In this document: piece after piece, positions 1 through 24,000 of the stretch | How the letters are laid out: every line of letters begins with the position of its first letter | How positions within the stretch are numbered: the first letter of the stretch is position 1 | Assembly (NCBI GenBank): GCA_036729925.1 | Contig: DAIMRG010000040.1 | Coordinates: 1 to 24,000, forward strand | DNA length: 24,000 nucleotides | Reading direction: 5' to 3' | DNA from: Clostridiales bacterium | GTDB taxonomy: Bacteria > Bacillota > Clostridia > DSM-8532 | Program-made: the position numbers and the translations under genes | Notes under the pieces: model-generated | The model's input: only the letters and a program-made list of their open reading frames with translations | What the model was told of the DNA's origin: nothing | Database searches by the model: none

Positions 1-149
1 GGATAAATAAGTATCTCTGCGTCAGGGCCGCGCCTTGGCGCATTTTTTTGACCGGGGAACGGCCGGGTTAGGCCACCCGATAGAACTCTGGGTGTTCACT
101 CCGGCAGTGCGTCATGGCGGGTTGCGGCCTGCCGCGGCCGCTCCCCTCC

Positions 150-281
150 CTGCTACACAAAGGCATAGACATTAGCATTATTTCAAAAAGGATGGGGCAT
201 TCCAGTATTAAAATGACTTATGCTACTTATTGCCCTGTACCGCCGGGCCAACAAGAGTTAGCAATGTCAGAGTCCAGCTAA
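150..281 (+). pseudogene. Tyrosine recombinase (integrase) C-terminal fragment
   Basis: The frame ending at TAA 279-281 reads LLHKGIDISIISKRMGHSSIKMTYATYCPV. This matches the conserved LGHSSIxxTxxxY(catalytic Tyr) tail of phage-type integrases. There is no start codon, and the upstream region (about 95-149) only continues weakly in another frame (FTPAVRH). It is too short for the ORF track. Confidence 0.5.
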
Positions 282-332
282 CTAAAGTCAAGTAAAAAGT
301 TAAAAAAAACTTTCTAAGTAAAATGGGCATGC

Positions 333-380
333 AAAGCAGTCCTTTCAAAATAACGAACATTTAATTGAAAGGACTGCTTT
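333..380. repeat. 16-bp perfect inverted repeat (hairpin, 16-nt loop)
   Basis: aaagcagtcctttcaa (333-348) is the exact reverse complement of ttgaaaggactgcttt (365-380). It lies just beyond the stop of the IS110-like remnant. No strong U-tract follows on either strand, so it may be an IS-end structure rather than a terminator. Confidence 0.7.
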
Positions 381-391
381 ATAATTCAGTT

Positions 392-697
392 TTATGCAGC
401 TAACTTATATGTAGCCTTATATCGCTTTTCTTGTTCTTCTGGCGTGATGAATTCAAATGGTTTGCCGTGTTTTAAAACTGAATACACAATCCTTAACAGC
501 TTATTCATAACCGCGCCTAAAGCCTGCTTTTTTGCTTTCGTTTGAACCTTAGTCTGATAGTATGTATGTAAAATAGGGTTTACCAAAGTGCCCTTTGCAC
601 TTTGGCGAATGACAAGGGTAGCGGCATATATAATGCTTTTATTATGAATGCGTCCGAAATATGCACTTGCGATTTTAAGGCGTTTTAGCCAAAATTC
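392..697 (-). pseudogene. IS110-family transposase, C-terminal remnant
   Basis: The open frame from stop 698-700 down to 392 reads ...LKIASAYFGRIHNKSIIYAATLVIRQSAKGTLVNPILHTYYQTKVQTKAKKQALGAVMNKLLRIVYSVL... This resembles the IS110/IS116/IS902 C-terminal domain (laSYaGl...ISKrGn..lR...a..a.r..p.l..fY.....gk..KvAlvAvarKLl). It has no ATG, the listed start is TTG, and only about 100 of an expected 340 or more aa remain. Confidence 0.6.
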
Positions 698-791
698 TTA
701 TTCCTAAAAACATCACTCAAGTTGAAGCTATGAAGTTGGGGGATTTTGTAAAAACATTATATTTCGAATTCTCTTGCAAAAGGTAATGTCA

Positions 792-828
792 AAAAACCGT
801 CACATTGACTCAATTAATGACGGTTTTT
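792..828. terminator. Bidirectional intrinsic terminator downstream of the EVE-nuclease gene
   Basis: The stem aaaaaccgtca (792-802) pairs with tgacggttttt (818-828). A and T runs flank both sides, so a U-tract follows the hairpin on either strand. Confidence 0.6.
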
Positions 829-899
829 ATCTTACAATAATCAGGACATGCGCCGACAGCAGTTTTTGCAATACCTCTCTGTCCTGGTAAGTATTTATT

Positions 900-1877
900 T
901 TATATAGCCTGTAATTCTAATCTTCCGTTTGATTCAATAATATACTGTAAGAGTTTTATTTCTTTATCTTCAAAACGCTTGCGCTGTTTCACATATTCTA
1001 TTACATCAGTATCAAATCGTTTGGCTATGGCACTGACCCGTACCATATTCATGTCACCTTGGACTTTTTTATGAATAAACCACGATTCGTAACCCATCAA
1101 TTGACGGAGAGCTTTGTCATCAAAACGATCCAACTTCACTTCAATGATATCATAGGACATAGTTTGTTGAGCATTATGAGGATTCCCAAAAAATAAGAGA
1201 ATATCAATTTCTGTCCCCAAGTTGGTGGGAATATAACTCAGATAGTCAGTATAGTTTCCAAAAATATCTTGATATTGCCCTTTAACAAAAGCTTCTAACA
1301 ATATTGCCATTAGTGATGCTTCATAACGTGGAAATAGATTATCGAATTTATGTATTTTATCAAACAAATTAGCAGGCTTAACAGGGTATGGTTCCAATAT
1401 AACATTCCGGTTAACTGTAAAAGGATTAATCTTAAGATATTCCTGCAATATAATGTCAAACTCTAAATTGGAAATAGAAAACATAGCGTTGGTGCCACTT
1501 GCCCTATTAAGAGCAAAAGTCCAAATCTTACCGGAATTTCGTAGATCAAAAATATCATTCAACCGTAATGGTTTTTCAAAACTAAATTTCGTACTTTCCA
1601 ACCGAAAACGGAAAGGGTATATTTTCTCAGACCATACGGGAGTATCATCGTAAAACGGCTGTCCTACGGCTGTCCAAATTCCGCGTAATTCTTTTACGCC
1701 CGTTACATAAAACAGGATGTAATCGCCTTCACGAATAATGGCCATTCTTGAAAGCAAGGCATCGTTAGTTGCTTGCTCGTTTTTGGAACCCGAACTCGCT
1801 TCGGGAAGACCTACAATTCCTCTTCGTGTACAAGTATGATAATTCTCATCATCAAGTACAAAGATATGTGCTGGCAT
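900..1877 (-). CDS. EVE/PUA-like domain fused to a PD-(D/E)xK (NucS/DUF91-like) nuclease; candidate modification-dependent restriction enzyme
   Basis: 325-aa ORF with ATG preceded by ggggagaag. The N-terminal half has an EVE-like pattern (GDYILFYVTGVKELRGIWTAVGQPFYDDTPVW...YPFRFRLE...PLRLNDI). The C-terminal half has ordered nuclease motifs: E (RYEASL), D (TEIDILLF), ExK (DIIEVKLD) and QxxxY (RQLMGYESW). A terminator lies at 792-828. Confidence 0.6.
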   Translation of the reverse strand: MPAHIFVLDDENYHTCTRRGIVGLPEASSGSKNEQATNDALLSRMAIIREGDYILFYVTGVKELRGIWTAVGQPFYDDTPVWSEKIYPFRFRLESTKFSFEKPLRLNDIFDLRNSGKIWTFALNRASGTNAMFSISNLEFDIILQEYLKINPFTVNRNVILEPYPVKPANLFDKIHKFDNLFPRYEASLMAILLEAFVKGQYQDIFGNYTDYLSYIPTNLGTEIDILLFFGNPHNAQQTMSYDIIEVKLDRFDDKALRQLMGYESWFIHKKVQGDMNMVRVSAIAKRFDTDVIEYVKQRKRFEDKEIKLLQYIIESNGRLELQAI

Positions 1878-2307
1878 ATTCTTCTCCCCACTAGTAATAT
1901 GCGGTCAATTAATACTATTGTTCAACATCTCCCAGGAATATTATATAATAATTTTTAATTGACCTATACTACTATTACTCCGTTAATTTAATATTCAAAT
2001 TTAGGCAGATATTGAGCATTCTCATTCTAAAAAATCTTCTAAGGCATCTCCAGTGTCTAAACAGTTAAAATTATTTACAATTGCAACCACAGGAAAATCA
2101 ATCGATCACAATTTAAAGTTAGGAAAACGCTGATAATGACTTAGCATCGCAGAAATATGTAGTTTTGAAGTTTAAAAAGAATATATACAAATTGAATTTG
2201 GAGGCTTTTTGTTTCCTGAAACGTTACCCCAAAGCAAATGCACGAAGCTGGGATGATCGAATAAAGCTGACCTTTGACAGGCTTATCAAACAAAACATGA
2301 ACTGATC

Positions 2308-3018
2308 CTATTCCTCCATATGATCCAGCATCTGCTCATTCAGATTGTCCTTAACAGTCCGCCAGTTTGGGTAGAAGTTGTCCATGTACGCCCTAAAGAT
2401 GTCGTTGTGGCTTTTCTCCAACAAATGCACAAGTTCATGGATAACCACATATTCAAGAGATTCAGGCGTTTTCTTTGCCAATTGTAGATTAAGCCATATT
2501 CTTTTTGCTTTAACATTGCATGTACCCCATTTGGTACGCATGTTTTTTATTTGCCATTCACTTGCTTTTATCCCTACAAGTTTTTCAGATTTTTCAACTA
2601 CCGCGGGAATTGCATTTTTCAATATCTCACGATACCAATTATCCATGACATTGGCACGCTGCTGCGTGGTACTATCCCTGCGAACCTGAAGGATAATCTT
2701 CTGGCCGGAAACAGATACATCATTACGGATATTACTGTGTACCACATCTAAACGGTAACGCCTTCCCCATAGATAATGGCTTTCGCCGCTCATGTACTTG
2801 CGTTCGGTTTGCCTAGGTTGTTCAGCGAACTTTTGCCGCTGCTTTTTAATCCACACAATCCGCGATACGGCAAACATTCTGATTGCATCTTCCGTGGCCG
2901 ACAAGGGGGCAGTTATCCGAACCTTCCCATCAGGAGGAATCACCCTAATATACATATTTTTAATCAGTTTTTTTTCAGCGGTCATCTCAATTCCGTTAAC
3001 TGTTAAATTTATCATCAA
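2308..3018 (-). CDS. DUF45/YgjP-like HExxH zinc metallopeptidase (type I RM-associated)
   Basis: 236-aa ORF with the motif VVIHELVHLLEKSHNDIF (HExxH...H) near the C-terminus and the typical RMRTKWGTC segment. Its start overlaps the hsdR stop (3015-3018), which suggests translational coupling. Confidence 0.8.
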   Translation of the reverse strand: MMINLTVNGIEMTAEKKLIKNMYIRVIPPDGKVRITAPLSATEDAIRMFAVSRIVWIKKQRQKFAEQPRQTERKYMSGESHYLWGRRYRLDVVHSNIRNDVSVSGQKIILQVRRDSTTQQRANVMDNWYREILKNAIPAVVEKSEKLVGIKASEWQIKNMRTKWGTCNVKAKRIWLNLQLAKKTPESLEYVVIHELVHLLEKSHNDIFRAYMDNFYPNWRTVKDNLNEQMLDHMEE

Positions 3019-6000
3019 TATTCACTCTGCCCAATTACTATTTTCATAAGTTCTTTAGCCTTAACTTTATCACCATGCAGAACTGCTTCTACCGCACGCC
3101 GTATCTTACGTTCTTTCACAATATTCCCTCTAAAGCCATCTAACCGCGCATCAAGCACAGCGTTGTGTACGCTTATTGCAATTTCTTCATTACTATCCAG
3201 GTTATCAAAAAGCGCCCGCAGTGCCGCACTCGCCCTTATACTTTCAGGGTATCGTGATGTGCTTTCCGGTTTTCGGATGTCTTTCGCCAGCTCTACAATT
3301 TTCTTGAGGTATTCTTCGTAGTTAATAACCTCATTTTTTCGCTGCTCAATAATTTCTCGCAATAACGCCGACATCTTTTCATAGTATTTAGGATTGCTTT
3401 GTTGTTTTTCAACAATTTCTTTCTGTACATTGTTTTCAATGGTTTCGGCTACAGCTTCTTGCTCCTTCTTTGTTTTTGACGGCATATCTTTCACAGCGTC
3501 AACGCCGCACTCAACAAGAAGCTGCACCAGGGGAATATCGCCGAATGAAGACAATACTCTGCTTGGTTTTGCAGAAAGATAAGTATCTATCAAGTGCCTC
3601 ATATCGGGGTCATATCCCTTCAGATCGATATAATCACCGCTGGCCGCACGCACCACATCACGCACTTTAATGAAATACTGTACTTCTTGATCAAGGGCTT
3701 TAATTTGCTCAGAGGTATATGCATATCTTTCCTTTAATTCACCAGATACCTCTGAAAAAGAACGCATGACTGCAGCAGAGAGCTCATAGAGTTGTTCGCG
3801 TTTTGGCATGTTTTCTTCAAGCTCATCCAAATCAAATGCCTCAGAATTTTTTCCGCAAAAATAATGAATATAGTCAATATCTTCTTTTGGTATTGCGACC
3901 GGCTCACAAAGGGCACGCAGTGCCTCCAGGGCATCTTCTAATTGTTCTTTCGCCTTGTCAATGCGGTTGTTGAGCAGACCCGATACGTCTTCCTGATCAT
4001 AATTGTCAAAGGCTTCGGAGGTATAGTCCTCCACCGCTTTTTCAAGAGAACGGAACAAGTCTTTATAATCGATAATATAGCCGAAATCCTTGTCTTCGCC
4101 ATCCAAGCGATTGACGCGGCAAATTGCCTGAAACAGACCGTGGTCGCGCATGGATTTATCGATGTAGAGATAGGTCGTCGGTGGCGCATCAAAACCGGTC
4201 AGCAACTTATCCACCACAATGAGCAGTTTCATCTGGTCCGGCTGTTCAACAAACTTTTGTTTTACTTCCGCTTCAAAGGTATCCGCATCCTTGTCACCCA
4301 ACATCTTGCGATAGATTTCATATTGTTCGGCGGTTTCGGTTTCACCATCCTCGCCAACAGTTTCCGTTCTCAAATCGCTGGGATTGGGCGAATAGGATGT
4401 TACAATCGCACACTTCTTAAAACCGCTGTCCTGAAAAATCTCATAGTATTTGCAGGCTTGATAGATACTGCCAGCCACCAGCATGGCGTTGCCCCGCCCA
4501 TCCTCACGCAGGCGCGGTTTGGTTTCCATATCAAATATAATATCAGATGCAATGACGCCAAGTCGTGCTTTGGAACTAAATACTTTTTGTAAGTTTCAAA
4601 GCACGACTTGGCGTCATTACTAAATTCTTTTTGTAAGTTTCCCCATCGCTTTTTAAGCCGTGCTTTGGACACATCATTTAGCCCGCGCGTTTTCGACTCG
4701 AACCACGCATCAATTTTTTCCTGCGCAGCAACATCCTGCTCCACTTCGCGTGCCTCATAACGCAGATCAAGAACAACCTTATCCCGCACAGCCTCATCAA
4801 ACTTGTATTTATGGATATAAGGTCCGAAAATTTCCAGACTGGTCAACTTGTCTTTTTTCATCAACGGCGTGCCTGTAAAACCGATAAAGGTGGCACCCGG
4901 CAGGATGATGTTCATTGCTTTATGTAGCCGGCCGGATTGTGTGCGGTGGCACTCATCAACAAATACATAGAAATCGCCTTTGGGTGAAAAATTCTGCGGC
5001 AGCGCGCGCTTTATTTCCCCGATAAAACTCTCGTAGTCACGTTCAGATGCCTCGCCGCCTCGCCTGCCAAATTTATGAATCAGCGAGCACATTAGCGGTG
5101 GGGATGTATCATTGATTTTATTGACTAGATCACATCCACTTTTTGTGCGGACGATCTTTTCGTCCACACCCTTGTAAACCCGTTCGATTTGGGTGTCCAG
5201 CTCGTCGCGGTCGGTCACAACCAAAATCCGGCTGTCCGGTATGTTTTCTTTGACCCACCTACTGAGCCACACCATTGTAAGCGACTTGCCGGAGCCCTGC
5301 GTATGCCAAATAATACCGCCCTCACGCTGCCGGATATAATCCTGTGCTGCCTTGACACCAAAAAACTGGTTGGGGCGACAGGTCTTTTTCGTGCCGCTAT
5401 CGTAGACAATAAAATTATGTAAGATATCAACAAAACGCTCTTTGCTGCAAAGGGAAATCAGGTTTTTATCCAGTTTAATCGGGTATTCTTCATTTCGCTT
5501 TCGAATAGATACGGATGCCTCATCCGTCGCATTTTCATCTTCGCGCCATGAGAGAAAATATTTTTCGGGTGTATCGGTTACGCCGTACCGCATCCCTTCG
5601 GAGTCATTGCCTGCCATGATCAGGCCCACTGTGGCAAAAAACGGCAGGATAAACTCTTTGCGCTGGTTAGTGAGGTTTTGGCGTATCCCTTCGGACATGG
5701 ATACCGTGCTGCGTTTTAGTTCAATCACACCAAAGGCGATGCCGTTGATATAGAGCACTAAATCCGGGCGTTTTGATTGCTTGCCGGTATAGGTAACTTC
5801 CTCGGCTATGTAAAAATCATTCTCAAGGGGCTTGTCCCAATTGATAAAATGAACCGTGTTTGTATGCTGTCCAACACTTTCACTGACTTTTGCACCATAA
5901 CGAAGCAAGGCATAGGTGGCTTTGTTGAGATCGTACAGACTGACCTGCTGATTACCTGCTGTATTGAGAAGCACCCGGAGCGCTCTGTCGATTAGAATAT

Positions 6001-6163
6001 TGGAATATCCCTGTTTTTGTAAAAAACCGCGCAGATATTCCTGCTCGATGTTGGAGTTATCTGGACGGTTGGTAAAATCACCGAGATAAATATATCCCAG
6101 CTCATTCACAAAGAGTTTAATGATCCGCTCCTGTATCTTTTTCTCTCTTTCACCGACACTCAT
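3015..6163 (-). pseudogene. hsdR: Type I restriction enzyme R subunit (HsdR), split by a 44-bp frameshifting insertion
   Basis: - The upstream ORF (4400-6163) has the N-terminal PD-ExK nuclease motif (PDLVLYINGIAFGVIELKRS), helicase motif I (HTQGSGKSLTM) and motif II (VFVDECHRTQSG).
- The downstream ORF (3015-4529) starts inside the conserved ...DIIFDMETKPRLREDGRGNAMLVAGSIYQACKYYEIF segment and carries the helicase C-terminal half.
- Removing 44 nt leaves 3105 nt, which is 1035 codons, and brings the two frames into register. Confidence 0.85.
4551..4640. repeat. Quasi-palindromic duplication inside hsdR (22-bp inverted pair plus 22-bp direct pair)
   Basis: - aatgacgccaagtcgtgctttg (4551-4572) is the exact reverse complement of caaagcacgacttggcgtcatt (4597-4618).
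- actaaatactttttgtaagttt (4575-4596) is repeated as actaaattctttttgtaagttt (4619-4640), matching at 21 of 22 positions. Confidence 0.9.
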
Positions 6164-6194
6164 AATATAACCCCCACACTGATGCTTTTACCTA

Positions 6195-7943
6195 TTAACC
6201 AAAAAGCTCCCTACTTTCAACAATTGCTTGCCTGATTGCCTCGTCTGTAAAACAGTCCTTTTTCAGCTTTGATGCCCACTCCTTGTTGGAGCGGATCACT
6301 TCCTTAATGGAATCCAAGGATACCTCCTCGCCGGACTTATCCAGCTCACAAACAGCCACATCCACCGTGGCAAGAACTTCTAAATTGTTTTTCTCTTTGT
6401 ATGTGTTATAATACTTGAATTTTTCATACAGCCAATCGATATTCGATTGCATGCTTCCAACATACTTTAAAGCCTCGTCAATATTCGCGCCCCTGCCGAA
6501 TTTTGAACCTCTATCGCTGCTTTGCCGGACTATATACCTGTTCTTGAAAGCGATGGCCTCGCCTCCCTTGTAGCGAGCTGCCTCGTTATACGGCCCTGCC
6601 GCCTTTTTTTTAAAAGCGGACACATCAGCATGCTGCTTGCGGCGCAAGAGATAGAGAAGCTTTTGCACCTTCACACGCCCAAGCGGGAATTTGTCGTTAT
6701 AAAATGTATTGACGATAGCGGAAATAGCAATGGCATCATCATAATATTTGTTGTGGCCAGTTGACACGACTTTAGGCTTGGCAGCAGTTTTAGTCTGTAC
6801 GGTTGGCTCAACAAGCCGTATTCGCCCCGTGAGCAACTCCTGCAGAATGCCTTGCTTGATAAGACGATATTTAGCCCGCTTTTTCTCAAGCTGCTCGAGT
6901 TCGGCGTCCATATCAGAAAGAATGGCGGCGATGGCAGTTTGTTCTTGATAGTCTGGCAACTCCACTTCGATTTTTTCTATCAGATTAGCACTCAGGCTCG
7001 GAACACCAGACGCTTCATTGTATTGTAGCCAATCAATCATACAAAACAAATAATAGAGATATTTCGCATGGTATCCATTATTAACTTTAGTGTAGAACAG
7101 AGTATCAATTGTCCAAAATGGTGTATCCATATATTGTGGCTTATCTATTGTACCTTTTCTTCCAATTAACACCGTTGGTTTATTCCATATAAATTGATTT
7201 GTGCGCCCGATAATGCCACCAGTAGCAAGTATAGGATATTTTCCGGTTTCATCAACAACGCTATTTTGAGATTGACCGTGTCCTACAGACAACGCTCTGC
7301 CTAAAGGAGCAACACACCACTCCCCACTAAACCCCGGCAAGCGTCTTTTCCCTGTGAGCAGTCCCTGCATCGCCCCCTGCTTTATAGCCTTTTTCTTCGC
7401 AATTAGCTTTTCCAGGGAGATAATCAGGCTGTCAACATCGGTAAGGGCTTCGGCAATAGCTGCTTGTTCATCTTTTTCAGGCAAGGGAATCTCGATTGCT
7501 GATAATTGACGTCCATTTGTTAGAGCACGCGTGGTATAAGTGCATCCTGCCATTATAGACCTGCGTACATCTGGTGTTGAAAAACAGTATTTACAGTAAT
7601 TAATATCAAATAAATCGGTTGTTGGACGCGCACGTAGAACAAAACCACTAAATACGCACTCACCAATATTATCCAGCATAACACTTGCATAGCCAACTTC
7701 TTCTGGCGTTTCAGATGTACGAGTAAAAAAAACATCTCCTTTTTTAACATCAAACCTTCTAATCTCATGTTTCGATAAAGAAACTCGACCTTTAAGCTGA
7801 CTTGCATGTATGCCGTTTCTACGATAGACATCCATATAATTTACAATAGGTATTCCATATCCAAAAAAGGATTTGCCTTTATTTAATCCATTTTTAAATT
7901 CAAAGCATTTACCAATTTTAACAACAGGCCACTTTTTCACCAC
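6195..7943 (-). CDS. hsdS: Type I RM specificity subunit (HsdS) with a roughly 200-aa C-terminal extension
   Basis: 582-aa ORF. Two variable target-recognition regions are separated by the two conserved coiled-coil repeats: EQAAIAEALTDVDSLIISLEKLIAKKKAIKQGAMQGLLTGKRRL and EQTAIAAILSDMDAELEQLEKKRAKYRLIKQGILQELLTGRIRLV. A normal HsdS ends at that point, but this one continues for about 204 aa. It overlaps hsdM by 7 nt. Confidence 0.85.
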   Translation of the reverse strand: MVKKWPVVKIGKCFEFKNGLNKGKSFFGYGIPIVNYMDVYRRNGIHASQLKGRVSLSKHEIRRFDVKKGDVFFTRTSETPEEVGYASVMLDNIGECVFSGFVLRARPTTDLFDINYCKYCFSTPDVRRSIMAGCTYTTRALTNGRQLSAIEIPLPEKDEQAAIAEALTDVDSLIISLEKLIAKKKAIKQGAMQGLLTGKRRLPGFSGEWCVAPLGRALSVGHGQSQNSVVDETGKYPILATGGIIGRTNQFIWNKPTVLIGRKGTIDKPQYMDTPFWTIDTLFYTKVNNGYHAKYLYYLFCMIDWLQYNEASGVPSLSANLIEKIEVELPDYQEQTAIAAILSDMDAELEQLEKKRAKYRLIKQGILQELLTGRIRLVEPTVQTKTAAKPKVVSTGHNKYYDDAIAISAIVNTFYNDKFPLGRVKVQKLLYLLRRKQHADVSAFKKKAAGPYNEAARYKGGEAIAFKNRYIVRQSSDRGSKFGRGANIDEALKYVGSMQSNIDWLYEKFKYYNTYKEKNNLEVLATVDVAVCELDKSGEEVSLDSIKEVIRSNKEWASKLKKDCFTDEAIRQAIVESRELFG

Positions 7944-10417
7944 ACAAACCCCATCCTTTTTAAATGAGATTTGACCTTGCTTTCCAGCTCTGCAACTACC
8001 GCCTCACATTCAGGCAGGGTAAACTCATATCGATCCACCAGTTCAGAAACGCGGGAAGAAAGCCGGTGCGAAACAGAAGAATGAATGGTATCAATTCCAT
8101 TATAAATCGCATGAAACCACTTTTCCTCCACCAGAAGCTGTTTAATTTCCGCATCGGTCAGTTGCTCGTATTTTTCCCTGGCCGCCATGTCTAACATAGC
8201 GTTGAATTCCTTAATCAGCTTCTTGGCATCCGACTCAATCCCTGAAAGGCGCAGGTATTCCTGCAAAACCTCAATCTCCGCCGCACTGTCGGCATCGTTT
8301 GTAATCGACATTATACGAACCTTAATTGTGGCAGCTTTCATATCGTCTAAAGATGAAAAACATCCATCGTCACCGCTGTTTTCTTCCACCAATTCTTCAA
8401 GCTGTGCCGAGATGCCGTCAAGTTCTCCCTGATACTTTTGCAGCGCTTTCAGTTCGTCGAGATAAAAGTGTTCAATTAGCAAGGATTTCGGGATGATTTC
8501 ACCGTCATAGCTTTTGACCCTGTCGGTCTTTTCCTCGACCGTCGTGCCGTTGACTTTTTTCTTTTTCGTCACATACGCATAAACAATTTTACGGCCAATG
8601 CCATAACCTTCAAAACAGACGGCATATACATCGTCCTGCATGGTCTCTGCCCAATACTCCATTAGTTTTTGGTAGACATCGTATTTATCAATCAATGGAA
8701 CATCAGAAAATGCCGTAAGAAGCGCTTCCGACAGTTCATGGATAATCGCTTTCGGGTCATCCCCCTTGCAGAGGTTCATCAGTTTGGAAGTAACCTGCTC
8801 TTTCCAGGCCGTATAAGCACGGTCTACCATATTGGCATGATAAATAAACTCAGGATGAGAGGTAATTGTGCCAACCACATCATCTTTTAAGATTACCGAC
8901 TGGAAATAACCATCGCGCAAAGGCTTGAAAAGCATTTCCTTCATAAAAGGGTACACTTCCCAATATTCAGCCATGCTGTCTATATCGGCGGCCGGAACGC
9001 CACCGTTCAAATGGGCGTTGATATCCTGTAAATCCTCCGGCTCACTGCTGTCAATGTAGCGGGGAATGTTCAGGTTGTATTCGTTGGTTATTTTTATTTC
9101 ATCATTGGGAATAAAGCGCGAGTACTTTTCTATCTGTATCTGGTTATTGAACACCGTAACGATTTTATGAATATCCTGCTCACGCAGGCGATTTTTATTG
9201 CCATCCTTAACGAACTCTTTGGAAGCGTTGATTACAAAGATGCCCTGGCGTTCGGCAGCATCTTCCTTGTCGATTACGATGATGCATGCGGGAATACCCG
9301 TTCCAAAAAACAGGTTGGCGGTCAGACCGATAATGCCCTTGATATACCCACGGTCAACAATTTCCTTACGGATATCCGCCTCTGCGTTACCGCGAAACAG
9401 TACGCCATGTGGCAAAATAATGGCTGCTTTTCCCGTTGATTTTAGGGAGCGCAACACGTGCAGGAACCAAGCATAATCGCCGTTTTTTTCCGGCGGCACC
9501 TTGTATCCGTCGAATCGTCCATAAAGTTCCGTGGCATTATCGCCTTTGACGGTGATGTTCATTCCATCCATCCAAGACTTGTCCGAGAACGGCGGATTCA
9601 TGACGATATAGTCGAAGGTTTTGAGAAGATTGGGATTGCGTTCATCCTTAAACTGCGGGTTAGCAAGAGTGCTTTTGTTGCCTGCCACTTCTGCCGCCGC
9701 CATATTGTGCAAAACAAAATTCATACGGGCAAGACCGGCTGTTTCCTTCGTTTTCTCCTGCCCAAAGATAGCCACATTCGGCGTGCCGTCTGATTTTTTA
9801 GGAGCGGCATCCGCTGCGCGGATTAGTAGCGAGCCCGAGCCGCATGCCGGATCGTAAAGCGTTTTATCTGAGCCGGTTGCCTTGTCAATCCCGATAACCT
9901 GCGCCATGATGCGAGAAACCTCTCCAGGTGTATAAAACTGTCCTTTGCTTTTACCCGACTCCACCGCAAAGTTTTTCATCAAGTATTCGTATGCGTCACC
10001 AAGGATATCATCGCCACCGGCACGGTTGTATGTAAAATCAAGTTCCGGCTTCTGAAAAATCTCAATTAAACCGGAAAGCTTGTCCACGGCCTCTTTATCA
10101 GTGCCAAGTTCCTCGCTGTTAAAGTCAGCAATATCAATGATGCCTTTTAGCTCGTTAGCATCAGCCAGCGCGCCAATAATAACATTGATTCCTTCACCAA
10201 TGTTCTTCGTTCCTTTGAGTTTAATAATATCATCAAAACTTCCGCCTTGCGGGACTTCTATATCCCACGCGTCATTACTTTTGAAACGATCAGAGACATA
10301 TTTCACGAACAGCAAAGTCAATATATAGTCTTTATATCGCGCCGGTTCTACACCTCCGCGCAGTTTATCACATGCAGCCCAAATTTGGTTGTAAATTTCA
10401 CTTTTCTTAATGGCCAT
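7937..10417 (-). CDS. hsdM: Type I RM N6-adenine DNA methyltransferase subunit (HsdM), long form
   Basis: 826-aa ORF. It has the HsdM N-terminal domain (IWAACDKLRGGVEPARYKDYILTLLFVKYVSDRF), SAM motif I (LYDPACGSGSLL) and catalytic motif IV (IVMNPPFSDKSW). A long helical C-terminal region follows. Confidence 0.9.
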   Translation of the reverse strand: MAIKKSEIYNQIWAACDKLRGGVEPARYKDYILTLLFVKYVSDRFKSNDAWDIEVPQGGSFDDIIKLKGTKNIGEGINVIIGALADANELKGIIDIADFNSEELGTDKEAVDKLSGLIEIFQKPELDFTYNRAGGDDILGDAYEYLMKNFAVESGKSKGQFYTPGEVSRIMAQVIGIDKATGSDKTLYDPACGSGSLLIRAADAAPKKSDGTPNVAIFGQEKTKETAGLARMNFVLHNMAAAEVAGNKSTLANPQFKDERNPNLLKTFDYIVMNPPFSDKSWMDGMNITVKGDNATELYGRFDGYKVPPEKNGDYAWFLHVLRSLKSTGKAAIILPHGVLFRGNAEADIRKEIVDRGYIKGIIGLTANLFFGTGIPACIIVIDKEDAAERQGIFVINASKEFVKDGNKNRLREQDIHKIVTVFNNQIQIEKYSRFIPNDEIKITNEYNLNIPRYIDSSEPEDLQDINAHLNGGVPAADIDSMAEYWEVYPFMKEMLFKPLRDGYFQSVILKDDVVGTITSHPEFIYHANMVDRAYTAWKEQVTSKLMNLCKGDDPKAIIHELSEALLTAFSDVPLIDKYDVYQKLMEYWAETMQDDVYAVCFEGYGIGRKIVYAYVTKKKKVNGTTVEEKTDRVKSYDGEIIPKSLLIEHFYLDELKALQKYQGELDGISAQLEELVEENSGDDGCFSSLDDMKAATIKVRIMSITNDADSAAEIEVLQEYLRLSGIESDAKKLIKEFNAMLDMAAREKYEQLTDAEIKQLLVEEKWFHAIYNGIDTIHSSVSHRLSSRVSELVDRYEFTLPECEAVVAELESKVKSHLKRMGFVW

Positions 10418-10422
10418 AACTG

Positions 10423-10662
10423 TTAGTTTACTCCTCTGCCTTTTTCTTGAAGCATGGCTTCAGCCTCTATGCCATGCTGCTCACAAAAGGCAAAGAATAC
10501 CGACTTTGCCATCTTGTTCGGGTGGGTTTTGCCGTTTTCCCACCTGTTAATTGTCGTAAAACTTATTTTTAAGGCATGCGCCATTTCTTCTTGGCTCATG
10601 CCCAATTTATCGCGTGCATATTTCACAACTGAAGGAAAATCCATCGGCTTCACCTCACGCAC
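10423..10662 (-). CDS. XRE-family HTH protein, likely controller of the RM operon
   Basis: HTH_3 pattern: LGMSQEEMAHALKISFTTINRWENGKTHP. It sits 5 nt upstream of hsdM. The listed start at 10662 is GTG. ATG at 10644 with gaggtg 6 nt upstream is the more likely start, giving 73 aa. Confidence 0.75.
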   Translation of the reverse strand: MREVKPMDFPSVVKYARDKLGMSQEEMAHALKISFTTINRWENGKTHPNKMAKSVFFAFCEQHGIEAEAMLQEKGRGVN

Positions 10663-10664
10663 AT

Positions 10665-10673
10665 ATTATAGCA
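10665..10673 (-). promoter_or_regulatory. Extended -10 promoter element (TGcTATAAT) for the RM operon
   Basis: The minus strand reads tgctataat immediately upstream of the HTH gene. There is no good -35. TGCTAT is repeated 12 bp upstream (10680-10685 on the plus strand as atagca). Confidence 0.35.
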
Positions 10674-10891
10674 TATGACATAGCACTTGTGTTACTTTTT
10701 TACAATTTTAGAATATAGTGTTTTGAATATTCACTCCATACGAAAGGAAATCTTATTCCTTTTACCTCTTTTCAAAGCTAACTACTCCCTGACAGCACCG
10801 CTTTTCTTTTCAACTTTAATAGAGAATATAATCGATTAGTTCATAGCAACCAGCCAACATAAAATTAAAACATTTTCGAGGTGATATAATC

Positions 10892-11115
10892 ATGTTCAAC
10901 GACTACCAAGACATCCTAACCGTATATGAGCTATGTGAAATTCTATCCATCGGCAAAAACTCTGCCTACAGCATCCTAAACTCCGGATCAGATCAAAGCC
11001 TCAAGAACAACCGATATGGAAAATCCCGAAATTCGCGGTAATCGATTATGTCTTAAACAGTAGTGGCATGAAAGGTGCAGTTAATCCGACTACTGCTTTT
11101 ACCAGGATCAACTGA
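10892..11115 (+). pseudogene. Excisionase-type (MerR-like HTH_17) DNA-binding gene, doubly frameshifted
   Basis: ATG 10892 with RBS gaggtga. Frame 1 reads MFNDYQDILTVYELCEILSIGKNSAYSILNSG. A second frame continues DQIKASR, and a third continues IWKIPKFAVIDYVLNSSG... ending at TGA 11113-11115. Together they rebuild the canonical excisionase pattern (lt..E.a..L.is..t.Y.l...G.i.a.kig..w.Ipk.av.dy). Confidence 0.5.
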
Positions 11116-11195
11116 CCCCGGTTATCAGTGAAACTAAGCCAGGCAATATTTAATCATGCTTTTTCATTAAATGGTCCGCAAACCACCTAAAACAA

Positions 11196-11236
11196 ATCAA
11201 GCCTTCCGACCAAATCGCCGGAAGGCTTGATTTTAC
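11196..11236. terminator. Bidirectional intrinsic terminator at the 3' end of the tRNA
   Basis: The stem atcaagccttccg (11196-11208) pairs with cggaaggcttgat (11219-11231). T-runs follow on both strands. Confidence 0.6.
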
Positions 11237-11311
11237 TGGAGCGGGTGACGAGATTCGAACTCGCGACCCACGGCTTGGGAAGCCGGTACTCTACCACTGA
11301 GCTACACCCGC
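11237..11311 (-). tRNA. tRNA-Gly (anticodon CCC), CCA encoded
   Basis: The reverse complement is GCGGGTGTAGCTCAGTGGTAGAGTACCGGCTTCCCAAGCCGTGGGTCGCGAGTTCGAATCTCGTCACCCGCTCCA. It folds as a cloverleaf: a 7-bp acceptor stem, a D arm (GCTC/GAGT), an anticodon loop TTCCCAA and a T arm (GCGAG-TTCGAAT-CTCGT). Confidence 0.9.
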
Positions 11312-11344
11312 ATAGTATTTGATTTTACTGGATTTGTAAGGTTT

Positions 11345-11476
11345 CAATAAATTTGCTTCTACCAAAATATCTCGAAAAACGGCTTCGGCTTCCCGAAGCA
11401 GTATCTTCATGCCCGAAAAGCCAGTGTTTTCAACCTTTCCGCCGATTTTTACCGGCTTCCTAAAGCAAATTTATTG
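11345..11476. repeat. 14-bp perfect inverted repeat flanking a 104-bp spacer
   Basis: caataaatttgctt (11345-11358) is the exact reverse complement of aagcaaatttattg (11463-11476). The spacer holds an internal hairpin gcttcgg-cttc-ccgaagc and repeated cggcttc motifs. Confidence 0.6.
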
Positions 11477-11580
11477 TACACTATCTGTGTATAAAAATCA
11501 AGTGCGAGTGATTTCCATTGTCTCAACTTTTGGAATACATCAATATATAGTTAGAATATAAATATAGTGTTGATAAATTA

Positions 11581-11609
11581 TTGACATGCATATATTCAGC
11601 AGGTATAAT
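11581..11609 (+). promoter_or_regulatory. Consensus sigma-A/sigma-70 promoter
   Basis: TTGACA (11581-11586), a 17-nt spacer and TATAAT (11604-11609), preceded by an AT-rich UP-like tract. It lies 34 nt upstream of ATG 11643. Confidence 0.7.
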
Positions 11610-11642
11610 TATTGTACAAAATAAATTAATGGGGTTGATAAC

Positions 11643-12281
11643 ATGTCGATTGAAGCACAGGATAAGCCAAAAGTACAACAAATCTACGTTCCAGCAGCGA
11701 AAGTGGAAATGTTTAATAGGGCTAAAGAAATCTTTAACGAGTCGTTATCTGCCGTGATTGTAAATCATTTAAGTGAATTGGTGGAAAAACGAGAAGCCGA
11801 ACTCATTGGAATGTCAGAACATATCATTGAGATAGGAACTTGGCCACCAAACTATTATAAGTACGGGCAAAAGAATAGCCGAAAAAGATTCTTTGGTAAG
11901 TTGATTCATAAAGCAGATAAAACCCTTTCTGCAGGAACAAATGCTTTTGCTGTTGACTATGCCATCTACGCCACAAAAGGTAATAACTTTCTATTGTATT
12001 ATCATATCCACTATCTCGGAATAGGTGGAAATATGGAAGAGAGTACATACTCAGCCGCTGACTACAAGGTCGTCAAATTTTTGTTCGACGAGGAAAAGCA
12101 AGCCATTAACGAAGATATCCTAGAAGTTGACTGGAGCAATCTGACAGGCATCCCATCATATTATGAGTCCGGAAATTCTATGCCAATTTCATTCCCAAAA
12201 AAAATGACGGTTCCTTTACAATTCTTAGAAGAGGCTTTAGATATATTGGATAAAGTTCCCATTGAGGATTTAGATATCTAA
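11643..12281 (+). CDS. Hypothetical protein, EXLDI-family-like (C-terminus ...PIEDLDI)
   Basis: 212-aa ORF. The N-terminus (IYVPAAKVEMFNRAKEIFNESLSAVIVNHLSELVEKRE) and the terminal E-x-L-D-I match my recollection of the uncharacterised EXLDI protein family. I could not run a search. Confidence 0.5.
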   Translation: MSIEAQDKPKVQQIYVPAAKVEMFNRAKEIFNESLSAVIVNHLSELVEKREAELIGMSEHIIEIGTWPPNYYKYGQKNSRKRFFGKLIHKADKTLSAGTNAFAVDYAIYATKGNNFLLYYHIHYLGIGGNMEESTYSAADYKVVKFLFDEEKQAINEDILEVDWSNLTGIPSYYESGNSMPISFPKKMTVPLQFLEEALDILDKVPIEDLDI

Positions 12282-12294
12282 GGAGGTATATGAA

Positions 12295-12477
12295 ATGGGT
12301 TTAGTCGGCTTATTGGCAAACGTAGCAAAAGGGGCCGCGATTGGTATTGCTACAATAACGGCACTACCAATTGCAGGAACAGTTGGCACAATCACAGCCA
12401 CTGGTGCAACAATATCCTCTGTAGTTGGAGGAGTTGCCGGAGCATACGACTACGTCACCGAAGAGAACAAAAAATAA
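12295..12477 (+). CDS. Small hydrophobic Gly/Ala/Thr-rich (glycine-zipper-like) membrane peptide
   Basis: 60-aa ORF with a strong RBS (aaggagg) 7 nt upstream, 13 nt after the preceding stop. Sequence: MGLVGLLANVAKGAAIGIATITALPIAGTVGTITATGATISSVVGGVAGAYDYVTEENKK. It is hydrophobic with a charged tail, and a terminator follows. Confidence 0.6.
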   Translation: MGLVGLLANVAKGAAIGIATITALPIAGTVGTITATGATISSVVGGVAGAYDYVTEENKK

Positions 12478-12484
12478 CACGAGA

Positions 12485-12520
12485 AAGAGGCACTGATTCT
12501 TTGCAGTAGCCTCTTTTTTT
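12485..12520 (+). terminator. Intrinsic terminator of the EXLDI-peptide operon
   Basis: An imperfect stem aagaggcactg / cagtagcctctt is followed by a T7 run (12514-12520). Confidence 0.55.
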
Positions 12521-12781
12521 ACTGTCATATTCTTTTGTGTTTTTGATGGCCTTGTCATGGTCACTATCTTGACTTGCGACACTGCTTTTAAATAAAAACG
12601 AGGCTTAAGGCCTGCCGGAATATCCTTATCCGATGTCTCCCCTGCACCGATTACTAGTTTTTTATAAGTGTATCCAAAATGCAGTTGTTACCTACGAAAT
12701 TTATTGAAAATTGTTGAGCACAGAATATTTATTACAAAAGACGCTGATTTGAGTGTCCTTTTGTATACTTTTCGGACGATG

Positions 12782-13765
12782 TTAATCCTGGATTATAATC
12801 AAATCACTGTATTCACTCATAGAACCTATTTCTATTTCAACGGGTTCTAATTTTTCAACGGGTTTAAATGGTATAAATACTATTCTATATTCAAGTTGAT
12901 ACCAAAAATCAAATAACTTAGTTCCAAAGACATTCAACGGTCCCGGCGGAGGATTAAGCGGGTCTATATATAATATTGGAACCCCAAATCCATGACCTTT
13001 TAGTGTCAAAATTCTTCTTACCGATTCAACCACGTCACTCACAAACCGTTCTGGATTTCGTACAACAAGACAAGCATTGCTCTTAAAATCTCGGAATAAT
13101 CTCACGTCAGCCTCTTTTGCCATACAGTAAAGATAATAGTCTGATGAAGACTTTAAACATAGCCTTATATTTCCAATAGGCTTTAGTGGTGTTTTTTGTT
13201 CATCCTGTATAATTCTCACTCTATTAGGATGCAAAGCCAACTCCCGCCTTAGTTCATCATCTCGTTGGGCCTTATTCAAACTACTGTCTGTATACGCTGA
13301 TGCAGGTTTTATCAATATTGTCCCATTTCGATACATTTTAGCAAGATGTTCTTTATCTCCATACTTAACAAAATAGGGAGCGCGGGGAAAGGTTATCGTT
13401 TTCATTTTGCTAATTACGGTTTCAATATTGGGAAAAGAAATTAACTTTCCTAAATCCTGTGCAATTTCTGGCGGAGGAAACTGGCTTCCCTTTAAGGAAA
13501 GTTCCGTTTGTATTTCAGTAATAATTGGCGACCAGAACTTACTCCTTTCATCTGGTAATCTTAAAGAAATTTTGCCGTCTTGGTTTATCGTAATAAAGTT
13601 ATACAAAACATTTAAGCACCGCTGAAATAGTTCTTCCTTGGGTAAATACTCCATATATCTATCATTCAGATAATTCATTCGCCATAAATCTGAATTTCTA
13701 ATTTTTTGCATAAACATTCCCCCGTAACCAAAAGGTTTAAATCTACTTAATCTTATATCAGCCAT
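12782..13765 (-). CDS. Hypothetical protein, DUF2971-like pattern
   Basis: 327-aa ORF. Several segments recall DUF2971-type proteins by eye: YFVKYGDKEHLAKMYRNGTILIKPASAYTD...RDDEL, YYLYCMAKEADVRLFRDF and FGTKLFDFWYQLEYRIVF. A better start may be ATG 13717 or 13711, preceded by gggggaa. Confidence 0.45.
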   Translation of the reverse strand: MADIRLSRFKPFGYGGMFMQKIRNSDLWRMNYLNDRYMEYLPKEELFQRCLNVLYNFITINQDGKISLRLPDERSKFWSPIITEIQTELSLKGSQFPPPEIAQDLGKLISFPNIETVISKMKTITFPRAPYFVKYGDKEHLAKMYRNGTILIKPASAYTDSSLNKAQRDDELRRELALHPNRVRIIQDEQKTPLKPIGNIRLCLKSSSDYYLYCMAKEADVRLFRDFKSNACLVVRNPERFVSDVVESVRRILTLKGHGFGVPILYIDPLNPPPGPLNVFGTKLFDFWYQLEYRIVFIPFKPVEKLEPVEIEIGSMSEYSDLIIIQD

Positions 13766-13855
13766 AAATAACGGTTACAATGTCATAATTACCTCTGTCT
13801 GTATTTGTCTATTCCCAATCAGGTAAAGTTTTACTTTTGGTTTCAATACATTTAA

Positions 13856-14137
13856 TTAGCGAAGCCTAAAAATATCCACTGTCCTACTTATCTCGTCCTC
13901 AATTATATGGTTTTGGAAATCCCCCCCATGTACGGTGGTACTTCGAATGTCATATCGACGCAAAACTTCCGTCATATTTTGCAGCCCATTCATACGAACA
14001 GCCTCCTTTGCCAGATTATTTGGCTTCATGCCTAAATCTGCTAACCAATCTTTGATTCTGCTCAATAGCACTTTTGTAACCGGGCGGTCTGTTTTGCATC
14101 CAAATAGGGCGTCTAGGCCACACCATAATTGCGACAA
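13856..14137 (-). pseudogene. HEPN-domain (Rx4H) protein, N-terminally decayed
   Basis: 93-aa frame with LDALFG...LRRYDIRSTTVHGG, which is the R-x4-H HEPN signature in the usual C-terminal position. The listed start is TTG, directly after an in-frame TGA. The same frame and a neighbouring frame stay protein-like up to about 14340 (IGLPNHFIDALDL..., FSKIHLLYDTPRRLLNKEANQLSKQEINWIAQPLY). Confidence 0.45.
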
Positions 14138-14784
14138 CGCGATTCAACAATTGTCAGTATAGTTCCATGTATATACAATATTAAAAGTCAATCCAACCCT
14201 ACGTGATGAACTGAAGTTCCTAAGGTCTAAAGCGTCAATAAAGTGGTTGGGCAATCCAATTTATTTCTTGCTTTGAAAGTTGATTGGCCTCTTTATTCAA
14301 AAGACGACGTGGTGTATCATAGAGCAAGTGAATCTTACTGAATTATTAGGGGATATCGCGATAGTATCCCAAGAAACTGATGCACCGCATGGACAGAATA
14401 AATTAGAGCAACCTACCAACTTCATTAAAGCAACAAAGTGCCAGGACATGTCTAACAAGAACCTAGTGTCTAAGTTCCGATGATTACCTATAGCCAACTC
14501 ACTATTATGCTTATAGCCAGTGATAGTTTAATTTAGAATCATTTTGCAACAGCGCTGCGTTGGTTTATTCCTTTTAGCATGCTAATATGATATGATTGAT
14601 GGGAATCTAGCCATATAGAGAATGCCTATGCCCCCATGATAATTACATCTACAATAAATAAAGTAGATAATCCGTAGTACCCGGGTTATCTACTTATTCA
14701 CTCACAGCATAGAACAAAGCTGTTATTACTTCAATCCCCAGGCGAGCGGCAGTCTCTCGCCAGTTTTTGTTACCATTCGGACGG

Positions 14785-15204
14785 TTACGCATGAATTTTT
14801 TTTTCATCGTAGGTGGCACAATGCTGTTTAAAGGCTTCTTTAAATTGGATTTTGGCCCAGCCGCGCAGGTCCGGGTCACCACTTTCCATCAATTCTTTTA
14901 ATATATCAATCATCATTTTTAAGTCGGGGTCGAAAACGGCCTCGACTTTTTGTGTTGAATCCTGCCCTTTTCCTGTAAGTATCCAATCAATCGAATAATC
15001 AAATTTTTGATTAATAGCTTTTAAAGCAAGTGCGCCAGGCAATGATTTTCCTGTTTCCCAAGTACCAACATTCCCTTGAGAAATACCAAGTGCTTTAGCA
15101 AAGTTAGCCTGTGAAAGGCCAGCCTTTTTTCTTATCGCTTTTAGCCTTTCTGCAATCGCTTGTATCTCATGAGATTCTTGAGAATCCTGCATGGGAATCA
15201 TCAC
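14785..15204 (-). CDS. cI-like XRE-family repressor with a C-terminal helical domain
   Basis: 139-aa ORF with the HTH LSQANFAKALGISQGNVGTWETGKSLP. It is transcribed divergently from the Ner-like gene. Confidence 0.75.
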   Translation of the reverse strand: MMIPMQDSQESHEIQAIAERLKAIRKKAGLSQANFAKALGISQGNVGTWETGKSLPGALALKAINQKFDYSIDWILTGKGQDSTQKVEAVFDPDLKMMIDILKELMESGDPDLRGWAKIQFKEAFKQHCATYDEKKIHA

Positions 15205-15569
15205 ACCTTTTAAAAAAAAATAGAAAATTAGATTGGTCGTTCTTGAATATAATCAAAAATAAGATTATAATTAACCTGTAAAGATAAACTTGTTAATCTA
15301 TCATTCCCAAAAACACCACGTTTAACAAAACGTGGCGAAAGAAGGTAAAACAAGCGTGAATTATAGATTTTACGGGCGATTAATAATATTAGGACATATA
15401 TACGAGCCTCACGGAAACGATCAAGGGCGGGCGCTTTTATCCAAGGGGCGCACTACCCATAGATTTTCCGCTAAGGCGGGCGTAACCGTGAAGGCCGGTC
15501 AAGGGATAAAAGGAGGTGGAAAGGAGGCTTTTAACCCTAATTAAAAAATTTCTAAGGAGGTTTAAACCC

Positions 15570-15767
15570 ATGAAACCTAATGAAATCCGGGCTGAACTGC
15601 TTTTAAAAGGCATCCGCCCCACGATGATTGCCAGCAAGCTGAAGGTTAGCCGCGCCGCAGTTAGCAATGTGATTAGCGGTAAATTCAAAAGCATACGGAT
15701 ACAAGAGGAAATTGCTCAATTAATCGACCGCACAGTTGAAGAAATCTGGCCGCAATGGGCAGCATGA
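15570..15767 (+). CDS. Ner/Nlp-like small HTH DNA-binding protein (Cro-type function)
   Basis: ATG 15570 with RBS ctaaggagg. Sequence: MKPNEIRAELLLKGIRPTMIASKLKVSRAAVSNVISGKFKSIRIQEEIAQLIDRTVEEIWPQW, which fits the Ner-family pattern ending in IWP. The longer ORF in the track (15516) has a non-ATG start and no RBS. Confidence 0.7.
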   Translation: MKPNEIRAELLLKGIRPTMIASKLKVSRAAVSNVISGKFKSIRIQEEIAQLIDRTVEEIWPQWAA

Positions 15768-16268
15768 AAGGCTGCAAAAACAGATGGGATGGAAGCCCGC
15801 ACCAAGGGCCATCCGAGGTTTACCGGGGTCAAGGAAACCGATAACCATCCTGTTCTAATTTTTAATTCTCTACTTAACAAATTAATCCTGCAAAACCATG
15901 CTGATAAGGACTTTACAGTGCCAGTATAAGCCCTCTTGGGAGATTGTACAATGGAGAATCAAAAGACCCGAATTAAACAGTCTGTTTGACATCCTGAAGA
16001 AATTAATTCCCAAATATTTGACGCCTCAGACTTTCAAATAGAAACAAACCGCTGGCACTACGTATAAAGGAGGCTCTATCCGAAGCCAGGTAAAAACAAC
16101 GGTCAATATTTTTTGATTGATAGGTACAACCCGGTTCCGCCCGCTCTGCTTTGCTGACTGTCCCTATGCAAGTCAAAAAGCGAAGCCCCCCAGGTTTTAA
16201 AGGCAACCGCTCCCAAAATCATTAAAATAATGACCTTTCCTTAGTTTCGATCTAAGAGGAGAGATAAT

Positions 16269-17141
16269 ATGGATGTTGAGAAACACAGTAACGAACATAT
16301 TCTGGGATATGTAACGCATAATGTATTCGACAAGTTTGGAAGATTGCTGCTGGCGGAAGGTACGCCCCTTTACCCACAGGTTGTTCAAAAACTGGAAGAA
16401 AGAAGGATTGTTTTTCGGATTTCAGTAGAACCACTGGGGAATAGTGCCGCTATGCCTGATTCTCTGCAAATCGAGAATTCAAAACTATTTAGCGTACCCC
16501 AAAAATTAGATAAGAAATTTGAAAGATTGAATGGCGAAAGCATTAGCATTGCAGCGAAGTATATGAACTGGATTTTACGTCAAATACAAGAGGACATATT
16601 TTTAAGCAATAACATAAAAATACTCGCCCAGAGCCATAAAGCAAATTATTCCCACTCTATTAATGTTTCCTTAATCGCTGTTACCATAGCCCGAAAACTT
16701 AAATATGATAAATCCTCGCTGCATGAAATTGCTCTTGGTTCCCTATATCACGATATTGGGAAGATACTATTGCCTAAATCCGTGTTGGATGATATTACAG
16801 GCGTGCGTGATGAACAGACATTAATTTATCAGCAGCATACCGTGCTGGGAAGCGACTTATTAGCTGCGGATAAGCTGCCTGCCAATGTCTACTTAATTGC
16901 CCGGCAGCATCATGAAAAGTGTTCCGGAAATGGATACCCGAACGGACTTAAGGAAAATGAAATTCACCTCAATGTAGCCGTTGTCACGGTTGCGGACGTA
17001 TTTGATCGATTAACCTCATCTATTTTTAAACGGGATGTTCTTTCCCCTGATGAGGCAATTAACCAAATATTACTTGCAAAAGGCATTGACTATCATCCTC
17101 AGGTTGTCGATATGTTTGTCGAGTTATTTAATAAGGAATAG
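16269..17141 (+). CDS. HD-GYP domain protein (c-di-GMP phosphodiesterase family)
   Basis: 290-aa ORF with RBS agaggaga. Motifs: HSINVS, LYHDIGK and RQHHEKCSGNGYPNGL (HHExxxGxGYP). Confidence 0.85.
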   Translation: MDVEKHSNEHILGYVTHNVFDKFGRLLLAEGTPLYPQVVQKLEERRIVFRISVEPLGNSAAMPDSLQIENSKLFSVPQKLDKKFERLNGESISIAAKYMNWILRQIQEDIFLSNNIKILAQSHKANYSHSINVSLIAVTIARKLKYDKSSLHEIALGSLYHDIGKILLPKSVLDDITGVRDEQTLIYQQHTVLGSDLLAADKLPANVYLIARQHHEKCSGNGYPNGLKENEIHLNVAVVTVADVFDRLTSSIFKRDVLSPDEAINQILLAKGIDYHPQVVDMFVELFNKE

Positions 17142-17485
17142 GGTGAGTAATCTTAACTCAATCAACGTTGCTTCCAGTTGCCGGAAGGCTTCAACTGTGC
17201 TCTTTCCTTGCAGGCTTAGCCGGTCTATCTCAGCACACAAGTCCCAAACTCTATCACATAATTCAGTTTCCTTTTTCTTGAACTCCTGAACACTTATCGT
17301 CACAAGTCAATCACCGTAATAACCGAATTTTTCCGGGCCTTCGCCCTATATAACGTACAGTCGATCAGCTAAGGTCCTCTTATATTATACCATTTCTTTC
17401 ATTTTTAATGAAAATATATTGCTGTTTTAATGAAGTGTTTTTTCATTTATCCCCCCCTATAATGAACCCATGGGGGGTGGACTAG

Positions 17486-17749
17486 TTGCGTAGACAAAGA
17501 CGGTTCACAGCAAAGTATAGAGAAATCGGAAGAAAAGTAGCGTTTTACCGCAACCTTCGGGGATTAACCCAGGAACAGCTTGCAGAAAAAATAGAAGTTA
17601 GCGTGAGTCACATTAGTAAAATCGAGGCTCCTCAGACCACTACCACTCTTTCGCTGGACATGCTGTACCTTATTGCAGAAGGTTTGGACATCGACGTTGC
17701 GGCCTTCTTCAATCCGATTGAGATAAGCAGTCCTTACATAAAGAAATAG
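17486..17749 (+). CDS. XRE-family HTH transcriptional regulator
   Basis: 87-aa ORF with a TTG start preceded by ggggggtgg. HTH: LRGLTQEQLAEKIEVSVSHISKIE. Confidence 0.75.
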   Translation: MRRQRRFTAKYREIGRKVAFYRNLRGLTQEQLAEKIEVSVSHISKIEAPQTTTTLSLDMLYLIAEGLDIDVAAFFNPIEISSPYIKK

Positions 17750-17777
17750 CTAGACAGTTACGCCAGTTAATTGCTAT

Positions 17778-17822
17778 GACTCCCCGGTTCGAACCTAATG
17801 GTCGCCGGGGAGTCTTCGTTTG
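17778..17822 (+). terminator. Intrinsic terminator
   Basis: The stem gactccccgg (17778-17787) pairs with ccggggagtc (17805-17814), followed by ttcgtttg. Confidence 0.5.
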
Positions 17823-17970
17823 TAGTCAAGGATGTCCAATTCTGGAGATTACCAACGTGCTCCTTCTTCCCTGGGGCCTGCCTATGGACCGCCAAAGAAA
17901 TCCTCTCCTAATAGTTTTTCTAGTATATGGGAAGCCTAGAAAGGAGATTTACTAGCGGGAGGAAAACAGC

Positions 17971-18528
17971 ATGGAAGAATACGAAATTGGCAGATTGTTG
18001 AGAAGTATATCCTATCAGCATTGGGTAACCAAGGAGCTTTTCTCCCTTGGCTGGTTTGTTATTCTTGGTGTACTTGCCGGCGTTTACGCCGTATGGCTGA
18101 AATTGCTCGATAAAAGCAGAGTTAGAGATATATTGCTTTTTGGTTCGCTAAGCAGTATTGGTTTTATGCTGGCCGATGTGATTTTCGGCAATTATTTAGG
18201 CTTTATTTCCCACGGCATAGACCTTTTCCCCCTTGAACCCTCTTTTTTCATTGTAAGCATTACGGTCTCACCGGTATTGTTTATGCTGGTTTATCAATAC
18301 ACCTCTTCATGGCGAAGCTACACAATATGGCTTATTATCTGTACCACCGCGTTGTCTTTTGGTTTGGCGCCCTTATATATGAACCTGGGTATTTTGGAAT
18401 ACCACAGAGGCTGGAATCATTTCTTTACTTTTCTGCGGTCGGTCACGGACGGACTGATCGCGAGGGCTATTGTTCTTTGGTTCGCCAGCATAGAGCAAAG
18501 TCAGCCTGCTTCCAAGCGGGTATCGTAA
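17971..18528 (+). CDS. Multi-pass membrane protein (CBO0543-like family)
   Basis: 185-aa ORF with RBS gggagg and 4-5 hydrophobic segments. It is a paralogue of the decayed gene at 20141-20576. Confidence 0.65.
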   Translation: MEEYEIGRLLRSISYQHWVTKELFSLGWFVILGVLAGVYAVWLKLLDKSRVRDILLFGSLSSIGFMLADVIFGNYLGFISHGIDLFPLEPSFFIVSITVSPVLFMLVYQYTSSWRSYTIWLIICTTALSFGLAPLYMNLGILEYHRGWNHFFTFLRSVTDGLIARAIVLWFASIEQSQPASKRVS

Positions 18529-18655
18529 AGGTTTTTCGATGTACAGCCGGCGTCAGCCAAACCCCTTGATTATGATAAGGGCGATAAGTCGGATAATGGT
18601 CAATAAGATACGCAACAATGAAGGCATGTATTTACCCCGGAAGGGCTGTAATGTA

Positions 18656-18708
18656 AAACGAAAAGCCATGGGTCAGGACGCGGTTAGCCTGCTCATGGCT
18701 TTTCGTTT
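18656..18708. terminator. Bidirectional terminator between convergent genes
   Basis: The 15-bp stem aaacgaaaagccatg (18656-18670) pairs with catggcttttcgttt (18694-18708). An overlapping alternative hairpin is cctgctcat (18688-18696) with atgagcagg (18710-18718). Confidence 0.6.
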
Positions 18709-18754
18709 ATGAGCAGGGGGACGATTATCCTCCGCTCACGATTTTTTTAATTGA

Positions 18755-19330
18755 TCATTGAGGCCTAATTGATGAGTTGTCACCCTTTTTTAAGACTAGT
18801 TCATGCAAGTCCTGCGCGGGCAAAAGCAAATTTGTGTCTTCCGCCACTTTGGCCGTAAATTTAGTGCCCGGTGGTATAGCCACCTGCTCTCCCGTAATAT
18901 ACCCCGCATATAAGCCGAATAACACTACGGGAAACAGCATTTTATGCCCGTCGCCTTTCTGCGAGAAGTCGAAGGCAATGGGTATTTTAACATCGTTTAC
19001 GGACCACGTGCATGCCGCTTTGATCTTAATACCCCCGCCTTTCCCCCACGGGCCCGCCCGTTTAATATCGGTAACATAGGCCAGCGCGGTTGCCCCCTTT
19101 TGAATAACCAAAGTTCCGTCCACCCGCACGTCCTCCCGGACTTTCAAAATCAGCATATCGCCCACTCTGCTTCTCTTGGAATGAACAGGCGTAGATAAGT
19201 CCAAGGCGATGTCCGTACCCGCGGGGAGGACAACGGTCTCCGGGTTTTCCCCGGTGTCCGCATTTGCCCAAACTGACGCCGGGAAAACAAGTATTAGGAA
19301 ACACCAGGCCATAACCGCAAACTTTCTCAT
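18755..19330 (-). CDS. Secreted hypothetical protein
   Basis: 191-aa ORF with a signal peptide MRKFAVMAWCFLILVFPASVWA/NA. I recognised no family. Confidence 0.6.
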   Translation of the reverse strand: MRKFAVMAWCFLILVFPASVWANADTGENPETVVLPAGTDIALDLSTPVHSKRSRVGDMLILKVREDVRVDGTLVIQKGATALAYVTDIKRAGPWGKGGGIKIKAACTWSVNDVKIPIAFDFSQKGDGHKMLFPVVLFGLYAGYITGEQVAIPPGTKFTAKVAEDTNLLLPAQDLHELVLKKGDNSSIRPQ

Positions 19331-19372
19331 AAACCACCCCGGATAAAAAGCCAGCGTACGCTGGCTCTTTCA

Positions 19373-20014
19373 TTAAAACGAAAACTTGGCAAAGCCATCA
19401 TCCATCGCTCTTTCCATTCCCTCGACGATCGCTCCGCCCATGCCGCCAACGCCGATGAGCACCGCTTTGTTGACACCCAGGCCGATGGACTGATAGCTGC
19501 TGTATTTATTCGCGCCTGTTTCATATGTACGGAATCTTAATTTAACCTCACTTTTGGCGGAAGTGGAAAACAAGCTGCTGCTGCGGTGATTATTAATCAG
19601 GACGATTTCCATCGCGACCACGGCATCTGCTTCCGTATATTTCGCCACGTTAACCACGGTTTCTTTATCGACTAATTCCATCATCTTGGGATCATAGCCG
19701 CTTTTCGCCAATGCTTCAGCAACACTGGTGTCAGGTACGACAACATAATTTTTGTCATTAAACCTTGCATCAAACTTTTTCTTGACCGTCTCCATGACGA
19801 AATCACGTGTCTCCGTGGTGGAATTAACAAAGGGGACAATTGCCACTTTCATAGGTTTTGCTGCCGGTTCCGTTACAGGTTCTGTTATTGATTCCGTTGC
19901 CGGTGCTGCTATTACAGGTTCTGTTCCAGGTGTTGTGCCGGGTTCTGCGCATACCATGACCGTAAATACCAAAAACATTAAAAAGACCATTAGACTGAAT
20001 GAGACCCTTTTCAT
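19373..20014 (-). CDS. Secreted hypothetical protein with a Pro/Thr/Glu-rich linker
   Basis: 213-aa ORF with RBS aagggg, a signal peptide and a repetitive TEPV/TPGTEP linker. A domain starting KVAIVPFVNST follows. Confidence 0.6.
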   Translation of the reverse strand: MKRVSFSLMVFLMFLVFTVMVCAEPGTTPGTEPVIAAPATESITEPVTEPAAKPMKVAIVPFVNSTTETRDFVMETVKKKFDARFNDKNYVVVPDTSVAEALAKSGYDPKMMELVDKETVVNVAKYTEADAVVAMEIVLINNHRSSSLFSTSAKSEVKLRFRTYETGANKYSSYQSIGLGVNKAVLIGVGGMGGAIVEGMERAMDDGFAKFSF

Positions 20015-20140
20015 TAAGACACCCCTTTATATATGTGTATTTTGTATCATATTAATCTTTGACAATCATTGCCAAATTCCTTCCATTATTTTCACATTTA
20101 GCAAATAAAAGTCGATTCCCGCTTTAAGTTTTGCGTTCCC

Positions 20141-20576
20141 TCATTTAACGCCCTCCTGCCACATTTGAAAAACATACAGCACTGCGGCGATAACAGATTC
20201 AAATATAAATACGATCAGCCCAGCATTATAGTCAATTATGCCCCGGCTTGCAAACCAGGGTAAAACAAGGTAGGCAAATACCAGATTGGCAACGGTATCT
20301 ACCAGGGCATACAACCAAAAACGTCCGTAGGTATATTTTAAAATCCATACCGGGGCGGTGGGGAAAAATCCGTAGACATAGCTTGAAAATATGGCCAGGG
20401 GATAAGTCGTTTCCAGAAACCGCCACCACCTGTTCGCAACTCCGATTTCAGACGAGTAGGCTCAAAAAAAATGCCAGCAAGCCCGTAGATATATATCGTT
20501 TAGCATCCTTAGGAATAAAAAGCAGGCTGACCCACGGTATAATTAAAGCGGCCCATAATAGCACTTGATTACTCAC
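20141..20576 (-). pseudogene. CBO0543-like membrane protein, frameshifted
   Basis: GTG 20576 with RBS ggagg gives MSNQVLLWAALIIPWVSLLFIPKDAKRYISTGLLAFFLSLLV*. The +1 frame then continues SSEIGVANRWWRFLETTYPLAIFSSYVYGFFPTAPVWILKYTYGRFWLYALVDTVANLVFAYLVLPWFASRGIIDYNAGLIVFIFESVIAAVLYVFQMWQEGVK* with its stop at 20141. It is collinear with the 17971 paralogue. The shift lies at about 20448-20465. Confidence 0.5.
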
Positions 20577-20646
20577 AGTAAGACCTCCGATAGTTTGAAT
20601 AATGCATAGTCTTTCTATGAAAAGGAGATCTAATACCATGCCGGGC

Positions 20647-20696
20647 GCACAAAAAAAGAAGGCCTTCCCCCATGAAAAGGCCTTCTTTTTCTGTGC
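20647..20696. terminator. Bidirectional intrinsic terminator
   Basis: gcacaaaaaaagaaggcc pairs (imperfectly) with aggccttctttttctgtgc. A and T runs sit within both arms. Confidence 0.65.
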
Positions 20697-21284
20697 CTTA
20701 TACTACGCTGTGCGCTGTTATTTATTCACATCTTAAATTGTAAATCGTTAAGCTTTACGGTAAAAAGCTGCTTCTGGCCCGGTACTGCCACCCGGCAGTG
20801 GCGTTCATCGAGGAGGAGAAAATTACTATCAACTACGCCGGAGTATATGACCCCGGAATTCCAGTGCGTAAAGCTCACGGCCCTGCGGTTTATCTCCTGG
20901 TCCTCCCCTTCTCTGAATAAGTCTTCCTTTAGTTTCTCTACGGGCTTTAGGTAGTTGTTATTTAAAACACTTTCCCTTTTCTTAAAGATAGCCTATTCCC
21001 CCTTTCAACGGTCTGAAGATATATTATTTTCAGTGACGCGGAAATTATGCGATTATGCTTACCGTTCTTTTATCATGAGATGTTGCCCCCACATACATCG
21101 TTATTTCTTTCTGTGACACCTTTACGGTATGATCATTGATAATCTTGTATTCCACCACCACGTCATACTTCCATGCTTTATATCCTTCATAATATTTTTA
21201 CAATTTTGCTGAAAGTTGTAAATTCGTGGTTATAATAATAGGAGAGACTACATTTTTCCAGAATCTGCGCGGGAGTTGATCAAG

Positions 21285-21872
21285 ATGCTTTTTCGGCTGG
21301 CATTATTATTATGCTGTTTTACCCTGTTGGCGGGCTGTGGCAGCCCCGCCGCCAAACAGGAGGCAACGGCTTTACCGCTGCAGGCGGCAAAGGAACCCGC
21401 CCTTGGCGCCGGCGCAGTTGAGATTATCCCGCCGGTAAATACCTTTAGCCAGTGGTGCGATTATTGGCTTCCCTTTGTCGCCGAATACAACGGCGCGCTG
21501 GTGGAAATCGAAACCGTCTCCCGGGAATTGACGCTACGGCATAATCCCGCCGGGGCCCGCCCGCGGATAGCGGGCATCACCGCGAAATTAAACCGGGCGG
21601 AAACCCTGTTCCGCCAACTGCCGCCGGTCAGCGGGTTGACGAAGGAGCATCGCGGCTTATGGGAACAAAACACCGTTAAGGCCCGCACCGTGCTGACCGT
21701 CGCGCAGGAAATCCCGCCGCTGCTGTCCGCATTGGCCGAGCATCCTGAAGACACGGAAACCGCCCGGGTGCTGTCCGCTAAAATTAAGACGGCAAATGAA
21801 ATCGCCCTTTGTCAGGAAAATATCCTTAAAATACGTGATAATCTTCTGAAAAACAACGCCGGCGCAAAATAA
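21285..21872 (+). CDS. Lipoprotein, function unknown
   Basis: The lipobox LLAGC follows a hydrophobic leader (MLFRLALLLCCFTLLAGCGS). ATG 21285 has gggag 9 nt upstream. The track start at 21276 is TTG. Confidence 0.7.
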   Translation: MLFRLALLLCCFTLLAGCGSPAAKQEATALPLQAAKEPALGAGAVEIIPPVNTFSQWCDYWLPFVAEYNGALVEIETVSRELTLRHNPAGARPRIAGITAKLNRAETLFRQLPPVSGLTKEHRGLWEQNTVKARTVLTVAQEIPPLLSALAEHPEDTETARVLSAKIKTANEIALCQENILKIRDNLLKNNAGAK

Positions 21873-21934
21873 GGGACCTCTGCGAAATTGACTGCATATT
21901 ATGCAGTATCAACATAACGTGGAAAGGTAGTATT

Positions 21935-22231
21935 ATGATGCTGTACAATTACTGGCTCTACGAGTATCCGGAGATCCTCGAATGGTATAGTCCATCCTTT
22001 GCACCCGATGTATGGCAGGTCACGCCCTGCAGCCCCGAGTGTCAGCCCAGCGCCAAATGTCCGCCCCAGTGCCCGCCTTTATATTGCCAGCCCCGCCAAC
22101 AATGCGCGCCCAGGGGCAGGCAATGCCGGCCCCGCCCGCAGCCGGGCTCTCCCGGTACCACGCCATGCGCCCCTGCCGGGGGTTACGGAGGGTTCCCGCC
22201 CCAGCAGTTATGTATCCCCTACTTTTCATGA
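21935..22231 (+). CDS. Small Cys/Pro/Gln-rich protein (spore-coat-like composition)
   Basis: 98-aa ORF with RBS ggaaagg. It contains CSPECQPSAKCPPQCPPLYCQPRQQCAPRGRQCRPRPQP. A terminator follows. The stretch is locally very GC-rich, so other frames are also open. Confidence 0.5.
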   Translation: MMLYNYWLYEYPEILEWYSPSFAPDVWQVTPCSPECQPSAKCPPQCPPLYCQPRQQCAPRGRQCRPRPQPGSPGTTPCAPAGGYGGFPPQQLCIPYFS

Positions 22232-22281
22232 TCTAACCGGGTTGCCATATATGGGGCAAGATCGAAAATCCCTGTTTAAAG

Positions 22282-22323
22282 TACAGAAGTCTGCCGGCGA
22301 CGGTACGGCTTCTGTATCTTTTT
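22282..22323 (+). terminator. Intrinsic terminator
   Basis: The stem tacagaag (22282-22289) pairs with cttctgta (22309-22316), followed by tcttttt. Confidence 0.55.
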
Positions 22324-22470
22324 GGGCACATGACCAGGCGGAGATTAGTCCTGGTTTTTTCAGCAACTATCGCGCGCTCTTTATCCCCGCGGGATACAGG
22401 AATTTCCACGTTTTATGTCGAAAATTAGCTCTACGGGAAACAGACAAAATTGCAAAGGAGGAACTGACCC

Positions 22471-24000
22471 ATGGTGTATATTCGGCATAGGTTGATGCTG
22501 GCTTTTGTCGGCGCTTTCTCCCTACTGATACTTTCCAAACGGTTCACACCATACCTTTACAGTGTTTATTCCTCCGCGCAGTATCTGGGCGTACACACTT
22601 TCCTGGAGTTTATCTCTCTGTTCGCCGCCTTTTCCACTTTTCTGCTGGTTTGGCTGTTGCGGAGGGGCTTTGAGGACCCGCCCGGACGATTTCTCGTGGT
22701 GCTGGGCGGCACCCTGCTGGGGGTGGGCTATATCGATTTGTTTCACACCCTTTCCTTTTACGGCATGCCGGCTTTTATTACCCCCAGTTCCTACCAGAAG
22801 GCAACTTTTCTGTGGCTATTCGGCCGCTATTGCCTCATTGCCGGCTTTTTCGCCGCCTTTGGTGTTCTACGGACCCAAACCCGTTATGTGACCGGTTTTC
22901 TGTTTCACAGTTTGTTACTCGCCGTAAACCTTGCCATTATCACGGCGGCCACCCTGTTCGCCACCTACTATCTGAAACTGGTGCCCCCGCTCTTTGTGGA
23001 AGGGTCCGGCCTGACGCCGCTGAAAATCGGCCTTGAGTATATAGTCATCCTGTGCTATGGGCTGATCTTTGTCCTTTTGCACAAGCATCGCACTCATTTG
23101 AAGGAGACGATTTATGCCAATCTCGGCTATTTCCTGATCTTCTCCATTACTTCCGAAGTCGCTTTTACTTTCTATAAAAACGTCTATGACACGTACAACC
23201 TCCTTGGTCACCTGTACAAGATTATTGCCTATGGGTTTTTATTCAGAGCCGTTTATTTATCCGGCATCATCGACCATCTTTCCACCCTCAGCGAGATGGG
23301 GAAAATGAGCGCGCAAATCCTGACAAACCGCGGCTCGATTAATAACCTGCTGGAAATCCAGATGGAGAAGCTGAAACATCTTATTCCCCGGGCCCGGCGC
23401 ATTGTCTTCTATGTGAAGGAAGACGACAATTACTACCGGTCTGACTACGTGTGGGGAAAATACAGCGCACTGCTGCCCGTGCACAGGCTAATCCGGTTTC
23501 ATAATTTATTCGATTTGCTCGGGCAGGATGTTAAATTGTATGATGATCCGCATCACCTGCTTGACAAACTCGCCCCGGAGGACTATACGCCGGAAATCGC
23601 CGCGGTCTGGATAAGGACCAACCAACTCCTCTATATTCCCCTGATTCAGGAAGCGCAATTCTATGGCTGTGTAATGTTATTCTCTTTCGGACGGCTCAGC
23701 CGGTTTTCCGGTGCTGATCTGGAAAAAGCCTCGATCTTTCAAAAATTCGCCACCCTGGCCATTGCCCATGTTAAATATGAGGAGACCATTTCCCGCCTTT
23801 CCTATGAAGACAGCATGACGAAACTCCCCAACCGCCGCTACTTTTTCGACCAGATGACGGAAGCGCAGTACGAGACGGCGCGCTATAATATTCCCTTTAC
23901 CCTGATATTTCTCGATATGAACGGCTTAAAGCAGATTAACGACTATTACGGCCATGCCGCCGGGGATGAAGCGCTGCAAACCATTGCGGAGCTGTTGAAA
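22471..24000 (+). CDS. Membrane sensor (MASE3-like) with a GAF-like region and a GGDEF diguanylate cyclase domain, 3'-truncated by the window end
   Basis: - ATG 22471 with RBS aaaggagg (22455-22462).
- I translated 510 codons to position 24000 without meeting a stop. The gene is absent from the ORF track because it has no stop in the window.
- Seven or eight hydrophobic segments are followed by the start of a GGDEF domain: YEDSMTKLPNRRYF...FLDMNGLKQINDYYGHAAGDEAL.
- The GGDEF motif itself lies beyond the window. Confidence 0.8.
   Translation, partial: MVYIRHRLMLAFVGAFSLLILSKRFTPYLYSVYSSAQYLGVHTFLEFISLFAAFSTFLLVWLLRRGFEDPPGRFLVVLGGTLLGVGYIDLFHTLSFYGMPAFITPSSYQKATFLWLFGRYCLIAGFFAAFGVLRTQTRYVTGFLFHSLLLAVNLAIITAATLFATYYLKLVPPLFVEGSGLTPLKIGLEYIVILCYGLIFVLLHKHRTHLKETIYANLGYFLIFSITSEVAFTFYKNVYDTYNLLGHLYKIIAYGFLFRAVYLSGIIDHLSTLSEMGKMSAQILTNRGSINNLLEIQMEKLKHLIPRARRIVFYVKEDDNYYRSDYVWGKYSALLPVHRLIRFHNLFDLLGQDVKLYDDPHHLLDKLAPEDYTPEIAAVWIRTNQLLYIPLIQEAQFYGCVMLFSFGRLSRFSGADLEKASIFQKFATLAIAHVKYEETISRLSYEDSMTKLPNRRYFFDQMTEAQYETARYNIPFTLIFLDMNGLKQINDYYGHAAGDEALQTIAELLK

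What the first reader, a model, noticed from the sequence alone, without database searches (positions are those of the whole stretch)
900..1877. Stand-alone EVE/PUA-like reader fused to a NucS-type PD-(D/E)xK nuclease next to the broken type I RM
**Seen in the sequence**
- The gene is a monocistron with its own RBS and terminator.
- The first 150 or so residues follow the EVE-type pattern: a conserved GD-hydrophobic-FY strand, a GI/GIW strand, an aromatic-rich Y.D..W segment and a terminal PL.L.DI.
- The last 140 or so residues carry E / D / ExK / QxxxY in the order and spacing of NucS/DUF91-like restriction-fold nucleases (TEIDILLF...YDIIEVKLDRFDDKALRQLMGYESWF).

**Established knowledge**
- EVE and related PUA-like domains bind modified bases and are repeatedly fused to nucleases in type IV restriction systems.

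**Inference**
- This is a single-polypeptide modification-dependent nuclease.
- It would complement, or replace, the adjacent type I system against phages with modified DNA.
- This exact two-domain architecture may not have been characterised experimentally.
Basis: partly seen in the sequence, partly recalled or inferred. Interest (0 to 1): 0.6.

Follow-up and report, generated by a model that had tools for sequence, protein, structure and literature searches.

The report
Predicted modified-DNA-sensing restriction nuclease (EVE + NucS-like)
This gene encodes an untested but well-conserved two-domain protein, a reader of chemically modified bases joined to a DNA-cutting domain, that most likely destroys phage DNA carrying unusual bases; this kind of enzyme has already been predicted and, in sister architectures, shown to work.

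Summary
ORF 900-1877 (-) encodes a 325-aa protein. Its N-terminal 150 residues are a UPF0310/PH1033-type EVE (PUA-like) domain. Its C-terminal 140 residues are a PD-(D/E)xK nuclease whose closest solved relatives are the NucS/EndoMS catalytic domains.

- **Catalytic residues:** E186, D225, E246 and Y263 are invariant and K248 nearly so across homologues down to 19% identity. E246-x-K248 and Q259...Y263 align in register with the EndoMS/NucS ExK and QxxxY residues.
- **Family:** about 300 clusters at 50% identity, almost all keeping both domains, mostly from Clostridia genomes assembled from metagenomes.
- **Context:** among close relatives (65% identity or more), 10 of 12 distinct loci lie in defence or mobile contexts. 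Six lie directly after type I RM operons. Others follow BREX, Gabija or Wadjet.
- **Best reading:** a single-chain modification-dependent (type IV) restriction endonuclease.
- **Novelty:** this is not a new kind. EVE-PD(D/E)XK fusions were catalogued as putative type IV enzymes (Bell 2020). EVE-HNH enzymes and a NucS-like-nuclease/sensor fusion have been tested.
- **Untested:** I found no characterised member of this family, and its substrate modification is unknown.
- **hsdR break:** the adjacent hsdR is split by a strain-specific 44-nt insertion.

The parts
900..1877 (-). Complete gene, 325 aa plus stop codon (900-902): EVE-linker-nuclease protein
   Evidence: ORF listing. Identical protein P0001 is on 9 public contigs.
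1428..1877 (-). Residues 1-150: EVE (PUA-like) domain of the UPF0310/PH1033 type; putative flipped-base reader
   Evidence: Pfam PF01878 E=4.4e-5, 23.9 bits against a cut-off of 23. 25 of 50 relatives hit EVE, best 1.1e-9. Profile A5 against PDB: 1wmm at 1.1e-19 and 2p5d at 4e-16. Foldseek: 1wmm, 2p5d, 6yex (VcaM4I), YTH.
1323..1427 (-). Residues 151-185: conserved inter-domain linker (NPF...EPYPV)
   Evidence: N151 is kept in 42 of 50 distant homologues and P163 in 32 of 50. The position matches the helical linker of VcaM4I (PMC7897488). An autoinhibitory role is inference only.
903..1322 (-). Residues 186-325: PD-(D/E)xK nuclease domain, NucS/EndoMS-like. The catalytic codons are E186 (1320-1322), D225 (1203-1205), E246 (1140-1142), K248 (1134-1136), Q259 (1101-1103) and Y263 (1089-1091).
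   Evidence: The domain model has pLDDT 93.1. Foldseek against PDB: 5gke at 6.8e-5 with TM 0.53, and 2vld at 8.8e-5. The HMM alignment puts E246/K248 on EndoMS E179/K181 and Q259/Y263 on Q192/Y196. E186, D225, E246 and Y263 are 50/50 invariant and K248 is 45/50.
1883..1889 (-). Shine-Dalgarno sequence GGGGAGA, 6 nt upstream of the ATG
   Evidence: Read directly from the sequence.
791..829 (-). Terminator-like hairpin (ACCGUCA...UGACGGU) followed by U6
   Evidence: RNA fold. Not found by the simple scan, whose loop limit it exceeds.
2308..3018 (-). Context: YgjP-like metallopeptidase, last gene of the type I RM operon
   Evidence: Pfam PF01863 at 9.5e-60.
3015..6163 (-). Context: hsdR, split into two ORFs (4400-6163 and 3015-4529) by a 44-nt insertion near 4575-4641
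   Evidence: Pfam. Comparison with L001, where hsdR is intact at 1034 aa. 23-nt repeat spaced 44 nt.
6195..10417 (-). Context: hsdS (6195-7943) and hsdM (7937-10417)
   Evidence: Pfam Methylase_S, N6_Mtase and HsdM_N.

Best explanation
The gene encodes a single-polypeptide, NTP-independent, modification-dependent (type IV) restriction endonuclease.

Proposed mechanism:
- The N-terminal EVE domain binds DNA and flips a modified base into a conserved, aromatic-lined pocket.
- This positions or de-represses the C-terminal NucS-like PD-(D/E)xK domain.
- That domain, probably as a dimer, cuts nearby DNA in a metal-dependent reaction using D225, E246 and K248, with E186, Q259 and Y263 assisting.
- It carries no methyltransferase of its own. 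It sits at the end of defence operons as a second layer against phages whose modified DNA escapes type I RM or BREX.

Shown: the two folds, the conserved catalytic set, the conserved two-domain architecture, and the defence-island context.

Inferred: DNA rather than RNA as substrate, dependence on a modification, which base is read, dimerisation, and any autoinhibition by the linker.
For: EVE domain:
- Pfam EVE hit above the cut-off.
- N-domain profile against PH1033 and MJECL36 at 1e-19 and 4e-16.
- Fold matches include the EVE domain of the characterised type IV enzyme VcaM4I.

Nuclease domain:
- The C-domain fold is closest to EndoMS/NucS, followed by the FokI cleavage domain, R.BspD6I, the Avs3 nuclease and MspJI.
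- ExK and QxxxY are in register with EndoMS.
- E186, D225, E246 and Y263 are invariant and K248 is 45/50 in homologues at 19-55% identity.

Architecture: it is kept in nearly all full-length representatives.

Context of the 12 distinct loci with a protein at 65% identity or more:
- Six lie directly downstream of type I RM operons, with at least three different gene orders.
- One follows BREX PglX-PglZ-BrxL.
- One follows an Eco57I-like RM plus Gabija-like genes.
- One follows Wadjet JetABCD.
- One lies next to an nSTAND3 NTPase and an IS element.

Distribution: patchy, and broken copies occur (L044, L045, L047).

Literature:
- EVE-PD(D/E)XK fusions are listed as putative type IV REases (PMC7641849).
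- EVE-HNH enzymes restrict 5hmC phage and flip 5mC/5hmC into the EVE pocket (PMC6765204, PMC7897488).
- A NucS-like PD-DExK nuclease fused to a different sensor restricts phages with modified G (PMC12191111).
Against: - No experiment exists for any family member that I could find.
- PADLOC does not recognise the protein.
- The window protein itself gives no Pfam nuclease hit. Only 2 of 50 relatives touch NucS_C and 3 of 50 touch YhcG_C, all weakly.
- Among more distant relatives (61% identity or less), the three upstream neighbours are mostly housekeeping genes.
- Several EVE and YTH domains bind RNA.
- The close clade sits beside adenine methyltransferases.
Confidence: 0.66

Rival explanations
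1. A Shedu-like immune nuclease. The NucS-like domain is a sequence-nonspecific nuclease held inactive in an oligomer. The EVE domain is a regulatory sensor that releases it on an infection cue, which need not be a modified base in the DNA that gets cut.
For: The Shedu census describes 'Type 1E' Shedu proteins with PUA, EVE or SRA N-terminal domains and a NucS-related nuclease (bioRxiv 10.1101/2023.08.10.552793). The layout of N-terminal sensor, linker and C-terminal nuclease is the same. The full-length model has pTM 0.88, which suggests tightly packed domains.
Against: No DUF4263 or Shedu match was found for the window protein at E<=10, or for 50 diverse relatives at E<=0.01, in Pfam or PADLOC. 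No Shedu structure appears among the top 50 Foldseek hits for the nuclease domain, whereas EndoMS/NucS lead.
Confidence: 0.12
2. An accessory of adenine-methylating defence systems (type I RM, BREX). The EVE domain reads the m6A mark, or its absence, written by the neighbouring methyltransferase, and gates the nuclease accordingly.
For: Seven of 12 close-clade loci have an N6-adenine methyltransferase gene on the same strand upstream. Stand-alone UPF0310-type EVE proteins are reported next to type I RM in archaea (PMC7641849). YTH relatives bind m6A.
Against: Many family members have no methyltransferase nearby. The partner systems are heterogeneous (type I of several kinds, BREX, Wadjet, Gabija), which fits island co-location better than a specific partnership. 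In the window the gene is separated by 430 nt and has its own signals.
Confidence: 0.08
3. An RNA-directed effector. The EVE domain recognises a modified RNA base (tRNA, rRNA or phage RNA) and the nuclease cleaves RNA, giving abortive infection or toxin-like activity.
For: EVE, PUA and YTH domains were first regarded as RNA binders (PMC6765204). EVE-containing type IV-like systems have been predicted to target RNA (PMC11090510). Some PD-(D/E)xK relatives among the fold hits (Card1, Can2) cut ssRNA as well as ssDNA.
Against: The nearest nuclease folds (EndoMS/NucS, FokI, BspD6I, MspJI) are dsDNA enzymes. The only structurally characterised EVE-nuclease binds modified DNA (PMC7897488). No antitoxin-like partner is conserved.
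Confidence: 0.07
4. A housekeeping DNA-repair nuclease. It would be a NucS-like enzyme in which an EVE domain recognises a damaged or mismatched base instead of the NucS N-terminal domain.
For: The nuclease domain is closest to the mismatch endonuclease EndoMS/NucS, which also flips bases into its N-terminal domain (and established knowledge of EndoMS). Distant clade members sit among housekeeping genes.
Against: The distribution is patchy: 41 loci among 185,579 species representatives with the pattern search. Pseudogenised copies exist. The close clade is strongly associated with defence and mobile elements. The NucS N-terminal domain is absent.
Confidence: 0.05

Closest known systems
VcaM4I / TspA15I (EVE-HNH type IV restriction endonucleases)
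   Same: An N-terminal EVE domain of about 150 aa, a linker of about 30 aa and a C-terminal nuclease of about 130-140 aa in one chain. The VcaM4I EVE domain is among the top fold hits (6yex, E=1.4e-4). There is no methyltransferase of its own. VcaM4I flips 5mC/5hmC into the EVE pocket and restricts T4gt (PMC7897488, PMC6765204).
   Different: The nuclease here is PD-(D/E)xK (NucS-like), not HNH. The EVE domain is of the archaeal-type UPF0310/PH1033 subfamily rather than the VcaM4I subgroup. The specificity is unknown.
EVE-PD(D/E)XK putative type IV restriction endonucleases catalogued by Bell, Wolf and Koonin 2020
   Same: The same core architecture and the same predicted role (PMC7641849, section 9).
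   Different: That survey is computational and names no tested member. I could not verify whether this particular Clostridia family was in their set.
NucS / EndoMS (archaeal and actinobacterial mismatch endonuclease)
   Same: The C-terminal catalytic domain is the best structural match (5gke, 2vld). D...ExK...QxxxY aligns in register.
   Different: The NucS N-terminal dimerisation and mismatch-binding domain is replaced by EVE. The window protein gives no Pfam NucS_C hit. The genomic context is defence, not repair.
END-Mag (NucS-like PD-DExK nuclease fused to an inactive EndoIII/Ogg1-like sensor)
   Same: A NucS-like nuclease used as the effector of a single-chain modification-dependent defence enzyme. 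It was shown to restrict phages with modified guanine (PMC12191111).
   Different: The sensor domain belongs to a different fold (HhH glycosylase-like, not PUA/EVE).
MspJI family and YenY4I (PUA-superfamily sensor plus PD-(D/E)xK nuclease)
   Same: An N-terminal PUA-superfamily reader with a C-terminal PD-(D/E)xK nuclease. MspJI appears among the fold hits of the nuclease domain (4f0q). YenY4I prefers 5mC/5hmC DNA (PMC6765204).
   Different: MspJI uses an SRA-like reader. YenY4I has an extra DUF3427 domain and a DUF3883-type nuclease, and is about 600 aa.
Shedu type 1E (PUA/EVE N-terminal domain plus DUF4263 nuclease)
   Same: A sensor-linker-NucS-related nuclease layout, proposed to be equivalent to type IV systems.
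   Different: No DUF4263 signal was found in Pfam or PADLOC for this family.

Membership tests
EVE domain (Pfam PF01878; UPF0310/PH1033 subgroup) | Match to the family HMM at or above the curated cut-off | tested here: met
   23.9 bits against a cut-off of 23, E=4.4e-5, residues 45-145. This is marginal for the window protein, but 25 of 50 diverse relatives match, best 1.1e-9.
EVE domain (Pfam PF01878; UPF0310/PH1033 subgroup) | Full-length homology to solved EVE proteins and a PUA-like pseudobarrel fold | tested here: met
   Profile A5 against PH1033 (1wmm) gives E=1.1e-19 over residues 1-150, and against MJECL36 gives 4e-16. The top Foldseek hits are 1wmm, 2p5d, 2hd9, 6yex, 2ar1, YTH and 2eve. 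The model has pLDDT 90.7.
EVE domain (Pfam PF01878; UPF0310/PH1033 subgroup) | Conserved pocket that accepts a flipped modified base | tested here: inconclusive
   G51-D52, G66, P88, R90 and W119 are kept in 39-50 of 50 distant homologues. Positions 57, 68, 75 and 87 stay mostly aromatic. The three-dimensional pocket could not be inspected because no coordinates were available, and ligand binding cannot be tested here.
NucS/EndoMS family (NucS_N plus NucS_C) | PD-(D/E)xK catalytic domain with D, ExK and QxxxY | tested here: met
   D225, E246-x-K248 and Q259-xxx-Y263 are present. ExK and QxxxY align with EndoMS E179/K181/Q192/Y196 and NucS E174/K176/Q187/Y191. The best fold hits are 5gke and 2vld.
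NucS/EndoMS family (NucS_N plus NucS_C) | Match to the NucS_C HMM (PF01939) | tested here: not met
   No hit for the window protein even at E<=10. Only 2 of 50 relatives match, best E=4e-4.
NucS/EndoMS family (NucS_N plus NucS_C) | NucS N-terminal dimerisation and mismatch-binding domain | tested here: not met
   The N-terminal 150 residues are an EVE domain.
Type IV (modification-dependent) restriction endonucleases with a PUA-superfamily sensor | Modification-reader domain fused to a nuclease with an intact active site | tested here: met
Type IV (modification-dependent) restriction endonucleases with a PUA-superfamily sensor | No dedicated cognate methyltransferase | tested here: inconclusive
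   Only 3 of 87 upstream neighbours in 31 species loci hit N6_Mtase, and several loci are housekeeping. However, 7 of 12 close-clade loci follow systems that contain adenine methyltransferases (type I, BREX, Eco57I-like).
Type IV (modification-dependent) restriction endonucleases with a PUA-superfamily sensor | Cleavage or restriction that depends on a base modification | not testable with these tools
   Needs in vitro digestion and phage or plasmid challenge.
Shedu (SduA, DUF4263) | DUF4263 nuclease domain detectable by HMM | tested here: not met
   No DUF4263 or Shedu match in Pfam or PADLOC for the window protein or for 50 relatives.
Shedu (SduA, DUF4263) | Autoinhibited tetramer released by the N-terminal sensor | not testable with these tools
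   No multimer modelling or biochemistry was available.

The most novel reading that the evidence does not exclude
The UPF0310-type EVE reader fused to a NucS-like nuclease may not be a generic 5mC/5hmC type IV enzyme. It may read a non-cytosine mark. One possibility is the m6A state written by the neighbouring type I or BREX methyltransferases. Another is a hypermodified purine or thymine. Either would make it a functionally coupled third component of adenine-methylating defence systems, or a type IV enzyme with a new specificity.
Probability: 0.12. Interest if true: 0.6.

Novelty: new member of a known kind. Interest (0 to 1): 0.33.

Why it matters
If confirmed, this would be the first characterised representative of a compact (325 aa) EVE-PD-(D/E)xK type IV restriction family from anaerobic Firmicutes.

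- It would add a data point on how EVE readers of the archaeal UPF0310 type recognise modified DNA.
- It might yield a new modification-dependent endonuclease for epigenetic mapping, as MspJI and AbaSI did.
- It illustrates once more the layering of modification-dependent enzymes behind type I RM, BREX, Gabija and Wadjet in defence islands.
- It does not open a new class of system.

Tried and rejected
- **PADLOC and NCBIfam:** scans of the window protein gave nothing useful.
- **PDB sequence search:** phmmer with the whole protein gave only a weak MJECL36 hit. A profile of the whole protein was only marginally better. Splitting the domains was needed.
- **Shedu membership:** considered and rejected at the sequence level.
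- **Phage or plasmid origin:** no tblastn hit in 50,697 phage or 72,556 plasmid records.
- **Tandem Repeats Finder:** it did not report the hsdR insertion. BLAST against L001 and the direct-repeat search did.
- **Rfam:** only the tRNA was found. Nothing was found in the 430-nt gap upstream of the gene.
- **Unread preprint:** a 2026 bioRxiv preprint ('H-NS silences antiviral immunity...') contains both 'EVE domain' and 'NucS-like' but could not be opened. I cannot say whether it describes a tested relative.
- **Pocket mapping:** a residue-level mapping onto VcaM4I (P24, W82, Y130, Q128) was not possible without coordinates or a sequence alignment to 6yex.

Full report
**1. The observation**

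- ORF 900..1877 on the minus strand starts with ATG and encodes 325 aa.
- A GGGGAGA Shine-Dalgarno sequence lies 6 nt before the ATG.
- A hairpin followed by U6 lies 70-110 nt after the stop codon. The simple terminator scan missed it because its loop is too long for the scan.
- The 430-nt gap to the upstream gene makes an independent transcript plausible in this window. Relatives sit only 10-50 nt behind the preceding gene, so this is a local feature.

**2. It is a real, conserved gene**

- The identical protein occurs on nine public contigs. The window is 100% identical over 11.4 kb to ENA contig ERZ724026 NODE_1048.
- There are 223 homologous clusters at 90% identity.
- An exhaustive profile search gives 297 representatives at 50% identity with E<=1e-3, 130 with E<=1e-10 and 42 with E<=1e-30. 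Nearly all full-length ones (about 320-400 aa, a few around 480 aa) cover both halves of the query.
- A pattern-based scan of one genome per GTDB species found 41 loci. Almost all are Clostridia genomes assembled from metagenomes (Syntrophomonadaceae, Oscillospiraceae, Lachnospiraceae, Ruminococcus). One is from Prevotella and one from a cyanobacterium.
- No hit was found in phage or plasmid collections.

**3. N-terminal domain**

- Pfam EVE (PF01878) matches residues 45-145 at 23.9 bits, just above the cut-off of 23. Half of 50 diverse relatives also match, best 1.1e-9, and four hit the related DCD domain.
- A profile of residues 1-155 built from 22 diverse members matches the solved UPF0310 proteins PH1033 (E=1.1e-19) and MJECL36 (E=4e-16) end to end.
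- The AlphaFold2 model (pLDDT 90.7, pTM 0.88) retrieves, in this order: PH1033, MJECL36, the EVE domain of the type IV enzyme VcaM4I, a Leishmania EVE protein, YTH domains and 2eve.
- Across homologues at 19-55% identity, G66 is invariant. D52, G51, W119, R90 and P88 are kept in 39-47 of 50. Positions 57, 68, 75 and 87 remain mostly aromatic.
- This fits a conserved ligand pocket. I could not inspect the pocket in three dimensions.

**4. C-terminal domain**

- No Pfam nuclease family matches the window protein itself. Among relatives, NucS_C (2 of 50), YhcG_C (3 of 50) and HSDR_N_2 (1 of 50) appear weakly, and DUF4263 (Shedu) never does.
- Residues 166-325 modelled alone (pLDDT 93.1) have the following best solved neighbours:
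  - EndoMS (5gke, E=6.8e-5, TM 0.53) and NucS (2vld);
  - then the FokI cleavage domain, R.BspD6I, AF1548, the Avs3 nuclease, SfsA and MspJI.
- A profile of the domain aligns, weakly but in exact register, with EndoMS and NucS. E246-x-K248 falls on E179/K181 (E174/K176 in NucS). Q259...Y263 falls on Q192/Y196 (Q187/Y191 in NucS).
- The secondary structure is the canonical alpha-beta-beta-beta-alpha-beta core. E186 opens helix 1, D225 lies in strand 2, ExK ends strand 3, and QxxxY lies in helix 2.
- E186, D225, E246 and Y263 are invariant in 50 of 50 homologues, K248 in 45 of 50 and Q259 in 37 of 50.
The protein is not a NucS family member, because the NucS N-terminal domain is replaced.

**5. 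Surroundings in the window**

All of the following are on the same strand as the gene:

| Feature | Coordinates |
|---|---|
| small HTH controller-like gene | 10423-10662 |
| hsdM | 7937-10417 |
| hsdS | 6195-7943 |
| hsdR, in two pieces | 4400-6163 and 3015-4529 |
| YgjP-like metallopeptidase | 2308-3018 |
| EVE-nuclease gene | 900-1877 |

- A tRNA-Gly lies at 11237-11311.
- A short remnant resembling the C-terminus of a tyrosine recombinase lies at 114-281 (E=5e-4, below the Pfam cut-off).
- The hsdR break is a 44-nt insertion containing a 23-nt imperfect repeat (4575-4597 and 4619-4641). It is defined relative to a 99.9%-identical contig in which hsdR is an intact 1034-aa gene.
- So the type I system is broken only in this strain or assembly.

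**6. Context of relatives**

I found 12 distinct loci whose protein is at least 65% identical to the window protein.

- Six lie immediately downstream of a type I RM operon. These operons have at least three different gene orders and families:
  - M-S-R-YgjP (window, L016);
  - R-M-S-M78 peptidase (L005, L054, L013);
  - M-x-S-R (L019/L056).
- One follows BREX PglX-PglZ-BrxL (L007/L018).
- One follows an Eco57I-like RM plus a Gabija-like pair (L015).
- One follows Wadjet JetABCD and precedes a methyltransferase-Schlafen gene (L057).
- One lies between an IS element and an nSTAND3 NTPase (L017/L055).
- Two lie among housekeeping genes (L009, L014).

More distant relatives (61% identity or less) have mostly non-defence neighbours upstream. 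Of 87 upstream neighbours from 31 species loci, only three each hit type I RM families. Downstream neighbours were not scanned in bulk.

Some copies are split or truncated (L044, L045, L047).

The patchy distribution, the decay of some copies and the island context are what one expects of an accessory defence gene.

**7. Mechanism**

The best-supported reading is a single-chain, NTP-independent, modification-dependent restriction endonuclease.

- The closest experimentally understood analogue is VcaM4I, with the layout EVE 1-147, linker 148-178, HNH 179-309. Its EVE domain flips 5mC/5hmC into a hydrophobic pocket. The protein dimerises through the nuclease domains, and the linker autoinhibits the nuclease (PMC7897488).
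- The present protein has the same layout, with a PD-(D/E)xK nuclease in place of HNH.
- A NucS-like PD-DExK nuclease has been shown to act as the effector of a modification-dependent defence enzyme with a different sensor (END-Mag, PMC12191111).
- Which base is read is unknown. Cytosine modifications are the default by analogy. The EVE subtype here is the archaeal UPF0310 type, which the Bell et al. survey found as stand-alone proteins beside type I RM systems (PMC7641849).
- I keep four rivals: a Shedu-like sensor-gated nuclease, a reader coupled to neighbouring adenine methyltransferases, an RNA-directed effector, and a repair nuclease. Each has low probability, for the reasons listed in the rivals section.

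**8. Comparison with the known, and novelty**

- The Shedu census lists PUA/EVE-fused NucS-related nucleases as possible type IV equivalents.
- Tested enzymes of neighbouring architectures exist: EVE-HNH, SRA-PD-(D/E)xK and EVE-DUF3427-PD-(D/E)xK.
- I found no tested member of this specific family. One 2026 preprint that mentions both 'EVE domain' and 'NucS-like' could not be read.
- Hence this is a new member of a known kind. It is a good candidate for characterisation but not surprising to a specialist.

**9. Verdict**

The function remains inferred. Interest is 0.33.

Noticed in passing
window 4575-4641 (within hsdR, 3015-6163, minus strand): hsdR is split by a 44-nt insertion that carries a 23-nt imperfect repeat spaced 44 nt. 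A 99.9%-identical contig (L001) has an intact 1034-aa hsdR. This may be a real strain variant or an assembly artefact, and could be an on/off switch of restriction.
   Followed up: partly
window 2308-3018; L005 7226-7990; L054 7217-7990; L016 9223-9951: A metallopeptidase gene (YgjP-like in some loci, M78/ImmA-like in others) repeatedly sits between the type I RM genes and the EVE-nuclease gene. In L005 and L054 it ends only 10 nt before the EVE-nuclease gene.
   Followed up: no
window 114-281 (+), 392-586 (-), and tRNA-Gly at 11237-11311 (-): A short ORF resembling the C-terminus of a tyrosine recombinase (Pfam Phage_integrase E=5e-4, below cut-off) lies at one end of the RM/EVE block. A second orphan fragment, which matches no family, lies beside it. 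A tRNA-Gly lies at the other end. This suggests a decayed integrated island. No flanking direct repeat of 16 nt or more was found.
   Followed up: partly
window 11643-12281 (+), 12782-13765 (-), and eight ORFs between 17971 and 22891: A run of ORFs of 100-330 aa has no Pfam match at all. They lie next to an XRE-type HTH gene (14785-15204) and an HD-domain gene (16269-17141). Their content is unknown and may be further mobile or defence cargo.
   Followed up: no
L044 9959-10971; L045 10046-10429; L047 6466-7104: Family members in some gut Clostridia genomes are split into two ORFs or truncated, which indicates recurrent loss of function.
   Followed up: no
Alignment A2 (distant family members P0187, P0197, P0216, P0223, P0228): Some distant relatives are about 480 aa with a C-terminal extension of about 150 aa. 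Several distant members weakly match the PADLOC candidate system PDC-S02 (best E=6e-6) and a type II REase model. The window protein matches none of these.
   Followed up: no
window 10423-10662 (-): A small HTH (XRE-like) gene lies directly upstream of hsdM. It is annotated HTH_19/HTH_3 in the identical contigs and resembles a controller (C) protein of RM systems.
   Followed up: no

Follow-up and report, generated by a model that had tools for sequence, protein, structure and literature searches.

In the analysed window, the whole stretch of 24,000 nucleotides, 44 bp interrupt hsdR, which belongs to a type I restriction-modification operon with the order HTH-hsdM-hsdS-hsdR-ygjP-EVE. This lesion is probably a very recent templated insertion that arose through two polymerase jumps from an ancestral arrangement P1-GA-Q-CCCC. 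As such it would be a commonplace inactivating mutation of a familiar sort; a library artefact is the possible alternative, because near-identical contigs of sister assemblies have hsdR intact. The first-pass annotation had proposed the layout P1-ga-Q1-P2-Q2, and its coordinates, the inversion of P2 and the 21 matches out of 22 in Q2 were all exact on recheck. The elements of the lesion are the following, with a slash marking each junction:

4551–4572, plus strand: P1, AATGACGCCAAGTCGTGCTTTG; its minus strand encodes SKARLGVI of HsdR, and the segment is also present in the intact sister allele (contig L084).
4573–4574, plus strand: GA dinucleotide between P1 and Q1.
4575–4596, plus strand: Q1, ACTAAATACTTTTTGTAAGTTT, identical to L084.
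4597–4618, plus strand: P2, an inserted reverse-complement copy of P1, perfect at 22 of 22 positions.
4619–4640, plus strand: Q2, matching Q1 at 21 of 22 positions (A at 4582 against T at 4626).
Novel junction 1, lesion allele: TAAGTTT/CAAAGC, …TGTAAGTTT/CAAAGCACG…
Novel junction 2, lesion allele: GTCATT/ACTAAAT, …GGCGTCATT/ACTAAATTC…
Intact junction Q/CCCC, allele without the 44 bp: …TGTAAGTTT/CCCCATCGC…

P1 is the original segment and the template for the inverted copy P2, while Q1 carries the ancestral sequence, in which the minus-strand GTA is a Val codon at a residue occupied by V, M, L or I in relatives. The T at 4626 in Q2 is an untemplated substitution for A that changes this Val to Glu, and a search of the window and of every locus fetched gave no template for it. 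Because the following C is shared, the direct repeat extends to 23 nt (4575–4597 and 4619–4641). The first base of P2, C4597, is itself ambiguous with the ancestral C. The hairpin described earlier, with 22-bp perfect arms and a 24-nt loop, keeps its 22-nt perfect arms but is better drawn with arms of 27 nt (4551–4577 and 4592–4618, 26 of 27 positions complementary) around a loop of 14 nt. No perfect inverted repeat in the window is longer than these 22 nt, and the maxima in 30 shuffles were 8–12 nt. As single-stranded DNA the lesion folds at −31.5 kcal/mol (z = −9.65; none of 200 shuffles folds equally well); for the ancestral sequence, by contrast, the fold is not significant (z = −0.40).

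The ancestral state is exactly known, because near-identical sister contigs lack the 44 bp. Contigs L084, L085, L086, L088, L089 and L091 align to the window at 99.97–100% identity over up to 15.9 kb. The 44 bp aside, the differences from it are limited to 4626 and a few SNPs spread along the sequence; for L084, a single further difference is found over 15.9 kb. L084, L085, L086, L088 and L089 encode P0124, a protein identical to the restored HsdR at 1034 of 1034 residues. P2 is absent from L084–L089 as well as from L001–L008, and in L082, which is 91% identical, the 44 bp is the sole indel in 4.6 kb. The alignment with orthologues suggested in the first-pass annotation agrees with this picture: at the nucleotide level the 44 bp is absent in 10 of the 10 closest relatives, and matches run uninterrupted at 80 genome loci. 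The intact allele occurs in the sister assembly ERZ724022 and in the assemblies of SRR1561950 and SRR1561999. The lesion is confined to one contig, NODE_1048 of ENA assembly ERZ724026 (metaSPAdes, k-mer coverage 3.58), and its truncated product is found on no other contig; an exact scan of JGI metagenome contigs for P1-GA-Q1 returned 0 matches. The locus is not enterobacterial, and a megablast search of positions 4200–5000 against E. coli genomes and plasmids gave no match.

The reading frames of the operon are arranged as follows:

4400–6163, minus strand: hsdR N-terminal ORF, 587 aa, with the HSDR_N nuclease domain and SWI2/SNF2 ATPase lobe 1; its tail is out of frame after residue 514.
3015–4529, minus strand: hsdR C-terminal remnant, a 504-aa ORF from METKPRL, with T1R_D3-like helicase lobe 2 and a C-terminal helical domain.
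6195–7943, minus strand: hsdS, 582 aa, intact, with no difference from the sister allele.
7937–10417, minus strand: hsdM, 826 aa, intact, with one synonymous difference from L084 (8270, codon E716).
2308–3018, minus strand: YgjP-like/DUF45 metallopeptidase gene, whose start overlaps the hsdR stop (TGATG).
900–1877, minus strand: 325-aa ORF with a marginal EVE-domain match, conserved downstream in L082 and L084.

Deletion of either Q1+P2 or P2+Q2 restores, as had been claimed, a continuous ORF of 1035 codons (3105 nt, 1034 aa plus stop), which reads ...KKRWGNLQK(E/V)FSSKARLGVIASDIIFDMETKPRL... across the repaired site. The restored protein is a typical HsdR, encoded beside hsdM and hsdS on the same strand. 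It scores 505.9 bits against TIGR00348 (cut-off 284.55), aligns over residues 2–1028 to the PADLOC model REase_I of 1034 positions, and matches HsdR of EcoR124I (PDB 2W00, the closest solved structure) at E = 1e-33. In the lesion allele the insertion throws translation out of frame (+2) after residue 514, at a point between helicase motifs III and V/VI, and the domains HSDR_N, SWI2_SNF2, T1R_D3-like and T1RH-like_C (Pfam) are spread over two ORFs, an N-terminal one that runs into nonsense and a C-terminal one that restarts at METKPRL, just as first described. With its frame broken after residue 514, it is classed as a disrupted allele or pseudogene of hsdR. What is left in the N-terminal fragment is the nuclease domain with helicase motifs I–III; motifs V–VI and the C-terminal assembly domain are gone, so that ATP-driven translocation and cleavage should be lost.

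No Shine-Dalgarno sequence was found upstream of the ATG of the C-terminal half, a search of the lesion gave no terminator-like site, and the one weak promoter-like match corresponds to chance expectation. An exact look-up found no record of the 504-aa ORF, and the gene caller's version of the product, 452 aa, is confined to this contig. A protein search with the frameshifted tail peptide gave no match and is uninformative, since even the self protein P0121 was missed. At the downstream end of the operon, the lesion probably lowers translation of the overlapping ygjP-like gene. The label "EVE-nuclease" given earlier to the 325-aa ORF stands only for its marginal EVE match; no nuclease domain was found.

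The sequence of events that would best account for the insertion begins with a strand growing in the plus orientation of the window, which would have copied through Q up to 4597. Its 3' end, AGTTTC, may then have folded onto GGAACT, either within the nascent strand itself or on its counterpart at the other side of the fork, and P1 would have been copied backwards for 21–22 nt to give P2. The polymerase would next have gone back to its first template, 23 nt upstream of its exit point, and recopied Q as Q2, with one misincorporation at 4626. In four-point notation the putative event is of type 3-2-4-1, the "4 before 1" class. Two short sequences bear on the site of the first jump:

4572–4577, plus strand: GGAACT microhomology, able to pair with AGTTTC (4592–4597) and so to prime fold-back copying of P1.
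4564–4574 and 4659–4669, plus strand: SKARL-coding 11-mer CGTGCTTTGGA; the second copy was already there in the ancestor and did not serve as template for P2.

Points 1 = 4597, 2 = 4571/4572, 3 = 4551 and 4 = 4575 fully account for the 44-bp insertion and leave unexplained the 4626 substitution, which has no template. The first jump has a 6-nt AGTTTC/GGAACT pairing, including one G.T pair, with both hexamers already present in the ancestral allele, and the return jump has 0 nt of microhomology. A simple form of replicative realignment is awkward to reconcile with such a return. In the descendant, ancestral sequence from close by recurs as its reverse complement, P2 matching at 22 of 22 positions a P1 that is also in L084, and since P2 bears the window-lineage-specific bases of P1 it was copied locally. 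The direction of the event is settled by the intact, near-identical alleles of L084, L085, L086, L088 and L089, and distant relatives also lack the 44 bp. The general claim of a template-switch-type insertion, an inverted plus a direct copy disrupting an otherwise typical hsdR, is supported by an ancestor and relatives without the 44 bp. A part for the SKARL repeat in the switch, as hinted at earlier, finds no support, and the repeat is rejected as the switch site: P2 contains, as complement, the P1-specific T4563 together with flanking P1 sequence, and the fitting microhomology is AGTTTC/GGAACT and not the 11-mer, whose second copy had been placed correctly (4659–4669) and whose first lies at 4564–4574, not at 4563–4573.

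It is possible, if on balance doubtful, that the lesion was made in vitro, in which case the 44 bp would have been confined to a single chimeric molecule of the library, or to a few, formed for example when a polymerase switched templates in amplification or end repair, and the real hsdR would be intact. Such a chimera is conceivable because the lesion is present in only one contig, at about 3.6-fold k-mer coverage, and the very low local coverage could have let it enter the metaSPAdes contig, and the intact gene is found in five or more assemblies of this strain, which apparently belong to one study. The mismatch at 4626 inside the lesion, where the rest of 15.9 kb shows just one more difference (about 1 SNP per 16 kb), points the same way, a substitution of this type being what a single poorly supported read would also give. 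Library preparation is moreover known to join nearby opposite-strand sequence at inverted repeats (PMC7531576, PMC10908179). However, the cases described are single-junction fold-backs at fragment ends (PMC7531576), whereas two jumps separated by 22 nt are required here, and collinearity with the flanks persists for kilobases to either side of the lesion. The ancestral repeat on which a fold-back could have started is only 6 nt long with a G.T pair, in sequence whose ancestral structure is as weak as noted above. At a depth of about 5 reads, bulge removal would normally be expected to favour the intact path over a lone chimeric read. The assembler cannot have invented the junctions, because both are k-mers unseen elsewhere. 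Cross-strain chimeric assembly is ruled out, as both copies carry window-lineage bases.

Break repair in place of a replication fork is a rather unlikely origin for a real mutation of this form. A 3' tail beside Q would have snapped back through the GGAACT/AGTTTC pairing, been extended by 21–22 nt and then been joined without homology to the other end of the break, with fill-in of a staggered overhang giving both the second copy of Q and the misincorporation. Zero microhomology at P2/Q2 fits this course, as does the 23-nt duplication, which resembles a target-site duplication. The untemplated error 8 nt past the junction would suit a repair polymerase of low fidelity, such as those of end joining. 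The window, on the other hand, shows no evidence of nuclease or end-joining machinery. Break repair and a fork-based switch are inseparable by sequence alone, and the four-point model, which allows intra-strand switching if point 2 precedes point 1, is explicitly agnostic on mechanism (PMC7954356).

That the lesion is a reversible ON/OFF restriction switch is very unlikely. According to this idea the 23-nt direct repeats around the 27-bp hairpin would excise precisely and often, so that the bioreactor population would toggle between restriction-proficient and restriction-deficient cells and the sister samples would represent both states of one strain. Direct repeats around a strong hairpin are known to favour slipped-strand deletion, the lesion has a geometry of this kind, and both alleles exist among samples of the same strain. 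However, none of more than 80 relatives carries this or a similar insertion, so nothing suggests the conserved, recurrent switching device of phase-variable type I systems; no simple-sequence repeats, invertase or recombinase were found at the locus, and one repeat copy carries a mismatch. Insertion of a MITE or an IS remnant with target-site duplication is rejected, since, despite the superficially flanking direct repeat, the whole insert is local sequence (the reverse complement of P1 plus a copy of Q), and neither it nor its junctions recur at another place in the window or among the loci fetched.

If the template-switch insertion is real, it represents, for bacteria, a remarkably clear case of the "4 before 1" type, with an ancestor known base for base, in which a single event both created a long perfect hairpin and knocked out a defence gene. 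The earlier suggestion that the locus is probably R-minus and M-plus holds as a prediction, hsdR being disrupted and hsdM/hsdS intact and one synonymous change away from the sister allele; judging from established type I biology, the intact HsdM/HsdS methyltransferase should keep modifying DNA. Again provided that the lesion is real, the strain would have lost restriction while keeping methylation and would admit incoming DNA more readily. For annotation, the gene is best treated as a disrupted hsdR, and the understanding of type I systems and of template switching is otherwise unchanged.

Among known mutational processes, the lesion most closely resembles the short-range template switches of the four-point model (Loytynoja & Goldman; Walker et al. 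2021, PMC7954356), with which it shares the addition of 22 nt as the reverse complement of adjacent sequence, yielding a perfect inverted repeat, as well as two switch points, a single large insertion relative to the ancestor and the 3-2-4-1 order of the described "4 before 1" class. Classical quasipalindrome mutagenesis in bacteria (PMC7202029, PMC6357072) perfects an existing imperfect inverted repeat and changes few bases, whereas here the ancestral repeat was only about 6 nt and a new 22–27-bp hairpin was made together with a 23-nt duplication. The return jump without microhomology and the extra untemplated substitution are further differences, although microhomology or existing structure at the switch points is usual for template switches and not a requirement. 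With the dual-strand or inverted-repeat chimeric reads of sequencing libraries (PMC7531576, PMC10908179) it shares nearby opposite-strand sequence in one molecule, nucleated at an inverted repeat; those chimeras, however, are found at the ends of reads, with a single junction and a low allele fraction, while the lesion has two junctions and returns in register to the original strand. As a restriction locus it shares with EcoKI/EcoR124I-type R-minus M-plus systems the hsdM, hsdS and hsdR operon and a restored HsdR that matches that of EcoR124I, and differs from them in the unusual C-terminal extensions of hsdM (826 aa) and hsdS (582 aa), in the YgjP-like and EVE-like genes of the cassette and in a phenotype that is predicted only. 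As in other type I systems with an inactivated hsdR, removal of the second motor lobe is expected to abolish restriction while modification is kept.

The hsdR gene in the window is a disrupted allele, in which all tested features of the HsdR family are present save an intact reading frame. The lesion consists of five successive segments, whose layout in the first-pass annotation was matched base for base by reading the window and by script:

4551-4572, plus strand: P1, AATGACGCCAAGTCGTGCTTTG (window read and script check)
4573-4574, plus strand: GA, between P1 and Q1
4575-4596, plus strand: Q1, ACTAAATACTTTTTGTAAGTTT
4597-4618, plus strand: P2, perfect reverse complement of P1
4619-4640, plus strand: Q2, identical to Q1 at 21 of 22 positions (4582 A versus 4626 T)

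According to the repeat search, the direct repeat spans 23 nt (4575-4597 and 4619-4641) rather than 22, because the next C is common to both copies, and the inverted repeat has 27-nt arms (4551-4577 / 4592-4618; 26/27 complementary) around a 14-nt loop. Its perfect 22-nt portion is the longest perfect inverted repeat of the 24-kb window, against maxima of 8-12 nt in 30 shuffled windows, and the hairpin reaches -31.5 kcal/mol as single-stranded DNA (z = -9.65). Such a structure is far beyond chance.

Removal of either 44-bp unit (Q1+P2 or P2+Q2) by script yields a 3105-nt ORF (1034 aa plus stop; 3015..6163, minus strand), which bears out the earlier description of a gene broken into two halves:

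4400..6163, minus strand: N-terminal hsdR ORF, 587 aa, ending in an out-of-frame tail
3015..4529, minus strand: C-terminal hsdR ORF, 504 aa, restarting at METKPRL

The frame shifts by +2 after HsdR residue 514, with motifs II (DECH) and III (FTGTP) upstream of the lesion and motifs V and VI (TGFDAP, QAICRVNR) downstream, so that the N-terminal fragment has neither the second motor lobe nor the C-terminal domain. The two ORFs combined carry the Pfam domains HSDR_N, SWI2_SNF2, T1R_D3-like and T1RH-like_C. The restored protein scores 505.9 bits against TIGR00348 (hsdR; NCBIfam cut-off 284.55), covers the PADLOC REase_I model (1034 positions) end to end and aligns to EcoR124I HsdR (PDB 2W00; E about 1e-33); these matches argue strongly for a typical HsdR.

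Among 327 relatives from a scan of species-representative genomes, the match runs uninterrupted over the junction in all 80 kept loci, and in the closest eight (89-93% amino-acid identity) the 44 bp are absent at the nucleotide level, the sequence reading KKRWGNLQKVFSSKARLGVIASDIIFDMET; alignment with orthologues thus agrees with the proposed duplication. Twelve matches from a large protein search (83-95% identity) are each exactly 1034 aa long. The decisive protein, P0124, is identical to the Val version of the restored ORF (1034/1034; cluster listing and pairwise comparison) and is encoded on same-strain contigs:

L084: ERZ922857, SRR1561999
L085: ERZ922858, SRR1561950
L086: Logan SRR1561950
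L088: ERZ724022, four accession numbers from the assembly of the window
L089: ERZ27283034

All five lack the 44-bp insertion and agree with the window at 99.97-100% identity along stretches of up to 15.9 kb. L084 differs from the window only by the insertion, at 4626 (window T, L084 A) and at 8270 (window C, L084 T), so that the exact pre-event sequence is known: P1-GA-Q-CCCC. Position 8270, a synonymous change in HsdM codon E716, is the sole difference outside the lesion in 15.9 kb and could mark a sub-strain linked to it. A comparison with L082, a relative carrying the cassette (91% nucleotide identity), shows no indel in 4.6 kb other than the 44 bp. The window shares its SNP profile with SRR1561999 (L084) except at 8270, and that of ERZ724022 corresponds to SRR1561950; if ERZ724026, the source assembly, was built from run SRR1561999, its reads must include both alleles.

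The inserted P2 repeats lineage-specific bases of P1 (CAAAG…CTTGGC in the window, TAAAG…CTCGGT in L082) and was therefore copied from local sequence; the same bases rule out a co-occurring relative as its source. The repeated SKARL-coding 11-mer had been proposed as the switch site. Its second copy lies at 4659-4669 as described, its first at 4564-4574 rather than 4563-4573, and the proposal itself is not supported, since P2 derives from P1 and the second repeat (4655-4669) has C where P1 has T4563. A mobile element is rejected as well, both junctions and the 4626 variant being unique to the lesion across the rest of the window and every fetched locus. The junctions are novel k-mers, and an assembler could therefore not have produced them without reads containing them.

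Whether those reads report a real mutation is a matter of balance. Window positions 1..12163 correspond, in reverse complement, to the end of contig NODE_1048_length_31620_cov_3.58 of ENA assembly ERZ724026, which places the window on a low-coverage metagenome contig of SPAdes style. The lesion, with its truncated 587-aa product and a source-called 452-aa C-terminal product, occurs on this contig only (ENA and NCBI copies). All other assemblies of the strain are intact, including the sibling accession and runs of apparently the same "fermentation metagenome" project. Together with coverage of about 3.6x, the additional mismatch at 4626 and the known joining of nearby opposite-strand sequence at inverted repeats during library preparation (PMC7531576; PMC10908179), this makes an artefact a real, though less likely, possibility. 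The library artefacts so described have one junction and fold back at the end of a read (PMC7531576), whereas two junctions are present here, with 22 nt between them, and the lesion stays collinear with the flank on either side. Reverse copying over a short stretch, followed by a return, is the hallmark of short-range template switching in vivo (PMC7954356), and a lone chimeric read would normally be out-voted by the assembler at a depth of several reads. We therefore lean towards a real mutation, fork-based or repair-based.

Several observations concern the contig ends. All same-strain contigs (L084, L085, L088, L089, L092; four assembly series) end about 40 nt or less from window position 1, and SRR1561950-type contigs carry a five-SNP cluster at 17-70, which suggests a repeat or strain-variable boundary there. 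The end of L092 (1-70; ERZ27283046, MEGAHIT), equivalent to window 3825-3887, switches to another hsdR lineage, with 14 mismatches to the window in 60 nt and 91% identity to the relative locus L001; a second homologue of this hsdR, divergent from the first, is therefore present in the ERZ27283046 sample.

The main earlier interpretation of the lesion, an insertion of template-switch type that disrupts hsdR, is supported. In the four-point notation (PMC7954356), with synthesis in the plus direction of the window, the strand would depart at 4597 (point 1), begin reverse copying at 4571/4572 (point 2), stop at 4551 (point 3) and resume synthesis at 4575 (point 4). The resulting order along the ancestral sequence, 3-2-4-1, would permit an intra-strand fold-back, because point 2 precedes point 1. 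Point 4 precedes point 1 as well, and events of that class show as one large insertion and need the newly made duplex re-opened (PMC7954356). For the first jump, AGTTTC at the nascent 3' end (4592-4597) can pair with GGAACT (4572-4577). This pairing, already available in the ancestral sequence, comprises five Watson-Crick pairs and one G.T with the terminal base matched, and accounts for the 27-nt arms of the final hairpin. The return jump has no microhomology, and the ancestral region does not fold significantly (z = -0.40). The untemplated 4626 substitution places Glu where relatives have M/V/L/I, and is conspicuous beside the rearrangement because only one other difference occurs in about 15.9 kb; this clustering points to polymerase error during the event or to weak read support. 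Break repair, by snap-back synthesis followed by homology-free joining across a staggered overhang, would explain both the homology-free junction and the 4626 error; sequence alone does not distinguish it from a switch at a fork.

The surrounding operon was annotated with Pfam, NCBIfam and PADLOC:

10423-10662, minus strand: HTH gene
7937-10417, minus strand: hsdM, 826 aa, intact
6195-7943, minus strand: hsdS, 582 aa, intact
2308-3018, minus strand: YgjP-like/DUF45 gene, whose start overlaps the hsdR stop (TGATG)
900-1877, minus strand: 325-aa ORF downstream of ygjP, marginal EVE match

Established type I R-M biology predicts loss of restriction with modification kept (R- M+), and the overlapping ygjP-like gene is probably translated less. 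The METKPRL ATG has no upstream Shine-Dalgarno sequence; the true hsdR start is preceded by GGGGG. The insertion creates no terminator-like site, its one promoter-like match equals chance expectation, and nothing in support of phase variation was found. The label "EVE-nuclease" for the 325-aa neighbour is not supported, as its EVE match is marginal (23.9 bits, cut-off 23; residues 45-145) and Pfam, NCBIfam and PADLOC found no nuclease or other domain beyond it; this ORF occurs in L082 and L084 and is absent from L083, another relative carrying the cassette.

The hsdS product is unusually long, with residues 366-574, after two Methylase_S regions, resembling the DarG antitoxin model NF048014 in its C-terminal part (E = 2e-9, below cut-off), and its length varies among close relatives (613 aa in L082, 413 aa in L083). 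In HsdM the N6_Mtase domain extends to about residue 461, and no family matches the C-terminal ~360 aa that remain; L082, L083 and L084 keep the 826-aa length. In relatives the HTH-hsdM-hsdS-hsdR-ygjP cassette lies amid mobile-element genes (resolvase, NikA-like and relaxase in L083; RadC, Fic and HTH_17 in L082), and its ~90% identity among Christensenellales, Peptococcaceae, Syntrophomonadaceae and Paenibacillus records suggests horizontal spread. Elsewhere, an intergenic inverted repeat at 20647-20696 (GCACAAAAAAAGAAGGCCTT / AAGGCCTTCTTTTTCTGTGC; 20 nt, 95% complementary, 10-nt loop) resembles an intrinsic terminator.

hsdR is a gene commonly lost, and the lesion, if real, as seems somewhat the likelier case, is a new example there of a mutation type already known. 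It differs from the classical bacterial quasipalindrome mutation, which perfects an existing imperfect palindrome, whereas here a new hairpin and a duplication were created.

Follow-up and report, generated by a model that had tools for sequence, protein, structure and literature searches.

The window, the 24,000-nt stretch of Clostridiales DNA that we analyzed, carries a type I restriction-modification operon whose genes all lie on the reverse strand. At its head, a 79-aa Xre-type HTH protein (10423..10662; Pfam HTH_3, E 1.8e-12) is encoded directly upstream of hsdM and is likely the operon's controller. The adjoining hsdM gene (7937..10417) encodes a long form of 826 aa, in which an N6_Mtase core (Pfam HsdM_N and N6_Mtase span aa 10-461) is followed by about 360 extra C-terminal residues, and the PADLOC profile MTase_I PDLC03027 matches this protein from end to end (1094 bits). 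The hsdS gene (6195..7943) comes next, followed by a 31-nt gap without a gene and then by hsdR (3015..6163; Pfam HSDR_N, SWI2_SNF2, T1R_D3-like and T1RH-like_C). The hsdR gene consists of two ORFs (4400..6163 and 3015..4529), split by a 44-nt insertion that a DNA alignment places at about 4598-4641, and a tblastn comparison with the intact HsdR of locus L009 (88-89% aa identity) puts the frame change at about 4595-4607. Because its hsdR is disrupted, the window's system probably only methylates. The last gene (2308..3018), whose start overlaps the hsdR stop, encodes a YgjP-like or M48-type zinc metallopeptidase (Pfam YgjP-like, E 9.5e-60).

The hsdS gene is longer than a specificity subunit requires. 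It starts with GTG, runs as a single uninterrupted frame of 582 aa in the ORF listing and stops at 6195-6197. Its product comprises a full HsdS core (aa 1-378; 6810..7943), a 16-aa linker of low complexity (aa 379-394, EPTVQTKTAAKPKVVS; 6762..6809) and a 188-aa folded domain, here called the tail, which is a module of the DarG C-terminal domain type in the Panacea superfamily (6198..6761; family HMM match over aa 395-582). The core contains two target-recognition domains and two conserved helices, terminates in ...LLTGRIRLV and, with hsdM upstream and hsdR downstream, has the features of a type I specificity subunit. The initial annotation had claimed a true in-frame fusion that begins after the usual HsdS end near aa 378, and both parts of this claim were confirmed: there is one ORF with neither a stop nor a frame change at the junction, and the quoted peptides (...LLTGRIRLV, EPTVQTKTAAKPKVVSTG and ...AIAISAIVNTFYNDKFPLGRVKVQKLLYLLRR...AAGPYNEAARY) are all found in it.

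We located the end of the core with family profiles and with a related HsdS. Pfam Methylase_S matches the core in two stretches (E 3.6e-27), and a PADLOC Specificity_I profile matches it in full length (E 6.5e-64 over aa 5-377). Methylase_S and 20 or more Specificity_I profiles stop at aa 370-381, where several of the latter are nearly exhausted (for example, aa 5-377 correspond to positions 29-438 of 443), and the last residue of the 453-aa HsdS from the E. coli EPEC island aligns with aa 378. As the profiles and the EPEC protein all end here, aa 379-582 (nt 6195-6809, counting the stop codon) are a real additional segment. The linker is flexible; relatives differ in its length and sequence, it stays unaligned in alignment A1, and its median length is ~20 aa across 72 loci.

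We found that the fusion is widespread. An exhaustive search recovered 341 cluster representatives at E<=1e-30, and in nearly all of the best 150 matches the domain forms the C-terminus of a ~600-aa protein. The fusion is a continuous ORF of 575-684 aa in 74 of 80 genome loci from different species, which belong to Bacillota, Bacteroidota, Spirochaetota, Pseudomonadota, Planctomycetota and other phyla, and the tail's dN/dS of 0.06-0.12 indicates strong purifying selection. Together with the confidently predicted fold described below, the continuity of the ORF and its selective constraint show that the tail is no chance read-through. Gene order is kept in relatives, and 72 of 86 sources have an M48 peptidase homologue. 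The fusion defines a widespread type I lineage with the arrangement hsdM (long form)-hsdS-tail-[optional cargo]-hsdR-M48 peptidase, where the cargo is variable. One free-standing copy of the tail (locus L004) also adjoins a restriction-modification locus. The extension had no tblastn match among 72,556 plasmids, and nt 6000-8000 had no megablast match among complete E. coli genomes. The initial annotation had allowed that the extension might prove to be a common, already annotated HsdS domain; common it is, with hundreds of lineages, but no Pfam model meaningfully matches it or its 15 aligned homologues, and the literature that we searched holds no description of an HsdS fused to a DarG-type domain.

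Profile comparisons and the predicted structure clearly identify the tail as a homologue of the DarT-sequestering domain at the C-terminus of DarG, and as a member of the Panacea superfamily's DarG branch. The NCBIfam equivalog model antitoxin_DarG (NF048014) aligns with it over positions 155-335 of 338 (E 4.9e-9), with scores below the curated cut-off of 250 bits (whole protein, 37.2; extension alone, 35.9), while the PADLOC DarG profile aligns over positions 150-323 of 329 (E 3.1e-11). DarG is matched by 12 of 15 tail homologues. With hhalign, the tail aligned to residues 171-352 of EPEC DarG over 165 columns (probability 90.9%, E 1.1e-6), and BLASTP detected the same protein at 23% identity (E 2e-5). 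The tail's AF2 model is confident (mean pLDDT 87.7, pTM 0.86). The Foldseek search that the initial annotation had proposed for such a model gave no significant PDB match except chains B and D of 7yk3 (TM 0.63), which is M. tuberculosis DarG, and nothing significant in a viral-protein library (best E 0.14); a sequence search of the PDB with the tail family profile returned no match, 7YK3 included.

The whole C-terminal domain of DarG (DarG2 of E. coli EPEC and M. tuberculosis DarG) corresponds to the tail, with the same fold and with shared motifs (QKL..LL.R, GPY, LELLATVD and a conserved Trp). The tail alignment has 25 invariant columns, and its motifs are QKLLYLLRR, KKAAGPY, RYKGGExIA, LEVLATVD and EW..KL; of these, the invariant KKAAGPY...RYxGGExIA is the tail's own and unlike DarG. 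The two proteins also differ in architecture and charge. Unlike DarG, the tail is covalently joined to HsdS and has no macrodomain: Pfam Macro (PF01661), which detects EPEC DarG at E 2.7e-21, was not found in the 582-aa protein, and neither the rest of the window nor the fetched loci yielded a macrodomain. The tail is basic (median pI 9.1, net charge +5.5), whereas the EPEC DarG C-terminal domain is acidic (pI 5.5, net charge -6). Deep et al. 2023 (cited in PMC12170906) term DarG's domain an ssDNA mimic in their title; we rejected a DNA-mimic role of this kind for the tail, as the tail is basic. The properties that make DarG a DarT antitoxin have been lost from the tail: it has no macrodomain and is basic instead of acidic, and neither the window nor any fetched locus yielded a DarT.

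The initial annotation had assigned the extension to the Panacea domain (PF13274, DUF4065; also SocA or PanA). The assignment to an antitoxin-type domain stood, as a resemblance at the level of the superfamily, but membership in PF13274 did not. The Pfam search that it had proposed for the extension gave no match at E<=1, and PF13274 was matched by none of 15 aligned tail homologues (E<=10); its gathering score is 25.7 bits, and a control, gp9 of phage phi52237, scored 65.8 bits. A locally built Panacea HMM likewise matched 0 of 86 tail-bearing ORFs at E<=10. Compared directly by hhalign, the tail and Panacea profiles gave a weak alignment (E 0.02, probability 2.4%) that is in register on QKLxY..GP, which is the stretch that holds the QKLLY...GPY pattern noticed earlier.

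The connection runs through DarG, whose C-terminal domain is related to Panacea (PMC13621843). In our comparisons, this domain matched PF13274 at E 4.8e-4, under the cut-off, the Panacea profile aligned with EPEC DarG by hhalign at E 5.5e-7, and the best PDB match of a modelled Panacea domain was 7yk3_B (E 0.19, TM 0.39). Therefore, the tail's likeness to Panacea is probably real, with a strong transitive link through DarG, but it is confined to the superfamily level. The QKLxY...GP(V/Y) pattern of Panacea is common to the tail's N-terminal half, while its C-terminal helical half (LELLATVD...EW..KL) is common only to DarG and lies beyond Panacea. Unlike Panacea antitoxins, the tail has no dedicated toxin neighbour, and it extends the DarG and Panacea superfamily to a setting without a toxin.

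A close point of reference is the EPEC RRDM island (locus L088), an active phage defence (PMC12255303). The features of an RRDM-type backbone (HsdM of ~810 aa, HsdR of ~1030 aa and an M48/YgjP-like gene that begins before hsdR ends) are all found in the window, and the two backbones are orthologous (48% identity for the long HsdM over its full length, 47-56% for HsdR and 48% for the M48 peptidase). In an HsdM tree, the EPEC protein falls within the tail-bearing systems. Both operons are preceded by a small HTH gene at the same position; it is Xre-type in the window and rptR in EPEC, and BLASTP found no match between the window's protein and RptR. The hsdS-hsdR junction is an insertion site in the EPEC island as in the tail-bearing relatives. 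EPEC has a plain HsdS, with a separate darT-darG in place of the tail; the window has neither darT nor darG, and a DarG-type domain is joined to HsdS instead. DarG and the tail share one genomic address: in an hsdM-hsdS-...-hsdR-M48 operon, both follow the HsdS core and precede hsdR.

DarTG is often embedded in type I operons, which has been noted as unexplained (PMC5179494). Our comparison offers a handle on this puzzle, since DarG's toxin-binding half has a relative physically inside the same restriction machine. On 60 plasmids, including E. coli plasmids, long HsdM is likewise paired with a plain HsdS. As the backbone works without the tail in the EPEC island and on E. coli plasmids, the tail is dispensable for the core restriction-modification chemistry. 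We considered two features of the backbone as specific to the tail and rejected both: the C-terminal region of long HsdM as a dedicated partner, because of the same 60 plasmids, and the M48 peptidase, because EPEC has it without a tail.

We next turn to the interval between hsdS and hsdR. Among the 75 loci with hsdR in view, it is empty in 38 and holds cargo in 37 (DUF3800, RhuM, RhuM-Fic, Schlafen/AlbA_2, Shedu, TIR, AbiTii or FRG), which starts within ~40 nt of the hsdS-tail stop in the examples that we read. The tails are 96-97% identical among loci with DUF3800, with AbiTii or with no cargo. Tail-less relatives carry cargo at the same spot, as DUF262 genes in locus L087 and DarTG in the EPEC island. 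An FRG-domain gene downstream in locus L001 was considered as a DarT-like partner and discarded, FRG being just one of at least eight unrelated cargo types. With EPEC DarT as the query, phmmer gave a best E of 0.08 against every ORF of 60 aa or more from the window and 85 loci, and DarT (PF14487) was absent from the window ORFs scanned with Pfam (17 ORFs) and PADLOC (6 ORFs). No adjacent, co-varying toxin gene of the kind that defines a PanAT-type pair was found, and the tail's sequence is independent of the cargo. The suggestion that the fusion couples the restriction complex to a second, toxin-based layer consequently found no support: there is no toxin gene between the window's hsdS and hsdR, DarT was not found in the window or the fetched loci, and tail and cargo do not co-vary.

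We tentatively favor a mechanism whereby the tail is a tethered docking or regulatory module that acts on a constant partner. Cargo is missing from half of the loci and the tails stay nearly identical whatever the cargo, which argues for a constant partner rather than the cargo, as does the free-standing copy beside a restriction-modification locus. The tail would still do what its family basically does, namely hold on to a partner macromolecule, and its target would be a constant part of the restriction machine instead of a swappable toxin. The likeliest candidates would be HsdR and the co-translated M48 peptidase. As an integral keeper or adaptor, the tail could govern the timing of restriction licensing or pass HsdR on to the peptidase. 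M48 peptidases also accompany tail-less systems, and their presence beside the tail is no pointer to the peptidase as the partner. Panacea domains can neutralise toxins of many unrelated kinds and need few changes to switch partners (PMC8832971), so that in the cargo-bearing half of the loci the tail may possibly act on the cargo. Type I specificity subunits are usually seen as pure DNA readers, and a conserved lineage in which they gain an antitoxin-type, protein-binding domain implies that this textbook enzyme has an additional step of regulation or coupling.

The tail could instead be an accessory domain that binds DNA or RNA non-specifically through its basic, winged-helix-like N-terminal part, and that raises the complex's affinity for DNA or senses DNA structures, for instance ssDNA or a stalled fork, in the vicinity of the bound complex. 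Its charge and pI agree with such a role, as do the order of elements in the tail model (H-H-H-hairpin, aa 6-91), the position of the invariant KKAAGPY...RYxGGExIA where a recognition helix would lie, and secondary Foldseek matches to winged-helix proteins (SSV1 F-93, APE_0880a, RosR and the ROQ domain). These matches are weak (probabilities 0.5-0.9, target-normalised TM 0.5-0.6, E 0.3-1), however, with every E above 0.1, and the reading depends on the order of secondary-structure elements. Furthermore, the homologous DarG domain binds protein rather than DNA, and Pfam's DNA-binding family HMMs matched neither the tail nor 15 homologues. We therefore regard nucleic-acid binding as doubtful and less likely than docking onto a constant protein partner.

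The PrrC anticodon nuclease, a latent effector encoded between hsdS and hsdR, is masked by the EcoprrI type I complex. By analogy, the tail would be a tethered antitoxin that holds a toxic effector, either the downstream cargo or a protein encoded elsewhere, until phage anti-restriction proteins hit the complex and free it. In PrrC-EcoprrI, unmodified Hsd subunits hold the effector, whereas here a dedicated antitoxin-type domain would do so. The tail's place in a superfamily of toxin-binding antitoxin domains is what such a role would call for, the breadth of toxins neutralised by Panacea domains (PMC8832971) would suit it, and defence-type genes do follow hsdS-tail in the 37 cargo-bearing loci. 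Nevertheless, the window offers only 31 nt between hsdS and hsdR, the cargo-less half of the loci still has the tail under purifying selection, the tail does not change with the cargo or its absence, DarT was found neither in the window nor in any fetched locus, and tail-less relatives carry cargo at the same place. An antitoxin role of this type is unlikely.

A related proposal, which we also hold to be improbable, is that the tail is a keeper that turns the restriction complex into a guard over HsdR, the M48 peptidase or an abortive-infection effector encoded downstream. An attack on the methyltransferase core, such as one by phage DNA mimics, would then set the partner free. If this were true, the DarG toxin-binding domain and the HsdS tail would be variants of a single module associated with restriction-modification, which would explain the frequent residence of DarTG in type I operons, and part of the Panacea superfamily would couple restriction-modification with toxin-antitoxin systems.

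The basic tail might also act as a decoy beside the DNA-binding groove, capturing acidic inhibitors of the Ocr or ArdA type and so shielding the methyltransferase core. A charge opposite to that of its DarG relative and a flexible linker with a median of ~20 aa would suit this role, but the idea is purely deductive and the tail has no sequence or structural similarity to a known Ocr or ArdA binder, which leaves it very unlikely. Finally, darT-darG sits at exactly the same position in the related EPEC island and the window's hsdR is itself damaged, as if hsdS had been fused by deletion to the 3' half of darG, or two genes had been wrongly joined in assembly, but a non-functional remnant or artefact is extremely improbable given a junction conserved across hundreds of divergent lineages, a dN/dS of ~0.1 and a tail that, at 23% identity to EPEC DarG against 47-56% for the backbone proteins, is far too diverged for a recent deletion.

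A family model for the tail domain would better its annotation. Many database entries for the tail family are just 170-350 aa long, and we did not count them as evidence for a short isoform; in at least one case, gene calling had truncated an ORF that is in fact continuous, and at least one complete genome annotates the hsdS-tail gene as a truncated "hypothetical protein".

We found that the ORF at 6195..7943 (minus strand) encodes a single unbroken 582-aa protein in the ORF listing of the window, with neither a stop nor a frameshift at the junction where the initial annotation had described an HsdS fused to an antitoxin-type domain; its coordinates and quoted peptides were correct. Residues 1 to ~378 are covered by Pfam Methylase_S (two stretches) and by many PADLOC Specificity_I profiles, several of these profiles reach their ends at about residue 378, and the last residue of the plain 453-aa HsdS from the E. 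coli EPEC island aligns to residue 378. The following linker (residues 379-394, EPTVQTKTAAKPKVVS) is rich in Lys, Thr and Pro; across tail-bearing copies it is short (median 20 aa) and variable in sequence. The family HMM places the tail domain at residues 395-582 (188 aa).

The domain fused to HsdS is of the DarG C-terminal type. Two independent DarG models match the extension, NCBIfam antitoxin_DarG (profile positions 155-335 of 338, E 4.9e-9) and PADLOC DarG (positions 150-323 of 329, E 3.1e-11), in both cases only over the non-macro C-terminal domain of DarG, and the NCBIfam match is repeated in 12 of 15 homologues. A confident AlphaFold2 model of the extension (15 homologues as input, pLDDT 87.7, pTM 0.86) has significant Foldseek matches in the PDB only to 7YK3, a complex of DarT with the DarG C-terminal domain (chains B and D); these span the whole domain (E 2e-4, probability 1.00, TM 0.63). 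Subsequent matches are winged-helix proteins with E > 0.1, covering only the first ~100 residues. We located the EPEC DarG through PMC12255303 (NAR 2025; locus L088). The extension family profile aligns to its residues 171-352 (hhalign probability 90.9%, E 1.1e-6), and in a 219-residue BLASTP alignment the extension and DarG are 23% identical (E 2e-5), with QKL..LL.R, GPY, LELLATVD and a conserved Trp in common. The Pfam search found no macrodomain in the 582-aa protein.

The proposed Panacea (DUF4065/SocA-like) assignment holds only at the superfamily level, by a transitive link through DarG, and fails as membership of PF13274. The latter is ruled out: a Pfam search of the extension returned nothing at E ≤ 1, none of 15 extension homologues matched PF13274 at E ≤ 10, and a Panacea HMM matched 0 of 86 extension-bearing ORFs. 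Against a profile built from an alignment of gp9 of phage phi52237, a bona fide Panacea protein, the extension aligns weakly (hhalign E 0.02, probability 2.4%), and the aligned stretch is exactly the QKLLY...GPY pattern singled out initially. The same profile aligns to EPEC DarG residues 170-252 with 92.3% probability (E 5.5e-7, 34% identity), and residues 191-274 of that protein (L088:14465-15532) match Pfam SocA_Panacea at E 4.8e-4 and 21.5 bits, below the 25.7-bit cut-off. A Panacea structural model (pLDDT 94.9) has 7yk3_B as its best PDB match, albeit a weak one (E 0.19, TM 0.39). By these profile comparisons, the toxin-binding domain of EPEC DarG, the experimentally studied DarG2, looks like a Panacea relative, and a 2026 paper reports homology of DUF4065 proteins to the C-terminal domain of DarG (PMC13621843). 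DarG thus bridges the two families, which places the extension in the DarG branch of the wider Panacea superfamily; its C-terminal helical half (LELLATVD...EW..KL) is common to the extension and DarG, but absent from Panacea.

The operon lies on the minus strand: a 79-aa Xre-type HTH gene (10423..10662) directly upstream of the long-form hsdM (7937..10417, 826 aa), then hsdS-extension, hsdR (3015..6163), a YgjP-like/M48 zinc peptidase gene (2308..3018) whose start overlaps the hsdR stop and, downstream, a gene for a 325-aa EVE-domain (PUA-like) protein (900..1877). The hsdS-hsdR gap is only 31 nt, and therefore no gene lies between them. Compared to the intact hsdR of a relative (L009), a 44-nt insertion at ~4598-4641 (minus strand) shifts the frame and yields two ORFs (4400..6163 and 3015..4529). 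The insert is made up of 23 nt copied directly from the sequence that follows and 21 nt copied in inverted orientation from further downstream; it forms a perfect hairpin and resembles the product of a template switch or of faulty assembly. Unless it is an assembly error, the system is probably restriction-dead in this genome. The Xre-type gene sits where the RptR repressor sits in the EPEC island, lacks sequence similarity to RptR, and may encode an alternative controller of this kind of operon. The C-terminal half of the EVE protein (~180 aa) has no annotation; the protein might be a modified-DNA reader or nuclease belonging to the same island. Two ORFs upstream of the operon, 11643-12281 (plus strand, 212 aa) and 12782-13765 (minus strand, 327 aa), had no Pfam or PADLOC match.

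Clustering of neighbouring genes across relatives gives a fixed order: hsdM, hsdS-tail, zero to four variable genes, hsdR and the M48 peptidase. Median lengths are 816 aa for hsdM, 608 aa for hsdS-tail and 1034 aa for hsdR, and the peptidase (237 aa) is found in 72 of 86 sources. Where hsdR is in view, 37 loci carry variable genes, or cargo, and 38 carry none; the cargo comprises DUF3800, RhuM, RhuM-Fic, Schlafen/AlbA_2-HATPase_c_4, Shedu SduA, TIR, AbiTii and FRG. With DUF262 and DarTG added to these types, the hsdS-hsdR junction (L006-L085; L087, with a plain HsdS; and L088) is a hot spot where unrelated defence genes insert, independent of whether HsdS has a tail. The tail is under strong purifying selection (dN/dS 0.06-0.12, including a cargo-bearing versus cargo-free pair) and retains 25 invariant columns across sequences that are 34-100% identical.

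The RRDM island of EPEC has the order rptR-hsdM (812 aa)-hsdS (453 aa)-darT-darG-hsdR-M48 (PMC12255303), and its proteins are 48% (HsdM), 47-56% (HsdR) and 48% (M48) identical to those of the window. In a rough neighbour-joining tree of HsdM, EPEC and an E. coli plasmid system (plain HsdS, then DUF262 cargo) nest among tail-bearing systems. Within one backbone family, the DarG-type domain therefore occurs either fused to HsdS or inside a stand-alone DarG at that junction. DarTG was noted to be frequently inserted in type I operons, and this was left unexplained (PMC5179494). The EPEC backbone works without a tail; consequently, the tail is an add-on and not a core requirement.

Our leading, though tentative, reading is one of docking or regulation. 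The tail would keep the partner-gripping role of its family and would serve as a keeper or adaptor in restriction control by targeting a constant component of this system, either HsdR or the M48 peptidase. The tail may instead bind nucleic acid, which we consider unlikely. It is basic (median pI 9.1, net charge +5.5 in 86 copies), unlike the acidic C-terminal domain of EPEC DarG (pI 5.5, net charge -6). Its tail-specific invariant residues, KKAAGPY...RYxGGExIA, map to a lower-confidence model segment (residues 51-70) and, if the fold is read as a winged helix, would occupy the recognition-helix position.

Neutralisation of cargo or a toxin by the tail, the second defence layer initially suggested, is somewhat less likely still and finds no support at this locus. 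Beyond the empty hsdS-hsdR gap, the best phmmer match to EPEC DarT among all ORFs of the window and 85 loci has E 0.08; the DarT-macrodomain partnership is absent. Nor does the tail track cargo: in one close-relative group, loci that carry DUF3800, AbiTii or nothing share tails at 96-97% identity, while the tails of DUF3800 loci diverge from one another by up to 17%. That the tail is a decoy for DNA-mimic inhibitors is improbable. A remnant or artefact is the least credible: at 23% identity, the divergence of the tail from DarG far exceeds that between the backbones, which rules out a recent deletion.

Among 1.84 billion cluster representatives searched exhaustively with the tail-family HMM, 945 proteins pass E ≤ 1e-3 and 341 pass E ≤ 1e-30. 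The top 150 are, with few exceptions, either proteins of ~570-660 aa that end with the domain or fragments. Scanning a single genome per species for the pattern identified 150 genomes, and the best 80 loci represent many phyla, with the domain ending a continuous 575-684 aa ORF in 74. The tail was absent from 72,556 plasmids (tblastn), a megablast search of 5,426 E. coli genomes yielded no near-identical DNA, and no Pfam model was found for the extension or 15 homologues. The fusion is recurrent yet rare among HsdS proteins. Within the papers searchable, an HsdS-DarG-type fusion has not been described; the architecture amounts to a type I restriction-modification system to which an accessory domain of antitoxin type has been added.

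Annotation often hides the fusion. On the Owariibacterium komagatae chromosome, the only protein-collection entry for a continuous 595-aa hsdS-tail ORF (L016:8774-10561) is a "hypothetical protein" of 286 aa with an internal start, and many database entries of the family are similarly short (170-350 aa). In three loci from gut Clostridia (L001:5807-5812, also L002 and L003), the second target-recognition domain of hsdS-tail is interrupted by an in-frame TAG with an ATG directly after, so gene callers give a 350-aa HsdS and a 281-aa tail-bearing protein; the same sequence occurs in three samples. A free-standing 212-aa tail domain (L004:8001-8639) is convergent with genes for a 662-aa Methylase_S protein and a short N6_Mtase/Eco57I protein, and here the tie to restriction-modification persists without fusion.

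Follow-up and report, generated by a model that had tools for sequence, protein, structure and literature searches.

A rare, mobile two-gene cassette pairs an EXLDI-type protein with a small predicted membrane peptide and is probably a bacterial conflict or defense module

In a 24-kb stretch of DNA from a Clostridiales bacterium (the window), we found a compact, self-contained, horizontally mobile two-gene operon, which we will call the cassette. Its promoter, its terminator, and the two genes between them, which are translationally close, move together as a unit (Table 1). The first gene (ORF-A) encodes a 212-aa protein with an enlarged EXLDI-type domain, and the second (ORF-B) encodes a 60-aa peptide that is predicted to insert into membranes. 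Because relatives of this peptide lie inside CRISPR immune-signaling operons, the cassette is probably an undescribed conflict or defense module of bacteria. The specific reading that we favor, which we hold at somewhat less than even chances, is an autoregulated toxin-antitoxin-like (TA-like) or abortive-infection-like module with the peptide as its putative membrane-acting effector. An initial annotation of the window had reported the promoter, the protein, the peptide, and the terminator, and had suggested a similar function. All four elements were confirmed, and the interpretation is supported in part.

The promoter, TTGACA-17-TATAAT as the initial annotation had it, is the only exact match to this pattern in the window, and 0.01 matches would be expected by chance (from shuffled sequences). 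In the cassette at locus L001 (77% identical), TTGATA-17-TATAAT is found at the aligned position. ORF-A ends with TAA (positions 12279-12281), 13 nt before the ATG of ORF-B at 12295, and this gap is 13-22 nt across four lineages. The Shine-Dalgarno (SD) sequence of ORF-B, whose GGAGG is 8 nt from the ATG, is stronger than that of ORF-A, and a strong SD also precedes the peptide gene in L001, L011, and L015. Each of these three loci has a hairpin at the place of the window's terminator, with a different sequence. The window's terminator itself was missed by a simple scanner because it has a loop of 8 nt and a bulged stem. Both ORFs are real genes: their frames, lengths, ribosome binding sites, and terminator are kept in four diverged lineages. 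Also, the dN/dS ratios between the window and L001 (0.17 for ORF-A and 0.23 for the peptide gene) indicate that both genes are under purifying selection.

Potential operators were harder to pin down. The 8-nt direct repeat GTTGATAA flanks the promoter, and L001 has two copies of GTTGATAT and one of GTTGATAC at the equivalent places. The hexamer TTGAYA occurs at -73, -62, and -8 relative to the ATG of ORF-A. A repeat scan of the promoter region found AT-rich repeats only and was not decisive.

Table 1. Features of the cassette (positions in the window).
Feature	Position	Strand	Basis
GTTGATAA, upstream copy of the 8-nt direct repeat; candidate operator half-site	11569..11576	+	inference only
Sigma-70-type promoter, TTGACA (11581-11586), 17-nt spacer, TATAAT (11604-11609)	11581..11609	+	12/12 consensus matches
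GTTGATAA, second copy, 2 nt 5' of the ORF-A start codon; candidate operator	11634..11641	+	inference
ORF-A, 212 aa: RHH-like N-domain, enlarged EXLDI-type domain, EDLDI tail	11643..12281	+	AF2 pLDDT 83.9, pTM 0.76
Ribbon-helix-helix-like (RHH-like) segment, residues about 12-55 (strand QIYVP, helix 18-31, ESLS turn, helix 35-54)	11676..11807	+	AF2 secondary structure
Beta-rich EXLDI-type domain, residues 57-212, with C-terminal helix 192-203	11811..12278	+	TIGR04342 alignment, AF2
C-terminal E-D-L-D-I motif (family E-x-L-D-[IV]); predicted disordered tail	12264..12278	+	alignment of 25 relatives
Shine-Dalgarno AAGGAGG of the peptide gene, overlapping the ORF-A stop codon	12280..12286	+	sequence
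ORF-B, 60-aa peptide: helices 2-27 and 29-59, hinge L24-P25-x-A27-G28, small-xxx-small ladder, acidic tail	12295..12477	+	prediction
Intrinsic terminator (hairpin and U-run, the hairpin at 12481-12519), operon end	12481..12520	+	-18.9 kcal/mol, z = -5.4 vs shuffles

The homology between the window and L001 begins at the promoter and stops at the terminator, so the unit moves as a block. Within the clade of long ORF-A proteins (the long-form clade), the same peptide gene lies downstream in four lineages (ORF-A identities of 100, 77, 43, and 33%). This clade comprises five clusters, four of which have the peptide; the pair is also kept at L030. The cassettes are found near type I RM genes and a tRNA; near Phd/YoeB, Abi_2, and an integrase; near type ISP RM; and near an IS transposase. 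RM, TA, or Abi genes lie within about 1.5 kb in three of the four independent contexts. In the window, the tRNA and RM neighbors that were described initially are present, as tRNA-Gly(CCC) and type I RM genes, and the supposed “HEPN” and “DUF2971-like” genes had no match in Pfam, NCBIfam, or PADLOC. We also considered whether the window's 327-aa neighbor corresponds to the Abi_2 gene at the same position in L011, and we rejected this since the two are unrelated. No IMG/VR viral contig carried the cassette, the long-form protein, or the peptide, and tblastn searches of GenBank phages and PLSDB plasmids likewise found none of them, though the low-complexity filter of these searches may mask the peptide.

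The 212-aa protein contains IYVPAAKVEMFNRAKEIFNESLSAVIVNHLSELVEKRE and ends with IEDLDI, as the initial annotation stated, and it had been called EXLDI-like (the EXLDI family is TIGR04342). The direct match is weak: ORF-A scores 13.9 bits (E = 0.052), which is below the curated cutoff of 32 bits, and the match covers just residues 77-121 (profile positions 13-55). Its relative P0002 scores 12.1 bits. But 19 of the 25 aligned relatives match TIGR04342 at E <= 0.01 (the best at 3.7e-20), and P0006 (40.4 bits) and P0025 (32.7 bits) match it above the cutoff and end to end. These comparisons support the view that ORF-A belongs to the EXLDI superfamily, with the connection running only via intermediate sequences. 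ORF-A resembles EXLDI in its terminal E-x-L-D-[IV], in having a beta-rich core (K..F.G..L ... Y.T.KG..L.Y) that is followed by a helix, and in its association with mobile elements. It differs in its length (212 aa versus ~124 model positions), in having an N-terminal RHH-like domain of ~55 aa that is outside the model, and in two clade-specific insertions in the EXLDI-type domain (the WPPNYYKY loop and residues about 145-190), which are visible in the alignment. NCBIfam gave only the sub-threshold EXLDI match for ORF-A, and no TA or defense model matched. Neither product of the cassette had a significant match in Pfam, PADLOC, or PHROGs (in PHROGs, only hits with E > 0.1). In agreement with the earlier statement that EXLDI has no assigned function, our literature search turned up no functional study of it.

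As is typical of mobile accessory genes, the ORF-A family is both extremely rare and patchily distributed. A word-indexed search for homologs found 2 proteins with a single query and 6 with a profile, so we instead used an exhaustive HMMER search with a profile of the window protein and P0002. This yielded 26 clusters among 1.84 billion representatives. Some of the relatives are short-form proteins, whose C-terminal domain is aligned end to end by TIGR04342. These are found on phage-like contigs and in prophages, at lysogeny or moron positions, and have varied downstream genes. The initial annotation had tied its reading to a conserved small ORF downstream of EXLDI genes. This ORF is present in all of the peptide-bearing long-form lineages, but we found no peptide gene with the short-form relatives that we checked (L009, L010, L057, L058, L060, and L062). 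The pairing with the peptide is not general to the EXLDI family; a conserved peptide gene as partner sets ORF-A apart from the other EXLDI relatives that we checked.

We describe the N-terminal domain of ORF-A as RHH-like because the predicted topology and the AGESLS turn fit, yet the assignment is not statistically secure. The family consensus for this domain is KTIYV..D...F.RA..LAGESLS.VI..L...V. With hhalign, it aligned in register with CopG over 39 columns, with a probability of 44.5% and a pairwise E of 2e-4. Similar alignments to CcdA and to ParD failed. The N-domain matched Pfam in single relatives only (CcdA at 2e-4 and RHH_1 at 0.059). Sequence-profile searches of the PDB found nothing significant for the whole of ORF-A or for its N-domain (E >= 0.1 for the latter).

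Similarly, Foldseek with the ORF-A model found nothing in the PDB or BFVD at E <= 1e-3. At the C-terminus, L210 and D211 are nearly invariant across 25 relatives, and E208 is conserved in most of them. This tail is predicted to be disordered: pLDDT is below 50 at residues 208-212.

The 60-aa peptide is as the initial annotation described it, with a strong ribosome binding site, a composition dominated by small and aliphatic residues, and a charged tail (YDYVTEENKK). Alanine, glycine, threonine, valine, isoleucine, and leucine make up 46 of its 60 residues (GRAVY 0.81), and AF2 predicts two helices (pLDDT 83). Its best Kyte-Doolittle 19-residue window is 1.74 (the family median is 2.02), which is above the usual threshold of 1.6. 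By the Wimley-White octanol scale, its best window is -0.97 kcal/mol, which is weakly hydrophobic. The peptide has 13 overlapping [GAS]xxx[GAS] motifs. Strict GxxxG motifs occur as isolated pairs (G13-G17 and G45-G49), with no strict G-x3-G-x3-G triple, and Pfam's Gly-zipper models had no significant match to the peptide (the best was 0.81). The peptide family comprises 75 clusters from several phyla. No Pfam or NCBIfam model matches it, and a literature search found no paper that describes it.

Using the peptide alone, we independently retrieved 39 peptide loci. Of these, 17 carry Csx16, Card1, Cas_NE0113, or Cas1/Cas2. In 10 loci, the stop codon of the peptide gene is 0-5 nt from the start of csx16, and the two genes are often translationally coupled. 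In several distinct lineages, the peptide is the coupled first gene of csx16-card1-NE0113 operons, and L043 has a CRISPR array upstream of the peptide gene. Recurrent co-oriented adjacency to type III signaling genes is thus seen for the peptide family but not for the copy in the window, which contains no cas genes. Type III CRISPR systems have established links to the membrane (bioRxiv 10.1101/270033). Like the known membrane components of these systems (Cam1, Csx23, and CorA; CARF-TM), the peptide homologs are found in cA4-type accessory operons, here with the Csx16 ring nuclease, the Card1 nuclease, and Cas_NE0113, next to an array. In contrast to those effectors, which bear their own CARF or SAVED-type sensor, the peptide has no sensor domain.

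Other homologs of the peptide have no apparent partner and lie among housekeeping genes (L018/L031, L020/L022, and L045). For instance, the copies at L020/L022 and L018, from Burkholderiales MAGs and an Acidaminobacter MAG, are solitary and syntenic, with housekeeping genes on either side. That the peptide often lacks a partner argues against an obligate toxin that needs a protein antitoxin.

If the cassette is a TA-like or abortive-infection-like module, then it might work as follows. Dimers of ORF-A, formed via its RHH-like N-domain, would repress the very strong promoter, perhaps by binding the GTTGATAA repeats. The enlarged EXLDI-type domain, with the insertions that are found only in the long form, would have a controlling or sensing role and would hold the peptide inactive. 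The peptide would enter the cytoplasmic membrane as a helical hairpin and oligomerize via its small-xxx-small faces. If control is lost, as when infection or loss of the element stops synthesis or removes ORF-A, the peptide would perturb or depolarize the membrane. Since the E-x-L-D-I tail is kept in relatives that lack the peptide, it is less likely to be the site of peptide binding than a signal for docking or degradation, which would serve a host factor or self-interaction.

Several observations favor such a module. The cassette is bicistronic, with a short junction and a DNA-binding-type gene first, which is the layout of type II TA systems and the classic order of antitoxin and toxin. Also, toxins are usually more conserved than their antitoxins, and the peptide (58-77% identity to the three other cassette lineages) is more conserved than its partner ORF-A (33-78%). 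The RHH-like topology and signature of the N-domain, the two-helix peptide above the Kyte-Doolittle threshold, and the defense-rich contexts (RM, TA, or Abi genes in three of four), together with the type III CRISPR accessory genes at 17 of 39 peptide loci, point the same way. Against this, solitary homologs are not expected of a lethal toxin, and the consensus promoter and an SD stronger than that of ORF-A would favor abundant peptide. No TA or defense model matched, the peptide is weakly hydrophobic by Wimley-White, the RHH assignment is insecure, and no operator was established. Thus the earlier suggestion of a TA or abortive-infection module gains from the genomic contexts and loses from the solitary peptides, the SD, and the lack of a model match.

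Among known systems, type II TA modules with RHH antitoxins (CcdAB, ParDE, and RelBE) are similar to the cassette in having an RHH-like upstream gene, a short gap, a more conserved downstream partner, and a single strong promoter, and in being compact mobile units in islands of defense genes and mobile elements. However, their toxins are soluble enzymes or poisons of gyrase or the ribosome, rather than a predicted 60-aa membrane peptide; their antitoxins have a short disordered toxin-binding tail, rather than a large structured beta-rich domain with no fold match; and there is no family-level sequence match in Pfam, NCBIfam, or PADLOC. The peptide is more like the toxins of type I or type V systems (Hok, TisB, and GhoT), which are about 30-60 aa, predicted to be helical, and membrane-inserting. 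Small membrane toxins of these types are sometimes linked to phage defense. But the regulator of Hok, TisB, and GhoT is an antisense RNA or an RNase (GhoS) rather than an RHH-domain protein, and none of them has sequence similarity to the peptide. These toxins are also much more hydrophobic, with best Wimley-White windows of -5.4 for TisB and -15.9 for GhoT, compared with -0.97 for the peptide. If the cassette is a TA or abortive-infection module, then at about 0.9 kb it would be among the smallest protein-controlled membrane-effector systems and would be a new TA family. It would also suggest a testable role for the EXLDI proteins of phages, prophages, and transposons.

A broader proposal, which we consider unlikely, is that the peptide defines an as yet undescribed family of minimal effectors or adaptors at the membrane, which spans phyla and is used by different immune modules. 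In Betaproteobacteria-like genomes, it is translationally coupled to csx16-card1-NE0113 cyclic-oligoadenylate operons as their first gene; the long-form RHH-EXLDI protein would control it in Firmicute-like mobile islands, with EXLDI as a sensor of infection or stress that gates the membrane effector. If so, this would be the first function for the orphan EXLDI domain. That the peptide is linked to type III CRISPR (cA4) accessory operons was unexpected, and it raises the question of whether a mini-peptide that lacks a sensor contributes at the membrane to cyclic-oligoadenylate immunity.

A serious rival to the TA-like or abortive-infection-like module, which we find rather doubtful, is that the peptide is non-lethal and protective, in the manner of superinfection exclusion, with constitutive and abundant expression, and that ORF-A is only an RHH-type autoregulator that caps this expression. 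Such a peptide would act at the membrane, and might for instance block the entry of DNA or a membrane step of the invader. The consensus promoter and the perfect SD of the peptide gene suggest high steady-state expression, the homologs without partners imply that the peptide is tolerated by itself, and the contexts are rich in defense genes. Furthermore, the positions of short-form EXLDI relatives in prophages and on phage-like contigs are typical of exclusion genes, but neither the cassette nor the peptide was found on any IMG/VR viral contig or in any GenBank phage. A plain repressor would also not need the additional large domain of ORF-A, whose clade-specific insertions are found together with the peptide in four of five long-form clusters. 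And the coupling to csx16 and card1 in CRISPR signaling operons fits an effector or adaptor better than a block to entry. If the peptide is harmless, then the cassette is no more than a rare regulator with a small membrane protein. Another rival, which we consider quite unlikely, is that the peptide is an ordinary small protein of the membrane or of stress responses that has its own transcription factor and plays no part in genetic conflict. In this case, it would serve as a membrane subunit with a structural or modulatory role, and the proximity to defense genes would reflect hitch-hiking in variable regions. Many small Gly/Ala-rich membrane proteins are uncharacterized, and the syntenic copies between housekeeping genes and the lack of a defense-model match would be explained. 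This does not account well for the peptide's recurrence as the first gene of csx16-card1-NE0113 operons in several lineages, for the movement of the cassette as a discrete unit among RM, TA, Abi, and IS contexts, or for the rarity and patchiness of the ORF-A clade.

It is extremely improbable that the peptide is a secreted Gly-rich bacteriocin, similar to class II bacteriocins or microcins, with ORF-A as the immunity or regulatory protein. The Gly/Ala-rich composition would fit, and the stretch GGVAGAYDYV has what we take to be a loose resemblance to Gly-rich bacteriocins such as colicin V. But the peptide is acidic to neutral in net charge (pI 5.9 and 4.2) and homologs lie inside CRISPR operons. 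We rejected this explanation because the peptide lacks a double-glycine leader, a C39-peptidase ABC exporter is absent from the window and from all of the cassette loci, and bacteriocin models in Pfam and NCBIfam gave no match. Finally, ORF-A could be the functional core, as a regulator of mobile elements similar to the anti-CRISPR-associated (Aca) autorepressors that tames a strong promoter with interchangeable payloads, of which the peptide would be one, possibly with an anti-defense role. This seems very unlikely. Like these autorepressors, ORF-A has a DNA-binding-type domain and shares the transcript of a near-consensus promoter with a payload, but it lies upstream of the payload instead of downstream, and it has an extra conserved domain. 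Also, of the two partners, the peptide is better conserved and occurs far more widely, and its copies in CRISPR loci are encoded by the host's immune locus rather than by an invader. On the other side, RHH-EXLDI genes on phage and prophage contigs have varied downstream genes. In L016, the closest relative without the peptide (P0005, 29%) overlaps a 339-aa gene by 4 nt. This gene adjoins an IS605 TnpB and is flagged as AcrVA2-like in a precomputed table, a hit that hmmscan did not reproduce. Another EXLDI gene, from Parvimonas micra, adjoins the TnpW gene of a transposon (PMC11076991).

The window carries a compact two-gene cassette, in which a 60-aa peptide (ORF-B) is encoded just downstream of an EXLDI-type protein (ORF-A). 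The promoter, both genes, and the terminator proposed in the initial annotation are all present as placed. The promoter is the sole exact TTGACA-17-TATAAT in the window (0.01 expected from shuffles). The TAA stop of ORF-A shares bases with a Shine-Dalgarno sequence (AAGGAGG), and ORF-B starts 13 nt past this stop. Together with the two GTTGATAA repeats, the -35 hexamer makes three TTGAYA copies, and at L001, a 77%-identical locus, three GTTGATA copies are retained. These repeats may be the operator of ORF-A, which has a ribbon-helix-helix (RHH)-like domain.

Features of the cassette and its neighbors in the window
Feature	Position	Strand	Comment
hsdR	3015-6163	-	split into overlapping ORFs of 504 and 587 aa
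8-nt direct repeat GTTGATAA	11569-11576 and 11634-11641		candidate operator; flanks promoter and 5'UTR
sigma-70 promoter TTGACA-17-TATAAT	11581-11609	+	12/12 consensus match
ORF-A	11643-12281	+	212 aa, C-terminal IEDLDI
ORF-B	12295-12477	+	60-aa peptide
terminator, hairpin and U-run	12481-12520	+	-18.9 kcal/mol, z = -5.4
327-aa gene	12782-13765	-	converges on cassette
93-aa ORF	13856-14137	-	contains R-x4-H string (RSTTVH); looks truncated

ORF-A and ORF-B are real genes that travel as one unit. A word-indexed search with ORF-A found the identical protein and one relative (77% identity), and nothing more. At the loci of this relative (L001-L003), the same 60-aa gene lies 14 nt downstream, and the neighbor is an IS-family DDE transposase, unlike the neighbors in the window. 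At the DNA level, the window and L001 are homologous from the promoter to the terminator, whose hairpin is retained with a different sequence. When 1.84 billion cluster representatives were searched exhaustively with HMMER, the ORF-A family came to just 26 clusters at E <= 1e-3. In two more distant relatives, P0003 (43% identity) and P0004 (33%), a homologous 57-60-aa gene follows at 15 and 21 nt, respectively, and L030 has an EXLDI-like gene and a peptide gene in the same order. The large protein is less conserved than the cassette peptides, which are 58-77% identical to each other. For the window versus L001, ORF-A has a dN/dS of 0.17 and the peptide one of 0.23; in more distant pairs, synonymous sites are saturated.

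The surroundings of the cassette vary. The window copy is 330 nt away from tRNA-Gly(CCC), with a type I restriction-modification (RM) operon past the tRNA. A 44-bp indel splits hsdR relative to L005 and L006, where it is a single 1034-aa gene, so this RM system may be restriction-defective in this strain. On the other side, the genes that had been described as DUF2971-like (327 aa) and HEPN-like (93 aa) matched nothing in Pfam, NCBIfam, or PADLOC. In every window-type contig, the 327-aa gene accompanies the cassette, and it is missing from the other cassette lineages; HTH and HD-domain genes lie farther on. Elsewhere, the cassette is found between Phd/YoeB and Abi_2, with an integrase fragment nearby (L011); in L015, a type ISP RM enzyme is encoded 1.3 kb away. 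Searches of IMG/VR, GenBank phages, and PLSDB plasmids gave no copy of the cassette.

ORF-A had been described as EXLDI-like. It scores 13.9 bits against TIGR04342, under the curated threshold of 32, so it is not a curated member, and we found no Pfam domain in it. But 19 of 25 aligned relatives match TIGR04342 (best value, 3.7e-20), and two of them exceed the cutoff with end-to-end alignments. By sequence comparison through these intermediates, the homology of ORF-A to EXLDI proteins is secure, and it is a member of the superfamily. The model spans the C-terminal domain alone (about residues 51-162 of the short forms). The E-x-L-D-[IV] tail is conserved with or without the peptide, and from this we infer that the tail's binding partner is not the peptide.

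The first ~55 residues of ORF-A form a separate module, with consensus KTIYV..D...F.RA..LAGESLS.VI..L...V. AF2 predicts a coil, a helix (18-31), a turn, and another helix (35-54), which is the topology of an RHH domain; the RHH strand forms in the dimer only. The module aligns in register with CopG (hhalign probability 44.5%), and CcdA and RHH_1 were each matched by single relatives of ORF-A. Nothing significant came from comparisons to CcdA or ParD or from a profile search of the PDB. The RHH assignment is therefore probable, not proven. This domain also occurs by itself as a small protein: L010 encodes a stand-alone 56-aa copy (2469-2639; HMM E = 3e-9) about 600 nt downstream of a short RHH-EXLDI gene (1364-1888).

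In a survey of gene neighborhoods, as the initial annotation had suggested, the peptide turned out not to accompany EXLDI proteins in general. No hydrophobic peptide is encoded downstream of the short-form RHH-EXLDI genes in L009, L010, L057, L058, L060, or L062/L063. The L010 gene is on a phage-like contig with protein-primed PolB and amidase/LysM genes; the L062/L063 gene is in a prophage, between integrase-proximal genes and a holin/amidase lysis cassette; and L009, L057, and L058 are other short contigs. The phage-like L060 has PolA, PD-(D/E)XK, and ssDNA-binding genes. In L060/L061 (1-3615), P0015, an EXLDI relative of 212 aa whose insertion differs, is directly downstream of a giant STAND/AAA_16/NPHP3_N-type NTPase (1843-2033 aa), and phage-type replication genes are on the contig. 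This is possibly another defense or counter-defense context for the family. In Parvimonas micra, the variable genome includes a 123-aa EXLDI gene beside a transposon TnpW gene (PMC11076991). From these settings, we conclude that EXLDI proteins are mobile-element cargo and that pairing with the peptide is specific to a rare long-form clade. The closest peptide-less relative of ORF-A is a fifth long form, P0005 (29% identity; L016, 1537-3122), which instead overlaps a 339-aa gene by 4 nt, with an IS605 TnpB-type gene adjoining. A precomputed table flagged the 339-aa gene as AcrVA2-like (PF26125); hmmscan against Pfam gave no family, and the flag is unconfirmed.

The peptide belongs to a wider family. 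Searching with a profile built from the four cassette peptides gave 75 clusters. All of them are unnamed or "hypothetical," and they include proteins from Photobacterium, Paraburkholderia, Zoogloeaceae, Acidiferrobacter, and Arenimonas. The family core is ...G[AV]..GVA.VTALP[IV].G.VG[TS]ITA.G..V.S..G...G..D. A, G, T, V, I, and L account for 46 of the 60 residues in ORF-B (GRAVY 0.81), which has YDYVTEENKK as its tail. In the AF2 prediction, two helices (2-27 and 29-59) meet at a hinge formed by the invariant L-P-x-x-G (pLDDT 83). Kyte-Doolittle hydrophobicity is over the threshold (1.74; family median 2.02), and Wimley-White octanol hydrophobicity is marginal. No Pfam model matched, and we found no paper that mentions this peptide. 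The peptide family, the long-form RHH-EXLDI architecture, and the pairing of ORF-A with the peptide all appear to be undescribed.

What does the cassette do? A toxin-antitoxin or abortive-infection module, as initially suggested, fits the anatomy best: the promoter is strong; an RHH-type protein is encoded first; the peptide gene downstream is tightly linked to it, and its product is more conserved and membrane-prone; a terminator follows; and the cassette moves as a unit and is found in defense-island contexts. ORF-A would repress its own promoter, with the repeats at 11569 and 11634 as a lead, and would also hold the peptide in check; the peptide would perturb the membrane once this control fails. 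We favor this mechanism tentatively, at somewhat less than even confidence, and the reading is plausible but unproven. The main counter-evidence is that solitary peptide genes occur elsewhere, that the peptide has the stronger ribosome-binding site, and that nothing matches any known system. All of this favors an exclusion-type membrane peptide that is not lethal, is made constitutively, and is under RHH autoregulation, a reading that we consider less likely than the module.

Solitary copies among housekeeping genes (L018/L031, L020/L022, and L045) bring up a housekeeping membrane protein, which seems unlikely. Solitary contexts may not all be plain housekeeping, given that a proteobacterial homolog adjoins umuD-like and umuC-like genes (SOS translesion polymerase; L033/L034, ~680-2815, by eye) and another adjoins a Pfam-confirmed NYN-domain gene (L025). 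That ORF-A is a regulator with interchangeable payloads, like Aca, is quite improbable, and a secreted bacteriocin is very unlikely.

With the peptide alone as the query, we retrieved 13 loci in GTDB genomes and 27 in metagenomes; in 39 of these, the ORF was recovered by the peptide HMM. An EXLDI-like gene is present in L030 only. Of the 39 loci, 17 have type III CRISPR accessory genes, and Pfam confirms Cas_VVA1548/Csx16 (a cA4 ring nuclease; bioRxiv 10.1101/2024.09.24.614671), Card1 (CARF and nuclease domains), Cas_NE0113, Cas1, and a RAMP protein. We found no description in the literature of this peptide in csx16-card1 operons. In 10 loci, the peptide's stop is 0-5 nt from the start of csx16. 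For instance, L043 (3207-4479) has a CRISPR array (36-nt repeat), the peptide, csx16, card1, and Cas_NE0113, in that order, and the peptide's stop overlaps the ATG of csx16. The peptide is also the first gene of the accessory operon in L023, L024, L038, L040, L047, L049, L050, L054, and L055. This coupling of the peptide to csx16 is the most interesting by-product of the analysis.
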